Below, piece by piece: positions 1 through 12,147 of a stretch of 12,147 nt of DNA. A model generated the notes under the pieces. The model ran no database searches. It saw only the letters and a list, made by a program, of their open reading frames with translations, and was not told the origin of the DNA. Numbering within the stretch: the stretch's first letter is position 1; each line of letters begins with the position of its first letter. Where the stretch lies: the IMG/VR virus record IMGVR_UViG_2778261218_000003. One strand, written 5' to 3'. This DNA is from a virus (lineage: Duplodnaviria; Heunggongvirae; Uroviricota; Caudoviricetes). A program made the position numbers and the translations under genes.

Positions 1-543
1 ATGAAACGTTCAATTATTGCTGCCGCTGTCTTTTCTTCTTTTTTTATGAGCGCTGGAGTATTTGCTGCAGACGTTGATACCGGAACATTAACTATTAAGG
101 GGAATATTGCAGAATCTCCGTGTAAATTCGAAGCGGGTGGTGATTCAGTAAGTATTAATATGCCGACTGTACCAACCACTGTCTTTGAAGGTAAAGCTAA
201 ATATTCTACCTATGATGATGCAGTCGGTGTAACCAGCAGCATGTTAAAAATTAGCTGCCCGAAAGAAGTTGCTGGTGTAAAACTCTCGTTGATTACCAAC
301 GATAAAATAACCGGTAACGATAAGGCGATAGCCAGTAGCAACGATACCGTGGGTTACTATCTCTATTTAGGTGATAACAGCGATGTCCTGGATGTTTCTG
401 CACCTTTTAACATTGAGAGTTATAAAACAGCGGAAGGTCAATATGCTATTCCGTTTAAAGCAAAATACCTGAAACTGACAGATAACTCAGTGCAATCAGG
501 TGATGTGTTATCTTCTCTGGTTATGCGTGTGGCGCAGGATTAA
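1..543 (+). CDS. yehD: Fimbrial major subunit (chaperone-usher pilin), YehD-like
   Basis: 180-aa ORF with ATG at base 1 and an N-terminal signal peptide (MKRSIIAAAVFSSFFMSAGVFA). It is the first gene of a pilin-chaperone-usher-adhesin array, followed by an intrinsic terminator-like hairpin. Gene identity is recalled from the E. coli yehDCBA-rcnBA-rcnR neighbourhood, not searched. Confidence 0.85.
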   Translation: MKRSIIAAAVFSSFFMSAGVFAADVDTGTLTIKGNIAESPCKFEAGGDSVSINMPTVPTTVFEGKAKYSTYDDAVGVTSSMLKISCPKEVAGVKLSLITNDKITGNDKAIASSNDTVGYYLYLGDNSDVLDVSAPFNIESYKTAEGQYAIPFKAKYLKLTDNSVQSGDVLSSLVMRVAQD

Positions 544-580
544 TAAATAAAATTGCAAGTTTCTCCAGGTAATAAACATG

Positions 581-606
581 GCCGCTATCCCCATGGCGGC
601 TTTTTA
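581..606 (+). terminator. Intrinsic terminator/attenuator-like hairpin between the pilin and chaperone genes
   Basis: 8-bp stem GCCGCTAT / ATGGCGGC (one G-U pair), CCCC loop, then TTTTT at 601-605. This is the usual position for a partial terminator after the major subunit gene in fimbrial operons. Confidence 0.5.
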
Positions 607-623
607 ATTTAAGAGGCATTAAG

Positions 624-1298
624 ATGAAAGGATTATTATCTTTACTCATTTTTTCTATGGTCCTTCCTGCACATGCCGGAATTGTTATCTACGGGACGCG
701 CATTATTTACCCGGCAGAAAATAAAGAAGTTATGGTGCAGTTGATGAACCAGGGAAACCGTTCTTCGCTGCTGCAGGCGTGGATTGATGATGGCGATACG
801 TCGTTACCACCAGAAAAAATTCAGGTTCCTTTCATGTTAACGCCACCAGTGGCAAAAATAGGGGCAAATTCCGGGCAGCAAGTAAAAATCAAAATTATGC
901 CGAATAAACTGCCCACTAATAAAGAAAGCATTTTTTATCTGAATGTTCTGGATATTCCACCAAATAGTCCAGAACAAGAAGGTAAGAATGCACTGAAGTT
1001 TGCGATGCAAAACAGAATCAAATTGTTTTACCGCCCGGCGGGTATTGCTCCGGTAAATAAAGCGACCTTTAAAAAGTTACTGGTAAGTCGCAGTGGCAAT
1101 GGATTGGTGATAAAAAATGACTCAGCTAATTGGGTGACGATTTCGGATGTCAAAGCTAATAATGTCAAAGTCAATTATGAAACTATAATGATTGCCCCCT
1201 TAGAAAGTCAGAGTGTTAATGTCAAAAGTAATAATGCAAATAACTGGTATCTGACCATTATCGATGACCACGGCAACTATATTAGTGACAAAATTTAA
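624..1298 (+). CDS. yehC: Periplasmic fimbrial chaperone (PapD-like)
   Basis: 224-aa ORF with RBS AAGAGG at 611-616 and signal peptide MKGLLSLLIFSMVLPAHA. The N-terminal region (GIVIYGTRIIYPAENKEVMVQLMNQGNRSSLLQAWID) fits the PapD-like chaperone pattern. An in-frame stop at 606-608 excludes a longer N-terminus. Confidence 0.85.
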   Translation: MKGLLSLLIFSMVLPAHAGIVIYGTRIIYPAENKEVMVQLMNQGNRSSLLQAWIDDGDTSLPPEKIQVPFMLTPPVAKIGANSGQQVKIKIMPNKLPTNKESIFYLNVLDIPPNSPEQEGKNALKFAMQNRIKLFYRPAGIAPVNKATFKKLLVSRSGNGLVIKNDSANWVTISDVKANNVKVNYETIMIAPLESQSVNVKSNNANNWYLTIIDDHGNYISDKI

Positions 1299-1313
1299 TT
1301 GCAGGAGCTGCCT

Positions 1314-3794
1314 ATGTTGAGAATGACCCCACTTGCATCAGCAATCGTAGCGTTATTGCTCGGCATTGAAGCTTATGCAGCTGAAGAAACCTTTGATACC
1401 CATTTTATGATAGGTGGAATGAAAGACCAGCAGGTTGCAAATATTCGTCTTGATGATAATCAACCCTTACCGGGGCAGTATGACATCGATATTTATGTCA
1501 ATAAGCAATGGCGCGGGAAATATGAGATTATTGTTAAAGACAACCCGCAAGAAACATGTTTATCAATAGAAGTTATCAAGCGGTTAGGCATTAATAGCGA
1601 TAACTTCGCCAGCGGTAAGCAATGTTTAACATTTGAGCAACTTGTTCAGGGTGGGAGCTATACCTGGGATATCGGGGTTTTTCGTCTCGATTTCAGTGTC
1701 CCGCAGGCCTGGGTGGAAGAACTGGAAAGTGGCTATGTTCCACCGGAAAACTGGGAGCGGGGTATTAATGCGTTTTATACCTCTTATTATGTGAGTCAGT
1801 ATTACAGTGACTATAAAGCGTCGGGTAATAGTAAGAGTACATATGTACGTTTTAACAGCGGGTTAAATTTACTGGGGTGGCAACTGCATTCTGATGCCAG
1901 TTTCAGTAAAACAAATAACAATCCAGGGGTGTGGAAAAGCAATACCCTGTATCTGGAACGTGGATTTGCCCAACTTCTCGGCACGCTTCGCGTGGGTGAT
2001 ATGTACACATCAAGCGATATTTTTGATTCTGTTCGCTTCAGCGGTGTGCGGTTGTTTCGTGATATGCAGATGTTGCCTAACTCGAAACAAAATTTTACGC
2101 CACGGGTGCAGGGGATTGCTCAGAGTAATGCGCTGGTAACTATTGAACAGAACGGTTTTGTGGTTTATCAGAAAGAGGTTCCTCCTGGCCCGTTCGCGAT
2201 TACAGATTTGCAGTTGGCCGGTGGTGGAGCAGATCTTGATGTCAGCGTGAAAGAGGCGGACGGCTCGGTAACCACCTATCTGGTGCCTTATGCAGCAGTG
2301 CCAAATATGCTGCAACCCGGCGTATCGAAATATGATTTTGCGGCGGGTCGTAGCCATATTGAAGGGGCGAGCAAACAAAGTGATTTTGTCCAGGCGGGTT
2401 ATCAGTATGGTTTTAATAATTTATTGACGCTGTATGGTGGCTCGATGGTCGCGAATAATTATTACGCGTTTACTTTGGGGACTGGCTGGAATACACGCAT
2501 TGGTGCCATTTCCGTCGATGCCACGAAGTCGCATAGTAAACAAGACAACGGCGATGTGTTTGACGGGCAAAGTTATCAAATTGCCTACAACAAATTTGTG
2601 AGCCAAACGTCGACGCGTTTTGGTCTGGCGGCCTGGCGTTATTCATCGCGTGATTACCGGACATTTAATGATCACGTTTGGGCAAACAATAAAGATAATT
2701 ATCGCCGTGATGAAAACGATGTCTATGACATTGCCGATTATTACCAGAACGATTTTGGCCGTAAAAATAGCTTCTCTGCCAATATGAGCCAGTCATTGCC
2801 AGAAGGCTGGGGGTCTGTGTCCTTAAGTACGTTATGGCGAGATTACTGGGGGCGTAGCGGCAGCAGTAAGGATTATCAGTTGAGTTATTCCAATAACTGG
2901 CGGCGGATAAGCTATATCCTCGCGGCAAGCCAGGCGTATGACGAGAATCATCATGAAGAGAAACGTTTTAATATTTTTATATCGATTCCCTTTGATTGGG
3001 GTGATGACGTTACGACGCCTCGTCGGCAAATATATATGTCTAACTCAACGACGTTTGATGATCAGGGGTTTGCCTCAAATAATACGGGATTATCAGGAAC
3101 CGTTGGAAGCCGGGATCAGTTTAACTATGGGGTCAACCTGAGTTATCAGAATCAGGGAAATGAAACGACAGCTGGGGCGAATTTGACCTGGAACGCGCCG
3201 GTTGCGACAGTGAATGGCAGTTATAGTCAGTCGAGTACTTATCGACAGGCTGGAGCCAGTGTTTCAGGGGGCATTGTCGCCTGGTCGGGGGGCGTTAATC
3301 TGGCGAACCGTCTTTCCGAAACGTTTGCTGTGATGAATGCGCCAGGAATTAAAGATGCTTATGTCAATGGGCAAAAATATCGCACAACAAACCGTAATGG
3401 AGTGGTGGTATACGACGGAATGACACCTTATCGGGAAAATCACCTGATGCTGGATGTGTCGCAAAGCGATAGCGAAGCAGAATTACGTGGCAACCGGAAA
3501 ATTGCCGCCCCTTATCGCGGCGCGGTTGTACTGGTTAATTTTGATACCGATCAGCGCAAGCCCTGGTTTATTAAAGCGTTAAGAGCGGATGGTCAACCAT
3601 TAATGTTTGGTTATGAAGTCAATGATATCCATGGTCATAATATTGGCGTTGTCGGTCAGGGAAGCCAGTTATTTATTCGCACCAATGAAGTACCGCCATC
3701 GGTTAATGTGGCAATTGATAAGCAACAAGGACTTTCATGCACAATCACCTTCGGTAAAGAGATTGATGAAAGTAGAAATTATATTTGCCAGTAA
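1314..3794 (+). CDS. yehB: Outer-membrane fimbrial usher protein
   Basis: About 826-aa ORF, the size of usher proteins, sitting between chaperone and adhesin genes. I prefer the ATG at 1314 (RBS AGGAG at 1303-1307) over the track start at 1299; it gives a signal-peptide-like N-terminus MLRMTPLASAIVALLLGIEAYA. Confidence 0.85.
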   Translation: MLRMTPLASAIVALLLGIEAYAAEETFDTHFMIGGMKDQQVANIRLDDNQPLPGQYDIDIYVNKQWRGKYEIIVKDNPQETCLSIEVIKRLGINSDNFASGKQCLTFEQLVQGGSYTWDIGVFRLDFSVPQAWVEELESGYVPPENWERGINAFYTSYYVSQYYSDYKASGNSKSTYVRFNSGLNLLGWQLHSDASFSKTNNNPGVWKSNTLYLERGFAQLLGTLRVGDMYTSSDIFDSVRFSGVRLFRDMQMLPNSKQNFTPRVQGIAQSNALVTIEQNGFVVYQKEVPPGPFAITDLQLAGGGADLDVSVKEADGSVTTYLVPYAAVPNMLQPGVSKYDFAAGRSHIEGASKQSDFVQAGYQYGFNNLLTLYGGSMVANNYYAFTLGTGWNTRIGAISVDATKSHSKQDNGDVFDGQSYQIAYNKFVSQTSTRFGLAAWRYSSRDYRTFNDHVWANNKDNYRRDENDVYDIADYYQNDFGRKNSFSANMSQSLPEGWGSVSLSTLWRDYWGRSGSSKDYQLSYSNNWRRISYILAASQAYDENHHEEKRFNIFISIPFDWGDDVTTPRRQIYMSNSTTFDDQGFASNNTGLSGTVGSRDQFNYGVNLSYQNQGNETTAGANLTWNAPVATVNGSYSQSSTYRQAGASVSGGIVAWSGGVNLANRLSETFAVMNAPGIKDAYVNGQKYRTTNRNGVVVYDGMTPYRENHLMLDVSQSDSEAELRGNRKIAAPYRGAVVLVNFDTDQRKPWFIKALRADGQPLMFGYEVNDIHGHNIGVVGQGSQLFIRTNEVPPSVNVAIDKQQGLSCTITFGKEIDESRNYICQ

Positions 3795-3809
3795 TAGTCA
3801 GGTGGTTCT

Positions 3810-4844
3810 ATGGAAATTCGCATAATGCTATTTATATTAATGATGATGGTTATGCCTGTGAGCTATGCGGCATGTTATAGTGAGTTATCTGTTCAGCACA
3901 ACTTGGTTGTTCAGGGGGATTTTGCACTTACTCAAACACAAATGGCGACATATGAGCATAATTTTAATGATTCGTCATGCGTAAGTACAAATACTATCAC
4001 CCCTATGAGCCCGTCGGATATTATTGTTGGACTTTATAACGATACCATAAAATTAAATTTACATTTTGAATGGACCAATAAAAACAACATCACGTTGTCA
4101 AATAATCAGACCAGTTTCACCAGTGGTTATTCAGTTACGGTGACACCTGCGGCCAGTAATGCAAAAGTGAATGTTTCTGCGGGGGGCGGCGGTTCAGTGA
4201 TGATTAATGGTGTTGCGACATTATCCAGTGCTTCATCATCGACACGCGGGAGTGCCGCAGTACAATTTCTACTGTGTTTATTAGGTGGCAAGTCATGGGA
4301 TGCATGTGTAAATAGCTACAGAAATGCATTGGCACAAAATGCAGGTGTCTATTCCTTTAATCTGACATTGTCATACAACCCGATAACCACAACCTGCAAA
4401 CCGGATGATTTATTAATTACTTTAGACAGTATTCCCGTTTCACAATTACCAGCCACAGGTAACAAAGCAACAATAAATAGTAAAAAAGAGGATATTATTC
4501 TGCGTTGTAAAAATTTATTAGGTCAACAAAATCAAACATCACGGAAAATGCAGGTGTATTTATCAAGTTCTGACTTGTTAACCAACAGCAACACAATACT
4601 GAAAGGTGCGGAAGATAATGGCGTAGGATTTATTCTTGAAAGTAATGGTTCGCCAGTCACACTTTTAAATATCACTAACAGCAGTAAAGGATATACAAAT
4701 TTAAAGGAAGTTGCGGCGAAGTCAAAACTTACAGATACAACGGTTTCAATTCCGATAACTGCCAGTTACTACGTCTACGATACAAATAAAATTAAATCTG
4801 GCGCACTGGAGGCAACCGCATTAATCAACGTGAAATACGACTAA
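3810..4844 (+). CDS. yehA: Fimbrial adhesin-like / minor subunit protein
   Basis: 344-aa ORF in the last position of the operon, with a hydrophobic N-terminus and Ser/Thr/Asn-rich composition typical of tip adhesins. Followed by a strong terminator. Confidence 0.8.
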   Translation: MEIRIMLFILMMMVMPVSYAACYSELSVQHNLVVQGDFALTQTQMATYEHNFNDSSCVSTNTITPMSPSDIIVGLYNDTIKLNLHFEWTNKNNITLSNNQTSFTSGYSVTVTPAASNAKVNVSAGGGGSVMINGVATLSSASSSTRGSAAVQFLLCLLGGKSWDACVNSYRNALAQNAGVYSFNLTLSYNPITTTCKPDDLLITLDSIPVSQLPATGNKATINSKKEDIILRCKNLLGQQNQTSRKMQVYLSSSDLLTNSNTILKGAEDNGVGFILESNGSPVTLLNITNSSKGYTNLKEVAAKSKLTDTTVSIPITASYYVYDTNKIKSGALEATALINVKYD

Positions 4845-4900
4845 TAACAAGCAAGACGAGCAAGTGGCTAATAATAAAAAATAACAAGGTGTCTGCATTT

Positions 4901-4927
4901 CCCCCTCATGATGAGGGGGCTTTTTTT
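4901..4927 (+). terminator. Rho-independent terminator ending the fimbrial operon, shared with convergent rcnB
   Basis: Stem CCCCCTC (4901-4907) / GAGGGGG (4913-4919), 5-nt loop, then CTTTTTTT (4920-4927). An A-rich tract at 4871-4885 on the other side and the rcnB stop codon inside the T-run suggest it also serves the minus-strand gene. Confidence 0.6.
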
Positions 4928-5264
4928 AGCGATGATAAAAAATCTCACCGTCGTAGGCTTTAATGATTTTACCGTCGGTGTCGCTGATCAACACGTACGC
5001 GCCACCCATATAGGTCCAGTGCGTCCCGGCATCAGGCGCGGGCAGGTTACGTAACTGCCACTGCTTAATGTTGTACTCATCGGTGCGGTACATCTCTGGG
5101 ACGGTATCGCCTGGTTTGAAATGCTTAAAGTCAGCAATGAAACTGCTTAACTCATACTTAGAAATTCCCGAGGTATTGGTCGAACCCGCGGTGGCTGGTG
5201 CGGCCCAGGCGGCACTGGTAACCAGCAAAAGCGCACCCAGCAACATCTTATTTTTAATGGTCAT
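4926..5264 (-). CDS. rcnB: Periplasmic nickel/cobalt homeostasis protein RcnB (YohN)
   Basis: The track ORF (4926-5444) is trimmed to the internal ATG at 5264, giving a 112-aa protein with a signal peptide (MTIKNKMLLGALLLVTSAAWA). It lies immediately downstream of rcnA on the same strand. The sequence matches my recollection of RcnB. Confidence 0.85.
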   Translation of the reverse strand: MTIKNKMLLGALLLVTSAAWAAPATAGSTNTSGISKYELSSFIADFKHFKPGDTVPEMYRTDEYNIKQWQLRNLPAPDAGTHWTYMGGAYVLISDTDGKIIKAYDGEIFYHR

Positions 5265-5379
5265 AAACTCTCCACTTTGGGGATCTGTAATATCAGTCGC
5301 ATATCTTTCCTGCCATACAATATAACTGACAAGCGATATTTTGTTAGTGATCCCATGATTTCGTAAAAAGTGTAAATGA

Positions 5380-5402
5380 AAGGATGCCCTAAAAGCATCC
5401 TT
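5380..5402 (-). terminator. Stem-loop between rcnA and rcnB (possible attenuator)
   Basis: 8-bp inverted repeat AAGGATGC / GCATCCTT with a 7-nt loop. On the minus strand it is followed by a U-rich but interrupted tract. Weak call. Confidence 0.3.
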
Positions 5403-5482
5403 AGCGAGCAGAGAGTCAGCGGAAATAGCTGATTTAAGAATCATCCTGGGCTGAAGATAACATGCAAGCCTAAAGGATTGAG

Positions 5483-6307
5483 TTATCGCATTATGCCCAT
5501 GAAGCCATGTACGCCCATATACACACCAACTAAGCCAATCAACAGACTGGAAAAATAGGGGGCGCGTTTAGCGAGAGTGTTAAATCCGCTCCAGCGTTTT
5601 GCGACCTGCTGAACGCTGATTGCTGCGCCAACGCCTACGGTGATAAGCGTTAACGCCAGGCCAATGCTGAAACTGACGACCAGTGTTGCGCCCAGTGTCA
5701 GGGCTTTCAACTGAATGCATATCAACAGCACGGTAATTGCTGCCGGGCAGGGGATAAGGCCACCGGTTAAGCCAAATAACAAAATTTGCCAGTTGGTGAC
5801 CTCTCTACCATCAAAGCGTCGTTTAATGTCATTGGCATGGGCTCGTGCATGGGCATCCTGATACTCGCCATGTTCGTGATGGTGATGATGTCCATGGTCG
5901 TGGTGATCTTCGTGATCGTGGTGATGATGTTCATGATCATACTCGTGCATATTCTCCAGCCAGTTGCGTTCGCCGCGCCAGGTACGCCAGAACATCCAGA
6001 ACGCGGTGCCAATAATGATCACTGCGGAAATCAGCTGGAGCCACGGTTCTGCTGATTGAGCAGTAAAGCGCTTGCTGATCACCATCCCGCCAAAGGCAAT
6101 TAACCAGACCACTGCGGTATGCGAAATAGTTGCTGCCAGTCCGAGCATCACCGCTTGTTTAATGGTGCCTTTGATGGCGATGATAAACGCCGCCATCATC
6201 GTTTTTGAGTGCCCTGGTTCCAGGCCATGAAGCGCACCAAGTAAGATGGCGCTGGGGATGAAGAACCAGGCGTTTCCTTGCTGAAGAAGAGTTGTAAATT
6301 CGGTCAT
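5483..6307 (-). CDS. rcnA: Nickel/cobalt efflux permease RcnA (YohM)
   Basis: 274-aa membrane protein with several hydrophobic segments and a distinctive His/Asp/Glu-rich loop (HEYDHEHHHHDHEDHHDHGHHHHHEHGE). It is divergent from rcnR across an operator-bearing intergenic region. Confidence 0.9.
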   Translation of the reverse strand: MTEFTTLLQQGNAWFFIPSAILLGALHGLEPGHSKTMMAAFIIAIKGTIKQAVMLGLAATISHTAVVWLIAFGGMVISKRFTAQSAEPWLQLISAVIIIGTAFWMFWRTWRGERNWLENMHEYDHEHHHHDHEDHHDHGHHHHHEHGEYQDAHARAHANDIKRRFDGREVTNWQILLFGLTGGLIPCPAAITVLLICIQLKALTLGATLVVSFSIGLALTLITVGVGAAISVQQVAKRWSGFNTLAKRAPYFSSLLIGLVGVYMGVHGFMGIMR

Positions 6308-6344
6308 GATAATAATTCTTAGTATTAATTCGGCAATCTGATTC

Positions 6345-6379
6345 TACTCCCCCCCAGTACCTGATACTACCCCCCAGTA
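6345..6379 (+). promoter_or_regulatory. Tandem RcnR operator sites in the rcnA-rcnR divergent promoter region
   Basis: Two copies of TACT-(C-tract)-AGTA: TACTCCCCCCCAGTA at 6345-6359 and TACTACCCCCCAGTA at 6365-6379. These fit the published RcnR recognition motif (TACT-G6-N-AGTA read on the other strand). Confidence 0.75.
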
Positions 6380-6427
6380 GATTAATAGTGCTATGATTTT
6401 TCATATTCTTGTTAACCAGGTGTTGCC

Positions 6428-6700
6428 ATGTCTCATACAATCCGTGATAAACAGAAACTGAAAGCGCGTGCCAGTAAGATTCAGGGCCAGGTCGTGGCGC
6501 TCAAGAAAATGCTCGACGAGCCGCACGAATGCGCTGCAGTTTTACAACAGATTGCTGCTATCCGTGGCGCGGTAAACGGTCTGATGCGGGAAGTGATTAA
6601 AGGTCATCTGACGGAACACATCGTTCACCAGGGGGATGAGCTAAAACGTGAAGAAGATCTGGATGTCGTTCTGAAGGTGCTGGATTCATATATCAAATAA
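6428..6700 (+). CDS. rcnR: Ni/Co-responsive transcriptional repressor RcnR (CsoR/RcnR family)
   Basis: 90-aa ORF ([38 protein letters not shown]...), the size and sequence of RcnR, divergent from rcnA. Confidence 0.9.
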
Positions 6701-6789
6701 TTTATTAACGCGATTGTAAAACTGCCGTTTTTCCTCGTTTACAACGCGTGCGCTGGACATTACCATCCTCCTCTGCGATTTATCATCGC

Positions 6790-6841
6790 AACCAAACGAC
6801 TCGGGGTGCCCTTCTGCGTGAAGGCTGAGAAATACCCGTAT
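6790..6841 (+). promoter_or_regulatory. Truncated TPP riboswitch (5' half of the thiM leader aptamer)
   Basis: AACCAAACGACTCGGGGTGCCCTTCTGCGTGAAGGCTGAGAAATACCCGTAT matches my recollection of the E. coli thiM TPP aptamer through P2, P3 and the CUGAGA junction. The expected continuation (CACCTGATCTGGATAATGCCAGCG...) is absent; from 6842 the sequence is unrelated and AT-rich. Confidence 0.7.
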
Positions 6842-6970
6842 TTTCTCATTTAGTGTTTTTTGTGGTTCTGGGTTGTTCGTGGCTGTTTGTGTATGTATTT
6901 GATATTTAAATAATTATTGTATTTTCTTGTTTGTTGTTGTTCGTTGCTGTTCGTAGGGCTTCAACGAAAT

Positions 6971-6994
6971 GTGTGGTCAGTTGTGTGGTCAGTT
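6971..6994 (+). repeat. Perfect tandem 12-bp direct repeat upstream of int (putative arm-type recombinase or IHF binding sites)
   Basis: GTGTGGTCAGTT at 6971-6982 and again at 6983-6994, with further GTTCGT-containing iterations at 6871-6882 and 6933-6957, all between the island junction and the int start. Confidence 0.5.
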
Positions 6995-7029
6995 TTTTGA
7001 GGCTGGAGGACTGAAAAGAGGATCTGATA

Positions 7030-8250
7030 GTGGGAAAAGCACTAAACAAACTGAGCGATTCGACGTTAAAAAAATTGGCGGCTGTCCAGGCAGAAAAAGA
7101 GCGTTTTTACTCCGACGGGGGCGGGCTGGAGATTAAACACTCAAAGGGCGGCAAATTAACCTGGTATTTCCGGTACCGAACGGGAGGCCGTGAGGTTGCC
7201 GCAGAGCGGTTAAAGCTGGGGGCTTACCCTGAATTGTCGCTGAAAGCTGCAAGGGAAAAACGCGCACAGTGCCGGGCATGGCTGGCTGAGGGTAAAAACC
7301 CCCGTTATGAGTTGTGCGCCACAGTACAGGAAGCGCTAAAACCCGTTACGGTGAAGGAGGCGATTAACTACTGGCTGGATGAATATGCGAAGGATAACCG
7401 CAAAGACTACATAAAGCTGGTGCAACGTATGGATAAGCACATCATTTGCCATATAGGGGCAATTCCTCTTGATAAATGCGATACAAGGCAGTGGATCGCA
7501 TGTTTTGACCGTGTACGAAAAAAAGCACCAGTAGCAGCGGGGCACGTCATGCAAACCTGCAAACAGGCGCTAAAGTTCTGCCGCAGGAGGCGCTACGCGT
7601 TCAGTAATGCCCTGGACGATTTGATCGTCAGCGATGTGGGTAAGAGAGCAGAAATTCGCGAGAGGGTGCACAGCAACAGCGAATTAAAGGAAATTCTACG
7701 TGCTATTGATAGTGATGTGTTCGCGCCTTACTACAGCGCGTTAATGCGCTTGCTGATTGTGTTCGGGTGCAGAACGGCAGAGGTCAGACTTTCAGAGATC
7801 AAAGAATGGGATCTGAAAGAAATGTTGTGGACAGTACCAAGAGAGCACAGCAAAACGAAGGTAACGATATTCAGGCCAATCCCCGATGGCATTTTGCCGT
7901 TCATTCAGAAGCTGGTGGATCAGAACCGGCATACAGGGTTATTGCTCGGAGAACTGAAAAAAGATACCACGGTAGCGCAATATGGGCGAAATGCGCATAA
8001 GCGGCTTAAGCAGGAACACTGGACGCTGCATGACTTCCGGCACACGTTTACAACGATGCTGAACGATTTAGGTGTCGATCCGCATATCGTTGAGCACATC
8101 ACAGCGCATCAGATGCCCGGTCAGCAAAAAACCTATAACCATTCACGCTATTTACAGGCGAAGCGGGACGCGTTGAATCTGTGGGTTGAGCGTCTCGATG
8201 TGCTGGCTGGAAATCATGAAAATATTATTATGCTAAAGGTGGCTAAATGA
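7030..8250 (+). CDS. int: Tyrosine site-specific integrase, P4/CP4-57 family
   Basis: 406-aa ORF with a GTG start and RBS AAGAGGA at 7014-7020. The N-terminus is P4-int-like (GGLEIKHSKGGKLTWYFRYRTGGREV...GAYPELSLKAAR). The C-terminal catalytic region carries HDFRHTF (H-x-x-R) and a downstream Tyr (KTYNHSRY). Confidence 0.9.
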   Translation: MGKALNKLSDSTLKKLAAVQAEKERFYSDGGGLEIKHSKGGKLTWYFRYRTGGREVAAERLKLGAYPELSLKAAREKRAQCRAWLAEGKNPRYELCATVQEALKPVTVKEAINYWLDEYAKDNRKDYIKLVQRMDKHIICHIGAIPLDKCDTRQWIACFDRVRKKAPVAAGHVMQTCKQALKFCRRRRYAFSNALDDLIVSDVGKRAEIRERVHSNSELKEILRAIDSDVFAPYYSALMRLLIVFGCRTAEVRLSEIKEWDLKEMLWTVPREHSKTKVTIFRPIPDGILPFIQKLVDQNRHTGLLLGELKKDTTVAQYGRNAHKRLKQEHWTLHDFRHTFTTMLNDLGVDPHIVEHITAHQMPGQQKTYNHSRYLQAKRDALNLWVERLDVLAGNHENIIMLKVAK

Positions 8251-9020
8251 AATTACCAAAAAGACTCTATTATCCGCTACCTGAAGCAGCAGAAAAGTTA
8301 AGCTGTGCAATAAAAGATCTTTATCATTACGCATATATAGGTGCTCTTGATATTTCTGTATATATACCAAAAATTGATGCTAAAAAATTCAATTTATCAT
8401 TATGTCATTTTATCAATGGTTGTAATGAGGAAGAATTAATAAAATATCCGTTCAATGATGAATCTGTTGTTTTTGGCAGTAATTTTACAGTTGGTTTAAC
8501 TGGTGACTCTGAATTTTTAGATAGTGCTATTATTGGTCCGGTAGGGAATTCTATAAAATGTTATTATGTTAGCAGTTTGGAAGGGTTTTATTATACTCCA
8601 GCAAATGTTTTTGCTGATGCTGAATTTAGCATGAGACAATATATAAAATGTTCTCATCTTACGAATAGGTATGGTGATGATAATCTCATGTATGTTTTTT
8701 GTAAGGGTGGTTATGAGTTTGATGTTAACTATTTGTGTGTGATGGCTAGTGATTTAGATAATATAAAAAATACGGGAGACTTCCCGAAGCTAACAGAAGA
8801 TAGCCCAAAAGCATCGTCAAAAAGGAATGAGGTTATTTACTCTTTAATTAAACTTATTCCAGAAATGGGTGATGTAGACCTGGACACGGAATCATTACCT
8901 AAAATAGCGGATTTAATTGATTCTATAGCTGCATCCAGAGGGATAGAATTTCCCAAAACACACTGGCAGACATGGCAAAAGTATTTGGGGCGTGAACCTC
9001 AACAAAAACGTAAAAAGTGA
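8247..9020 (+). CDS. Hypothetical protein, AT-rich orphan cargo gene, no family recognised
   Basis: 257-aa ORF whose ATG overlaps the int stop (ATGA), with RBS AAGGTGG at 8235-8241. It is strongly AT-rich compared with both flanks (by eye, not computed). I recognise no catalytic motif. The N-terminus (KRLYYPLPEAAEKLSCAIKDLYHY) may be a small helix-turn-helix-like segment. Confidence 0.6.
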   Translation: MKLPKRLYYPLPEAAEKLSCAIKDLYHYAYIGALDISVYIPKIDAKKFNLSLCHFINGCNEEELIKYPFNDESVVFGSNFTVGLTGDSEFLDSAIIGPVGNSIKCYYVSSLEGFYYTPANVFADAEFSMRQYIKCSHLTNRYGDDNLMYVFCKGGYEFDVNYLCVMASDLDNIKNTGDFPKLTEDSPKASSKRNEVIYSLIKLIPEMGDVDLDTESLPKIADLIDSIAASRGIEFPKTHWQTWQKYLGREPQQKRKK

Positions 9021-9047
9021 TATCACGTGCTGATAGTGTGATATCAC
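9017..9047 (+). promoter_or_regulatory. Two copies of the perfect 10-bp palindrome GTGATATCAC, 21 bp apart (operator-like)
   Basis: GTGATATCAC at 9017-9026 and 9038-9047, each self-complementary, with centres two helical turns apart. They sit in the short spacer upstream of alpA. Confidence 0.45.
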
Positions 9048-9077
9048 ACACACCACATTTCATCACCGCCTACAATC

Positions 9078-9109
9078 GCCCTCGTTCTATAACGTTCGAG
9101 GGCTTTTTT
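9078..9109 (+). terminator. Terminator-like hairpin abutting the alpA start codon
   Basis: Stem GCCCTCG (9078-9084) / CGAGGGC (9097-9103), 12-nt loop, then TTTTTT (9104-9109) running directly into the alpA ATG at 9110. Confidence 0.45.
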
Positions 9110-9334
9110 ATGAACCAATACAAACAATCCCAATTACCAGCAGATCGAGTAATCCGTGAGGATGAATGTCGAAACTTAACAGGTGTTAGCCGTACCACAC
9201 GCTACGAACTGGAGAAAAAAGGGAATTTCCCGTCACGCCGTAATCTGGGTGGTCGTTCAGTAGGTTGGCTGCTTTCCGAAGTTATGGAATGGGTGCAAAG
9301 CCGTGATCGCGTTAATTCAGGTAAGGCAGCGTAG
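9110..9334 (+). CDS. alpA: AlpA-family phage regulatory protein (small winged-HTH excisionase/activator)
   Basis: The track ORF (9017-9334) is trimmed to the ATG at 9110, giving 74 aa. The protein (MNQYKQSQLPADRVIREDECRNLTGVSRTTRYELEKKGNFPSRRNLGGRSVGWLLSEVMEWV) has the AlpA/Vis-type pattern and sits downstream of int as in CP4-57-like islands. Confidence 0.8.
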   Translation: MNQYKQSQLPADRVIREDECRNLTGVSRTTRYELEKKGNFPSRRNLGGRSVGWLLSEVMEWVQSRDRVNSGKAA

Positions 9335-9342
9335 GGGGAATA

Positions 9343-9471
9343 ATGGCACATAAAACAAAGGCGACCGTAAGAGGTCGCCAGTGGTACAGCACTAAACTTG
9401 AGCGCGTTCAGAATACCAATTTACTAACATCCCGCCAATGCGCTAACGGTATCCACCAGCAATCAACTTAA
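9343..9471 (+). CDS. Possible 42-aa small ORF between alpA and the ant-like gene
   Basis: Found by manual translation: MAHKTKATVRGRQWYSTKLERVQNTNLLTSRQCANGIHQQST, with RBS AGGGGG 4 nt upstream of the ATG at 9343. It contains hairpin copy 1. Coding status is uncertain. Confidence 0.25.
   Translation: MAHKTKATVRGRQWYSTKLERVQNTNLLTSRQCANGIHQQST
9349..9384 (+). repeat. Conserved hairpin element, copy 1
   Basis: ATAAAACAAAGGCGACC-GTAAGA-GGTCGCCAGTGG, with a 7-bp stem GGCGACC/GGTCGCC. Copy 2 at 10583-10619 has identical stem and flanks but a different loop. Confidence 0.6.
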
Positions 9472-9490
9472 TTTTATAGCAGGAGTTTTT

Positions 9491-10291
9491 ATGAAACAGC
9501 GAAAAACGCCCGTACAGGGGCAGGGCTTCGTTCGGCCTGAAAACCAGAATCTGCAAAATTTCGGCGAAATTATCCCGGTTATTTCCGGCATTATTGGCGG
9601 GTGTGAAACCAATATTGTTAGCGCCAGAGCGTTGCATAAGGCGTTAGGTGTAGGTCGCGTTTTCCGTTCGTGGATCAAGGGGCGCATTGAAGAATACGGC
9701 TTCACGGAAGGCGTGGATTATGAGGTTGTTGAATATTTGAGCCGACCCGATCCGGTGAGCGCAAAATCTCGCCAGCAAACAGCTCTTGAGTACATCATTA
9801 CCGTGAACATGGCGAAAGAACTGGCGATGGTCGAACGCACCGAACAGGGCCGCGCCGTTCGCCAGTACTTCATCAAATGCGAGGAGGAGCTACACAAGGT
9901 AGCGCCAGTGCGTTCCGCAGTGTTACGCCGGGAACTGAAAGCCCGTATCACAGTTGCCAGCTACTTTAAGCCAATGTGTGCCGCGCTGGAGGCGTACCGG
10001 GCTGAACTGGGTAAAAACACTCTACAGCACCACTACACCACGGAAGCCAATATGCTGGCGCGTATCGTGCTGGGCGGTATGACTGCCAGACAGTGGGCAC
10101 TGGCGAACGGCATTACAGGCGAACCACGCGACCACATGAGCACGTTGCAGCTTGAGCACCTTTCTTACCTTGAGCAGAGCAATATCACGCTGATTGAGTT
10201 AGGCCAGGGCTACCACCAGCGGAAAGCTGAATTAATTCGTCTTTCGCAGCGTTGGTTAGCCCGTCGCATGGAGGAAAACAGCCATGTGTAA
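9491..10291 (+). CDS. Phage antirepressor-like protein (AntA N-terminal region plus KilAC/ANT-type region)
   Basis: 266-aa ORF with RBS AGGAG at 9481-9485. The N-terminal segment (NIVSARALHKALGVGRVFRSWIKGRIEEYGFTEGVDY) resembles the AntA domain. The central segment (TALEYIITVNMAKELAMVERTEQGRAVRQYFIKCEEEL) resembles the KilAC domain. Both are from memory of those families. Confidence 0.7.
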   Translation: MKQRKTPVQGQGFVRPENQNLQNFGEIIPVISGIIGGCETNIVSARALHKALGVGRVFRSWIKGRIEEYGFTEGVDYEVVEYLSRPDPVSAKSRQQTALEYIITVNMAKELAMVERTEQGRAVRQYFIKCEEELHKVAPVRSAVLRRELKARITVASYFKPMCAALEAYRAELGKNTLQHHYTTEANMLARIVLGGMTARQWALANGITGEPRDHMSTLQLEHLSYLEQSNITLIELGQGYHQRKAELIRLSQRWLARRMEENSHV

Positions 10292-10726
10292 CGCTCTGAC
10301 CGTTACAAAAAGAGAAAGCGCCCCGTTGCCGGAGCGCCTTTGTGAACGAATAGCCTACTGCGCCATATTGCTTACTGTCTACGAGGCAGATTATAGCGTT
10401 GTGGTCGCACAGAGTGAAGGCGCTGATCACCGTTACTACAGCACACCAGAAATGCAGAATATTTTGCTGCAAAATGTCGTTGGTCACGCTGTCCGGAAAG
10501 CAAAAAATTTTGCTGGTGGCGCGACTGATGCGATTTTGTCAGGTAGCCAGGTGCTGATCAATCTGATGTCTGGTTTCGTTCTGGATAAAACAAAGGCGAC
10601 CGCAGAGGGTCGCCAGTGGGTATTACGGCAAATCAAACCTGAATGCATCGCCAACAATGCTGCATTTGTGGCTGGTGGGCAAATCTTTAGTGGAATTTTT
10701 TCCCTGTTGCCTGCACTGGGTAATGG
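10284..10726 (+). CDS. Hypothetical ORF coupled to the ant-like gene; 3' end undefined
   Basis: ATG at 10284 overlaps the ant stop (ATGTGTAA) and is preceded by GGAGG. The first ~150 codons look protein-like, but the frame has no stop until 12080 and runs antisense through three minus-strand genes. The true extent is unknown; it may be a truncated or fused gene remnant. The end coordinate is arbitrary. Confidence 0.3.
10583..10619 (+). repeat. Conserved hairpin element, copy 2
   Basis: ATAAAACAAAGGCGACC-GCAGAG-GGTCGCCAGTGG, same stem and flanks as copy 1, with loop substitutions only. Confidence 0.6.
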
Positions 10727-10909
10727 TTACTTGTATCGCGTATTCCTGCACAAAACAGGACTGCTTTTTTTGATGAAATCCTCAAGCAAAAAACACTCTG
10801 TTGATGCTCTTGGTAATTCTCTGGTGGAAGGATGGGGTTTTATCCCCCATTTTCGTTTACGTTCTTCCAGAAAGGAGGTGAGTATATCTAGTTTCTGTGC
10901 GTCCATCAT
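10727..10909 (-). CDS. Small hypothetical protein (60 aa), distal gene of the minus-strand operon
   Basis: ORF MMDAQKLDILTSFLEERKRKWGIKPHPSTRELPRASTECF... with a weak RBS (AAGAG). Its position in a same-strand array after the RHH gene supports it modestly. Confidence 0.3.
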   Translation of the reverse strand: MMDAQKLDILTSFLEERKRKWGIKPHPSTRELPRASTECFLLEDFIKKSSPVLCRNTRYK

Positions 10910-10966
10910 TTTTCTCTTGGATACTGCTTTGTGCCATGGATCCTCACACCACGGCGCTGATAGTGG

Positions 10967-11146
10967 TTATTTCTGCTCTTCAACATCACCATGTCGTGAT
11001 GTTTTCCAGGTATATAGCCCCATTTTTGTGCGCTTGTGCGTTTTAAGAAATTGCTCAAGGTGGAAGGTTTTAACCTTTCCCTGTTCGGTTTCTTGTGCAA
11101 TTTCTTTCGCCATTTGCTGGGCTAAAAAATCTTTTAATTTAGGCAT
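10967..11146 (-). CDS. Small hypothetical protein (59 aa), second gene of the minus-strand operon
   Basis: Below the ORF-track size cutoff; found by manual translation: MPKLKDFLAQQMAKEIAQETEQGKVKTFHLEQFLKTHKRTKMGLYTWKTSRHGDVEEQK. RBS AGGGGG lies 7 nt upstream and it has balanced, charged, helical composition. It starts 70 nt after the RHH gene stop. Confidence 0.45.
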   Translation of the reverse strand: MPKLKDFLAQQMAKEIAQETEQGKVKTFHLEQFLKTHKRTKMGLYTWKTSRHGDVEEQK

Positions 11147-11215
11147 GGTTCGCCCCCTGCTTACAGTCTGGCGCTCGAGTTCCTTAGGCTCTGGCGCGAA
11201 TGGTGATTATTCTGG

Positions 11216-11515
11216 CTACCCTTTGGCCTTGCGCCGCTGGAGTTCTTCACGAGCAACGGAAACAAGCTGCTCTATATTTTCGGCGAGTTCGACCCCTATT
11301 TTTTCCATTTGTTCCAGCGCATCGAGCGAAGAAACCAGGGGATTTTCTCCGCTTCCTTCTGCCTGGCGGCGGGCGATCTCACCGCGTACAGCCGTAACTA
11401 TAAAATTCGCTTTAGTTTCCCCTGGCTGTAGGGATGCCTCAATGCCACTCACTACTTCATGTGGAAATCTGGCATTCAGTTGCTGTGACTTATTGTTAAC
11501 AGAACTCGTGGACAT
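11216..11515 (-). CDS. Ribbon-helix-helix (Arc/MetJ/CopG-like) DNA-binding protein, possibly YlcI/YnfO-like
   Basis: The track ORF (11216-11692) is trimmed to the ATG at 11515, which has a strong RBS (GGAGGTG). The 99-aa protein (MSTSSVNNKSQQLNARFPHEVVSGIEASLQPGETKANFIVTAVRGEIARR...) has the beta-strand then helix pattern of RHH regulators at its N-terminus. It faces an operator-rich divergent region. Confidence 0.65.
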   Translation of the reverse strand: MSTSSVNNKSQQLNARFPHEVVSGIEASLQPGETKANFIVTAVRGEIARRQAEGSGENPLVSSLDALEQMEKIGVELAENIEQLVSVAREELQRRKAKG

Positions 11516-11558
11516 GTTTGCACCTCCGATTAATAACGGGATGCAGTGTAATACAAAA

Positions 11559-11614
11559 GTGAATACCAAAAAAGACTTGAAATGGTATTCACCAAAATGT
11601 AATCTGAATACCAC
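11559..11614 (+). promoter_or_regulatory. Operator-like repeats in the divergent control region
   Basis: Perfect 10-bp inverted repeat GTGAATACCA (11559-11568) / TGGTATTCAC (11583-11592) with a 14-bp spacer, plus a third half-site TGAATACCAC at 11605-11614. They lie between the RHH gene start (11515, minus) and the plus-strand gene at 11715. Confidence 0.5.
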
Positions 11615-11714
11615 AAGGGCTGATACATGCAATTCAGCAATTGAAACGACGAAGCCCCGCACTGTTGGAGCAGTAACGGGGCTTCTAACCAAACCGTTAA
11701 CAGGAGTAACGATT

Positions 11715-12080
11715 ATGGCTGGAACACAGCATACCCAAACTCACCCTAAATTTATATACACCTTCTTGGCGGTGCACCGTGATTGCATAGCTGACGGTAA
11801 AAACACTGTACACGTAGCCGCCGATACGCTGGTTGATGCCTGCGAGATGCTCAATGACATGGGCTATATCTCGGCAACATGGAAAGGGCGCGAAGAAAAC
11901 ACGCTGTTTATTCAGAAATGCGAGAACAATTTTATCTGGCGTTTTATCGCCCTGAGTACAGCACAACCGCGCGTGATTCACATCGAGGCCACCAGCGAAC
12001 AGGAAGCCCGCCAGCAATCTCCTGATGGCTGCGTGATGGTATTCGCTGCCCGTATTCGCCAGGAGGTGGAACATGTGTAA
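11715..12080 (+). CDS. Hypothetical protein (121 aa), first gene of the rightward operon
   Basis: ATG at 11715 with RBS AGGAG at 11702-11706 (MAGTQHTQTHPKFIYTFLAVHRDCIADGKNTVHVAAD...). It is in frame with, and forms the 3' part of, the 598-aa track ORF. I prefer it to the overlapping minus ORF 11697-12116, which is Cys/His-rich and low-complexity. Confidence 0.55.
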   Translation: MAGTQHTQTHPKFIYTFLAVHRDCIADGKNTVHVAADTLVDACEMLNDMGYISATWKGREENTLFIQKCENNFIWRFIALSTAQPRVIHIEATSEQEARQQSPDGCVMVFAARIRQEVEHV

Positions 12081-12147
12081 TGCAACATGGCCTGATGCAG
12101 CGGTAGACGCTATCAAAACGCTGATGGATTCACTTATTGAGATTTCT
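12073..12147 (+). CDS. Hypothetical protein, 5' fragment (continues beyond window)
   Basis: ATG at 12073 overlaps the upstream stop (ATGTGTAA) and follows RBS AGGAGGTGG at 12061-12069. Only 25 codons are visible (MCNATWPDAAVDAIKTLMDSLIEIS). Confidence 0.3.
   Translation, partial: MCNATWPDAAVDAIKTLMDSLIEIS

Follow-up and report, generated by a model that had tools for sequence, protein, structure and literature searches.

The DNA analysed here (the window) is a stretch of 12,147 nt catalogued as a virus record in IMG/VR. It contains the genes yehD-yehC-yehB-yehA, followed by rcnB and rcnA (5483-6307), both on the minus strand, and by rcnR (6428..6700, plus strand), which forms the left chromosomal flank of the site studied here, is annotated as rcnR in matching genomes and carries the Pfam family Trns_repr_metal in matching contigs. 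The left junction (attL) lies next to it. Alignment to the rcnR-thiM intergenic region of Escherichia coli K-12 MG1655 revealed no difference from rcnR through ...GGCTGAGAAATACCCGTAT, which ends at 6841, and the last 52 nt of this stretch (6790-6841) are a 100% match to the start of the MG1655 thiM leader. Past ...CCCGTAT, the island-free MG1655 reads CACCTGATCTGG (at greater length CACCTGATCTGGATAATGCC...), whereas the window reads TTTCTCATTTAG (at greater length TTTCTCATTTAGTG...), which agrees with the break-off at GTAT described in the initial annotation of the window. That annotation had also placed the 5' half of the thiM TPP riboswitch at 6791-6841; the identity to MG1655 bears this out, except that the half starts at 6790 and also includes the 5' strand of P1. 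The retained half-aptamer (6790..6841, plus strand) thus comprises the P1 5' strand, P2, P3, J3-2 (U39-GAGAA), the P2 3' strand and J2-4. Subtraction of 6787 from the window position gives the numbering of the thiM literature, as verified with Lang et al. 2007 (PMC2018614); in these terms, nt 3-54 are retained and the break falls between U54 and C55. An Rfam scan of the whole window returned no TPP aptamer, and no match at attL reached the gathering score of 54.3 bits expected of a complete one. The miss is explained by the fact that half-aptamers inside a longer sequence are invisible to cmscan, since the half was seen once the sequence was cut at the break: positions 6760-6841 scanned alone gave a 3'-truncated match to RF00059 (model positions 1-58, 21.2 bits, E=0.013), the intact MG1655 aptamer scoring 71.2 bits (E=2e-14) as a control. 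To judge from these alignments, an identity of 52 nt to a known leader that stops sharply at a direct repeat cannot be put down to chance.

The direct repeat is the 14-bp att core AGAAATACCCGTAT, whose attL copy occupies 6828..6841 (plus strand), corresponds to thiM nt A41-U54 and includes residues forming the pyrimidine pocket; the same core has been published for the island EcCI224. The window ends within the island, and the right junction (attR) was read from draft E. coli contigs that are 99.5% identical to the whole window, where it was located via a 99-aa minus-strand gene. The attL and left arm of the window are base for base the same as in these contigs. There the core recurs 13,739 bp downstream of its attL copy and is directly followed by CACCTGATCTGG..., that is, by the 3' aptamer half, then by the expression platform, an intact thiM and thiD, the junction taking the form TAAGAAATACCCGTAT immediately followed by CACCTGAT. 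The same arrangement was found in four complete genomes (UMNF18, Ecol_224, O157 strain 10671 and SM107), and seven carrier loci have the core directly repeated at the two ends of the island. The chromosome is that of island-free K-12 up to the core at attL, and in related carriers identity to K-12 resumes from the core on at attR. The right junction thus holds both the 3' riboswitch half and the short direct repeat for which the initial annotation had suggested looking, and its central proposal, an island inserted within the aptamer, is upheld. As had been proposed from the window, the arm that senses the pyrimidine (P2/P3/J3-2) lies on one side of the break, and the pyrophosphate-sensing P4/P5 arm lies with the expression platform on the other.

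Comparison of the reconstructed attP with attB gave a shared identity block of 14 bp. The core region of attP (AAGAAATAcccgTATTTTCT) forms an imperfect inverted repeat, as would be expected of core-type recombinase sites. A contiguous attP was found neither as an exact 24-mer in IMG/VR nor when the reconstructed 674-nt attP was compared with deposited phage records and E. coli assemblies; we infer excision and circularisation of the island. In a collection of one genome per species, the exact attR pattern had two matches, in a Bacteroidales MAG and a Bacilli MAG, which were dismissed as chance occurrences since neither is followed by the riboswitch 3' half, and a query with the integrase of the window returned no related loci in that collection.

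Downstream of the break the GC content is lower (0.395-0.445) and the DNA is rich in repeats up to the integrase gene, as initially described. This left arm of the island, the attP arm next to int (6842..7029, plus strand), is conserved across three island types and holds probable arm-type integrase sites. Copies of a 52-nt repeat lie at 6839-6890 and 6903-6954, with a perfect tandem TGTGTGGTCAGT at 6970-6993, and a direct repeat of ~75 bp with GTTGTTCGT motifs and the tandem TGTGTGGTCAGT is found in both the left and the right arm. These arm repeats are probably the arm-type sites bound by the N-terminal domain of the integrase. The latter, a P4/CP4-57-like tyrosine integrase of 406 aa (7030..8250, plus strand), matches Arm-DNA-bind_3 (PF13356, E=2e-18) and Phage_integrase (PF00589, E=6e-17) near full length as well as PHROG 1 (integrase), and its N-terminal domain matches the solved arm-binding domains of CP4-like integrases among the PDB structures (3jtz and 3ju0). 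The motifs GCRTAE, HSKTK, HDFRH and SRY are present, with the residues R-K-H-R-H/W-Y assigned by eye. The stop codon of int is overlapped by an ORF of 257 aa (8247..9020, plus strand; GC 0.27-0.37), a called gene in the matching contigs with no Pfam, PHROG or PADLOC match. It is followed on the plus strand by a 74-aa AlpA-family regulator or excisionase (9110..9334; Pfam Phage_AlpA, E=1e-16; PHROG excisionase and transcriptional regulator) and by an AntA/anti-repressor-like gene (9491..10291; Pfam AntA, PHROG anti-repressor Ant). Two called genes lie on the minus strand, a small one (10967-11146) and the 99-aa gene used above to locate attR (11216..11515), at whose position a YlcI/YnfO family protein is annotated in related islands. 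The called gene at 11715..12080 (plus strand) encodes an Icd-like protein of 121 aa supported by PHROG and is the first of the rightward PICI operon. A "598-aa ORF" at 10284-12080 was rejected as an artefact of the mechanical ORF listing, its PHROG matches being confined to residues 527-598. To the right of the window, the matching contigs encode small ORFs, DUF4222, an AAA_25 protein, ProQ, PerC, four small ORFs with no annotation and, as the last gene and on the opposite strand, a cargo gene with a CoiA-nuclease domain for which PADLOC gave no match.

This content identifies the element as a phage-inducible chromosomal island (PICI), a kind of phage satellite, of the Gram-negative or E. coli type. 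The AlpA-family gene is the hallmark regulator of E. coli PICIs. From int at one end, the genes run on the plus strand, with the exception of the two small genes and the last cargo gene, and the length of 13,739 bp core to core falls within the ~8-15 kb of such islands. No lysis or tail Pfam family was found among the called genes of the matching contig, where several small ORFs carry no annotation. DUF4222 and the AAA_25 protein, of 470 aa, stand where sister islands have D5_N/DUF927 primases, an assignment made by position. The same PICI backbone is also found elsewhere on the chromosome, combined with other integrases and with different cargo at the right end, which indicates that int/att modules are exchangeable.

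The thiM site is used repeatedly. Among 5,426 complete E. coli genomes, attL (the rcnR-int junction) is present in 72 and attR (the right arm-thiM junction) in 76, and the hosts of carriers include pigs, humans, poultry, cattle, deer and wild carnivores. Islands of five sizes (10.6, 13.7, 15.5, 15.9 and 16.1 kb), capsid-forming PICIs included, occupy the site and have a left arm of ~190 bp and a right arm of ~215 bp in common; in E. coli, one int/arm module carries five different island bodies. The island of strain A34 is degraded, its attL and attR lying ~1.5 Mb apart. In the protein database, the integrase of the window belongs to a tight E. coli cluster of 588 member sequences, and its next relatives are 68-76% identical, all four of those with a source name coming from Salmonella. 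All five of these relatives that we looked up are syntenic (yeh fimbrial genes, rcnB, int), with a left junction of ...GACGACTCGGGGTGCCCTTCTTTGTGAAGGCTGAGAAATACCCGTAT followed by T(T/A)TCTAA. Rfam missed the internal half-aptamer at these loci, where the half was confirmed by direct sequence comparison: host DNA of E. coli and Salmonella can be aligned only from the P1 strand ACGACTCGGGG onward, upstream of which the two are unrelated, and 44 of the 46 nt of the aptamer half are the same, both differences falling in the P3 loop. The tandem arm repeat differs by integrase lineage (GTGTGG, GTGAGG or GTGCGG). More distant E. coli relatives of the integrase (67%) sit at other catalogued PICI sites, for example cspD-clpS and lysR-smrA.

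These observations suggest a broader reading, which we consider quite possible if somewhat short of probable: PICI integrases of one clade, which share 68-99% identity and occur in Escherichia and Salmonella, may have specialised on the aptamer core as a cross-genus landing pad, each insertion rewiring both partners. If so, the thiM promoter and the orphan 5' aptamer half would read into int, and thiMD would become TPP-blind, and either open to constitutive translation or close to silent. The regulation of thiamine salvage would on this view be polymorphic in natural populations, with about 1.3% of E. coli carrying a variant that excision could reverse. The use of the same 14 bp by diverged integrases in Salmonella, where only the aptamer is conserved, shows by example how the conserved sequence of a structured RNA can serve as a lasting attachment site.

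What remains of the riboswitch in carriers was assessed against its published mechanism. When no ligand is bound, pairing of the anti-anti-SD (83-86) with the anti-SD (108-111) leaves the SD (126-129) free, and with TPP the closure of P1 sequesters the anti-anti-SD, so that the SD is masked; G40 hydrogen-bonds the pyrimidine ring of TPP (Lang et al. 2007, PMC2018614). At attR, the island sequence ahead of the core (...ATCAACTGATAACAAAAATYAGTA) provides neither the P1 5' strand, nor the P2 5' strand, nor G18/G19, and has A in place of G40. Since the island end brings no P1 or P2 5' strand and replaces G40, none of the carriers examined has, by sequence, a complete thiM aptamer. In every attR leader tested, the helix 83-86:108-111 (GAAG:CUUC) was predicted by ViennaRNA with P of at least 0.96, versus 0.91 for the native ligand-free leader. 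P1 cannot close when its 5' strand lies 13.7 kb away, and translation of thiM is therefore predicted not to be repressible by TPP, a prediction that draws on sequence, thermodynamic folding and the published mechanism.

Taken together, we hold it highly probable that 6790-7029 is the attL of a 13.7-kb PICI that has split the thiM riboswitch and would leave translation of thiM blind to TPP. In the sequence of events that we propose, the integrase (7030-8250) inserted the PICI at the thiM core by site-specific recombination. At the level of sequence, the pyrimidine-sensing half and the thiM promoter stay at attL, facing int, and the pyrophosphate-sensing half, the expression platform and the intact thiM-thiD are found 13.7 kb away at attR. 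With P1 unable to close, the anti-anti-SD (83-86) would be kept on the anti-SD (108-111) and the Shine-Dalgarno sequence would stay exposed, so that TPP would no longer shut off translation of thiM. Transcription of thiMD would have to come from read-through or from a weak island-borne promoter, and precise excision would restore the riboswitch.

Because the riboswitch is in the 5' UTR, the thiM promoter lies upstream of the break and stays at attL. A consensus scan pointed to a candidate native sigma-70 promoter, TTTACA-17-TACCAT (6738..6766, plus strand), which now points into the island toward int, and a relaxed scan of MG1655 returned the same site with an overlapping alternative, TTACCA-15-TATCAT. 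No terminator-like hairpin was detected between the candidate promoter and int, into which it may read. Integration might then silence thiMD, the promoter being lost with no replacement, and carriers, short of the ThiD that de novo synthesis requires, would need thiamine from outside. We consider this outcome unlikely, though worth weighing seriously. Consistent with it, the last 0.6-1.2 kb of three island types contain no consensus sigma-70 promoter, the last cargo gene of the window-type island is divergent from thiM, and in UMNF18 and EcCI224 terminator-like hairpins stand downstream of the last island gene. However, consensus scans miss many real promoters, and a relaxed scan of the right end did find one weak extended -10-like element, TGtTATTGT, which is conserved in all right arms but which we do not take for a convincing promoter. 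Furthermore, in the window-type island the closest promoter-like site on the thiM strand lies 1.65 kb upstream, with no terminator-like hairpin between it and thiM, and every carrier examined has thiM and thiD annotated or called as intact genes, an observation that a recent insertion could also explain. On these data, thiMD may be expressed constitutively at a low level or may be nearly silent.

The initial annotation had made altered TPP control conditional on the far end of the island not rebuilding a functional leader. Such a rebuilding would keep thiMD under control if the island hairpin CUGAUaacaaaaAUYAG served as P3 and UAAGAA as J3-2. Rfam does align the full TPP model across attR, below threshold, with the hairpin placed at P3; the hairpin abuts the core exactly at the end of P3, UAAGA stands where CUGAGA normally does, and three variants of the hairpin keep their pairing through G-U wobbles. 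Against this, attR scored 31.7 bits in UMNF18 and 36.2 bits in the window-type island, where the gathering score is 54.3 and the native aptamer reaches 71.2, and most of the score came from the intact P4/P5 half. The alignments of the two island variants also disagree with each other and mark P1/P2 pairs as non-canonical. Neither junction thus yielded an intact aptamer with RF00059, attL giving the truncated match described above. An ordinary explanation for the conservation of this part of the attP arm is moreover at hand, since TATCAACTGATAA is one mismatch away from the IHF consensus WATCAANNNNTTR and may be an IHF site. On the sub-threshold scores, the absent 5' strands of P1 and P2 (with G18/G19) and the change of G40 to A, we dropped the island-borne hairpin as a working P3 mimic and regard a rebuilt TPP-responsive leader as very improbable; the proviso of the initial annotation falls with it.

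Scarcely credible, finally, is a junction that is a fossil or a one-off rearrangement with no dedicated and still active site-specific system: the failure to find attP in IMG/VR, phage records and E. coli assemblies and the degraded island of A34 speak for it, but the recurrence of exactly the same junctions and 14-bp direct repeat in 72-76 genomes of varied host origin, the five island bodies on one int/arm module, the intact integrase with its catalytic motifs, the five diverged integrase lineages at the same core in Salmonella and the occurrence of the PICI backbone at other att sites with other integrases all speak against it.

Site-specific integration that splits the riboswitch remains our preferred reading, and it has to be set against what was already published. 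EcCI224, the island of E. coli Ecol_224, was listed at 10.6 kb with the core AGAAATACCCGTAT and the att gene 'frmR-thiM' (Fillol-Salom et al. 2018, ISME J, Table S1, PMC6092414), and we measured it at 10,609 bp core to core. The novelty implied by the initial annotation was hence overstated: the kind of island and its att core are already known, and knowledge of PICIs as such is unchanged. The words riboswitch, thiamin, leader, tRNA and intergenic are absent from the main text of that article (PMC6092414). What is newly recognised is that the published 'frmR-thiM' site is nt A41-U54 of the thiM TPP aptamer and so lies inside a riboswitch. To this we add that the carriers examined lack a complete thiM riboswitch, that their thiMD genes are parted from the native promoter and that the integrase clade uses the core in two genera. 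A literature search returned no paper on a mobile element with a riboswitch aptamer as its attB, although absence from such a search is no proof. Carriers would offer natural riboswitch-knockout strains in which the weight of TPP control over thiMD in the wild could be gauged. As a separate observation, the riboswitch feature is lost from the annotation of carrier genomes, in which the pipelines predict a spurious ORF that spans attR.

The closest known relative of the island is EcCI224. Both have the 14-bp core at 'frmR-thiM' (frmR homologue, that is, rcnR), the integrase region of EcCI224 is 97.7% identical to the window over 6400-7300, and the island of the window follows the order of E. 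coli PICIs (int, AlpA, Icd-like, DUF4222, putative primase/replication, ProQ/PerC), with a length of 10-15 kb and rightward unidirectional genes. It differs in its length of 13.7 kb versus 10.6 kb and in having AntA, the putative AAA_25 replication protein and the CoiA-nuclease-domain cargo. The 15.5-16.1 kb islands at the thiM site, with the same int/arm module, are of the capsid-forming kind (cf-PICIs): those of UMNF18, 10671 and SM107 encode capsid, protease, portal, connector, HNH, TerS and TerL. This is consistent with a passage of a preprint according to which cf-PICIs have four attB sites in common with classical PICIs (10.1101/2022.09.08.507074). In contrast, the island of the window has no capsid/terminase module in the matching contigs.

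Elements that lie within a functional unit and restore it by precise excision are known from 'active lysogeny' or regulated gene integrity (comK, sigK, spsM). The thiM island likewise lies within a functional unit that precise excision would restore, but what it interrupts is a regulatory RNA and not a coding sequence, and nothing indicates that its excision is tied to host physiology. Elements that target tRNA genes usually bring a copy of the displaced gene end, so that the gene is restored. The thiM islands, in contrast, target a cis-regulatory aptamer, duplicate no more than the 14-bp core and leave the RNA element broken. The resemblance to P4/CP4-57-type integrases on tRNA and tmRNA genes, as these are represented by the citation of Williams (2002) in PMC12540744, lies in the combination of Arm-DNA-bind_3 with a tyrosine recombinase domain, in a target that is a short piece of a conserved structured-RNA gene and in the position of int beside one junction. 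The initial annotation had contrasted the aptamer with the tRNA and tmRNA targets usual for such integrases; the aptamer is indeed the target, but the contrast does not extend to PICIs, since no E. coli PICI entry of Table S1 lies at a tRNA or tmRNA gene and every att location given there is protein-coding or intergenic (PMC6092414). The integrase, moreover, recognises duplex DNA and not RNA structure. A 2025 article on an ffs att site gives protein genes, tRNA/tmRNA, a csRNA and intergenic regions as the known att targets (PMC12540744). The nearest parallels among these are phiEf11 in the ffs 4.5S RNA (PMC12540744) and, as cited in that article, a pneumococcal prophage in a csRNA, in both of which, as at thiM, an identity block within a non-coding RNA element serves as attB. 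Those targets, however, are genes of trans-acting RNAs, whereas the target of the thiM islands is a riboswitch in an mRNA leader, whose operon is also parted from its promoter.

The tandem arm repeat GTG[T/A/C]GGTCAGT occupies positions 6970-6993 of the window and lies ~170-200 bp past the core, the att direct repeat, in loci L030-L035; one locus carries three copies. One position of the repeat is T, A or C, varying by integrase lineage, which suggests that the arm sites and the N-terminal domain of the integrase co-evolve while the core remains fixed.

The two island junctions are ~1.5 Mb apart in strain A34 (NZ_CP028741.1), where attL, the junction adjoining int, is found near 3.16 Mb (match H4) and attR, the junction adjoining thiM, at 1.674 Mb (L028 9001-9311). 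The remnant next to thiM is degraded and contains waaB/waaO genes and an IS1 fragment. This layout points to a large-scale rearrangement, in which related islands may have been the partners. In E. coli O157 strain 10671, rcnR and the aptamer are separated by ~2.3 kb of additional DNA (L004 14678-16965) that holds an HTH-like fragment and two genes, one for a small outer-membrane protein and one hypothetical. This insert replaces the region where the thiM promoter normally lies, as far as CAACCAAACG, and in this lineage thiM must need a different promoter, island or no island.

In carriers, the NCBI annotation has a hypothetical protein of ~89 amino acids across attR on the opposite strand (e.g. 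L001 36171-36440, L005 32678-32947), and the "riboswitch" feature, placed in island-free genomes, is left out at attR. The mechanically listed 598-amino-acid ORF (10284-12080) is not a gene and was ruled out by the gene calls in identical contigs, which give, in its place, a 121-amino-acid Icd-like gene (11715-12080) and, on the minus strand, two small genes at 10967-11146 and 11216-11515. Two Rfam hits are weak chance matches, namely "mir-598" (5872-5941), on GTGATGATG repeats within rcnA, and "Hrs1" (4882-4927), on a GC-rich hairpin with an A-run; this latter element, between yehA and rcnB, looks like an intrinsic terminator.

On one PICI backbone, the cargo just inside the right end differs site by site (L014-L027). 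At the thiM site it is a gene with a CoiA-nuclease domain (L018 1406-2452), without a match in PADLOC, while the sister islands carry DUF4747 with a 199-amino-acid gene, SEFIR/TIR, SocA_Panacea, DUF3800, or a methyltransferase with GmrSD. The right end looks like a variable slot for defence genes. Overlapping the int stop codon, a 257-amino-acid ORF (8247-9020) of very low GC content (0.27-0.37) had no match in Pfam, PHROG or PADLOC; it may be an accessory or defence gene so far unrecognised. Other alleles occupy this position in sister islands, and in EcCI224, the published PICI at the same thiM site, it is held by DUF6387.

Follow-up and report, generated by a model that had tools for sequence, protein, structure and literature searches.

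What function is encoded by the AT-rich gene that lies between an integrase gene (int) and alpA in the 12,147-nucleotide stretch of viral DNA analyzed here (the window), and does it serve the island that carries it or is it cargo whose action falls on the host or on foreign phages? This gene, hereafter gene X, occupies positions 8247 to 9020 (plus strand), encodes 257 aa, and belongs to an unnamed satellite-island family of modular putative regulators. The upstream gene, int (7030 to 8250, plus strand), encodes a tyrosine integrase of 406 aa that matched both Arm-DNA-bind_3 (E = 2e-18) and Phage_integrase (E = 6e-17) in our Pfam search. As the earlier note on this DNA had stated, the start of gene X overlaps the int stop codon, with the TGA of int at 8248 to 8250 and the ATG of gene X at 8247 to 8249 forming an ATGA overlap (8247 to 8250). 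The ribosome-binding site ascribed to gene X in the same note is likewise present, as a Shine-Dalgarno-like AAGGTGG (8236 to 8242, plus strand) that we read within the 3' end of int, at a distance of 4 nt from the start codon of gene X. Consistent with the AT-rich shift described there, GC content is 0.30 to 0.32 over positions 8251 to 8850 of gene X, versus 0.48 to 0.55 in int and 0.45 to 0.49 in alpA. The reading frame is kept in homologs down to about 25 to 30% identity, and comparison with a 96%-identical O157 allele gave a dN/dS of 0.18 (0.08 for int), which indicates that purifying selection acts on gene X and that it is a real frame conserved among relatives.

The earlier description of gene X as an orphan does not hold, because 394 representatives of 50%-identity clusters match its family profile at E≤1e-3, and 51 of these reach E≤1e-30. 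The exact gene X protein was found on 62 contigs, and a sister allele on at least 1000. The absence of any motif assignable to a known family was, in turn, corroborated: gene X had no Pfam, NCBIfam, or PADLOC match at E≤1, and its sole PHROGs match, over residues 1 to 56, was phrog_13283 (function not known, E = 0.011). These four collections returned nothing informative for gene X or for ten further family members, none of the 394 matching representatives has an assigned name, and a PDB sequence search with the family profile gave 0 matches at E≤10. A tblastn search found no homolog of gene X in 50,697 phage records. Scans of a genome contig collection returned no loci with the integrase and 2 loci only with the family alignment, and a metagenome scan returned 7 loci, mostly near-duplicates; the 56-sequence family alignment is too diverse for pattern scanning. 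Rfam gave no credible match on 6600 to 12147, and our literature searches found no published description of gene X, its accession, or its palindrome (see below). The gene between int and alpA in EcCIMP1 is a different, small ORF. The gene X family is essentially confined to phage-satellite islands.

Capsid-forming PICIs are about 15 kb in length and carry int, alpA, and pri-rep together with capsid, portal, protease, connector, HNH, and terminase genes of their own, without tail or lysis genes. The window contains int, alpA, and an antA-like gene, as well as Icd-like and YlcI/YnfO genes that we recognized from related annotated E. coli records, and it ends at 12147. A related island in NZ_CP018250, about 15.4 kb long, encodes a 96%-identical X protein along with the full capsid-forming PICI gene set. 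By this comparison, the element reads as a capsid-forming PICI of the EcCIEDL933 type, rather than as a satellite of the P4/CP4-57 type, which the earlier note had invoked.

Among islands integrated at the rcnR site, DNA identity is 95 to 100% in int, collapses from ∼8200 to ∼9075, and recovers at alpA; the slot thus delimited is filled by a member of the X family, by a DUF6387 protein of 331 aa or 284 aa, or by no gene. This gene turnover next to near-identical integrases agrees with the variable int-proximal slot that the earlier note had envisaged, and it marks the int-alpA interval as a replaceable cassette. The recombination cassette (∼8200 to 9075) comprises X plus a half-promoter upstream of alpA, whereas DUF6387 cassettes bring TTGCTT or TTGCAC -35-like hexamers instead. 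With a single exception, alpA lies within about 130 nt downstream at the loci of ∼25 distinct family proteins, which come from E. coli, Klebsiella, Serratia, Providencia, and metagenomic or viral contigs. The X-bearing islands vary in capsid type, primase type, and attachment sites; the order int-X-palindromes-alpA is kept across genera, and the 4-nt int/X overlap is kept across Enterobacterales. In distant members, the int overlap is gone and the adjacency to alpA is retained.

The AF2 model of X (pLDDT 85.7) begins with a winged helix of the Xis/MerR type, predicted with high confidence (aa 1 to 44; 8247 to 8378), whose motif RLYYPLPEAAxKLGCxxxDxxH is kept family-wide. The central β-rich domain (aa 45 to 185; 8379 to 8801) is hypervariable and swappable, and its conservation is restricted to GFFY (G113/F114), E126, and an LCV motif. 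The C-terminal helical module, designated type 1 (aa 186 to 257; 8802 to 9017; all three on the plus strand), has modeled helices at residues 187 to 203, 217 to 230, and 240 to 246, and follows the pattern ...KRNEVIYSLIKLIPE...GIEFPKTHWQTWQKYLGR...KRKK. In a fold search, the best matches of X were excisionases or recombination directionality factors (RDFs), namely Pukovnik Xis, RdfS, TorI, and an AlpA-type excisionase, whereas the central β domain matched no known fold and the C-terminal module matched no recognized DNA-binding fold.

The earlier note had favored a defense or abortive-infection function, that is, X as single-gene anti-phage cargo in a variable satellite slot. The slot is indeed swappable among near-identical islands, gene X is AT-rich like horizontally acquired cargo, its hypervariable central domain resembles phage-sensing immune proteins, and satellites are known from the literature to carry immune genes. 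Further, a distant member (L010) lies outside any island, beside a 417-aa protein with an RxxxxH motif. However, X had no PADLOC match at E≤1, and PADLOC at E≤0.1 gave nothing for three of five further family members from other loci (the L010 member, P0044, and P0033), for P0091, or for the two DUF6387 slot proteins; P0071 and P0133 had only weak matches (E of 0.004 to 0.05). X shows no enzymatic, catalytic-looking, or toxin-like conserved residues and no effector-like domain. Moreover, the family is essentially confined upstream of alpA, whereas defense genes are also found in defense islands and prophages, and a defense function leaves no part for palindromes that co-vary and keep a fixed distance to alpA. 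We therefore consider a defense role quite unlikely.

These palindromes are a pair of identical 10-bp dyads that starts at the end of gene X, ahead of alpA. Palindrome 1, GTGATATCAC (9017 to 9026), includes the TGA stop codon of gene X, and palindrome 2, GTGATATCAC (9038 to 9047), is centered 67.5 nt before the alpA ATG; together they form GTGATATCAC-N11-GTGATATCAC at 9017 to 9047, with centers 21 bp apart. With up to one mismatch allowed, they are the only matches to GTGATATCAC in the 12-kb window, versus 0.31 expected. A GTGATATCAC-like pair with a spacing of 20 to 22 bp and a nonconserved spacer is present in all type-1 loci sampled, among them loci from E. coli, Klebsiella, Serratia, Providencia, and viral-contig sets. 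In almost every one of them, palindrome 1 keeps a register of -3 relative to the final base of the stop codon (with a 5-nt shift in L030 and L051), and in most, the center of site 2 is 67.5 nt from the alpA ATG. The exact pair was found on 11 IMG/VR contigs, 8 of which have it at the end of a family gene beside alpA.

Other C-terminal modules go with GGAATATTCC, GGAAATTTCC, or GGGAATTCCC pairs (GGAAWWTTCC type), spaced 21 bp apart where measured, with site 2 located 66.5 to 68.5 nt from the alpA ATG in L009, L036, and L041, and 80.5 nt in L045. Because module type and palindrome sequence change in concert, the likely palindrome reader is the C-terminal helical module; the N-terminal domain is a less likely reader, since no alignment column in it separates the two palindrome classes. 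The co-variation may also reflect linkage alone, as gene X and the sites are adjacent. The pair is absent from 10 loci with DUF6387 or an empty slot, where int is 95 to 98% identical, and AlpA is 86 to 88% identical in palindrome-less loci versus 84 to 86% in palindrome-bearing loci. The sites are thus missing where the slot differs though Int and AlpA are alike, indicating that they go with X, and we rejected them as AlpA or Int sites on this ground. They were also rejected as CRP sites, for which the half-site spacing is wrong on reading of the sequence.

In all tabulated loci for site 1, and in most for site 2, the 10-bp palindrome is perfect or nearly so, and in L002 and L034 symmetric double changes preserve the dyad, which is what sites of a dimeric protein should show. 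We weighed against this the reading that the palindromes form an RNA hairpin, acting as a 3' stabilizer or terminator of int-X, or are a site for a host or helper-phage factor, with the function of X unrelated to them. The two sites are mutually complementary and able to pair, for which L044 is the best-fitting locus, and in L057, an unrelated contig, the same pair lies behind an unrelated antirepressor-like gene and precedes a terminator-like T-run. In the islands, however, no T-run follows the pair, and the spacing to the alpA start is constant. Self-palindromic arms, which a hairpin does not require, are seen in both sequence classes; the double changes in L002 and L034 keep the dyad but break inter-site pairing, and site 2 degenerates in L041. 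The site sequence also switches with the C-terminal module of X. A plain RNA hairpin was accordingly judged the less likely explanation, and the reading as a whole is an unlikely one.

Downstream of the pair, alpA (9110 to 9334, plus strand) encodes a 74-aa protein that matches PF05930 (E = 1e-16); AlpA is the master activator of Gram-negative PICIs (PMC6092414). A -10-like hexamer, TACAAT (9071 to 9076, plus strand), can be read 23 nt after palindrome 2, and other loci likewise have a TAAAT/TAGAAT-type hexamer at this 23-nt spacing. Positions 9048 to 9053 lack a -35 consensus, and a simple promoter scan made no call at the TACAAT site, which we nevertheless infer to be the -10 element of the alpA promoter. 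Directly before the alpA ATG lies a hairpin, GCCCTCG...CGAGGGC, with a T6 run (9078 to 9109, plus strand; dG of -14.8 kcal/mol, z of -4.2), whose 3' arm contains the alpA Shine-Dalgarno sequence GAGGG. Compensatory changes occur in 6 of its 9 pairs (12 loci), and it is found regardless of slot content.

The top fold matches of X raise a further explanation, in which X is an integrase accessory protein or an RDF that steers Int toward excision or integration; the conserved 4-nt overlap, and the translational coupling that it implies, would thereby be explained. At 257 aa and with three modules, however, X is far above known RDFs (about 55 to 120 aa, single-domain). The only X-linked sites are ∼2 kb from the int-proximal island end, before alpA, and not in the att arms, and alpA plus int are enough for excision in studied PICIs. 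Moreover, islands that share this int function with DUF6387 or with an empty slot, and distant members lose the int overlap yet stay beside alpA. Such a role is, in our view, very unlikely.

Among known proteins, AlpA/Vis, P2 Cox, and 186 Apl have an Xis fold and also serve as transcription factors. Such Xis-fold factors, however, are single-domain proteins of 60 to 100 aa, whereas X has two further domains, and they usually bind direct repeats, whereas the X-linked sites are dyad-symmetric. X matched neither Pfam AlpA (PF05930) nor HTH_17 (PF12728) at E≤1, and hhalign of the X family alignment against an AlpA alignment gave a probability of 0.3%. In MerR, the winged helix is followed by a long coiled-coil dimerization helix, whereas the AF2 model of X has β strands there; MerR operators lie between -35 and -10 (19- to 20-bp spacer), whereas those linked to X are found upstream of the inferred -35 element position. 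X had no Pfam MerR match at E≤1.

Given its constant place upstream of alpA and the matched palindrome pair, X is most likely an alpA regulator and not a defense gene, and its near-exclusive pre-alpA position and the co-varying palindromes fit an island regulatory module rather than cargo with an action on the host or on foreign phages. Stated in full, the proposal is that X, in a capsid-forming PICI, is a putative site-specific regulator that binds operators at the alpA promoter and includes a sensor-like domain, and we give it an even chance of being correct. Owing to the overlapping stop and start codons, X would be co-produced with the integrase, and it would bind the two dyad sites, which begin at its own stop codon, presumably as a dimer of dimers. 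These sites would be centered at about -61.5 and -40.5 of the putative alpA promoter, where bound X would gate alpA transcription, and AlpA would then set off excision, replication, and packaging when a helper phage is active. The likely signal receiver is the swappable central β domain, and the signal would most plausibly be a helper-phage protein, as it is for the Stl repressors of staphylococcal islands. In the version to which we commit, X would hold alpA off in the integrated island, and a helper-phage factor would relieve this repression. In an activator version, which is almost as likely, triggered X at -40.5 would stand in for the missing -35 element. Sites at -40.5 and -61.5 without a -35 element look activator-like, which sits badly with the repressor version. 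Since many PICIs have DUF6387 or an empty slot, X cannot be universal in alpA control.

Among the nearest parallels to the proposed alpA regulator are the Stl/Rpr master repressors of SaPIs and other Gram-positive PICIs. X and Stl/Rpr alike are encoded beside int, on that flank of the control region; each joins a DNA-binding module to a variable part for partner binding (putative in X); and each has operators (putative for X) between the regulator gene and the island cycle genes. According to passages in PMC6695447 and PMC9638917, helper-phage proteins bind the variable part of Stl and switch the island on. The two differ, however, in that there is no sequence or fold kinship, X being without an XRE/Cro-type (HTH_3-type) HTH match; in that Stl/Rpr is divergent from the genes it controls, whereas X is co-directional with alpA; and in that Stl/Rpr controls the whole lytic operon, whereas the target of X would be the promoter of the activator gene alpA. 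DUF6387 (PF19924), in turn, shares with X its slot, the 4-nt overlap with the int stop, and AT-richness, and was found in 53 complete E. coli genomes, versus 47 with close X alleles. Its sequence is nonetheless unrelated to X and is missed by the family HMM, it has no downstream palindrome pair, and its cassette gives the alpA upstream region a -35-like hexamer.

In a bolder form, which we regard as possible but doubtful, X would supply the missing step in the induction of Gram-negative phage-inducible islands, as a helper-phage sensor on the alpA promoter; its central domain would set the inducing phages, and DUF6387 would be an alternative sensor cassette. The X family would then constitute a novel class of master regulators in satellites, combining a new fold with two modules of DNA-binding type. 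Whether any island-encoded repressor exists in Gram-negative PICIs has been called unclear (PMC6092414), and the X family offers a concrete, testable candidate for PICI alpA control with defined DNA sites. Its natural variants differ in the central domain, the same island backbone with DUF6387 or nothing in the slot provides natural controls, and X occurs in EcCIEDL933-type islands that are already in experimental use. Were the model of X wrong, the strict linkage between gene and palindromes would still have to be explained; if it is true, it would explain helper specificity and could help to predict which phages mobilize which islands.

The 257-aa ORF X (8247-9020, + strand) begins on the int stop codon (X ATG at 8247-8249; int TGA at 8248-8250), is preceded by its own RBS (AAGGTGG, 8236-8242), and has a GC content of 0.30-0.32 vs ∼0.5 in int, all as the earlier note had described. 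Its dN/dS relative to the O157-type allele is 0.18, and its reading frame is kept in homologs down to ∼25% identity, which establishes X as a real gene. Searches of Pfam, NCBIfam, and PADLOC gave no match at E ≤ 1, in agreement with the earlier failure to assign X to a known family. The label "orphan" has nevertheless to be dropped, since 394 relatives emerged when 1.84 billion cluster representatives were searched with a profile, and 51 of these scored E ≤ 1e-30. These relatives are annotated as "hypothetical protein" in every source, and no relative was found in 50,697 deposited phage genomes.

The window is a stretch of E. coli chromosome in which a yeh-type fimbrial operon, rcnB, rcnA, and rcnR precede the island, which begins directly after rcnR. 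Its int (7030-8250) and X are followed by alpA (9110-9334) and an antA-like gene (9491-10291), past which lie Icd-like and YlcI/YnfO genes, the former named after annotated records of E. coli relatives and the latter from our own match; no tRNA gene was found in the window. Upstream of int, an imperfect 52-nt direct repeat (copies at 6839-6890 and 6903-6954) and a perfect tandem TGTGTGGTCAGT x2 (6970-6993) may represent attL, integrase sites of the arm type, or the promoter region of int. In NZ_CP018250, a related island, whose X copy is 96% identical, spans ∼15.4 kb and also contains a DUF927 primase, SSB, PerC, a major capsid protein, a prohead protease, a portal, connectors, HNH, and both terminase subunits. 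Such a gene set is that of phage-inducible chromosomal islands (PICIs) of the capsid-forming kind, with EcCIEDL933 as the type (10.1101/2022.09.08.507074), and would replace the P4/CP4-57-type assignment made earlier. The antA-like gene encodes an AntA domain (E 3e-23), with its C-terminal third also matching the PADLOC candidate family PDC-S22 (E 2e-8). It is missing from an otherwise related O157-type island, so that the position after alpA constitutes a second variable region, as likewise reported in 10.1101/2025.02.11.637232. The mechanically listed 598-aa ORF at 10284-12080 is probably no gene; in annotations of related islands, this interval contains short Icd-like genes and an opposite-strand YlcI/YnfO gene.

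At the same rcnR site, the window and four other islands share 95-100% DNA identity through int, which collapses from ∼8200 to ∼9075 and returns at alpA (82-90%). Beside the closest integrases (95-98% identical), the int-alpA interval (the slot) holds a 53%-identical X family member in some islands, a 331-aa or 284-aa DUF6387 protein (PF19924; loci L011 3038-4033, L015 1420-2415, and L016 4218-5072) in others, and sometimes no gene, bearing out the variable slot proposed earlier. All of the slot genes are AT-rich and begin on the int stop, with the DUF6387 genes having the identical 4-nt overlap. A close X allele is present in 47 complete E. coli genomes, and one of the two DUF6387 alleles in 53. 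The DUF6387 proteins possibly form an alternative, putative regulatory cassette. While this turnover of slot contents would suit the defense or abortive infection function that had been suggested for X, PADLOC gave no match and positive evidence is absent, and we regard such a function as distinctly unlikely.

A family HMM was built and run over all collected loci, in which every member but one resides between an ∼407-aa integrase and alpA. This order occurs at two E. coli attachment sites, in Klebsiella, Serratia, and Providencia, and on many viral/metagenomic contigs, and it is kept across capsid modules (lambda gpE-type, HK97-type, and a protease-capsid fusion) and primases (DUF927, DUF5906, and D5-type). 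The most distant members no longer overlap int, from which a 40-70 nt gap or an extra gene separates them, but alpA is still within 90-130 nt downstream, which identifies alpA as the tightest partner of X. Given its position upstream of alpA in all members but one, X is not ordinary cargo. Limnobaculum provides the sole exception (L010), a distant member with neither int nor alpA nearby; after it (L010 4001-6160) comes a 417-aa protein that has an RCRIVH motif (RxxxxH, HEPN-like) and no Pfam or PADLOC match.

Alignments define three modules in X, namely (i) an N-terminus that is strongly conserved (aa 1-44, RLYYPLPEAAxKLGCxxxDxxH), (ii) a very variable middle (aa 45-185), where conservation is limited to GFFY, E126, and an LCV motif, and (iii) a conserved C-terminal module (aa 186-257). 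The N-terminus is nearest in predicted fold to the Xis/AlpA/Cox/Apl group and to MerR, and the earlier idea of an N-terminal DNA-binding segment is probably right. The beta-rich middle and the three-helix C-terminus had no match in PDB40 or BFVD. The middle domain itself is swapped within the family: X and its counterpart in L014 share 84% identity at the N-terminal end and 97-98% at the C-terminal end, vs 27-45% in the middle. Some family members contain a larger unrelated domain in place of the middle, with both ends retained. Two small proteins, P0077 and P0079 (73 and 68 aa), comprise the C-terminal module alone (MGESPKTLAKK...TWAKYLGRT) and may be remnants or stand-alone versions of it; the small int-alpA ORF of EcCIMP1 (PMC11773190) might be another such case.

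Two perfect 10-bp palindromes, GTGATATCAC, are present at 9017-9026 (site 1, which includes the stop codon of X) and 9038-9047 (site 2), and these are the only matches in the window at ≤1 mismatch, vs 0.31 expected. The pair is found in every locus with a type-1 C-terminus (...T[WL]xxYL[GE]R), with a spacing of 20-22 bp and a nonconserved spacer. In almost all of these loci, the start of site 1 is 3 nt ahead of the final stop base (L030 and L051 are off by 5 nt), and in nearly all, the distance from the site 2 center to the alpA ATG is 67.5 nt. None of the ten loci whose slot contains DUF6387 or is empty has the pair, despite their 95-98% identical Int and an AlpA of 86-88% identity (vs 84-86% in palindrome-bearing loci), which indicates that the sites go with X, and not with Int or AlpA. 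That the palindromes serve something else, with X unrelated to them, is in our estimation unlikely. The exact 31-nt pattern occurs on 11 IMG/VR contigs, in eight at the end of a family gene adjoining alpA, in two as a chance product of a GDIT peptide repeat, and in one (L057) with neither explanation. On this viral contig, the identical pair GGTGATATCAC-N-GGTGATATCACC (2165-2195), followed by a T-run, resides 33 nt past a P22-antirepressor-like gene (ORF6N plus P22_AR_C) and looks like a terminator; no family gene, alpA, or related int is present in the 12 kb covered. Symmetric double changes in L002 and L034 preserve the dyad, and site 2 is sometimes degenerate while site 1 remains perfect. 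Each site is itself palindromic, and these features are better matched by a dimeric protein that has one strong site and one weak site than by an RNA hairpin; L044 is compatible with both readings.

Members with other C-terminal modules (tails ...VELDYVGIPTP..KK, ...PLEISKSAMEISKK, ...SDWLKNVDIDFFP, and ...ILGEYMKI) have a different pair, namely GGGAATTCCC, GGAAATTTCC, or GGAATATTCC, spaced by 21 bp wherever both sites are clear. In one member, whose helix is type-1-like (HHQSIAKYFG), the sites read GTGAAATCAC and GTGATTTCAC. The distance from site 2 to the alpA ATG is 66.5-68.5 nt in L009, L036, and L041, even where the sites fall inside the coding tail, but 80.5 nt in L045. Since the sites co-vary with the C-terminal module and no class-specific column exists in the predicted N-terminal winged helix, we infer that the C-terminal module would be the reader of the palindromes, with the caveat of linkage, as the two are neighbors on the DNA.

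A -10-like hexamer located 23 nt past site 2 (TACAAT, 9071-9076; TAAAT/TAGAAT types in other loci) is part of a conserved alpA-proximal block and represents a putative -10 of the alpA promoter; a simple promoter scan made no call there. Under this putative promoter, the sites center at ∼-40.5 and ∼-61.5. The X cassettes contain no -35 consensus; the DUF6387 cassettes, which have no palindrome pairs, contain a -35-like TTGCTT or TTGCAC 16-17 bp upstream. Directly before the alpA ATG, a hairpin (GCCCTCG...CGAGGGC) with a T6 run spans 9078-9109 (dG -14.8 kcal/mol, z -4.2), includes the alpA Shine-Dalgarno (SD) in its 3' arm, and shows compensatory changes in 6 of 9 pairs across 12 loci. Every cassette type contains it, and in distant loci the stem is a different one but still covers the SD. 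A transcription start near 9083 would lie within the 5' arm, so that alpA-promoter transcripts would escape the hairpin, and int-X read-through would be stopped or left untranslated. The hairpin could insulate alpA from this read-through or be a helper-phage antitermination target.

In Gram-negative PICIs, the cycle is launched by the activator AlpA (PMC6092414), and published work has it activating its own promoter. X fits a regulator of this alpA switch by (i) its domains of DNA-binding type, (ii) dyad sites of its own that keep fixed positions near the promoter, (iii) the swapping of X and sites together as one cassette, and (iv) a middle domain that evolves like a specificity determinant. 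We consider it an even call that X binds the palindrome pair and controls alpA. An Int accessory or directionality factor, which the fold of X and its coupling to int would fit, is made quite improbable by the size of X, the location of the sites, and the dispensability of X across islands. For a regulator of alpA, the life-cycle logic, with X co-expressed with int and the hairpin presumably insulating X from alpA, favors a repressor, whereas the site geometry and the missing -35 favor an activator. Our committed version is that X would be a helper-responsive gatekeeper repressing alpA, with the activator version close behind.

The nearest functional analog of X is Stl/Rpr of Gram-positive PICIs, and stl in SaPIs is co-expressed with int, as is X. 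However, X does not have the defining sequence or architecture of Stl/Rpr, of the Xis/AlpA/Cox/Apl group, or of MerR, and is therefore not to be filed under any of them. X would be a putative satellite master-switch regulator, and its family, middle-domain fold, and gene-plus-operator cassette seem to have no description in the searchable literature. With its defined parts, X makes the question of alpA induction directly testable.

Follow-up and report, generated by a model that had tools for sequence, protein, structure and literature searches.

Chi enrichment in EcCICFT073-type phage-inducible chromosomal islands of Escherichia coli and its probable relation to host RecBCD

Chi densities above that of the host have been described in phage P1 as well as in lambdoid phages devoid of a recombination module (PMC12315714; bioRxiv 10.1101/2021.07.08.451572; PMC3784561). 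P1 carries 50 Chi in 94.8 kb, one per 1.9 kb, which have been proposed to aid circularisation of the injected linear DNA by RecBCD and RecA (bioRxiv 10.1101/2021.07.08.451572; PMC12315714). Besides LLS, 62 Rec-less lambdoid phages are rich in Chi (Zheng et al. 2025, PMC12315714; Bobay et al. 2013, PMC3784561). In LLS there is a Chi every 1.86 kb on average, no Rec module is present and growth is aided by RecBCD; in both LLS and P1 Chi is the commonest octamer, followed by TGCTGGTG (PMC12315714). Neither PMC12315714 nor PMC3784561 mentions satellites or phage-inducible chromosomal islands (PICIs). The prototype Gram-negative PICI is EcCICFT073 (Fillol-Salom et al. 2018, PMC6092414), whose helpers include lambda and phi80 (PMC6092414). 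According to literature and annotation, satellites of this type possess their own replicon (a primase or RepA helicase, plus SSB), and their concatemeric DNA is packaged by the helper phage terminase and injected in linear form; helper-embedded PICIs are replicated together with the helper that contains them (PMC10111431).

The window analysed here is a 12,147-bp stretch of DNA, and the island in it represents the left arm of a PICI of the EcCICFT073 type from E. coli. Along with a cargo gene, it carries int, AlpA, AntA, YlcI/YnfO and Icd-like genes, all five identified by profile searches (Table 1), in an order that agrees with the experimentally validated EcCICFT073 and with a relative, L001, sited at the same rcnR-thiM locus. 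The likeness to EcCICFT073, in a comparison covering the left arm since the window ends before the replication and packaging modules, lies in the order int - alpA - leftward small genes including YlcI/YnfO - Icd-like - DUF4222 - primase - SSB and in 75-92% nucleotide identity, in patches. EcCICFT073 differs in having its att between roxA and phoQ, whereas the island of the window is inserted in the thiM TPP riboswitch, and in having neither antA nor the 257-aa cargo gene. The uninterrupted thiM site of K-12 scores 71.2 bits against RF00059, and L001 has the same 14 nt (AGAAATACCCGTAT) at both attL and attR of the same chromosomal site. The boundary lies at ~6842, next to the att core, and the 5.3 kb that the initial annotation had allotted to the island is therefore correct. 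The 70-nt segment with TGTGGTCAG probably comprises several arm sites for the integrase; L001 contains direct repeat D1 at 18915-18984 and 29884-29953, 94% identical. The cargo gene had no match in Pfam, PADLOC, NCBIfam or PHROGs, its slot being occupied in L001 by a DUF6387 gene, and the alpA reading frame is open from 9017 with the ATG at 9110 as the likely start. Variable columns by codon position show a third-position excess in int (106/56/233), and codon periodicity is found in antA (27/30/87) and the Icd-like gene (26/22/60). The stretch carrying Chi 4 and Chi 5 showed no codon periodicity in the part that varies among relatives (10292-10790; 25/27/28 and 10/14/10) and no protein-family match in NCBIfam and PHROGs searches, and PGAP left its counterpart unannotated in the relative L002.

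Table 1. Features of the island in the window, in order of position
Feature	Position	Strand	Remarks
attL core AGAAATACCCGTAT	6828-6841	+	left island junction, mid-aptamer of thiM TPP riboswitch
70-nt segment	6927-6996	+	repeated just inside both island ends; TGTGGTCAG twice (6972, 6984)
int	7030-8250	+	tyrosine integrase, arm-binding N-terminal domain; Pfam Arm-DNA-bind_3 2e-18, Phage_integrase 6e-17
Chi 1	7911-7918	+	sense strand of int, read xxG CTG GTG Gxx
Cargo gene	8247-9020	+	257 aa, AT-rich (GC 0.31-0.39), without Chi
alpA	9110-9334	+	AlpA-family regulator; Pfam Phage_AlpA 1e-16
Chi 2	9453-9460	-	intergenic, alpA/antA; outside every gene model
antA	9491-10291	+	AntA/AntB-type anti-repressor; Pfam AntA 2.6e-23; PHROG anti-repressor Ant
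Chi 3	10213-10220	-	antisense within antA
Stretch without recognisable gene	10292-10966		carries Chi 4 and Chi 5; within 598-codon open frame 10284-12080
Chi 4	10512-10519	+	stretch without coding signature
Chi 5	10671-10678	+	stretch without coding signature
Small leftward gene	10967-11146	-	59 aa; phrog_21027 6.6e-13; annotated in L002 and EcCICFT073
YlcI/YnfO-family gene	11216-11515	-	leftward; NF041551 1.3e-16; phrog_6522 7e-40
Icd-like gene	11712-12080	+	first of rightward operon; NF033153 6e-23
Chi 6	11989-11996	-	antisense within Icd-like gene

A computed scan of both strands of the window returned six exact matches to GCTGGTGG (Chi), precisely the six that the initial annotation had located by eye, and its statement that the 6.8 kb of chromosomal sequence holds none proved accurate, with no Chi on either strand of positions 1-7910. 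That absence had been offered as a contrast to the island, for which it is uninformative: at the density of E. coli K-12 (1008 Chi per 4.64 Mb, or 217/Mb; bioRxiv 10.1101/2021.07.08.451572), 1.49 sites are expected in the chromosomal part and zero has P = 0.23. The density of the island itself is unusual, as had been claimed, against the E. coli average (1.15 Chi expected in 5.3 kb; Poisson P(>=6) = 1.2e-3), against dinucleotide-preserving shuffles of the window (mean 0.33, maximum 3, with 0/200 reaching six) and against synonymous-codon shuffles of the island genes, run under two gene models with 3000 shuffles each. A seven-gene model with the three non-CDS sites held fixed gave 3.64 Chi expected in total and 14/3000 shuffles reaching six, while a model taking 10284-12080 as a single gene gave 1.81 and 0/3000. 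However, roughly 2-7 clusters of six this tight are expected by chance per 4.6-Mb genome at host density, so that the cluster alone proves nothing and the question is settled by the relatives. On these figures the sites could lack a function of their own, having clustered by chance or arisen as by-products of codon usage, composition or host amelioration, the more so as the commonest Leu codon lies within Chi, as Chi 1 is a CTG-GTG sense site and as Chi 2 is private to the window, the sole homologous locus found being without it.

The relatives speak strongly against such a by-product. EcCICFT073 contains 11 Chi in 11.4 kb and, among three further annotated islands, L001 has 11 in 11.2 kb, L002 13 in 12.4 kb and L094 19 in 13.4 kb, compared with 16 in the 91 kb of chromosomal flanks examined; the whole satellite lineage carries ~1 Chi/kb, four to five times host density. 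After de-duplication of the satellite set by BLAST-masking of all shared sequence, many islands show the excess again in sequence that is not homologous, with 62 Chi in 92,990 bp (0.667/kb vs ~0.2/kb in the host) where 20 are expected at host density (Poisson P = 6e-14). In this set Chi is the commonest of all octamers (62, with poly-A/T next at 39) and the top over-represented one under Markov orders 1-5, followed at low orders by TGCTGGTG. Island GC of 0.44-0.51 is not above that of the host, and amelioration could raise Chi to host density at most. The caveat about codon usage raised in the initial annotation holds for Chi 1 only, two sites of the window being antisense and three outside recognisable genes. 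In the annotated genes of four islands, synonymous shuffles yielded 0.9-2.3 coding Chi against 8-10 observed, a 4-8 fold excess, and 0/1000 reached the observed total. Among 49 satellite Chi, 19 (39%) lie outside annotated CDS, in sequence with a non-CDS share of 23.5%, and about as many are antisense (16) as sense (14); in E. coli, 997/1008 Chi fall within ORFs (bioRxiv 10.1101/2021.07.08.451572). Neither codon usage nor base composition therefore accounts for the Chi density of the islands.

Related islands also keep the sites, five of the six being shared. Chi 3 is invariant in 36/36 homologous loci, in flanks that diverge by 1%. At the other four shared sites, the octamer shows 0.6-1.9% mismatch vs 4.7-15.3% in the ±100 nt flanks: Chi 1 is present in 14/15 loci (0.8% vs 9.3%), with a Chi at the equivalent position of the EcCICFT073 int (L098, 12815), Chi 4 in 34/36 (0.7% vs 4.7%), Chi 5 in 38/40 (0.6% vs 15.3%) and Chi 6 in 77/91, namely 59/63 free and 18/28 helper-embedded PICIs. 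These patterns suggest that the octamer is under purifying selection, at Chi 4 and Chi 5 in DNA without codon periodicity. With octamers conserved inside diverged non-coding flanks, the by-product explanation is largely refuted and very improbable. More doubtful still is that the octamer is bound by a protein of the satellite or the helper, or forms part of a structured element, its identity to Chi being a coincidence. The non-coding clusters formed by Chi 4 and Chi 5 and by five Chi in 1.16 kb without ORFs immediately upstream of terS in L094, presumed to be where the packaging site would lie, could be read in this way. However, the 62 satellite sites share no consensus outside the exact eight bases, they are genic and intergenic on either strand, an Rfam search of the window gave no match, and the same octamer tops the word counts of P1 and LLS.

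The closest parallel is P1: in phage and satellites alike Chi is denser than in the host and the commonest octamer, TGCTGGTG comes second in frequency (P1) or next in over-representation (satellites), both strands are used (31/50 and 38/62 sites) without preference for ORFs, and the satellites lack a recognised RecBCD inhibitor. The satellites are, however, about twice as dense (~1/kb vs 0.53/kb), measure 11-13 kb, depend on helpers and integrate by a tyrosine integrase; moreover, a need for RecBCD and RecA is documented for P1, whereas for PICIs transfer into a recA recipient has been reported. With the LLS-type phages they share a high Chi density without recognised recombinase or Gam, an enrichment that codon usage does not explain, dense Chi beside the presumed packaging region in at least one island (L094), and Gam+Rec+ relatives that are nearly Chi-free, as reproduced here for two Gam+Bet+Exo+ lambdoid prophages (48.3 kb with a single Chi and 42.7 kb with none). 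In contrast, Chi of LLS-type phages cluster at one genome end with a ~7:1 orientation bias relative to cos (LLS 20:3), and no polarity relative to cosN was seen in the islands in which a lambda-type cosN was found. Helper-embedded PICIs (11capE in prophage 61icd, PMC10111431) belong to the same satellite family with the same gene order and an Icd-like protein 83-87% identical, and share Chi 6 in the loci counted above, but sit inside a late gene of Gam+Bet+Exo+ lambdoid prophages, with which they replicate, and have Chi near host level (0.27-0.30/kb; range 0.1-0.3/kb). They break the simple rule of the LLS type: as they have no recognisable Rec module and are not Chi-rich, absence of such a module alone does not predict high Chi. 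No Chi occurs in the 11.6 kb of satellite P4, for whose packaging P2 uses monomeric circles, not concatemers. Otherwise P4 resembles the islands as an integrative, helper-dependent E. coli satellite with a primase replicon and an integrase of a related clade, its int being grouped with PICI integrases (PMC10111431). A Klebsiella relative has only ~5-6 Chi in ~13.5 kb, close to the density of its own host. The low Chi of Gam+ prophages, embedded PICIs and P4 fits the RecBCD logic.

These comparisons also bear on two further explanations. Chi might be kept mainly as a recombination hotspot for module exchange among satellites and with prophages, rather than for protection or maturation of DNA. 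The islands are indeed strongly mosaic, unique segments alternating with shared ones; at most 76% of the window is found in any complete E. coli genome, in piecemeal matches; and Chi lie near module borders (int/cargo, antA/regulatory region and the right end of the island). Nevertheless, this is improbable, since any selection on evolvability acts at second order and is weak beside direct effects on replication and transfer, and the low Chi of the equally mosaic helper-embedded PICIs and P4 would be left unexplained. Less probable again is self-mimicry against CRISPR adaptation, in which dense Chi on two strands limit the RecBCD products that feed Cas1-Cas2, so that fewer spacers are acquired. 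Work by Levy and colleagues in 2015 reportedly found that Chi limits spacer acquisition, and the strand split in the satellites would suit the stopping of RecBCD from either direction. No datum here points specifically to CRISPR, however, and P4, helper-embedded PICIs and lambdoid phages should benefit equally, yet are Chi-poor. In addition, type I-E adaptation in E. coli is usually silent.

The initial annotation had suggested a possible anti-RecBCD adaptation linked to excision, rolling-circle or packaged linear forms. Its first part is favoured by the conserved, lineage-wide density and by the precedent of P1 and the Rec-less lambdoid phages, and the two-way orientation on which it drew is general among satellites (38 to 24 non-redundant sites). 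Excision gives no reason for Chi, because the product of a tyrosine integrase is a circle without ends. What is observed directly is that the sites exist, are in excess, are conserved and set the islands apart from Chi-poor relatives and helpers; handling of RecBCD on linear or concatemeric DNA appears to be the most economical reading of the Chi density. On this reading, which has a probability of about 0.6, selection would favour Chi because it tames or recruits RecBCD on satellite DNA that is linear or concatemeric. Briefly, selection would maintain octamers on both strands, so that RecBCD entering a double-strand end from either side would soon meet a correctly oriented Chi. At Chi, degradation would stop and RecA be loaded, protecting the satellite DNA and favouring the formation or resolution of multimers and circles by recombination. 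RecBCD might enter at the tail of a rolling circle or concatemer, at an end cut by terminase or on the linear molecule after injection, and the stage at which Chi matters, like the link to RecBCD itself, is inferred. Annotation recognises no recombinase, exonuclease or RecBCD inhibitor in EcCICFT073-type satellites, although their small uncharacterised proteins could include an unrecognised inhibitor. The lambdoid prophage adjoining EcCICFT073 encodes Gam, and if Gam is active during satellite replication, Chi would have no bearing on that stage. Transfer into the recA recipient DH5alpha, listed beside rec+ strains with similar titres (PMC6092414), counts against a required RecA-dependent step in establishment. 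The low Chi of the helper-embedded PICIs despite their want of a Rec module, the missing polarity relative to cosN and the modest density in the Klebsiella relative likewise weigh against the RecBCD reading.

Taken together, Chi enrichment against RecBCD is known in some phages but has apparently not yet been described for satellites, and the six sites of the window are probably the visible part of an enrichment typical of free-standing integrated EcCICFT073-type Escherichia PICIs.

A pattern search on both strands of the 12,147-bp window recovered the six Chi octamers (GCTGGTGG) reported in the initial annotation, each at its original position, and its view that the chromosomal part is free of Chi also held, with zero sites in 1-7910 and no additional sites that it had missed; at host density, a chromosomal stretch of 6.8 kb would be free of Chi with P = 0.23. 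E. coli K-12 carries 1008 Chi per 4.64 Mb, or 217/Mb (bioRxiv 10.1101/2021.07.08.451572). At this density 1.15 sites are expected in the 5.3 kb of island (P = 1.2e-3 for six), and the observed density there is 1.13/kb versus 0.217/kb in the host. Dinucleotide-preserving shuffles gave 0.33 sites on average and a maximum of 3, six being reached in 0/200. Codon usage, which had been named as a possible source of the sites, was addressed by synonymous-codon shuffles that preserve each protein and its codon usage, and the observed six exceeded expectation under both gene models: 3.64 sites were expected with seven genes and the three non-CDS sites left unshuffled (14/3000 shuffles reaching six), and 1.81 with 10284-12080 taken as one gene (0/3000). 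However, a genome of host density should contain about 2-7 clusters as tight as this one (Poisson estimates from the published 1008 sites/4.64 Mb and 91 kb of chromosomal flanks), so the count in the window is correct and locally unusual but not convincing when taken alone.

Features and Chi sites of the window. For Chi, the start position is given with the mismatch rate of the octamer, that of its +-100 nt flanks and the loci keeping the site; these counts take in related sequences, and the loci are not independent events.
Feature	Position	Strand or direction	Remarks
yehDCBA, rcnB, rcnA, rcnR (E. coli chromosome)	1-6700		up to 99% identity
Start of mobile island	about 6842		runs to window end
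Tyrosine integrase	7030-8250		arm-binding domain
257-aa AT-rich gene	8247-9020		between int and alpA; GC about 0.31-0.39; no family match
AlpA regulator	9110-9334		Phage_AlpA, 1e-16
AntA-type anti-repressor	9491-10291
Stretch without recognisable gene	10292-10966
phrog_21027 small gene (hyp59)	10967-11146	leftward
YlcI/YnfO	11216-11515	leftward
Icd-like gene	11712-12080	rightward
Chi	7911	+	octamer 0.8%; flank 9.3%; 14/15 loci
Chi	9453	-	private to window
Chi	10213	-	octamer 0%; flank 1%; 36/36 loci
Chi	10512	+	octamer 0.7%; flank 4.7%; 34/36 loci
Chi	10671	+	octamer 0.6%; flank 15.3%; 38/40 loci
Chi	11989	-	octamer 1.9%; flank 6.1%; 77/91 loci

Judged by gene content and order, the window's island is of the layout of EcCICFT073, a phage-inducible chromosomal island (PICI) of E. 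coli that has been validated by experiment and is the only one of these islands with demonstrated helper-dependent induction, replication and packaging (PMC6092414). The integrase lies at one island end beside a specific att site with a direct repeat, whose 14-nt core (6828-6841) recurs at attR of L001, a relative at the same chromosomal site, and the uninterrupted site is found in K-12. As in EcCICFT073, alpA lies near int, and the leftward hyp59 and YlcI/YnfO genes face the rightward Icd-like gene. No tail or lysis genes were found in the visible 5.3 kb, the window stopping at 12147 inside the island, nor in the annotated relatives of 11-13 kb, in which Icd is followed by DUF4222, then by a replication gene (primase or RepA helicase) and SSB, and after these by a small terminase or by genes for capsid and decoration proteins. 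In the genome of CFT073, EcCICFT073 itself was mapped to the roxA-phoQ interval; in patches, its nucleotide sequence is 75-92% identical to that of the window's island. A helper-embedded PICI, that is, a satellite sitting inside its helper prophage, is ruled out, since the insertion lies in the leader of thiM, with rcnR on its other side. None of the complete E. coli genomes covers more than 76% of the window, so its particular mosaic is absent from them.

Several further features of the island were observed. A 70-nt direct repeat lies just inside both island ends (window 6927-6996; L001 18915-18984 and 29884-29953, 94% identical) and contains a tandem TGTGGTCAG motif (window 6972 and 6984); these repeats are probably integrase arm-binding sites. 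The 257-aa gene had no match in Pfam, NCBIfam, PHROGs or PADLOC, on which ground a defence-system identity was rejected; its slot holds a DUF6387 gene in L001, and the int-alpA interval seems to be a place for variable cargo, which may be anti-phage. The island is inserted mid-aptamer of the thiM TPP riboswitch; the coordinates concerned are window 6786-6841, L001 18826-18839 and about 30018-30077, and 1837-1933 of the genome segment L103. RF00059 matches the empty site of K-12 with 71.2 bits; in lysogens, attL retains the thiM promoter region and the 5' half of the riboswitch, while the 3' half alone adjoins thiM at attR (30.5 bits, under the gathering score of 54.3). Integration thus seems to split the riboswitch controlling thiMD without rebuilding it.

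Comparison with related islands carries the argument further. Eleven Chi occur in 11.2 kb of L001, 13 in 12.4 kb of L002 (inserted in yifB), 19 in 13.4 kb of L094 (at tRNA-Pro, with terS) and 11 in 11.4 kb of EcCICFT073, that is, 0.96-1.4/kb per island versus 0.217/kb in the host; the pooled chromosomal flanks hold 16 in 91 kb. Ninety IMG/VR loci were then fetched via the integrase and the Icd-like protein and grouped by shared 17-mers, which separated a large group of satellite-sized elements with 0.6-1.5 Chi/kb from a cluster of 28 with 0.1-0.6 Chi/kb. To remove sites shared by descent, sequence of each island that was BLAST-alignable to already counted islands was masked. The large group retained 62 Chi in 92,990 bp (0.667/kb; 20 expected at host density, P = 6e-14), and the cluster of 28 retained 9 in 30,385 bp (0.30/kb), which does not differ from the host. 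Chi is the commonest octamer of the de-duplicated large group (62, poly-A/T words coming next with <=39) and the most over-represented at Markov orders 1-5, with TGCTGGTG second in over-representation at low orders. The 62 non-redundant sites share no common sequence outside the eight bases and are therefore not copies of a repeat; since the exact octamer is all they share, it is also unlikely that they are binding sites of a protein and only look like Chi. Outside E. coli, a scan of one genome per species with the integrase returned no locus, and a scan with the Icd-like protein returned three only (E. ruysiae, Klebsiella and Pectobacterium): the E. ruysiae locus resembles the E. coli islands, whereas the Klebsiella and Pectobacterium loci are few and very different from them, the single Klebsiella relative not being clearly enriched.

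Codon usage does not explain the excess. Synonymous shuffles of the PGAP genes of L001, L002, L094 and EcCICFT073 led to an expectation of 0.9-2.3 coding Chi versus 8-10 observed, and the observed totals were reached in 0/1000 shuffles. The four islands have 49 Chi: 16 antisense and 14 sense in genes, and 19 in the 23.5% of sequence that carries no annotated gene; in E. coli, 997/1008 lie within ORFs (bioRxiv 10.1101/2021.07.08.451572). The site at 7911 is the window's only sense CTG-GTG Chi, those at 10213 and 11989 being antisense in genes and those at 9453, 10512 and 10671 outside recognisable genes. Chance or a by-product of codon usage, which is excluded by the family-level tests, is a very improbable account of the sites.

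Whether related islands keep the sites had also been raised in the initial annotation, and five of the six are indeed shared with relatives, their octamers varying far less than the flanks. In the stretch bearing 10512 and 10671, columns that vary among relatives are not concentrated at third codon positions (25/27/28 and 10/14/10 for the three positions), whereas they are in the coding controls (int 106/56/233, antA 27/30/87, icd 26/22/60). Purifying selection on the octamer would give the pattern seen at these two sites, which lie in DNA without coding signature, and no RNA element under the Chi sites was matched by Rfam in the window at gathering thresholds. The 598-codon ORF at 10284-12080 was rejected as a single gene: its sole family match is a C-terminal one to the Icd-like domain, it overlaps two real genes on the opposite strand, and its first 500 nt lack codon periodicity among relatives. 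Its stop-free frame begins at the end of antA, spans about 680 nt (the larger part, 10292-10790, without coding signature in relatives) and continues across the leftward genes into the Icd-like gene, and the frame upstream of Icd stays open for 300-600 codons in most free-PICI relatives; such openness is not what chance predicts for these sequences, and nothing else supports a protein.

Other words are over-represented in the non-redundant satellite set. GGTAGACA/TGTCTACC is strongly so (13 versus about 1 expected) and forms small clusters directly downstream of the primase gene (L002, about 19300-19490; satellite L017, segment coordinates 7888-7973), which may be origin iterons. ACTGTTCA/TGAACAGT is over-represented too (24 versus 4-6 expected).

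Relative to the int-to-icd direction, the non-redundant Chi sites are oriented 38:24, and sites of either orientation are intermingled on the island maps, frequently in close pairs of opposite orientation (e.g., 26 bp apart in the SSB gene, and also near the right end). A lambda-type cosN (GGGCGGCGACCT) was found in only a few islands, and Chi polarity around it was rejected, the orientation being mixed in EcCICFT073 and three other islands (L011, L036 and L088). This differs from LLS, a Chi-rich lambdoid phage without a Rec module, which shows a strong orientation bias with respect to the packaging site; the both-strand pattern of PICIs is instead P1-like. In EcCICFT073, for which two cosN sequences were described in 2018 (PMC6092414), an exact cosN pair lies 740 bp apart in opposite orientation (21559, plus, and 22298, minus, of its segment L098), and the primase gene contains a one-mismatch copy (17384). 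In L094, the 1.16 kb directly upstream of terS (10608-11773) has no ORF >112 aa, several terminator-like hairpins and five Chi (10813-, 10919+, 11125+, 11232+ and 11449-), and may be a packaging-site region.

The Chi-poor cluster is the helper-embedded PICI type (11capE/61icd), which is reported to replicate within the excised composite (PMC10111431). In CP027462 (loci L093, 3132-14279, L095 and L096), a lambdoid prophage integrated at icd carries such a PICI within its major capsid gene; the satellite has 3 Chi in 11.1 kb, and the prophage, which encodes Gam, Bet and lambda exonuclease, has 1 in 48.3 kb. The Gam+Bet+Exo+ lambdoid prophage adjoining EcCICFT073 has 0 in 42.7 kb and, unlike free-standing PICIs, satellite P4 has 0 in 11,624 bp. 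Because helper-embedded PICIs, Gam+ prophages and P4 are all poor in Chi, dense Chi is not general to satellites or horizontally acquired DNA, but belongs to the free-standing PICI lineage that includes the window's island. This contrast with P4 and embedded PICIs is explained less well if Chi drives module exchange, an improbable alternative, and likewise if it protects against CRISPR spacer acquisition, which is less probable still.

RecBCD enters DNA at double-strand ends and degrades it until Chi is met from the 3' side, whereupon RecA is loaded. In lambda red gam mutants, the formation of packageable concatemers depends on recombination stimulated by Chi or on escape from RecBCD, and P1 requires RecBCD and RecA. 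Among lambdoid phages, published genomes show abundant Chi where a Rec module is lacking and almost none where Gam and Rec are encoded (PMC3784561; PMC12315714). In LLS and P1, Chi is spaced at one per 1.86 kb and one per 1.9 kb, respectively, and is the commonest octamer, followed by TGCTGGTG (PMC12315714). The same trait, Chi well above host density and as the commonest octamer, is present in PICIs, whose signature is close to that of P1 (both strands, no ORF preference) at about double the density. Replication of PICIs yields concatemers, which the terminase of the helper packages (PMC6092414). The annotations of L001, L002, L094 and EcCICFT073 include no recombinase, exonuclease or RecBCD inhibitor, nor was one found among the EcCICFT073 hypothetical proteins with Pfam and PHROGs, several small proteins there remaining of unassigned function; the greater part of the window's own island lies beyond 12147.

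From the P1-like signature, the concatemer packaging and the lack of detectable Rec genes in the relatives, we infer that Chi on both strands would be selected because it halts RecBCD coming from either end of satellite DNA, whether linear or concatemeric, and channels that DNA into RecA-dependent recombination. Some observations weaken this reading: Gam is encoded by helpers like lambda and by the prophage adjoining EcCICFT073, a recA recipient was reported to receive the island at similar titres (PMC6092414), helper-embedded PICIs also lack a Rec module yet are not Chi-rich, the orientation is non-polar, and the single Klebsiella relative shows no clear enrichment. Because of these weaknesses several stages stand as candidates, and Chi could act in donor replication before or without Gam, at terminase-cut ends, or on entry into a naive cell. 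We assign a probability of about 35% to the proposal that free-standing EcCICFT073-type PICIs are, as a class, the most Chi-dense E. coli replicons (about 1-1.5/kb, both strands) and depend on host RecBCD, Chi and RecA, either to make or preserve the concatemers required by a lambdoid terminase or to survive when entering as linear DNA.

A full-text literature search of incomplete coverage returned only reviews and unrelated papers and no link between Chi and PICIs, and a Chi-satellite link is absent from the key Chi papers and the helper-embedded PICI paper (PMC10111431). The phenomenon is known in phages, and the satellites extend an existing idea with a clear, strong signature. That some phages which lack a recombination system of their own rely on host RecBCD has been argued from Chi enrichment; the same signature, stronger in satellites, takes this logic to a second layer of parasitism, and Chi density offers a simple sequence marker that tells free-standing PICIs from helper-embedded PICIs and P4. 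PICI replication, packaging or establishment is predicted to depend on RecBCD, Chi and helper Gam. If true, this would explain the Chi-less state of P4 and of satellites embedded in Gam+ prophages, and would make helper Gam status and host rec genotype hidden determinants of satellite spread; as PICIs carry virulence and anti-phage cargo, the factors governing their transfer matter in practice.

What the first reader, a model, noticed from the sequence alone, without database searches (positions are those of the whole stretch)
9017..9109. Twin perfect palindromes and a terminator-like hairpin immediately upstream of alpA
Seen: GTGATATCAC at 9017-9026 and 9038-9047, each a perfect palindrome, with centres two helical turns apart. 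Seen: a GC stem plus T-run hairpin (9078-9109) whose T-tract ends one base before the alpA ATG. Inferred: the paired palindromes look like a dimer-of-dimers operator. A terminator abutting the start codon suggests alpA expression depends on read-through or antitermination from the int-cargo transcript, or on a promoter in 9048-9077 (TACAAT at 9071-9076 is a possible -10).
Basis: partly seen in the sequence, partly recalled or inferred. Interest (0 to 1): 0.45.

Follow-up and report, generated by a model that had tools for sequence, protein, structure and literature searches.

The report
Conserved control region upstream of alpA
The 93 bases before alpA, the master switch of a phage-parasitic island in E. 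coli, hold two strictly conserved protein-binding palindromes and a conserved hairpin that hides alpA's ribosome-binding site, so this is a real but so far undescribed control region rather than a simple terminator.

Summary
GTGATATCAC lies at 9017-9026 and 9038-9047; the second copy extends to the 14-bp palindrome 9036-9049. A hairpin (9078-9084 / 9097-9103) plus T6 (9104-9109) abuts the alpA ATG at 9110.

Both features are selected. In about 13 diverged satellites of the int-orf257-alpA type (AlpA 58-86% identical; Escherichia, Serratia, Providencia, Klebsiella), the two palindromes are almost always letter-perfect. They sit 20-22 bp centre to centre and 28-30 nt before the hairpin, while the spacer and flanks vary freely. 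They occur only where the uncharacterised upstream gene (orf257 family) is present.

The hairpin shows strong covariation: 10 of 11 pairs carry changes on both sides, and 0 of 500 shuffles reach the observed score. Its 3' arm always contains the ribosome-binding site. The T-run is missing in about half of the relatives. The conserved role is therefore occlusion of the ribosome-binding site, and termination is an extra in the window's clade.

The hairpin also contains a doubled GTTCG motif with a 10-bp period. The same motif occurs twice upstream of int (expected 0.04), which fits binding sites for an excision factor.

Best model: an operator-controlled weak promoter, plus a leader hairpin that shields alpA from int-operon read-through. 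The protein that binds the palindromes is unknown; orf257 is the best candidate. The region is a new member of known kinds of regulatory element, of moderate interest.

The parts
7030..8250 (+). Tyrosine integrase (int), first gene of the int-orf257 operon
   Evidence: Pfam Arm-DNA-bind_3 and Phage_integrase; PHROG integrase. Its stop overlaps the orf257 start as ATGA.
8247..9020 (+). orf257: an uncharacterised gene whose family always accompanies the twin palindromes. It has a conserved N-terminal ~45 aa, a variable middle and a conserved C-terminal ~70 aa. It is the best island-encoded candidate for the palindrome-binding protein (inferred).
   Evidence: No Pfam, NCBIfam, PHROG or PADLOC match. 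15 homologues were found, and all those looked up lie between int and alpA. All 8 satellites found through the palindromes alone encode it, at E 1e-61 to 1e-107. The AF2 N-terminal domain is beta-alpha-alpha; the top Foldseek hits are MerR, BldC, Xis and Cox, but with E >= 2.
9017..9026 (.). Palindrome 1, GTGATATCAC; contains the orf257 stop codon TGA (9018-9020)
   Evidence: Identical in 12 of 13 family members. The Klebsiella variant GTGAATTCAC is still a perfect palindrome.
9036..9049 (.). Palindrome 2, GTGTGATATCACAC (core 9038-9047), at a fixed 28-30 nt before the hairpin 5' arm
   Evidence: It is an island of maximal information content within variable flanks.
9071..9076 (+). TACAAT, a -10-like hexamer abutting the hairpin. 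The predicted start at about 9083-9084 would lie inside the 5' arm (inferred).
   Evidence: It is the best -10 score in the region, with a poor -35. TAGAAT/TAAGAT occupies the same place in E. coli relatives. It is not conserved as a -10 in other clades. The consensus promoter scan did not call it.
9078..9103 (+). Leader hairpin. The 5' arm GCCCTCG (9078-9084) acts as an anti-Shine-Dalgarno sequence. The 12-nt loop (9085-9096) has an inner C9087-G9094 pair. The 3' arm CGAGGGC (9097-9103) carries the Shine-Dalgarno sequence GAGGG (9098-9102).
   Evidence: Fold of -14.8 kcal/mol, z = -4.0. Covariation in 16 sequences: 90.9% of cells paired, 10 of 11 pairs with changes on both sides, score 0.538 against 0.263 for shuffles (0 of 500 reach it), slid controls <= 0.225. 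A hairpin is predicted in all 16 sequences; a strict SD-like tetramer lies 9-14 nt before the ATG in 13, and the other 3 have GAGAG there.
9084..9098 (+). Doubled motif GTTCT-N5-GTTCG (direct repeat, 10-bp period) embedded in the hairpin. It is a probable binding site for an excision factor (AlpA) or the Int arm domain (inferred).
   Evidence: 3 matches in the window against 0.04 expected; 0 of 200 shuffles reach 3. The motif recurs at the hairpin and upstream of int in L001-L005, and at -140 from alpA without the stem in L076, L077 and L080.
9104..9109 (+). T6 tract directly before the ATG. It makes the hairpin terminator-like in this clade only.
   Evidence: It is absent in L056, L057, L060, L069, L071, L072 and L074.
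9110..9334 (+). alpA (74 aa), the master activator / excision factor of PICI satellites of Gram-negative bacteria
   Evidence: Pfam PF05930, 4.6e-17. PHROG 'excisionase and transcriptional regulator'. PDB 8c3t, an AlpA-family protein, at 4.5e-8. Role taken from PMC6092414.
6865..6953 (+). Two further copies of the doubled GTTCK-N5-GTTCG motif (6865-6879 and 6939-6953). They lie in the arm between the island's left junction (about 6789) and int.
   Evidence: The junction is inferred from BLAST hits that begin at query position 90.

Best explanation
The segment 9017-9109 is the control region of alpA in a distinct subfamily of enterobacterial PICI-type phage satellites with the gene order int-orf257-alpA. 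It has two parts.

(1) Twin operator. Two 10-bp dyads lie 20-22 bp apart, on the same face of the helix. A dimeric DNA-binding protein would bind them cooperatively. The protein is not identified; the best candidate is the product of the upstream gene, orf257. The operator sits just upstream of, and overlapping, the -35 region of a weak promoter whose -10 (TACAAT, 9071-9076) abuts the hairpin. With a start at 9083-9084 the dyad centres fall at about -41 and -62. It also lies in the path of RNA polymerase leaving the int-orf257 operon.

(2) Leader hairpin. Its 3' arm is alpA's Shine-Dalgarno sequence and its 5' arm is the complementary anti-SD sequence. Any transcript that contains the whole hairpin, such as read-through from the constitutively expressed int-orf257 operon, has alpA's ribosome-binding site closed. 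In the window's clade such a transcript is also terminated at the U6 tract. A transcript that starts at the operator-controlled promoter begins inside the 5' arm, cannot form the hairpin, and is translated.

The net effect would be to keep the master activator AlpA silent until the operator-bound factor changes state on helper-phage infection. The doubled GTTCG motif inside the hairpin would then let AlpA (or Int) feed back on its own gene.

Shown: the conservation of the dyads, their spacing and position, their linkage to orf257, the covariation of the hairpin, the SD in its arm, the variable T-run, and the excess of the motif.

Inferred: the identity of the binding protein, the promoter and start site, and the direction of regulation.
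For: Dyads. They are letter-perfect in 12 of 13 diverged family members, while the 11-12 nt spacer and the flanks vary. They are unique within each element. The Klebsiella variant GTGAATTCAC keeps the dyad symmetry through a symmetric double change.

Linkage to orf257. All 8 satellites found through the dyads alone encode an orf257 homologue. Of 6 loci reached through orf257 homologues, 5 carry the dyads or a variant. Islands with DUF6387 or with no gene between int and alpA lack the dyads, although their AlpA is nearly identical.

Hairpin. A hairpin is predicted in all 16 sequences; a strict SD-like tetramer lies 9-14 nt before the ATG in 13, and the other 3 have GAGAG there. The T-run is absent in about half.

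Promoter. TACAAT/TAGAAT has the best -10 score, with a poor -35.

Biology. The alpA promoter region is activated by AlpA and by the helper phage. The inducer is unidentified, and int is not AlpA-controlled in EcCICFT073 (PMC6092414; PMC11773190).

Doubled motif.. Binding sites of recombination directionality factors (RDFs, excision factors) are direct repeats one helical turn apart, found at att and at promoters (PMC7498355, abstract).
Against: No transcription start site, termination data or binding data exist for this element.

No consistently placed sigma-70 promoter is detectable across the family, and the consensus scan called none here.

In non-E. coli clades the '-10' positions pair as the lower stem, so they may be conserved for structure rather than as a promoter.

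The DNA-binding fold of the orf257 N-terminus rests on non-significant structural matches, with E >= 2. There is no sequence relation to AlpA or to any solved DNA-binding protein.

Linkage of the dyads to orf257 is partly forced, because dyad 1 overlaps the gene's stop codon.

Perfect conservation of a 10-mer across genera could instead point to a conserved host or helper-phage protein.

A doubled GTTCG site at +1 to +15 would normally repress, not activate, whereas AlpA is reported to activate its own expression.
Confidence: 0.45

Rival explanations
1. The hairpin is a true intrinsic terminator of the int-orf257 transcript. alpA is then expressed by read-through or processive antitermination, through a helper-phage N/Q-type factor or AlpA itself, from an upstream promoter. 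The dyads would be the loading or operator site.
For: The window has a 7-bp GC-rich stem plus U6, at -14.8 kcal/mol. T-runs of 5-7 are present in the window, L001-L005, L011, L020, L049, L062, L075 and L079. No strong promoter is found in the intergenic region. Known helpers are lambdoid phages, which encode antiterminators (PMC6092414). In Pseudomonas, a promoter element plus a terminator just upstream of the first gene is a known antitermination layout (PMC7969949).
Against: The T-run is absent in 7 of 16 family members, while the stem, its position and the SD in the arm are retained. The 12-nt loop is long for a terminator. Pseudomonas AlpA is a 21Q-like protein unrelated to the 74-aa PF05930 AlpA here (PMC9371919). 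No nut/boxB or Q-binding layout was seen. Even after read-through the SD would remain paired.
Confidence: 0.2
2. The hairpin region acts mainly as double-stranded DNA. The doubled GTTCG motif is a binding site for AlpA (as an RDF-type regulator) or for the Int arm-binding domain. The flanking inverted repeat would be secondary.
For: The motif occurs 3 times in the window against 0.04 expected, twice in the att arm upstream of int. The same pattern is found in L001-L005. In L076, L077 and L080 the identical 15-mer CGAACCTTAGCGAAC persists 140 nt upstream of alpA without the stem. The window's hairpin is an inversion of the L062-type hairpin, which preserves a double-stranded site but not an RNA loop sequence. 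RDF sites are direct repeats one turn apart, at att and at promoters (PMC7498355).
Against: The outer stem pairs lie outside the motif, yet they covary strongly. That is not expected for a protein site. The SD in the 3' arm and the fixed distance to the ATG point to an RNA-level role. The two functions are not mutually exclusive.
Confidence: 0.25
3. The two palindromes pair with each other in the RNA, forming a 10-bp stem with an 11-nt loop. This would act as a 3'-end stabiliser or processing signal for the int-orf257 mRNA, rather than as a protein operator.
For: RNA folding of 9005-9125 predicts this pairing; total -31.3 kcal/mol, z = -5.1.
Against: A purely structural stem would drift by compensatory change. 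Instead each arm stays the same perfect palindrome in 12 of 13 lineages. In L072 the first arm changed symmetrically to GTGAATTCAC. That keeps its own dyad symmetry and weakens pairing with arm 2.
Confidence: 0.05
4. The dyads are operators of the island's ribbon-helix-helix (RHH) protein, the YlcI/YnfO-like gene at 11216-11515 on the minus strand.
For: In two unrelated phage lineages, arrays of (G)TGATATCA(C) lie between a promoter and an RHH gene. A 10-bp dyad suits an RHH dimer. The window's RHH has an Arc-like QxNxRxP strand.
Against: The RHH gene's own divergent region carries different repeats, and these change with the RHH variant: GTGAATACCA in the window, L004 and L076; TGGCTGACA in L001; GTGTTnAACAC in L005. 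The twin dyads stay identical throughout. The RHH gene is present in islands that lack the dyads. It is not annotated in L002, which has the dyads.
Confidence: 0.05

Closest known systems
alpA promoter region (PalpA) of PICIs of Gram-negative bacteria, such as EcCICFT073 and EcCIMP1
   Same: The element type and gene order are the same (int ... alpA, co-oriented). alpA is the master activator. Its upstream region responds to AlpA and to a helper phage whose inducer is unknown (PMC6092414, PMC11773190).
   Different: No cis-elements have been mapped there. EcCIMP1, which I checked, has a 427-nt int-alpA spacer with no orf257, no GTGATATCAC dyads and a different hairpin. The twin-dyad architecture is confined to the orf257 subfamily. 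I did not locate EcCICFT073.
Dual-function recombination directionality factors: phage 186 Apl and P4 Vis
   Same: These are small winged-helix proteins that bind direct repeats one helical turn apart, both at att and at a regulatory region (PMC7498355, abstract). Here the doubled GTTCG motif lies in the att arm next to int and again at alpA's own 5' end.
   Different: Binding by AlpA is not shown, and the Int arm domain is an alternative. The site is embedded in an RNA hairpin. The reported sign for AlpA is activation (PMC6092414). P4 Vis is included from my own knowledge as a further dual-function RDF; I checked no paper on its regulatory sign.
SaPI Stl master repressor and its operator (PICIs of Gram-positive bacteria)
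   Same: A satellite-encoded regulator next to int gates the island's cycle and senses helper-phage proteins. orf257 has conserved ends and a hypervariable middle, as would be expected of a sensor.
   Different: There is no sequence or demonstrated fold relation. orf257 is co-oriented with int and alpA rather than divergent. DNA binding and interaction with the helper are untested. Work on PICIs of Gram-negative bacteria found activation rather than derepression (PMC6092414).
Rho-independent terminators, and Shine-Dalgarno-sequestering leader hairpins (translational operators)
   Same: The stem is GC-rich and followed by a U-tract in the window. The SD lies in the 3' arm and is paired to an anti-SD sequence close to the start codon.
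   Different: The loop is 12 nt, the U-tract is missing in about half of the family, and a protein-site-like doubled motif lies inside the hairpin.
Processive antitermination: lambda Q / 21Q and Pseudomonas aeruginosa AlpA
   Same: The layout of a promoter-proximal DNA element followed by a terminator just upstream of the first gene (PMC7969949).
   Different: P. aeruginosa AlpA has residues beyond position 140, 8 helices and a 21Q-like fold (PMC9371919). The protein here is a 74-aa PF05930 winged helix. Only the name is shared.
Tandem-dyad operators of ribbon-helix-helix repressors (Arc, Mnt, CopG type), and CRP-type class I/II site geometry
   Same: Short perfect dyads are repeated on one helical face. 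Unrelated phages use arrays of the same GTGATATCAC motif upstream of RHH genes. The dyad centres are predicted at about -41 and -62.
   Different: The island's own RHH is an unlikely binder. The sequence is not a CRP site, because TGTGA-N2-TCACA has a 2-nt rather than a 6-nt gap. The start site is only predicted.

Membership tests
Rho-independent (intrinsic) terminator | GC-rich stem of at least 5 bp directly followed by a U-tract | tested here: met
   A 7-bp stem with 6 G-C pairs, followed by T6 at 9104-9109.
Rho-independent (intrinsic) terminator | Short loop (about 3-8 nt) | tested here: not met
   The loop is 12 nt, which is why the consensus scan did not list the hairpin. An inner C-G pair is predicted.
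Rho-independent (intrinsic) terminator | The U-tract is conserved along with the stem in homologues | tested here: not met
   There is no T-run in L056, L057, L060, L069, L071, L072 or L074, although the stem is conserved.
Rho-independent (intrinsic) terminator | Transcript 3' ends at the U-tract | not testable with these tools
   Needs Term-seq or in vitro transcription.
Shine-Dalgarno-sequestering leader hairpin | The SD sequence lies in a stem arm, paired to an anti-SD, within about 15 nt of the start codon | tested here: met
   GAGGG (9098-9102) lies in the 3' arm. A hairpin is predicted in all 16 homologues; a strict SD-like tetramer lies 9-14 nt before the ATG in 13, and the other 3 have GAGAG there.
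Shine-Dalgarno-sequestering leader hairpin | Base pairing maintained by compensatory changes | tested here: met
   90.9% of cells are paired. 10 of 11 pairs carry changes on both sides. 0 of 500 shuffles reach the score, and all slid controls are lower.
Shine-Dalgarno-sequestering leader hairpin | Opening the stem raises translation | not testable with these tools
   Needs translational fusions with disrupting and compensatory mutations.
Operator for a dyad-symmetric DNA-binding protein (dimer of dimers) | Dyad sequence conserved, spacing held near whole helical turns, spacer sequence free | tested here: met
   12 of 13 lineages are letter-perfect. Centre-to-centre distance is 20-22 bp. The spacer is unconstrained.
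Operator for a dyad-symmetric DNA-binding protein (dimer of dimers) | An identified cognate protein that binds it | not testable with these tools
   orf257 is a candidate, based on co-occurrence and a weak fold hint. AlpA, Int, the RHH protein, and host or helper proteins are not excluded.
PICI satellite of Gram-negative bacteria | Co-oriented int and alpA, followed by a Bro/AntA zone and a primase replication zone, with no phage structural genes | tested here: met
   The window holds int, alpA, AntA and an Icd-like gene. Relatives continue with DUF4222 and a primase, DUF927 or RepA gene. The window itself ends before any primase.
PICI satellite of Gram-negative bacteria | Induction and packaging by a helper phage | not testable with these tools
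   No experimental data exist for this element.
Q / P. aeruginosa AlpA-type processive antitermination | An antiterminator protein with a Q-like fold that loads at a promoter-embedded element | tested here: not met
   The protein here is a 74-aa PF05930 winged helix. P. aeruginosa AlpA is an 8-helix, 21Q-like protein (PMC9371919).
CRP/FNR-type site | TGTGA-N6-TCACA | tested here: not met
   9037-9048 reads TGTGA-TA-TCACA, so the gap is 2 nt.
Known RNA family (Rfam) | A covariance-model match | tested here: not met
   No match at gathering score for the whole window. No match at E <= 5 for 8900-9500.

The most novel reading that the evidence does not exclude
The orf257-family protein may be the missing helper-phage sensor of this class of PICI satellites in Gram-negative bacteria, a functional analogue of SaPI Stl. 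In this reading its conserved N-terminal (or C-terminal) domain binds the twin GTGATATCAC dyads, which gate alpA. Its hypervariable central domain, which is swapped by recombination between otherwise identical islands, recognises different helper-phage proteins. The dyads, the hairpin that closes the ribosome-binding site, and the AlpA-type doubled site would together form a three-layer switch.
Probability: 0.2. Interest if true: 0.8.

Novelty: new member of a known kind. Interest (0 to 1): 0.5.

Why it matters
How helper phages switch on PICI satellites in Gram-negative bacteria is unresolved. alpA is known to be the master activator and to be induced by the helper, but the inducer and the cis-elements of the alpA promoter region have not been identified (PMC6092414, PMC11773190).

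For one widespread subfamily, this analysis gives exact, evolution-validated targets. About 1% of complete E. coli genomes carry it, and it also occurs in Serratia, Providencia, Klebsiella and Salmonella. The targets are:
- a 31-bp twin-dyad bait for pull-down or EMSA;
- a hairpin whose arms can be mutated and then compensated;
- a doubled GTTCG site shared with the att arm;
- an uncharacterised, mosaic candidate regulator gene.

The analysis also corrects a tempting misreading. The hairpin is not primarily a terminator, and the AlpA antiterminator of Pseudomonas is not a relevant precedent.

Tried and rejected

(2) Rfam gave no family for the hairpin or the region.

(3) P. aeruginosa AlpA antitermination as a precedent was rejected. 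It is a different protein family, and only the name is shared.

(4) The island's RHH (YlcI/YnfO-like) as the dyad binder was rejected, because its own operator-like repeats vary with the RHH variant while the dyads do not.

(5) AlpA as the dyad binder is unlikely. Islands with near-identical AlpA but a DUF6387 gene, or no gene, upstream lack the dyads.

(6) RNA pairing between the two palindromes was rejected on conservation grounds.

(7) A CRP site (the gap is 2 nt, not 6), lambda boxB/nut (wrong loop) and IHF were rejected by inspection.

(8) orf257 function. Nothing was found in Pfam, NCBIfam, PHROGs or PADLOC. The whole-protein fold search had no hit at E < 0.39. The N-terminal domain gave only non-significant MerR/Xis-like hits. 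hhalign against AlpA and a profile search of the PDB were negative.

(9) A PWM scan for a conserved sigma-70 promoter across the family found no consistent position.

(10) EcCIMP1 was checked and has a different architecture. The CFT073 region I fetched turned out to be a lambdoid prophage, not EcCICFT073.

(11) PDB 8c3t (an AlpA-family protein) has no paper in the library.

(12) The 105-aa ORF that starts at the GTG of palindrome 1, in frame with alpA, was rejected. The palindrome-to-ATG distance is 95 in L011 and L003, so the frame is not conserved.
Full report
**Context.** The window runs from a yeh-type fimbrial operon and rcnB-rcnA-rcnR into an integrated element. The element's genes in the window are:
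- int, 7030-8250;
- orf257, an unannotated 257-aa gene at 8247-9020, whose start overlaps the int stop;
- alpA, 9110-9334 (PF05930);
- an AntA/Bro-type gene, 9491-10291;
- a ribbon-helix-helix (RHH) YlcI/YnfO-like gene on the minus strand, 11216-11515;
- an Icd-like gene.

Relatives in E. coli continue with DUF4222 and a primase, DUF927 or RepA gene. This is the gene organisation described for phage-inducible chromosomal islands (PICIs) of Gram-negative bacteria (PMC10111431, PMC6092414). In those islands AlpA is the master activator. Its promoter region is activated by AlpA itself and by a helper phage through an unidentified inducer, and in EcCICFT073 int is not controlled by AlpA (PMC6092414; PMC11773190). 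The finding therefore sits on the control region of the island's key switch.

**Observation.**
- GTGATATCAC occurs at 9017-9026 and 9038-9047, with centres 21 bp apart. The second copy is part of a 14-bp perfect palindrome, 9036-9049. The stop codon of orf257 (TGA, 9018-9020) lies inside the first copy.
- These are the only two matches in the window at up to 1 mismatch. The expectation is 0.31, and 9 of 200 shuffles give two or more. On its own this is only mildly unusual.
- The hairpin GCCCTCG (9078-9084) / CGAGGGC (9097-9103) has a 12-nt loop. T6 follows at 9104-9109, and then the ATG. It folds at -14.8 kcal/mol, z = -4.0. The consensus terminator scan missed it because of the long loop.

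**The palindromes are under strong selection.**
- E. coli relatives at 82-89% identity keep both copies.
- A scan of viral contigs for GTGATATCAC-N9-13-GTGATATCAC returned 59 loci. Eight are satellites with alpA directly downstream, with AlpA 58-86% identical to the window's.
- Loci reached independently through orf257 homologues add Serratia, Providencia, Klebsiella and two metagenomic lineages.
- In 12 of 13 non-redundant lineages both dyads are letter-perfect. The 11-12 nt spacer and the 28-30 nt that follow are essentially free. The dyads occur nowhere else in any of these elements.
- Dyad 2 keeps a constant distance to the 5' arm of the hairpin, even where a loop insertion lengthens the distance to the ATG (L069).
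- The one variant lineage, Klebsiella aerogenes L072, has GTGAATTCAC. This is a symmetric double change: it keeps the site's own dyad symmetry but weakens complementarity to the second copy. That argues for recognition of double-stranded DNA by a symmetric protein, and against an RNA stem formed by the two copies.
- A spacing of 20-22 bp with a free spacer is what cooperative binding on one helical face predicts.

The protein that binds is not known.

**Who binds the dyads?**
- The dyads are tied to orf257. All 8 satellites found by the dyads alone encode an orf257-family protein, at E 1e-61 to 1e-107. Of 6 loci found through orf257 homologues, 5 carry the dyads or the variant. The exception, L073, has a divergent C-terminus.
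- Islands with nearly identical AlpA and hairpin, but with a DUF6387 gene or no gene between int and alpA, have no dyads. EcCIMP1 has none either. This argues against AlpA as the binder.
- The island's RHH protein is also unlikely. Its own divergent promoter region carries repeats that change with the RHH variant: GTGAATACCA in the window, L004 and L076; TGGCTGACA in L001; GTGTTnAACAC in L005. The dyads stay identical. The RHH gene is also present in islands that lack the dyads.
- orf257 has a conserved N-terminal ~45 residues, a hypervariable ~130-residue middle and a conserved ~70-residue C-terminus. The C-terminus is identical among E. coli variants that are only about 40% identical overall.
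- AlphaFold gives a confident beta-alpha-alpha N-terminal domain (pLDDT 86-95). Its best structural neighbours are MerR-family proteins, BldC, Xis and P2 Cox, but at non-significant E-values of 2 or more. Sequence and profile searches found nothing.
- orf257 is thus the best island-encoded candidate, on co-occurrence and a weak fold hint only. The co-occurrence is partly forced by physical overlap. A conserved host or helper protein remains possible, and would fit the perfect conservation of the 10-mer across genera.

**Unrelated phages use the same motif.** Two unrelated phage lineages, one low-GC and one high-GC, carry arrays of the same (G)TGATATCA(C) motif between a promoter and an RHH gene. 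This shows that the motif works as a repressor operator elsewhere. Those phages have no orf257 homologue.

**The hairpin.**
- An alignment of 16 homologous leaders supports an 11-pair stem. 90.9% of cells are paired, and 10 of 11 pairs carry changes on both sides. The covariation score is 0.538 against 0.263 for shuffles (0 of 500 reach it). All slid controls score 0.225 or lower.
- Stems range from GCCCTCG/CGAGGGC through GTCCTCG/CGAGGAC and GCTCTCG/CGAGAGC to CCACCTG/CAGGTGG and ATGCTCCTG/CAGGAGCAT.
- In every case the 3' arm is the purine-rich Shine-Dalgarno (SD) tract, which begins 9-14 nt before the ATG. Predicted stabilities are -10 to -20 kcal/mol.
- The T-run is present in the window and about half of the family. 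It is absent in L056, L057, L060, L069, L071, L072 and L074.

The conserved property is therefore an anti-SD/SD hairpin next to the start codon. Intrinsic termination is plausible in the window's clade (U6) but is an add-on. No Rfam family matches.

**A third element inside the hairpin.**
- The pattern GTTCK-N5-GTTCG, a direct repeat with a 10-bp period, occurs three times in the window against 0.04 expected, and 0 of 200 shuffles reach three. The sites are 9084-9098 in the hairpin, and 6865-6879 and 6939-6953. The last two lie between the island's left junction (about 6789) and int.
- The same distribution holds in L001-L005.
- In the cspD-site islands L076, L077 and L080, the identical 15-mer CGAACCTTAGCGAAC persists 140 nt upstream of alpA without the flanking stem.
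- The window's hairpin is the inversion of the L062-type hairpin. The reverse complement of the window reads GCCCTCGAACGTTATAGAACGAGGGC, against GCCCTCGAACTTTAACGAACGAGGGC in L062.
- Direct repeats one helical turn apart, at att and at a promoter, are the signature of dual-function recombination directionality factors such as 186 Apl (PMC7498355). An analogous 'doubled motif' in attP arms has been noted for helper-embedded PICIs, with Int or AlpA proposed as the binder (PMC10111431).
- I infer that this is an AlpA site, or less likely an Int-arm site, and that it provides feedback on alpA.

**Mechanism (inferred).**
- The int-orf257 operon is transcribed toward alpA. A transcript that contains the full hairpin has alpA's ribosome-binding site closed, and in this clade is probably terminated at the U6 tract.
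- The only good -10 in the spacer, TACAAT at 9071-9076 (TAGAAT or TAAGAT in E. coli relatives), has a poor -35.
- That -10 would place the start at about 9083-9084, inside the 5' arm. Such a transcript could not form the hairpin.
- The dyad centres would then lie at about -41 and -62, the classic positions for an activator. Equally, they overlap the -35 region, as a repressor site would.

This gives a consistent picture of an insulated, operator-gated master switch. It remains a model for three reasons. No conserved promoter position could be found across the family. The '-10' positions form the lower stem in other clades. A doubled site at +1 to +15 would normally repress, whereas AlpA is reported to activate its own expression.

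**Comparison with known systems.**
That protein has a 21Q-like fold (PMC9371919, PMC7969949) and is unrelated to the 74-aa PF05930 protein here.
- The dyads are not a CRP site, because the gap is 2 nt rather than 6.
- The closest functional analogies are RDF-type dual regulators (Apl, Vis) for the doubled motif, SD-sequestering leader hairpins and terminators for the stem-loop, and, speculatively, the SaPI Stl sensor-repressor for orf257.

**Verdict.** These are ordinary kinds of bacterial regulatory element, but in a conserved and undescribed combination. They sit at a locus where the cis-elements and the helper-phage inducer are still unknown. About 66 of 5,426 complete E. coli genomes carry the full region. 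Interest is moderate.

Noticed in passing
window 6865-6879, 6939-6953 and 9084-9098: The doubled direct-repeat motif GTTCK-N5-GTTCG (10-bp period) occurs twice in the arm between the island junction and int, and once inside the alpA leader hairpin. That is 3 matches against 0.04 expected. E. coli relatives show the same pattern. It is probably a binding site for AlpA (as an excision factor) or for the Int arm domain.
   Followed up: partly
window 11216-11515 (minus strand) and 11555-11620: A YlcI/YnfO-like ribbon-helix-helix gene with an Arc-like strand (QLNARFP). Its divergent upstream region holds three GTGAATACCA-type repeats. In relatives the repeats change with the RHH variant (TGGCTGACA in L001, GTGTTnAACAC in L005), like an immunity region.
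   Followed up: partly
window 10284-12080: The mechanical 598-aa ORF is probably not a gene. Only residues 550-593 match the Icd-like family (NF033153), and the RHH gene lies on the other strand within it. The real Icd-like gene probably starts near the ATG at 11716.
   Followed up: no
window 8247-9020, alignment A2: orf257 is mosaic. E. coli variants that are only about 40% identical overall share an identical ~70-aa C-terminus and a similar N-terminus. This implies recombination that swaps the middle domain.
   Followed up: partly
loci L013-L068 (low-GC phages of about 55 kb, e.g. L039 4857-4975) and L040, L042, L053 (high-GC): Unrelated phages carry arrays of 4-7 (G)TGATATCA(C) palindromes at a spacing of about 11-12 bp. 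The arrays lie between a sigma-70-like promoter and a ribbon-helix-helix gene. The same 10-mer therefore appears to serve as an operator in other lineages.
   Followed up: partly
window 9360-9379: A GC-rich hairpin (GGCGACC...GGTCGCC) lies just after alpA. It reads as a terminator on the minus strand, where it is followed by TTTGTTTTAT. It might stop leftward transcription from entering alpA.
   Followed up: no
The DUF6387-type island L079 has the palindrome TCACCGtcgCGGTGA at a similar place upstream of the hairpin. This may be chance, or a hint of helper-repressor mimicry.
   Followed up: no
window 9009-9016 with 9104-9112: RNA folding of 9005-9125 pairs the A-run before palindrome 1 with the U-run after the hairpin, which closes the whole leader (-31.3 kcal/mol, z = -5.1). 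The pairing is not conserved outside the E. coli clade.
   Followed up: no
window about 6789: BLAST hits to related islands inserted at other chromosomal sites begin at query position 90 of 6700-12147. This places the island's left junction about 90 bp after rcnR. No tRNA gene is present in the window.
   Followed up: no

Follow-up and report, generated by a model that had tools for sequence, protein, structure and literature searches.

P22 sar and lambda OOP are small antisense RNAs (50–80 nt), each with its own promoter and an intrinsic terminator and each facing a temperate element's regulatory gene on the other strand: sar is antisense to the ribosome-binding region of ant, and OOP is antisense to the 3' end of cII. 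Intrinsic terminators are also found at convergent gene boundaries, where a rightward and a leftward unit meet; they are unidirectional, with a GC-rich stem and a U-tract that follows directly. For the AlpA-type satellites (gram-negative PICIs and P4 relatives) we know of no master repressor. In P4 itself, control is RNA-based. Its immunity region, with the nested genes eta and kil, the CI RNA and seqA/seqC, lies downstream of the AlpA homologue Vis; translation of eta prevents premature transcription termination, and the CI RNA, processed from the same strand as eta, acts on seqA/seqC (PMC10111431; P4 record). In gram-negative PICIs the region after int–alpA has been described as a variable 'Bro zone', in which Ant/BRO-N genes and immunity RNAs are swapped (Mageeney et al. 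2023, PMC10111431).

Here we describe a repeated hairpin in a viral sequence of 12,147 nucleotides, which was analysed as a whole and is called the window below. The hairpin is part of a conserved module, termed E, which in this apparently P4-related satellite of the AlpA type (gram-negative PICI) lies where the alpA side borders on the variable zone. In our preferred reading, to which we assign a probability of about 0.6, each copy is the minus-strand Rho-independent terminator of a small, conserved leftward unit that runs from promoter to terminator and is a candidate gene for an antisense RNA. E resembles the intrinsic terminators of convergent boundaries in its 7-bp GC-rich stem, 6- to 7-nt loop, direct U-tract, single direction and location. 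However, it is embedded in an ORF of the opposite strand, antisense to the initial codons, and is coupled in a fixed arrangement to a promoter-like box just 30–45 nt upstream. The predicted RNA is like sar and OOP in size, in having its own promoter and intrinsic terminator, and in lying opposite a regulatory gene, and one copy in the window lies just upstream of an ant gene, a further likeness to sar. There is, on the other hand, no sequence or Rfam kinship with either RNA, E is predicted to target the beginning of an eta-like ORF instead of ant, and expression of its RNA is a prediction. Like the P4 immunity region, the E locus is found downstream of an AlpA/Vis homologue and has a long ORF that runs from the alpA/vis stop to a Kil/Icd-like end. 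Unlike the P4 CI RNA, the E RNA would come from the opposite strand and from its own predicted promoter, and no E-like hairpin follows vis in the P4 record. The ant cassette and the shuffling of modules in the window fit the description of the Bro zone, which includes neither a leftward promoter–terminator module at the alpA edge nor a duplication of one (PMC10111431). The features of the locus are listed in Table 1.

Table 1. Features of the duplicated E locus and their coordinates in the window.
Feature	Position	Strand	Basis
42-codon ORF (MAHKTKATVRGRQWYSTKLERVQN...), truncated 5' end of eta-like ORF	9343–9471	+	Frame, SD comparison
Copy 1 of the repeat, predicted terminator end of module E1	9350–9384	−	Sequence, terminator call, MFE fold
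Predicted sigma-70 promoter of E1	9410–9438	−	Sequence reading; same layout in related loci
Putative recombination junction	9439–9449		Left, resident E1 of an alpA–E-type island; right, ant-island sequence
antA/AntB-family gene, carried as cargo in the variable zone that follows alpA	9491–10291	+	Pfam AntA, E = 2.6e-23
598-codon eta-like ORF	10284–12080	+	ATG overlaps ant stop (ATGTGTAA); Icd-like C-terminus
Copy 2 of the repeat, predicted terminator end of module E2	10585–10619	−	Sequence, terminator call, MFE fold, AT skew
Predicted promoter of E2	10654–10682	−	Sequence reading; same layout in related loci

The repeat, ATAAAACAAAGGCGACC-N6-GGTCGCCAGTGG, occurs at two sites, both on the plus strand and thus in direct orientation, with a start-to-start distance of 1235 nt. 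The two copies are identical at 31 of 35 positions, and all four differences fall inside the 6-nt loop (GTAAGA in copy 1, GCAGAG in copy 2). The original prediction of an element present twice, with the same stem and flanks and a difference in the loop alone, was therefore borne out, with coordinates shifted slightly to those in Table 1. When up to three mismatches were allowed, the repeat matched only these two sites within the window, and 200 dinucleotide-preserving shuffles of the window contained no match. The interval from copy 1 to the ant start codon is 107 nt, and copy 2 begins 294 nt downstream of the ant stop codon. The predicted length of 36 nt was too short: a profile of E built from related islands matched the window at 9344–9422 (E = 4e-13) and 10578–10683 (E = 3e-23). 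Judged by these matches, the 35-nt repeat is the left end of a module of ~90–100 nt and not a free-standing element. Outside the 35 nt, the copies in the window are different sequence variants of E that diverge right after the hairpin.

In E. coli, about 190 related satellite islands (GN-PICI/P4-like) have one E each. Of 193 loci searched with the profile, 177 gave one copy, and two direct copies were seen in the window alone. Depending on the query stretch, 568–832 of 5,426 complete E. coli genomes matched E, the matches beginning at the hairpin, directly after an alpA, ant or BRO-N gene. In these islands E is the meeting point of rightward genes (alpA, or alpA plus cargo) with leftward genes (hyp, ylcI). 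REP or mobile palindromes were considered as an origin and rejected; identical stems are present in a few phage terminators that are otherwise unrelated, and the full element was found in these islands only.

Read on the minus strand, copy 1 begins with a 5-nt flank, CCACT, followed by the stem arms GGCGACC (9379–9373) and GGTCGCC (9366–9360) around the loop and by the U-tract TTTGTTTTAT (9359–9350). In copy 2 the arms (10614–10608 and 10601–10595) enclose the loop CTCTGC, and the U-tract occupies 10594–10585. A terminator scan called both copies terminator-like on the minus strand, each with 7 pairs (6 of them GC), a 6-nt loop and a TTTGTTTTAT tail, and the hairpin was likewise called in two relatives (L278 and L088). 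Folding of both contexts, which had been proposed as a check, placed the hairpin in the MFE folds of both copies. The sequence after the stem is the U-tract on the minus strand in both copies versus AGTGG on the plus strand. This tract 3' of the stem is T-rich in all variants (TTTGTTTT, TTTTCTTT, TTTATTTT and TTTTTTTT), while the middle residue that it encodes varies (T, E or I). Copy 2 is positioned at the switch from rightward to leftward coding, and the AT skew changes sign at ~10600–10700. With a GC stem, a U-tract and covariation within the stem, both copies look like intrinsic terminators and are predicted to yield RNA 3' ends in the U-tract.

Covariation was scored in 33 distinct hairpin rows, taken from alignment columns and not chosen by stem. 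In the minus sense, 98.3% of stem cells were paired, a level reached by none of 500 shuffles, and sliding the register gave 60% or less. At the centre of the stem, 18 rows have a GC pair and 12 a CG pair. The search of related elements suggested with the original prediction thus yielded compensatory changes, including this G-C to C-G switch, and supports the claim of structural selection on the stem. In 13 cells a single-sided stem change gave G·U when read on the minus strand, equivalent to A·C on the plus strand, and only 2 cells had the reverse; expressed as mutational events, the asymmetry is about 8 versus 2, that is, ~10 independent events (one-sided p about 0.055). Box-anchored scans for two further variants gained few independent stem changes. 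Because the GC stem is followed by TTTGTTTTAT on the minus strand, and because the single-sided changes are mostly minus-strand G·U, the functional strand of the hairpin is most likely the minus strand, in disagreement with the plus-strand hairpin that had been implied.

The minus-strand layout of E consists of a −35 hexamer, a 17-nt spacer, a −10 hexamer, a variable stretch of 30–45 nt, the 7-bp GC hairpin and the U-tract. In E1 the −35 is TTGGCG (9438–9433) and the −10 is TATTCT (9415–9410), with TGG before it (extended −10). Between the −10 and the stem there are 30 nt, and an RNA of ~52 nt (~9403 to 9352) is predicted, with a start near 9403. The E2 hexamers, also separated by 17 nt, are TTGCCC (10682–10677) and CATTGT (10659–10654), with no TG motif; here 39 nt separate the −10 from the stem and the predicted RNA measures about 61 nt (about 10647 to 10587). 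All ~189 loci have the same order: TTGNNN, exactly 17 nt, and then CATTGT, TATGAT, TATCAT, TATTCT or TATGCT. The four variants with a TAT-type −10 each have exactly 30 nt to the stem, with spacers of differing sequence. Across variants the hexamers are conserved while the peptide encoded over the box stretch varies (ERITNNATF, KPEHHSDLL, KHGDDSRYQ, EHIQNTRLS). A promoter scan flagged TTGCCC-17-TATGAT of the O157:H7 locus L278 at 9/12; the predicted promoters in the window, the weakest versions of the box, fell under the 9/12 cut-off (8/12 for the E1 copy). The E2 box holds a Chi site, GCTGGTGG, on the plus strand (10671–10678), and either this overlap or the reading frame that is kept open could add to the conservation of the box and to the absence of out-of-frame indels. 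The regulatory character proposed for the repeat is supported.

Rfam covariance searches detected, apart from noise, no family at either copy when the whole window was searched at E up to 1, and none on either strand of 9300–10750 at E up to 10; a C4 or isrK immunity RNA was likewise absent from the window at the same thresholds. In a scan of genome contigs, an 18-mer from the box found only chance matches in unrelated phyla. Module E was nowhere described in the literature that we searched.

On the plus strand, both copies fall in one reading frame, with the peptide KTKAT..GRQW: copy 1 forms codons 3–14 of the 42-codon ORF, and copy 2 forms codons 101–112 of the 598-codon ORF. The 42-codon ORF has a Shine–Dalgarno-like GGGGGA, starts 9 nt past the alpA stop codon and ends 20 nt before the ant ATG; many alpA-adjacent islands have an SD and an ATG 2–3 codons upstream of the A-tract (AAA ACA AAG). 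The 598-codon ORF is antisense to the leftward ylcI region, with a YlcI_YnfO_N match on the opposite strand, and carries a C-terminal Icd-like (P4 Kil-like) domain (NCBIfam phage_ICD_like, aa 550–593, E = 2.5e-21). In 135 of 183 loci this frame has no stop codon between E and the Icd-like C-terminus, a distance of 183–724 codons; median open runs in the other two frames of the 183 loci are 22 and 2 codons. In P4, the start of eta, ATGATGATG, overlaps the stop codon of vis (P4 record). By position, with a start at the stop of the upstream gene and a Kil/Icd-like end, the plus-strand ORF can be classed as P4 eta-like.

The presence of two modules in the window is best explained by the history of ant. 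From 9450 rightwards, the sequence matches the alpA–ant intergenic region of ant-bearing islands, and a Chi complement, CCACCAGC, lies beside the junction (9453–9460). Two ant-bearing islands (L001 and L002) have the downstream copy of E only, and the island of strain JNE170426, with the same integrase and chromosomal site, has the order alpA–E–hyp–ylcI and no ant. No complete E. coli genome spans the E1–ant junction. These comparisons indicate that the ant cassette, with its own E2, recombined in just right of the resident E1, so that the window now carries both. The original prediction had linked the repeat to a cassette-like acquisition of ant, and this holds in so far as the duplication is tied to the joining of the cassette; the copies themselves, which are different alleles with single-copy relatives, are not insertion scars. 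Nor is the paired bracketing of ant general, since other ant-bearing islands carry one copy; bracketing is therefore no property of ant.

We propose the following mechanism. The hairpin would halt leftward transcription, coming from E's own promoter and, at copy 2, also from the hyp–ylcI genes, before it runs antisense into alpA and int. If, as we infer, the promoter fires and the small RNA exists, the product would be an RNA of ~50–60 nt that is the exact complement of the first ~20 codons in the P4 eta counterpart, the ORF after alpA. Pairing would lower translation of this ORF; with less translation, the long rightward transcript would lose its ribosome cover and terminate early; and early termination would keep the icd-like through primase genes silent until AlpA-driven transcription outruns the antisense RNA. 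In the window, E1 is now opposite the truncated ORF that ends just before ant, where the predicted RNA overlaps codons ~3–20, and E2 is inside the new eta-like ORF. In islands with cargo, this one among them, E2 lies 100 codons into the ORF, where an antisense RNA would be unable to block initiation. The P4 CI/seqA/seqC logic, in which the copies would be targets of a trans-acting RNA, was considered and rejected, as the relatives are single-copy and there is no C4/isrK match.

It is also possible, though we think it rather unlikely, that the hairpin is a plain terminator of the leftward hyp–ylcI mRNA and that there is no small RNA. The box would then reflect constraints from a 3' UTR, Chi and the open frame, and copy 1 would be a functionless relic that recombination had carried along, or would at the most insulate ant against stray antisense transcription. 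In nearly all relatives the stop codon of a leftward gene stands immediately upstream of E in the leftward sense, and because this gene is mostly the small ylcI, an operon terminator could explain the hairpin without an sRNA. The AT skew also shows real leftward coding from about 10700 to 11500, and the promoter-like hexamers of the window are weak. However, variants that differ in spacer and peptide keep the −35 TTG and positions A2 and T6 of the −10, with a spacing of exactly 17 nt, and copy 1 retains the stem, the U-tract and the promoter-like box though there is no leftward gene upstream of it. One relative, L004, keeps E with no leftward gene annotated between E and icd; most short variants still have space for a small ylcI, so L004 is the single locus in support of E without a leftward gene.

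A hairpin acting in the plus strand, as a regulatory, processing or protein-binding structure of the alpA–ant transcript before and after ant, seems quite improbable. The element does fold in the plus sense too (copy 1, −18.9 kcal/mol, z = −4.2), and it is found 17 nt past the ATG of the ORF after alpA, where it could affect initiation, but the plus strand lacks the U-tract, some 30 loci have changes that pair as G·U in the minus sense and mismatch as A·C in the plus sense, and the other ant-bearing islands are single-copy. We consider it very improbable that the repeat is a coding repeat (KTKAT..GRQW) or a scar, that is, a target-site duplication or att-like site from insertion of ant. Both copies do share a frame in plus-strand ORFs, as would an in-frame duplicated coding segment of the kind named in advance as evidence against a selected structure; indels between variants are multiples of three or compensated (+6, +12, −3; a 7-nt loop with a 31-nt linker); and the copies flank ant in direct orientation. 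Coding alone is nevertheless insufficient to account for the conservation, because stem changes alter amino acids yet keep pairing: a compensatory change converts GRQ to GGP with pairing kept, other stem changes are non-synonymous (R to H), and the peptides outside AGGQC are not conserved among variants. The Ash protein family was rejected as a coding explanation; the Pfam Phage_ASH match of L004 lies downstream of E (aa 57–127), and the ORF in the window has no Pfam match. As for a scar, a target-site duplication, att-type or insertion origin is not supported by the comparison of islands, because ant-less relatives have E once, the single copy being the norm, ant islands lack the left copy, and the copies are divergent alleles and not a fresh duplication.

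A leftward antisense RNA module, the reading that we favour, bears on the question of how AlpA-type satellites stay silent. E is conserved and unannotated, and it is positioned where read-through from alpA passes toward the replication genes, opposite the start of a selectively open ORF, which makes it a specific candidate for an RNA-based control point. More speculatively, E and a similar unit, H2 (10305–10418), may belong to an undescribed family of satellite cis-antisense RNAs, whose 3' end adjoins the start codon of the eta-like ORF and which would block its translation, so that the alpA transcript terminates and the replication module stays off; variants of the RNA body would then be immunity types. 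If this were true, the very long eta-like ORF would be translated mainly to hold ribosomes on the transcript. For annotation, the reading that we favour makes the 'intergenic hairpin' and the 598-codon ORF parts of one regulatory arrangement, neither a structural RNA motif nor a real large protein. In the evolution of these satellites, cargo such as ant is swapped at the edges of module E, beside Chi sites.

The repeat, ATAAAACAAAGGCGACC-N6-GGTCGCCAGTGG on the plus strand, was found at 9350-9384 (copy 1) and 10585-10619 (copy 2), left and right of the ant gene and one or two bases off the positions originally given. The original observation of a repeat was otherwise borne out: the copies share 31 of 35 bases, all four differences are loop positions, and a search of the window permitting three mismatches recovered these two sites only, with no match in 200 shuffles of the window. 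The repeat is a real, selected feature of an ordinary kind, a terminator. Matches to the copy 2 region in complete E. coli genomes begin exactly where the repeat does, run for ~98 nt and end at 10682, an extent kept in islands with otherwise unrelated flanks, directly after alpA, ant or a BRO-N gene. About 190 IMG/VR loci, gathered via two independent anchors (a promoter-like box and the hairpin), were then used for a profile of this leftward module, E. Scanning 193 loci with the profile gave a single copy in 177; a weak relic in inverted orientation turned up in 15 loci, and two direct copies in the window only (E1, 9344-9422; E2, 10578-10683). Therefore, what had been described as a 36-nt element is a 35-mer forming the best-conserved end of the ~100-nt module E. 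The window copies are different E alleles, one (copy 1) like the variant 'CAGAATACC', the other (copy 2) like 'AACAATGCC'. The inverted relics, at L088 1550-1635 and in 14 similar loci, belong to islands of one variant and consist of CCCACCAGCC..AAATGTGG with a terminator on the plus strand; they lie at the end of an ORF of 119 codons, itself located between int and alpA.

Features of the window, in coordinates of the whole stretch
Feature	Position	Strand	Details
Tyrosine integrase	7030-8250		island
257-aa ORF			island
alpA	ends 9334		Pfam Phage_AlpA
Truncated ORF	9343-9471	+	42 codons; copy 1 = codons 3-14
E1	-35 TTGGCG 9438-9433; -10 TATTCT 9415-9410; stem 9379-9360	minus	TG upstream of -10; predicted RNA ~52 nt
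antA/AntB gene	9491-10291		island
eta-like ORF	10284-12080	+	598 codons; ATG overlaps ant stop; copy 2 = codons 101-112
H2	10305-10418	minus	second small leftward unit
E2	-35 TTGCCC 10682-10677; -10 CATTGT 10659-10654; stem 10614-10595	minus	predicted RNA ~61 nt
Leftward genes incl. YlcI/YnfO-family gene	within 11216-11692	minus
Icd-like coding end	12080		island
Chi sites	7911, 9453, 10213, 10512, 10671, 11989	either	five within 9.4-12.0 kb

The window comprises E. coli DNA (yehABCD, rcnB, rcnA, rcnR) and, from ~7030, an integrated satellite island, inserted directly downstream of rcnR (6700-7030); no tRNA gene was found in the window. An island with the same integrase occupies the rcnR site in 72 of 5,426 complete E. 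coli genomes, and in annotated relatives DUF4222 and primase come next beyond the Icd-like end. The layout is that of AlpA-type gram-negative PICI/P4-related elements, which carry a variable 'Bro zone' after alpA (PMC10111431).

Ant-bearing relatives have the downstream copy only, and islands that lack ant (among them one whose integrase and rcnR site match those of the window island) already carry E in the order alpA-E-hyp-ylcI, which rules out target-site duplication as the source of the two copies. The window matches alpA-E islands as far as ~9425-9438 and, from 9450 onwards, the region between alpA and ant in ant islands; none of the 5,426 genomes spans the E1-ant junction. Because relatives with and without ant are single-copy, homology switches and the junction is absent elsewhere, the window is, on sequence comparison, a recombinant in which an ant cassette bringing E2 has been linked to a complete resident E1, with the joint directly to the right of the E1 -35 box. 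The original suggestion of a cassette-like acquisition of ant is supported in that the second copy came with the cassette; the reading of the copies as insertion scars is less well supported. At L004 2821-2925, a 34-codon ORF lying between alpA and E is similar to the N-terminal part of the window Ant protein (MNTGKNAQTGAGFRS versus MKQRKTPVQGQGFVR). This ORF appears to be an ant cassette remnant, which fits a frequent replacement of cargo here.

On the minus strand both copies read GGCGACC, a 6-nt loop and GGTCGCC followed by TTTGTTTTAT, a canonical intrinsic terminator, and the E hairpins of relatives are likewise intrinsic terminators on that strand. Across 33 distinct hairpin rows, drawn from loci not chosen by stem, the stem covaries: 98.3% of stem cells hold standard pairs in the minus sense (reached in 0 of 500 shuffles; register slides, at most 60%), and 18 rows have G-C at the central pair against C-G in 12, which is a compensatory change. 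A hairpin read on the plus strand is less well supported: 13 cells pair as G·U when read minus but would mismatch as A·C when read plus, only two cells do the opposite, and two fail to pair in either sense. As mutational events (~8 versus 2, one-sided p ~0.055), this asymmetry is suggestive of the minus sense. The T-rich tract after the stem is kept in all variants, although the overlapping plus-strand codon varies (K-T-K, K-E-K, K-I-K). Judged by anatomy, conservation, covariation and strand asymmetry, the most likely role of the hairpins is to end transcription running leftward.

A repeat conserved for its coding sequence is also less well supported. The copies do share one reading frame (KTKAT..GRQW), alpA-adjacent islands have a Shine-Dalgarno sequence and an ATG two or three codons ahead of AAA ACA AAG, and length differences among E variants are multiples of three or compensated. 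However, the compensatory stem change converts GRQ to GGP and further stem changes are non-synonymous, not synonymous as a duplicated protein segment would have them; the hairpin is therefore not explained by coding alone. The box-defined frame is open from E to the Icd-like C-terminus in 135 of 183 complete loci, at 54 different lengths (183-724 codons), antisense to real leftward genes such as ylcI, while open runs in the other two frames have medians of 22 and 2 codons; the longest open frame reaches ~800 codons, in L085. The 598-codon ORF of the window runs opposite the leftward ylcI region and has an Icd-like domain at its end; it resembles a much lengthened P4 eta in which selection appears to preserve translation itself, not the protein made. 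The island's frame is paralleled by P4 eta, whose start (ATGATGATG) overlaps the stop codon of vis and whose end is Kil. In P4, eta translation prevents premature termination (PMC10111431). Inside the eta-like ORF, ~60 nt right of E2, a terminator-like plus-strand hairpin (10744-10770; TCCTGCACAAAACAGGA then CTGCTTTTTT) could stop untranslated rightward transcripts.

The main rival to an RNA gene is that E is a plain ylcI-operon terminator, copy 1 being a relic; both candidate promoters fell under threshold in a promoter scan of the window, and Rfam returned no family match for E. In the O157:H7 island, the scan flagged TTGCCC-17-TATGAT (9/12) along with the terminator. All variants carry, in the minus sense, TTG(C/G/A/T)NN, exactly 17 nt, a -10 box (CATTGT, TATGAT, TATCAT, TATTCT or TATGCT) and 30-45 nt to the stem; the four TAT-type variants each have exactly 30 nt, despite differing spacers. 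The plus-strand peptide over the box varies (ERITNNATF, KPEHHSDLL, KHGDDSRYQ, EHIQNTRLS), while the hexamers are conserved. From this fixed layout we infer that the hairpins would also close an autonomous antisense RNA gene of 50-60 nt. Going one step further, on the model of P4 eta and of short antisense RNAs from phages, the predicted RNA would lower translation of the eta-like ORF, hence read-through into the replication genes.

H2 has a promoter (TTCACT-17-TATAAT, 10418-10390), then ~45 nt to an 11-bp GC hairpin (10340-10315) with tail CTCTTTTTGT; the predicted RNA is ~75 nt, with no Rfam match. Its TATAAT (or TAAAAT) and terminator are kept in 81 related loci; in ant-less islands it lies directly after alpA, its U-tract beside the ORF start codon. 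On the plus strand, the H2 hairpin might also serve as a terminator for ant. In 11650-11775, ~100 nt lying between ylcI and the start of the Icd-like coding region, where a P4-type immunity RNA would be expected, have 79-86% identity to unannotated lambdoid and Morganella phage regions and include a strong hairpin (~11650-11684), with no match to C4 or isrK. Six Chi octamers (GCTGGTGG or the complement) were counted in the window, with 0.42 expected and six reached in 0 of 200 shuffles; one is part of the conserved E box and another sits at the ant junction. Chi sites number 0.875 per kb over 189 satellite loci, with a maximum of 2.4 per kb at E; the E. coli chromosome averages ~0.2 per kb. 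This enrichment may be linked to module shuffling or RecBCD protection.

Module E is a conserved, unannotated element that may credibly represent a new family of antisense RNAs of phage satellites.

Follow-up and report, generated by a model that had tools for sequence, protein, structure and literature searches.

An open frame joining antirepressor and Icd-like genes across an opposite-strand operon in a probable PICI/P4-like satellite: a candidate eta-like bridge

The immI region of phages P1 and P7 combines the c4 antisense RNA with the genes icd and ant, linking an Icd-family gene to an antirepressor gene, and in P1 the transcription of downstream genes requires the translation of icd. To our knowledge, no long bridging ORF has been described in P1. 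In P4, eta and kil are reportedly nested genes. Within eta lie the CI RNA and a constitutive promoter, and Kil is the truncated form of Eta; the eta gene is coupled to the alpA homologue, and "Eta translation prevents termination" (PMC10111431). Related gene sets are found in the Gram-negative and the capsid-forming PICIs, which carry int, alpA, AntA/AntB, YlcI/YnfO, Icd and primase genes (PMC10111431, PMC13612085). Both papers list these genes without describing a frame open across YlcI/YnfO, the word "antisense" being absent from PMC10111431, and a search of the literature found no earlier account of such a frame.

The window analysed here, a stretch of 12,147 nucleotides, probably carries a PICI/P4-like phage satellite, with an integrase gene (PF00589), alpA, antA, an immunity region and an icd-like gene, followed in relatives (L001 and L002) by a primase gene that lies beyond the window end. 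The genes present and their arrangement agree with the 'Integration, Bro, Replication' zones of PICIs, alpA being the final gene of an int-p257-alpA block located 5' of antA. Compared with immI of P1/P7, the gene order is reversed (antA is 5' of icd), and the C4 RNA is missing. Between the end of antA and the end of the icd-like gene, one plus-strand frame remains open for 1.8 kb, as the initial annotation had pointed out, and runs over three genes of the opposite strand (Table 1). Judging from its sequence, we favour, with a probability of about 0.6, the reading of this bridge ORF as an eta-like gene coupled to antA, whose translating ribosomes would protect transcripts that read through towards the replication genes.

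Table 1. Features of the locus, with positions in the window
Feature	Position	Strand	Basis and remarks
AlpA-family regulator/excisionase	9017..9334	+	Pfam PF05930 Phage_AlpA, E 1e-16; phrog_2790
Hairpin copy 1	9350..9384	-	GGCGACC-loop-GGTCGCC, then TTTGTTTTAT; repeat family D2; terminator-like on minus strand only
AntA/AntB antirepressor-family gene	9491..10291	+	Pfam PF08346, E 2.6e-23; PGAP name in relatives
Bridge ORF (eta-like), 598 codons	10284..12080	+	ATG start; from ORF listing; C-terminus is Icd/Kil-like domain
Strong intrinsic terminator	10305..10340	-	11-bp stem with 7 G-C pairs, then T tract
Candidate cis-antisense small RNA, ~75 nt	10305..10381	-	Opposite codons 8-33 of bridge ORF; predicted
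Two-allele variable cassette	10347..10418 (ORF nt 64-135)		Alignment of 27 unique sequences
Hairpin copy 2	10585..10619	-	Terminator-like on minus strand only; ~110 nt beyond last minus-strand gene
60-aa ORF	10727..10909	-	F-x-LE-x-F motif in common with 59-aa gene; codon score ambiguous
59-aa gene of minus operon	10967..11146	-	phrog_21027, E 6.6e-13; PGAP hypothetical protein in L001
YlcI/YnfO-family gene, 99 aa, RHH-like	11216..11515	-	NF041551, E 1.3e-16; phrog_6522, E 7e-40
Divergent control region	11516..11714		Operator-like repeats, hairpin and SD, read from sequence
Operator-like repeats TGAATACCA	11560-11568, 11605-11613		Inverted TGGTATTCA at 11583-11591
Hairpin	11652-11684		Conserved across genera
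Nested Icd/Kil-like gene, 121 aa	11715..12080	+	Own ATG; SD AGGAG at 11702-11706, 8 nt upstream; in frame with bridge ORF
Start of next gene, belonging to replication operon (MCNATWPDAAV...)	12073..12147	+	Hypothetical protein in L001 and L002

From stop to stop, the open stretch covers plus-strand positions 10260-12080 (606 codons). The ATG of the bridge ORF overlaps the AntA stop at 10289-10291 (CC ATG TGT AA) and is preceded 9 nt upstream by GGAGG at 10270-10274, so that the terminal antA codons contain both the SD and the start of the following frame. At the other end, the last 366 nt form an independently initiated gene, again as first annotated, whose 121-aa product matches NF033153 with 80.6 bits (E 6e-23; curated cut-off 25 bits) and is labelled 'host cell division inhibitor Icd-like protein' by PGAP in L001. 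The next gene overlaps the stop of this Icd-like gene through CATGTGTAA, a motif also used at the junction between antA and the bridge ORF.

The resemblance to P4 eta is one of architecture and of the C-terminal domain. In both cases, a long ORF follows an upstream regulatory gene to which it is coupled (presumably so in the window), traverses the immunity and internal promoter region, has as its in-frame 3' part a small Kil/Icd-like gene that starts independently, and is positioned just 5' of the replication operon; the eta ORF of P4 (8168-8812, minus strand, first ATG-initiated) overlaps the end of ORF88/alpA at 8764. NF033153 (phage_ICD_like) matches residues 550-593 of the bridge ORF (75 bits, E 2.5e-21) and residues 161-208 of P4 Eta (73 bits, E 1.4e-20), and phrog_1743 is common to both, direct BLASTP between the two giving a weak match (E 1e-4 over 20 aa). 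There are also clear differences: P4 eta has about 200 codons and the bridge ORF 598, and the upstream partner is alpA in P4 but antA here. Another concerns the embedded immunity elements, which in P4 are the sense-strand RNAs isrK and C4 (CI), whereas the window holds three antisense ORFs, presumably a protein-repressor operon, and two one-way terminators. An Rfam scan with E up to 1 gave no credible match in 9300-12147, be it to C4, to isrK or to any other family, so P4-type RNA immunity is absent from the window; likewise, the Pfam family Phage_ASH matches the P4 eta region and has no match in the window. Both the C4/isrK RNAs and Phage_ASH matches are present in L008, L010, L011, L013, L015 and L017, and what Phage_ASH tracks appears to be RNA genes that are conserved, not a protein. 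In AntA-linked loci of Xenorhabdus, Photorhabdus and Proteus, the same type of ORF contains isrK and C4, as in P4, which indicates a shared scaffold with a swappable immunity cassette.

On the opposite strand lies a gene of the YlcI/YnfO family, transcribed divergently from the Icd-like gene. Its strong ribosome-binding site, noticed from the outset, is the GGAGGTG preceding the ATG, and its product matches NF041551 over residues 9-50 (60.4 bits; curated cut-off 30 bits). A comparison with PDB sequences gave nothing significant (best E 0.065, an unrelated protein), and its RHH-like character is suggested by the sequence pattern and the adjacent operator-like repeats. The protein is presumed to be the island repressor. 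For the 59-aa gene, the codon score (0.38) exceeds that of the plus frame (-0.03). The 60-aa ORF, which has no match in NCBIfam, Pfam or PHROG, resembles a diverged paralogue of the 59-aa gene and is, among the three, the one least certain to be coding. All three occupy one common frame, in which codon position 1 of the minus strand stands opposite position 2 of the plus strand, so that the two frames share their third positions. The bridge ORF had been described as exactly antisense to these genes; they do lie beneath it, but not codon on codon. The same relative phase is kept by all credible minus-strand genes within such ORFs in relatives, among them RHH genes of several subtypes, genes resembling the 59-aa one and small ORFs of membrane-like type.

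Under the eta-like reading, the YlcI/YnfO protein would, in the repressed state, keep down an internal promoter in the divergent control region, and the minus-strand transcripts would end at the one-way terminators 10585-10619 and 10305-10340. A scan of 11516-11714 for consensus promoters found none, and the internal promoter there is assumed. When transcription enters from the alpA/antA operon, ribosomes completing antA would reinitiate at the ATG 10284 and traverse the full 1.8 kb, covering the transcript against Rho-dependent termination, so that icd and the replication genes would be reached. On its way, the incoming transcription would pass head-on through the repressor operon, and selection would act on the frame being open and translatable and not on the amino acids that it encodes. 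Transcribing and translating head-on through three genes should be costly, which counts against this reading.

The alternative that survives best, even though we consider it unlikely, is that the long frame is a passive by-product, in part the shadow of the minus-strand genes and in part inherited, unselected openness of a cassette moving between conserved flanks, with translation limited to the Icd-like gene. Synonymous permutation of each single minus-strand gene left the antisense frame open in 20-56% of trials (P 0.2-0.56 per gene), and openness over these genes is therefore cheap to maintain. However, the usual long shadow frame is the codon-aligned one, and here this frame is closed by 2-4 stops per gene, whereas the open one is the frame with coincident third positions. 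The likeness to shadow ORFs lies in the middle 790 nt, which are low-complexity and antisense to real genes; the spacers between those genes are also stop-free and in phase, and so are the 443-nt stretch without a minus-strand gene (10284-10726) and the 200-nt leader, the open frame crossing over 760 nt that have no gene opposite. Mononucleotide shuffles of 10284-11714 averaged 24 stops per frame, and none of 20,000 was free of stops. An ordinary shadow ORF explains some of the openness above individual genes, but neither why the phases agree nor why gene-free DNA is open too.

Comparison with relatives bears on the by-product explanation from both sides. All 39 AntA-junction relatives have the frame open over the whole way between the AntA and Icd stops, and 31 length classes contain 0 stops in the bridge frame versus 599 and 684 in the other plus-strand frames. 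Many of these loci are close E. coli relatives exchanging modules by recombination, and the classes are not independent events. Within one architecture class, about 9.1 of the 279 variant alleles would be expected to create a stop, and none does (Poisson P ~1e-4). Conservation also extends to the SD and to the ATG overlapping the antA stop, and loci of five other genera (Serratia, Pectobacterium, Providencia and Xenorhabdus among them) are likewise open. The same design recurs in distant genera and in P4, for which a role of translation has been shown. Among loci anchored on the Icd protein, the frame is open over 266-653 codons in about 65 of 80, with middles that are not homologous to each other; the remaining 15 or so have only 128-145 codons, and in these, inserted cargo genes separate alpA from an RHH gene of another type, which makes the device dispensable. 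Anchoring on the RHH gene gives a similar picture: in about 67 of 80 loci, the frame antisense to it reads on into the Icd-like domain, and in several of the others it ends right at the Icd-like start or overlaps it. Upstream contexts vary: the long ORF opens with an AntA N-terminal domain in L105, L109 and L115, adjoins AlpA in L111 and L121, and in loci of the L054 type is open for 325 codons over the RHH gene with no upstream gene abutting it. This last type suggests that some of the openness may be a legacy and not the result of present selection, as the by-product explanation would have it, and PGAP leaves the bridge ORF unannotated in L002 and in the closest relative, L001, where RefSeq shows separate small genes. 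A control search for YlcI homologues outside satellites returned satellite-type loci only.

For the segment 10284-10726, the initial annotation had offered two options that we regard as improbable: a short gene whose stop had been lost through fusion or rearrangement, or a purely non-coding regulatory segment in which the ATG would be irrelevant. Aligning 27 unique sequences, we found 13, 13 and 17 variable columns at the three codon positions, an even spread that indicates no amino-acid constraint; this suits a non-coding segment and a by-product, and it also fits a frame whose sequence is indifferent. The segment does hold regulatory elements, with two minus-strand terminators (one of them hairpin copy 2, correctly placed here at first reading), a conserved minus-strand promoter-like site and the two-allele cassette. 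Against both options, no stop is found in the bridge frame of this segment in any of the 27 unique sequences, nor anywhere in that frame in the 39 AntA-linked loci, a comparison with related islands having been proposed at first reading; the several distinct deletion junctions are all in frame; and the two cassette alleles, which differ at many sites, also differ by an indel of 3 nt, the reading frame thus being preserved. The conserved SD and ATG speak against both options as well. The initial annotation is thus supported as to the regulatory elements and the lack of protein-level constraint, but not as to a lost stop or the implication that the long frame is meaningless.

Least probable of all is a genuine 598-aa multidomain protein of the Bro-network/Eta-like type, with functional N-terminal and middle parts, made beside the short Icd-like form: matches in Pfam, NCBIfam and PHROG are confined to the last ~70 residues (PHROG: 527-598), the non-homologous middles and variable lengths described above argue against it, and the middle sequence is set by the opposite-strand genes. 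The initial annotation was right in regarding the ORF as composite and its middle as rich in Ser, Cys and Arg (18%, 6% and 7% of residues 149-411, with Gln at 0%, versus 6%, 3% and 5% of residues 1-148). It had taken full-length homologues as evidence for a continuous product, and one does exist (P0001, 598 aa, 98% identity, 100% coverage), besides over 100 shorter forms (335-533 aa); NCBI calls some of the long entries 'Icd-like protein'. These entries are gene-caller products and so no proof of translation. The loci with an AntA N-terminal domain also speak for a protein, as does the per-segment codon scoring suggested earlier, which weakly favours the bridge frame in 10284-10724 (0.22 versus 0.20 for AntA). 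This score is inflated, mostly by the very absence of stops, and was dropped as coding evidence.

Returning to the eta-like reading, a more detailed version of it is possible, although we give it somewhat less than an even chance: the frame would be kept open solely to be translated, serving as a ribosome shield against Rho and in the convergent silencing of the repressor operon, hosting swappable RNA or RHH cassettes, and having ribosome entry gated by a cis-antisense small RNA (from ~10381 to 10305, minus strand). If the bridge ORF is translated, it would be a natural case in which translation itself, not the protein, is under selection, over some 600 codons and three opposite genes. The eta/kil principle of P4 would then extend to the abundant PICI-like satellites of Enterobacterales, the recurrent gene-caller 'Icd-like proteins' of 300-600 aa would be explained, and there would be a concrete switch between repression and induction of the satellite. 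For annotation, some caution is advisable, as it would be inadequate to enter the locus as a single 598-aa protein, and equally so to enter just four small genes.

A Rho-loading (rut) signature was considered as support and dropped: on the plus strand, 10730-11515 is mainly T-rich, and its GC skew of 0 to -0.11, weakly C over G, gives no clear signal. As for the candidate small RNA, Rfam gave no match, its fold z-scores are -2.7 and -2.9, and it would start from a promoter-like site at 10418-10390 on the minus strand (TTCACT-17-TATAAT), retained in the second allele as TTCACA-17-TAAAAT. The terminator at its end is near-invariant among the 27 unique sequences, is found in other upstream contexts too, and reads SAPLPERLC in the plus frame. 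Hairpin copy 2, which is 89% identical to copy 1, probably marks where the transcript of the RHH operon ends.

The bridge ORF, which begins on the antA stop and ends with the Icd-like gene, is listed at 598 aa. Its ATG overlaps the antA stop, with GGAGG sitting 9 nt 5' of it. Residues 149-411 have a Ser/Cys/Arg-rich composition and lie opposite three minus-strand ORFs of 60 aa, 59 aa (phrog_21027) and 99 aa (YlcI/YnfO-family, with a strong SD), and the final 121 codons are the Icd-like gene, which has its own SD and ATG. Two hairpins lie inside the ORF, each of them terminator-like on the minus strand only. The span, the Ser/Cys/Arg-rich antisense middle, the independently initiated 3' gene and the internal hairpin copy 2 had all been described in the initial annotation and are confirmed here. 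Its further proposal of a composite holds as regards the mixed content of the ORF, but not as regards an origin through a lost stop, since the frame is conserved in relatives.

Among the sampled loci, which are related to each other and recombine, the counterpart of the bridge ORF measures 597 aa in L001 and 512 aa, with a different middle, in L002, the closest complete relatives. E. coli strain PapRG-04-4 (NZ_CP049201) carries the 597-aa form. The same annotation had proposed looking in related islands for a stop in this frame; across 31 length classes there are 0 stops in the bridge frame versus 599 and 684 in the two remaining plus frames. The frame stays open from the CATGTGTAA antA junction to the Icd stop in each of the 39 loci that have this junction, and in about 65 of 80 viral-contig loci anchored on the Icd-like protein it reaches 266-653 codons upstream. 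A search anchored on YlcI/YnfO agrees, with a single phase throughout 67 loci and 11 distinct RHH-to-Icd distances. A cross-species AntA scan retrieved loci in E. ruysiae, Serratia, Pectobacterium, Providencia, Xenorhabdus, Proteus and Photorhabdus, where a frame of 208-438 codons links the AntA stop with the end of an Icd-like domain. L054-type loci keep the frame open even without an upstream partner. In several of the YlcI/YnfO-anchored loci outside the 67, the long ORF terminates a few bases from, or overlapping, an Icd-like start in another frame, a pattern suggesting that what the loci have in common is the arrival of translation at the Icd start and not a fused protein. The roughly 15 of the 80 Icd-anchored loci without the long frame all carry cargo insertions.

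In three of the IMG/VR loci (L058, L065 and L067), the stretch between alpA and the RHH-like gene contains unrelated cargo genes (227-467 aa, in either orientation) that occupy the exact course of the bridge ORF, and these loci lack the long frame; the site resembles a hotspot for accessory or defence genes, with insertions that disrupt the arrangement. The most extreme kept-open frames reach 653-819 codons (L107 2219-4180, L184 and L177), that of L107 crossing two YlcI-like genes in tandem.

The openness could be a mere shadow of the minus-strand genes, and in part it is. All credible minus genes within these ORFs, at least three RHH-like subtypes among them, share one relative phase, with minus position 1 over plus position 2, so that third positions coincide. 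When codons were permuted synonymously with the protein sequences fixed, the probability that the antisense frame stayed open was 0.28, 0.20 and 0.42 over the three minus genes of the window (0.08-0.15 with E. coli codon usage) and 0.2-0.56 for nine RHH allele clusters, eight of which have it open. According to these values, keeping the frame open over each single minus gene is cheap but not free. However, a shadow does not explain the common phase of consecutive minus genes, whose window spacers of 57 and 69 nt are both multiples of three, nor can it account for the 443 nt without a minus gene and the 199-nt leader, both stop-free. Moreover, zero stops were never obtained in shuffles of 10284-11714, and among 279 variant alleles of one architecture class about 9.1 stop-creating ones would be expected if randomly placed, whereas none was observed.

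Judged by its sequence, the bridge ORF appears to be a variant of the P4 eta/kil type. NF033153 is found in both, at residues 161-208 of the P4 eta ORF (8168-8812, minus strand) and 550-593 of the window ORF. In P4, a constitutive promoter within eta gives a transcript that is soon terminated and processed to CI RNA, Kil is a truncated product, and Eta translation blocks termination, which allows read-through from the late promoter (PMC10111431). P4 eta encloses the isrK and C4 (CI) RNAs and matches Pfam Phage_ASH. Xenorhabdus, Photorhabdus and Proteus AntA-linked loci have this RNA type (isrK/C4) within long ORFs; in the window, in most E. coli loci and in those of Serratia, Pectobacterium and Providencia, antisense RHH-like genes take its place. 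Because the same long-ORF type holds either, the scaffold looks shared and the immunity cassette exchangeable. A literature search found no earlier account of an open frame maintained over a YlcI/YnfO operon on the opposite strand.

The Pfam family PF10554 ('Ash protein family') matches residues 37-161 of P4 Eta (8332-8704, minus), a stretch that includes Rfam isrK (8615-8692) and C4/CI RNA (8420-8507); the family may largely mirror the conservation of these RNA genes as they are translated in eta's frame.

Anatomy, domain homology, and conserved openness and phase are established; the mechanism that follows is proposed. Upstream-initiated transcripts would be translated from 10284 to 12080, and ribosome cover would avert Rho-dependent termination over an otherwise untranslated 1.4 kb of RNA. 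The same upstream transcription would oppose the repressor operon (YlcI/YnfO, a putative repressor). Plus-strand GC skew over the antisense stretch gave no clear rut signature.

Within 10284-10726, variable columns among 27 unique sequences are evenly spread over codon positions (13/13/17), and this segment shows no amino-acid constraint. In the same set, the first 63 nt of the ORF, containing a strong minus-strand terminator, are nearly invariant, and nt 64-135 form a two-allele cassette, the alleles being a 3-nt indel apart. Deletion junctions to the downstream module differ among relatives, yet every one is in frame. A scan of 9300-12147 gave a single sigma-70-like site, which belongs to the minus strand, and the second allele retains it with other bases (TTCACA-17-TAAAAT). 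As a lead, this promoter-like site and an 11-bp terminator predict a cis-antisense RNA of about 75 nt (10381 to 10305) facing codons 8-33, with fold z-scores of -2.7 and -2.9 and no Rfam family match.

Features of the island and its flank (window coordinates)
Feature	Position	Strand	Remark
Chaperone-usher fimbrial operon, then rcnB + rcnA and rcnR	1-6700	rcnB, rcnA minus	Island flank
Tyrosine integrase	7030-8250		In the island, after the flank
257-aa ORF			No known function; between integrase and AlpA-family gene
AlpA-family gene	9017-9334
Hairpin copy 1	9350-9384		Between alpA and antA
AntA/AntB gene	9491-10291
Junction motif	10283-10294		antA/bridge ORF boundary
Bridge ORF	10284-12080	plus
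Internal hairpin	10305-10340
Candidate antisense RNA with its promoter-like site	10305-10418	minus
Sigma-70-like site	10418-10390	minus	TTCACT-17-TATAAT
Hairpin copy 2	10585-10619		Inside bridge ORF
Operator-like elements	11560-11613		Between divergent RHH-like and Icd-like genes
Hairpin	11652-11684		Immediately 5' of Icd-like SD
Icd-like gene	11715-12080	plus	121 aa
Junction motif	12073-12084		icd/next gene boundary

Taken together with the genes that follow in its relatives, the gene order of the island fits the Integration, Bro, Replication layout described for PICIs of Gram-negative hosts and satellites like P4 (PMC10111431, PMC13612085). The window has no tRNA gene, and therefore the integration site here is not a tRNA. 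Downstream, small ORFs, DUF4222 and a primase come next in the closest complete E. coli relatives, one of which has a head-protease-like gene (DUF2213).

Hairpin copies 1 and 2, each 35 nt long, are 89% identical and differ in the loop. Both resemble terminators only when read on the minus strand; no minus-strand gene ends at copy 1. The junction motif, CATGTGTAA(C/T)GC, translates at both boundaries as ...HV-stop overlapping MCNA...; it could mark a point where modules are exchanged, or act as a coupling signal common to the two boundaries.

The 9-nt operator-like element is present in three copies, two of them direct (TGAATACCA) and one inverted (TGGTATTCA). The hairpin 5' of the Icd-like SD (AAGCCCCG...CGGGGCTT) is kept in Serratia, Pectobacterium and Providencia loci, where it reads KPxxxxxLTG in the translated frame; an intrinsic terminator was ruled out here, as no T tract follows. 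The Icd-like product has THPKFIYTFLAV near its start and NFIWRFIAL ahead of the NF033153 domain, and resembles a Kil-like unit of 65 aa into which about 55 aa have been inserted or partially duplicated. Shorter Icd-like forms of 65 aa are present in L083-L107.

Follow-up and report, generated by a model that had tools for sequence, protein, structure and literature searches.

The immI region of phage P22 combines the RHH repressors Mnt and Arc with the ant operon and the sar antisense RNA. Two other RHH proteins, NikR and the TraM protein of F-like plasmids, join their RHH part to a separate oligomerisation domain and have inverted half-sites about two turns apart. In E. coli K-12, the ylcI and ynfO genes are located close to the terminase genes in lambdoid prophages. 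Among phage satellites, Stl is a helix-turn-helix rather than an RHH protein, and it keeps Gram-positive phage-inducible chromosomal islands (PICIs) silent until it is inactivated by helper phages. The gene for this master repressor (Stl/Rpr) of the Gram-positive PICIs (SaPIs) is divergent from the replication operon, beside the int side (PMC6092414). For Gram-negative PICIs, the global repressor has been called “unclear” and transcription is described as rightward only; in the prototype, EcCICFT073, AlpA is described as an activator and no repressor is reported (PMC6092414). We found no mention of an RHH module in EcCICFT073, or of a repressor role for it, in the literature open to searching.

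The window analyzed here, a stretch of 12,147 bp, carries int and AlpA as identified by family searches and is the left end of an enterobacterial PICI, an E. coli phage satellite. From the left, the genes are int, orf257, alpA and antA, followed by a leftward RHH gene that faces an Icd-like/replication operon. The closest relative, locus L001 (96.8% identical), represents an island of about 12 kb and continues with DUF4222, primase, ProQ/FinO, PerC and DUF2213 genes. The layout of EcCICFT073-like Gram-negative PICIs was taken as an int-alpA end, a primase/replication module, packaging-related genes and an island of ∼10–15 kb; in agreement with it, int and then alpA lie at one end and a primase/replication module is present. 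EcCICFT073 itself has the same layout and the same divergent RHH module as the window, its RHH gene being C_RS30120. We consider it probable that the RHH protein is a repressor and autoregulator of the Icd-replication operon, with an antisense RNA as a second layer of control and a small accessory gene (ORF59) beside it. The genes and terminators of the module are as follows.

11216–11515, minus strand: 99-aa YlcI/YnfO-family gene, the candidate repressor (assigned by NF041551, phrog_6522 and the annotation of relatives).
11521–11527, minus strand: Shine-Dalgarno sequence GGAGGTG of the RHH gene, read from the sequence.
11715–12080, plus strand: Icd-like gene (NF033153, E 6e-23), which opens the rightward (replication) operon.
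10967–11146, minus strand: ORF59, predicted small basic helical accessory protein (phrog_21027, E 7e-13; PGAP annotation).
10683–10940, no strand assigned: rare 258-bp indel segment holding all of a second small reading frame, ORF60; most relatives are without it.
10595–10614, minus strand: intrinsic terminator, GGCGACCCTCTGCGGTCGCC followed by a T run, within a conserved block at 10292–10682.
10315–10340, minus strand: second terminator-like hairpin, directly past the antA stop codon and invariant among relatives.

This arrangement resembles P22 immI in that a small RHH repressor gene would be divergent from an operon with an operator-covered promoter, with autoregulation likely. Like Mnt, the window protein has an RHH part and a C-terminal helical part that possibly joins dimers, and its putative short cis-antisense RNA, probably lying over the ribosome-binding site of the first regulated gene, recalls sar and ant. 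Against the parallel with P22, neither the sequence nor the structure of the protein matches Arc or Mnt significantly, the sites in the window are three separate ones of 9–10 bp placed 22–23 bp apart in place of one compact 17–21-bp operator, and the operon leads from an Icd-like gene to primase, not to an antirepressor. The 10-N14-10 arrangement of the sites is like that of NikR and TraM. With Stl/Rpr, the RHH gene shares its position and logic within a phage satellite, although Stl is much larger and is lifted by helper-phage proteins, whereas no such partner is known for the window protein. Its N-terminal domain belongs to the family of the K-12 proteins YlcI (DLP12 prophage) and YnfO (Qin prophage; Pfam DUF3950), but the K-12 proteins are short, while the window protein adds a conserved 50-aa C-terminal domain and its gene lies at a divergent promoter with candidate sites of its own. 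Finally, the Icd-type first gene, the structured conserved leader and the prospect of RNA control recall P1/P7 immI (c4 RNA, icd, ant) and P4 immunity (CI RNA, seqA/seqC), although the structure in the window lies on the opposite strand and would give a cis-antisense RNA rather than a processed sense-strand RNA. Immunity RNAs have been placed in the same zone of Gram-negative PICIs by Mageeney et al. (PMC10111431).

The first-pass annotation, which was made from the sequence without database searches, called an RHH-type gene with a strong ribosome-binding site at 11216–11515, and this gene is present on the minus strand, encoding 99 aa from an ATG start codon with GGAGGTG 5 nt upstream. The NCBIfam model NF041551 (YlcI_YnfO_N) matches residues 9–50 with 60.4 bits against a curated cut-off of 30, which places the protein in that family; phrog_6522 is the PHROGs match (E 7e-40), and PGAP annotates the versions in relatives as YlcI/YnfO. 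The protein is divided into a variable N-terminal RHH-like part (aa 1–45) and a helical C-terminal part (aa 45–99) that hardly varies and in which I73-G74 is invariant; AlphaFold2 places helices at 19–28, 35–54 and 59–98. A constant C-terminal half with a varying N-terminus is what would be expected of exchangeable specificity on a common scaffold.

Profile searches of the three small proteins, as had been proposed earlier, thus gave a significant YlcI/YnfO assignment for the RHH gene, but its matches to classical RHH families are all weak. The N-terminal pattern xxLNARFPHEVV is in register with the β-strand and helix A of Arc (hhalign E 4e-4 over 24 columns, probability 35%), single family members match RHH_1, CB_ParB_C and PSK_trans_fac with E values of 3e-4 to 3e-3, and the Pfam match of the window protein to PSK_trans_fac, a VapB-type antitoxin family, falls below the cut-off (E 0.011). 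The PDB profile searches with three alignments returned no significant RHH hit (best, 3no7 with E 0.28), the best of the weak structural matches include MazE antitoxins, and the window's 99-aa protein has no match to Pfam DUF3950. Each of these weak matches to classical RHH families or structures is to an RHH protein. The sole PDB hit below 0.01, a match of the C-terminal part to the helix-hairpin-helix of Hef (E 0.003), was rejected, AlphaFold2 showing one long helix there. On these sequence comparisons an RHH fold is plausible. Most likely, the 99-aa protein binds DNA sequence-specifically as an RHH protein.

The perfect inverted repeat and third half-site described earlier are all present, as GTGAATACCA (11559–11568), TGGTATTCAC (11583–11592) and a third copy, TGAATACCA (11605–11613). 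The 9-mer TGAATACCA occurs exactly three times on both strands of the 12,147 bp, with all copies inside 54 bp and spaced 22–23 bp, or two helical turns, apart, compared to about 0.09 exact hits expected by chance; when one mismatch is allowed, there are 8 hits against 3.3 expected. The plus-strand operon opposite the RHH gene also stands as described, with the Icd-like gene as its first gene, except that this gene starts at 11715 and not at 11716. The control region between the two genes contains the following features.

11548–11553, minus strand: candidate −10 of the leftward RHH promoter, TATTAC, read from the sequence.
11559–11568, no strand assigned: candidate site O1, GTGAATACCA, 9 bp upstream of the rightward −35 and adjoining the leftward −10.
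11577–11582, plus strand: −35 of the rightward Icd-operon promoter, TTGAAA, with a CTTGA motif at constant offset.
11583–11592, no strand assigned: candidate site O2, TGGTATTCAC, filling the spacer of the rightward promoter.
11598–11605, plus strand: probable rightward −10, placed from the sequence and the aligned classes of related loci.
11604–11613, no strand assigned: candidate site O3, CTGAATACCA, directly past the −10 and over the expected transcription start.
11651–11685, minus strand: hairpin followed by a U-rich run, predicted intrinsic terminator (folding energy, G·U pairs and compensatory changes).
11684–11700, plus strand: 17-mer TCTAACCAAACCGTTAA in the Icd leader, common to all compared loci.

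The rightward promoter is a modest match, assigned by consensus only, and was not called by a simple promoter scan of the window; its −10 may be TGTAAT (11598–11603, 15-bp spacer) or TAATCT (11600–11605, 17-bp spacer), and the CTTGA motif keeps the same offset in those YlcI-type classes that retain it. At the position of the leftward −10, other classes have TATACT or TATAGT; no convincing leftward −35 was recognized. The RHH gene is divergent from the replication operon and has candidate operators over that operon's promoter, which is the layout of a master repressor. In the scheme that we infer, which covers binding, repression, oligomeric state and inducing signal alike, the 99-aa protein would recognize the 9–10-bp site TGGTATTCAC, with the rightward promoter having one copy upstream of its −35, one within its spacer and one at its start site, and with O1 also abutting the RHH gene's own leftward promoter. 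Because the candidate sites lie over the rightward promoter and beside the leftward one, their occupancy would turn the Icd/replication operon off and autoregulate the RHH gene. The C-terminal helical domain would probably join dimers for joint binding of the distant sites, or else receive the inducing signal.

Related loci, about 100 in all, were gathered from viral contigs using the conserved 17-mer as the search key. (Searching species-representative genomes for RHH peptide patterns gave 600 matching stretches, none of which was confirmed.) In the 60 loci with a YlcI-type gene, four β-strand classes carry a distinct repeat each, at constant offsets. When the rarer classes and EcCICFT073 are included, there are at least ten N-terminal variants, each paired with a repeated 9-mer of its own in equivalent promoter positions; the sites lie about 22, 44, 67 and 89 nt from the RHH start codon, and CTTGA, where it is kept, lies near offset 60. 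The site is TGTGATTCA in locus L004, and in EcCICFT073 GTGGGCCAC lies in the promoter spacer and again past the −10. Throughout the YlcI-type classes examined, sites recur in the rightward spacer and just past the −10, those of the RSQMKNIR class being degenerate matches seen by eye only, and other classes have an extra site downstream of the leftward −10. The motif of every class clusters only in the RHH-Icd intergenic region of its island, and no additional site clusters were found elsewhere in the islands, such as at alpA or antA.

The seven loci that share the window's sites have RHH N-termini that are 98%–100% identical, whereas their other genes, where present in the fetched locus, vary widely (AlpA 27%–84%, integrase 23%–98% and Icd 45%–100% identical). 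Conversely, loci with 100% identical Icd but RHH N-termini only 42%–49% identical differ in their sites. Variation in the site sequence goes with the RHH N-terminus and not with AlpA, integrase or Icd. One locus, L032, carries the window's β-strand, yet its sites, TGCGATTCAC, agree with that of the window in 8 of 10 positions, so the β-strand alone does not set specificity. With about ten classes and many near-identical loci in each, the covariation rests on few independent events. Most of the roughly 40 loci without a YlcI-type gene carry another small RHH-like gene in the same divergent position; these replacements, which match Pfam HicB (E 1.4e-5), Arc (E 0.006) or DUF3950 (E 1.7e-10), are stand-alone genes. 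The immunity or induction switch suggested earlier is supported by this comparative evidence, namely the promoter-covering sites and the covariation in at least ten classes.

The hairpin between the promoter and the Icd-like gene favors the minus strand, with a summed folding energy of −1114 kcal/mol compared to −898 kcal/mol for the plus strand, 96 versus 23 G·U pairs, and compensatory changes in 7 of the 14 predicted pairs. By these measures it is a minus-strand RNA structure, the predicted intrinsic terminator of a leftward transcript. The terminated RNA, whose existence and 5′ end we infer, is probably antisense to the Icd leader and ribosome-binding site; a short leftward RNA ending at 11651–11685 would be the likely second layer of control, with the region of the 17-mer as its body. 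Codons 5–9 of the Icd-like gene are nearly invariant at the nucleotide level among the compared loci. Rfam searches of the window gave chance-level hits only, with no C4, isrK or symR, and neither C4 nor isrK matched in L001. In two relatives, L001 (37 bits, E 5e-4) and L010 (33.6 bits), the minus strand between the Icd start codon and the hairpin matched SymR (RF01809); there the antisense RNA would share the SymR/SymE layout in running from the start codon to a terminator. These scores lie below the gathering score of 61, however, the window's own hairpin variant is unmatched, and the Icd-like proteins are unrelated to SymE.

Both of the small reading frames reported downstream of the RHH gene exist on the minus strand (59 aa at 10967–11146 and 60 aa at 10727–10909), but the three-gene operon is not borne out as described: ORF59 is kept in frame yet is absent from many loci, and ORF60 is rare. 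The ORF59 homologues share the core F-x-LE-x-FLKE, are annotated as hypothetical proteins and have their indels in frame. Among 12 distinct homologues, variable sites by codon position number 17/13/30 (p = 0.019), and since it is the third position of the ORF59 frame that varies most, an overlapping alternative frame was rejected as the true gene. From this pattern ORF59 is probably a real gene, which we take as a co-transcribed accessory gene. Of 5,426 complete E. coli genomes, only 3 carry the segment holding ORF60, in each case without annotation; no ORF60 homologue was found among 5.8 billion proteins, and its ribosome-binding site is weak. Its one diverged copy keeps the frame, with 3 of 4 changes synonymous. 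ORF60 is not part of the conserved module. Further downstream, the terminator at 10595–10614 is probably the end of the leftward RHH transcript, and the hairpin at 10315–10340 could serve as a back-stop against leftward read-through into antA. Other candidate genes were rejected here: a 598-aa plus-strand ORF (10284–12080) and the other ORFs in 10292–10682 gave no family hits, and the variable sites of that block lack a three-base periodicity (34/31/24).

The gene order, with a small ORF after an RHH gene, is like that of many type II toxin-antitoxin modules; the RHH protein would then be an autoregulating antitoxin and ORF59 and/or ORF60 a small toxin, and the sub-threshold PSK_trans_fac match and the MazE antitoxins noted above point the same way. 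We regard this reading, one of two put forward in the first-pass annotation, as very unlikely. The ORF59-type gene is missing, with the RHH gene intact, from most KSQMTTIR-class loci (no ORF of at least 30 aa within 450 nt downstream) and from single loci of other classes, so that no toxin gene is constantly adjacent; nor was a partner in a known toxin family or fold found. As stated earlier, the small ORFs match no recognized toxin family: Pfam, NCBIfam, PHROGs and PADLOC gave no toxin, antitoxin or defence match, PADLOC returning nothing for any of the three proteins. ORF59 is modeled by AlphaFold2 as a single basic helix with low confidence (pLDDT 67). The rarity of ORF60, the stand-alone nature of the RHH genes in the same position of other islands, and the clustering of sites over the divergent Icd promoter, not at the RHH promoter alone, likewise argue against an antitoxin with a small toxin.

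The abutment of O1 with the leftward −10, and the extra site downstream of that −10 in other classes, would also suit a protein that regulates only its own small leftward operon, for instance an ORF59 function, leaving the Icd operon to AlpA, which is reported to activate EcCICFT073 genes (PMC6092414), or to an RNA. This is unlikely, as sites in the rightward spacer and past the −10 (only degenerate in RSQMKNIR) are needless for pure autoregulation and many loci have no downstream gene to regulate. Alternatively, binding at the sites might activate the rightward promoter, or the protein might be an architectural factor that compensates for a 15-bp spacer. In three classes the best −10 hexamers (TGTAAT, TTTAAT and TATAAT) are separated from the −35 by 15 bp, which makes for a poor promoter that might need such help. 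Activators, however, usually bind upstream of the −35 only, and a spacer site with a start-position site is the classical arrangement for steric repression; we judge activation decidedly unlikely. That the repeats are bound instead by AlpA (itself a DNA-binding regulator), the Icd-like protein, integrase or a host protein, with the RHH gene as a bystander, is extremely unlikely: the PHROGs families matching the Icd-like C-terminus do carry the label “transcriptional repressor,” but the site sequence follows the RHH N-terminus independently of AlpA, integrase and Icd variants, nor would binding by a host factor call for site classes that differ between islands.

A leftward RHH gene with class-specific sites over the replication promoter is thus common to the window, about 60 related loci and EcCICFT073. 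More tentatively, and with somewhat less than even confidence, the YlcI/YnfO-type proteins and the small RHH proteins in the same slot may be the missing master repressors, or immunity determinants, of Gram-negative PICIs, including EcCICFT073, with exchangeable specificity classes that each have their own operators, plus a cis-antisense RNA. If so, the published picture of an AlpA activator, unidirectional transcription and no known repressor would be incomplete. Should the protein be a repressor, the YlcI/YnfO (DUF3950) family would gain a function, immunity groups would be defined among enterobacterial satellites, helper-phage sensing by PICIs would become directly accessible, and the classes would provide a set of small orthogonal repressor-operator pairs. 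If the protein is not a repressor, the locus would still present a clear case of regulator-operator covariation in a mosaic mobile element.

The opening part of the window carries E. coli chromosomal genes, including a four-gene fimbrial operon that we take to be yehDCBA; from our own reading of the translations, the genes that follow it are presumably rcnB, rcnA, and rcnR. The left end of the integrated element is present from 7030 onward, and the minus-strand genes considered here sit between an AntA-type gene and an Icd-like gene:

7030–8250, tyrosine integrase
8247–9020, plus strand, unassigned 257-aa ORF (orf257), overlapping the integrase stop codon
9110–9334, AlpA-family regulator
9491–10291, plus strand, AntA-type gene
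10727–10909, minus strand, ORF60
10967–11146, minus strand, ORF59
11216–11515, minus strand, 99-aa ORF, the candidate RHH gene
start at 11715, plus strand, Icd-like gene (NF033153, E = 6e-23)

The closest complete relative, in E. coli PapRG-04-4 (96.8% identity over 10300–12147), is an element of ~12 kb with further genes for DUF4222, primase, ProQ/FinO, PerC, NUDIX, and DUF2213 proteins; judged by gene order, its layout is that of a Gram-negative phage-inducible chromosomal island (PICI). Region 10300–12147 was matched in 1,060 of 5,426 complete E. coli genomes, and it is a mosaic, as only one of these matches covers more than 80% of the query. The int-alpA interval looks like a variable cargo slot, since relatives carry different genes there; orf257 had no match in Pfam, NCBIfam, or PADLOC. 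In one related locus (L004), the Rfam int-alpA RNA motif RF02996 (40.3 bits, above the gathering score) occupies 885–952, between int and the following gene; it was not found in the window, in which orf257 directly adjoins int. In the AntA-type protein, the C-terminal residues 172–254 match PDC-S22, a candidate defence family of PADLOC (E = 1.9e-8). Downstream of antA, a 390-bp block (10292–10682) is 90–98% conserved in ~25 loci irrespective of flanking genes, shows no codon periodicity in its variation, and contains two minus-strand terminator hairpins (10340–10315 and 10614–10595); a minus-strand promoter-like site, TTCACT-17-TATAAT (10418–10390), could give rise to a ~70-nt RNA that ends at 10315.

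The ORF and repeat positions reported in the first-pass annotation agree with the sequence. The window contains exactly three copies of the 9-mer TGAATACCA, at 11560–68 (+), 11583–91 (−), and 11605–13 (+), hereafter the operator-like sites O1, O2, and O3, all inside 54 bp and with centre spacings of 23 and 22 bp. By our own arithmetic, chance would give ~0.09 exact copies in 12 kb, counting both strands; allowing one mismatch gives 8 matches versus 3.3 expected. Two one-mismatch copies, TGGCATTCA in the RHH coding region (11470–11478) and TGGTATTCG near the Icd 3′ end (12037–12045), are conserved only in near-identical relatives. Consensus reading places the following promoter elements among the sites:

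11577–82, rightward promoter −35, TTGAAA
11598–603, rightward promoter −10, TGTAAT (15-bp spacer), or 11600–05, TAATCT (17-bp spacer)
11548–53, leftward promoter −10-like element, TATTAC, adjoining O1

On this reading, O2 occupies the spacer of the rightward promoter and O3 lies over its expected start, while the leftward promoter has no clear −35. A simple promoter scan called neither promoter.

The product of the 99-aa ORF, which has an ATG start and the Shine-Dalgarno sequence GGAGGTG, belongs to the YlcI/YnfO family (NF041551, 60.4 bits; cut-off, 30 bits) and matches phrog_6522 (E = 7e-40). The family is small and enterobacterial: 81 relatives were found among 1.84 billion cluster representatives, mostly proteins of 55–65 aa that consist of the N-terminal domain alone. 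The 99-aa protein could plausibly adopt an RHH fold. By hhalign, the segment QQLNARFPHEVVSGI falls in register with Arc's β-strand and first helix (E = 4e-4, probability 35%), and the weak database matches, none of them significant, all point to RHH proteins (PSK_trans_fac, RHH_1, ParB-C, and the structures of MazE and TraM). An AlphaFold2 monomer model has helices at 19–28 and 35–54, a long helix at 59–98, and no strand. Residues 1–40 vary among relatives, and the C-terminal half (residues 45–99) is nearly invariant. It includes a conserved domain (residues 55–99, window 11216–11350) with an invariant I73-G74, whose profile weakly matches the Hef/XPF helix-hairpin-helix domain (E = 0.003) where AlphaFold2 models one long helix; natural 59-aa short forms, including those of EcCICFT073 and locus L032, are without exactly this domain.

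We fetched ~100 loci by a conserved 17-mer shared just upstream of the Icd start. A YlcI-type RHH gene diverges from Icd in 60 of them, which fall into four β-strand classes, KSQQLNAR (the window's), KSKQISIR, KSQMTTIR, and RSQMKNIR, with the class-specific repeated 9–10-mers TGGTATTCAC, TGTGATTCA, TGTATATCAC/TATATCTCAC, and GGTGTGTACAC-like, respectively. These repeats keep their places relative to a conserved −35 (CTTGA), namely upstream of it, in the spacer, and just after the −10, and a further copy often adjoins the RHH-side promoter. Once rarer classes and EcCICFT073 are added there are at least 10 classes, across which the sites lie at distances of ~22, 44, 67, and 89 nt from the start codon of the RHH gene and CTTGA, where kept, is near offset 60.

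Across these loci, the site class tracks the RHH N-terminus and nothing else. Seven loci with the window's sites have RHH N-termini that are 98–100% identical, whereas their AlpA (27–84%), integrase (23–98%), and Icd (45–100%) proteins, where present in the fetched locus, range widely; loci with 100% identical Icd but RHH N-termini only 42–49% identical carry other sites. Within its island, each class's motif clusters in this intergenic region only. A partial exception is L032, with the window's β-strand in a 59-aa short form and sites (TGCGATTCAC) that equal the window's at 8/10 positions. Most of the ~40 loci without a YlcI-type gene have another RHH-like protein of 57–69 aa divergent from Icd, with Pfam matches to HicB (E = 1.4e-5), Arc (E = 0.006), or DUF3950 (E = 1.7e-10). 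By this comparison, the divergent slot opposite Icd is conserved.

A second element lies closer to Icd. The hairpin at 11651–11685 is conserved with covariation (RNAalifold: 14 pairs, 7 with compensatory changes). Summed over 47 variants, its fold energy is −1114 kcal/mol for the minus strand versus −898 for the plus strand, with 96 versus 23 G·U pairs; a G·U pair on one strand is an A·C mismatch on the other. By these measures, the hairpin is a structure of the minus strand. Together with the U-rich run that follows it on that strand, these features make it a terminator for a leftward transcript. Such a transcript would run antisense across the leader, Shine-Dalgarno sequence, and start codon of Icd, and the minus strand of 11645–11760 probably encodes a small cis-antisense RNA that covers the ribosome-binding site and start codon of this gene. 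All loci share the leader 17-mer by construction, as it was our search key; the start region ATTATGGCTG and Icd codons 5–9 (CAGCATACCCAAAC) are nearly invariant, synonymous positions included, consistent with an embedded antisense promoter, for which TTGGGT-15-CATAAT or TATGCT on the minus strand are candidates. The SymR cis-antisense RNA model (RF01809) gave sub-threshold minus-strand matches in two related loci (L001 and L010) and no match in the window. Segment 11650–11775 alone matches bona fide phage records at 79–86% identity (mEp460_ev081, Morganella phage IME1369_01, Klebsiella phage P12620-1, and the 16.5-kb "phage" vB_KppS-Ant), so the leader/antisense element circulates beyond satellites; in mEp460 the matching stretch carries no annotation and sits upstream of Q, within the nin region.

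The first-pass annotation had proposed either an immunity/induction switch or a toxin–antitoxin module with the two mini-ORFs as partners of the RHH gene. ORF59 is probably a genuine gene: PGAP annotates it, it matches phrog_21027, and it occurs as 18 protein variants with in-frame indels and a pN/pS of ~0.54. Its variable sites split 17/13/30 by codon position (12 distinct homologues; p = 0.019), a split that rules out an overlapping alternative frame. Yet across loci ORF59 is accessory; most KSQMTTIR-class loci, and single loci of other classes, have no ORF of at least 30 aa within 450 nt downstream of the RHH gene. ORF60 falls outside the conserved module. It sits wholly inside a 258-bp segment that most relatives are without (present in 3 of 5,426 genomes, and never annotated there), and a homology search returned no homologue. 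The single diverged copy keeps the frame, with 3/4 changes synonymous, and is less changed than its flanks (4 changes in 183 nt versus 7 in 75 nt). We consider a toxin–antitoxin module very unlikely. The probable end of the leftward transcript is the intrinsic terminator at 10614–10595. A plus-strand frame (10284–12080) in frame with Icd runs stop-free for 598 codons antisense through ORF60, ORF59, and the RHH gene, with no family match and no coding signal; annotation pipelines at times stretch Icd (192 aa in L002) or the RHH gene (173 aa in P0004, a relative's protein) into such frames.

Transcription in Gram-negative PICIs has been described as unidirectional and rightward, with AlpA as activator and the global repressor called "unclear" (Fillol-Salom et al. 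2018, PMC6092414). Immunity RNAs have been described in a "Bro zone" that lies between the zones for integration and replication (Mageeney et al. 2023, PMC10111431), and a 2026 survey lists YlcI/YnfO only as "prophage-associated protein" (PMC13612085). In current RefSeq, the prototype EcCICFT073 (L107, NC_004431.1 1380242–1381052) has a minus-strand gene pair between alpA and Icd, a 59-aa YlcI/YnfO gene (C_RS30120) and a 57-aa ORF59-type gene (C_RS30800), and two copies of the site GTGGGCCAC over a TTGACG promoter; searchable open-access papers make no mention of either gene.

Overall, we favor as the likely reading a candidate RHH repressor–operator switch over the promoter of the Icd/replication operon. 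Occupied sites would repress that promoter, the RHH protein would autoregulate its own gene, and the antisense RNA would probably add a second layer of control. RHH repressors at divergent promoters of mobile elements are already well known, and the window's module would be a new example of this kind; its interest is that it makes the question of a repressor in Gram-negative PICIs testable.
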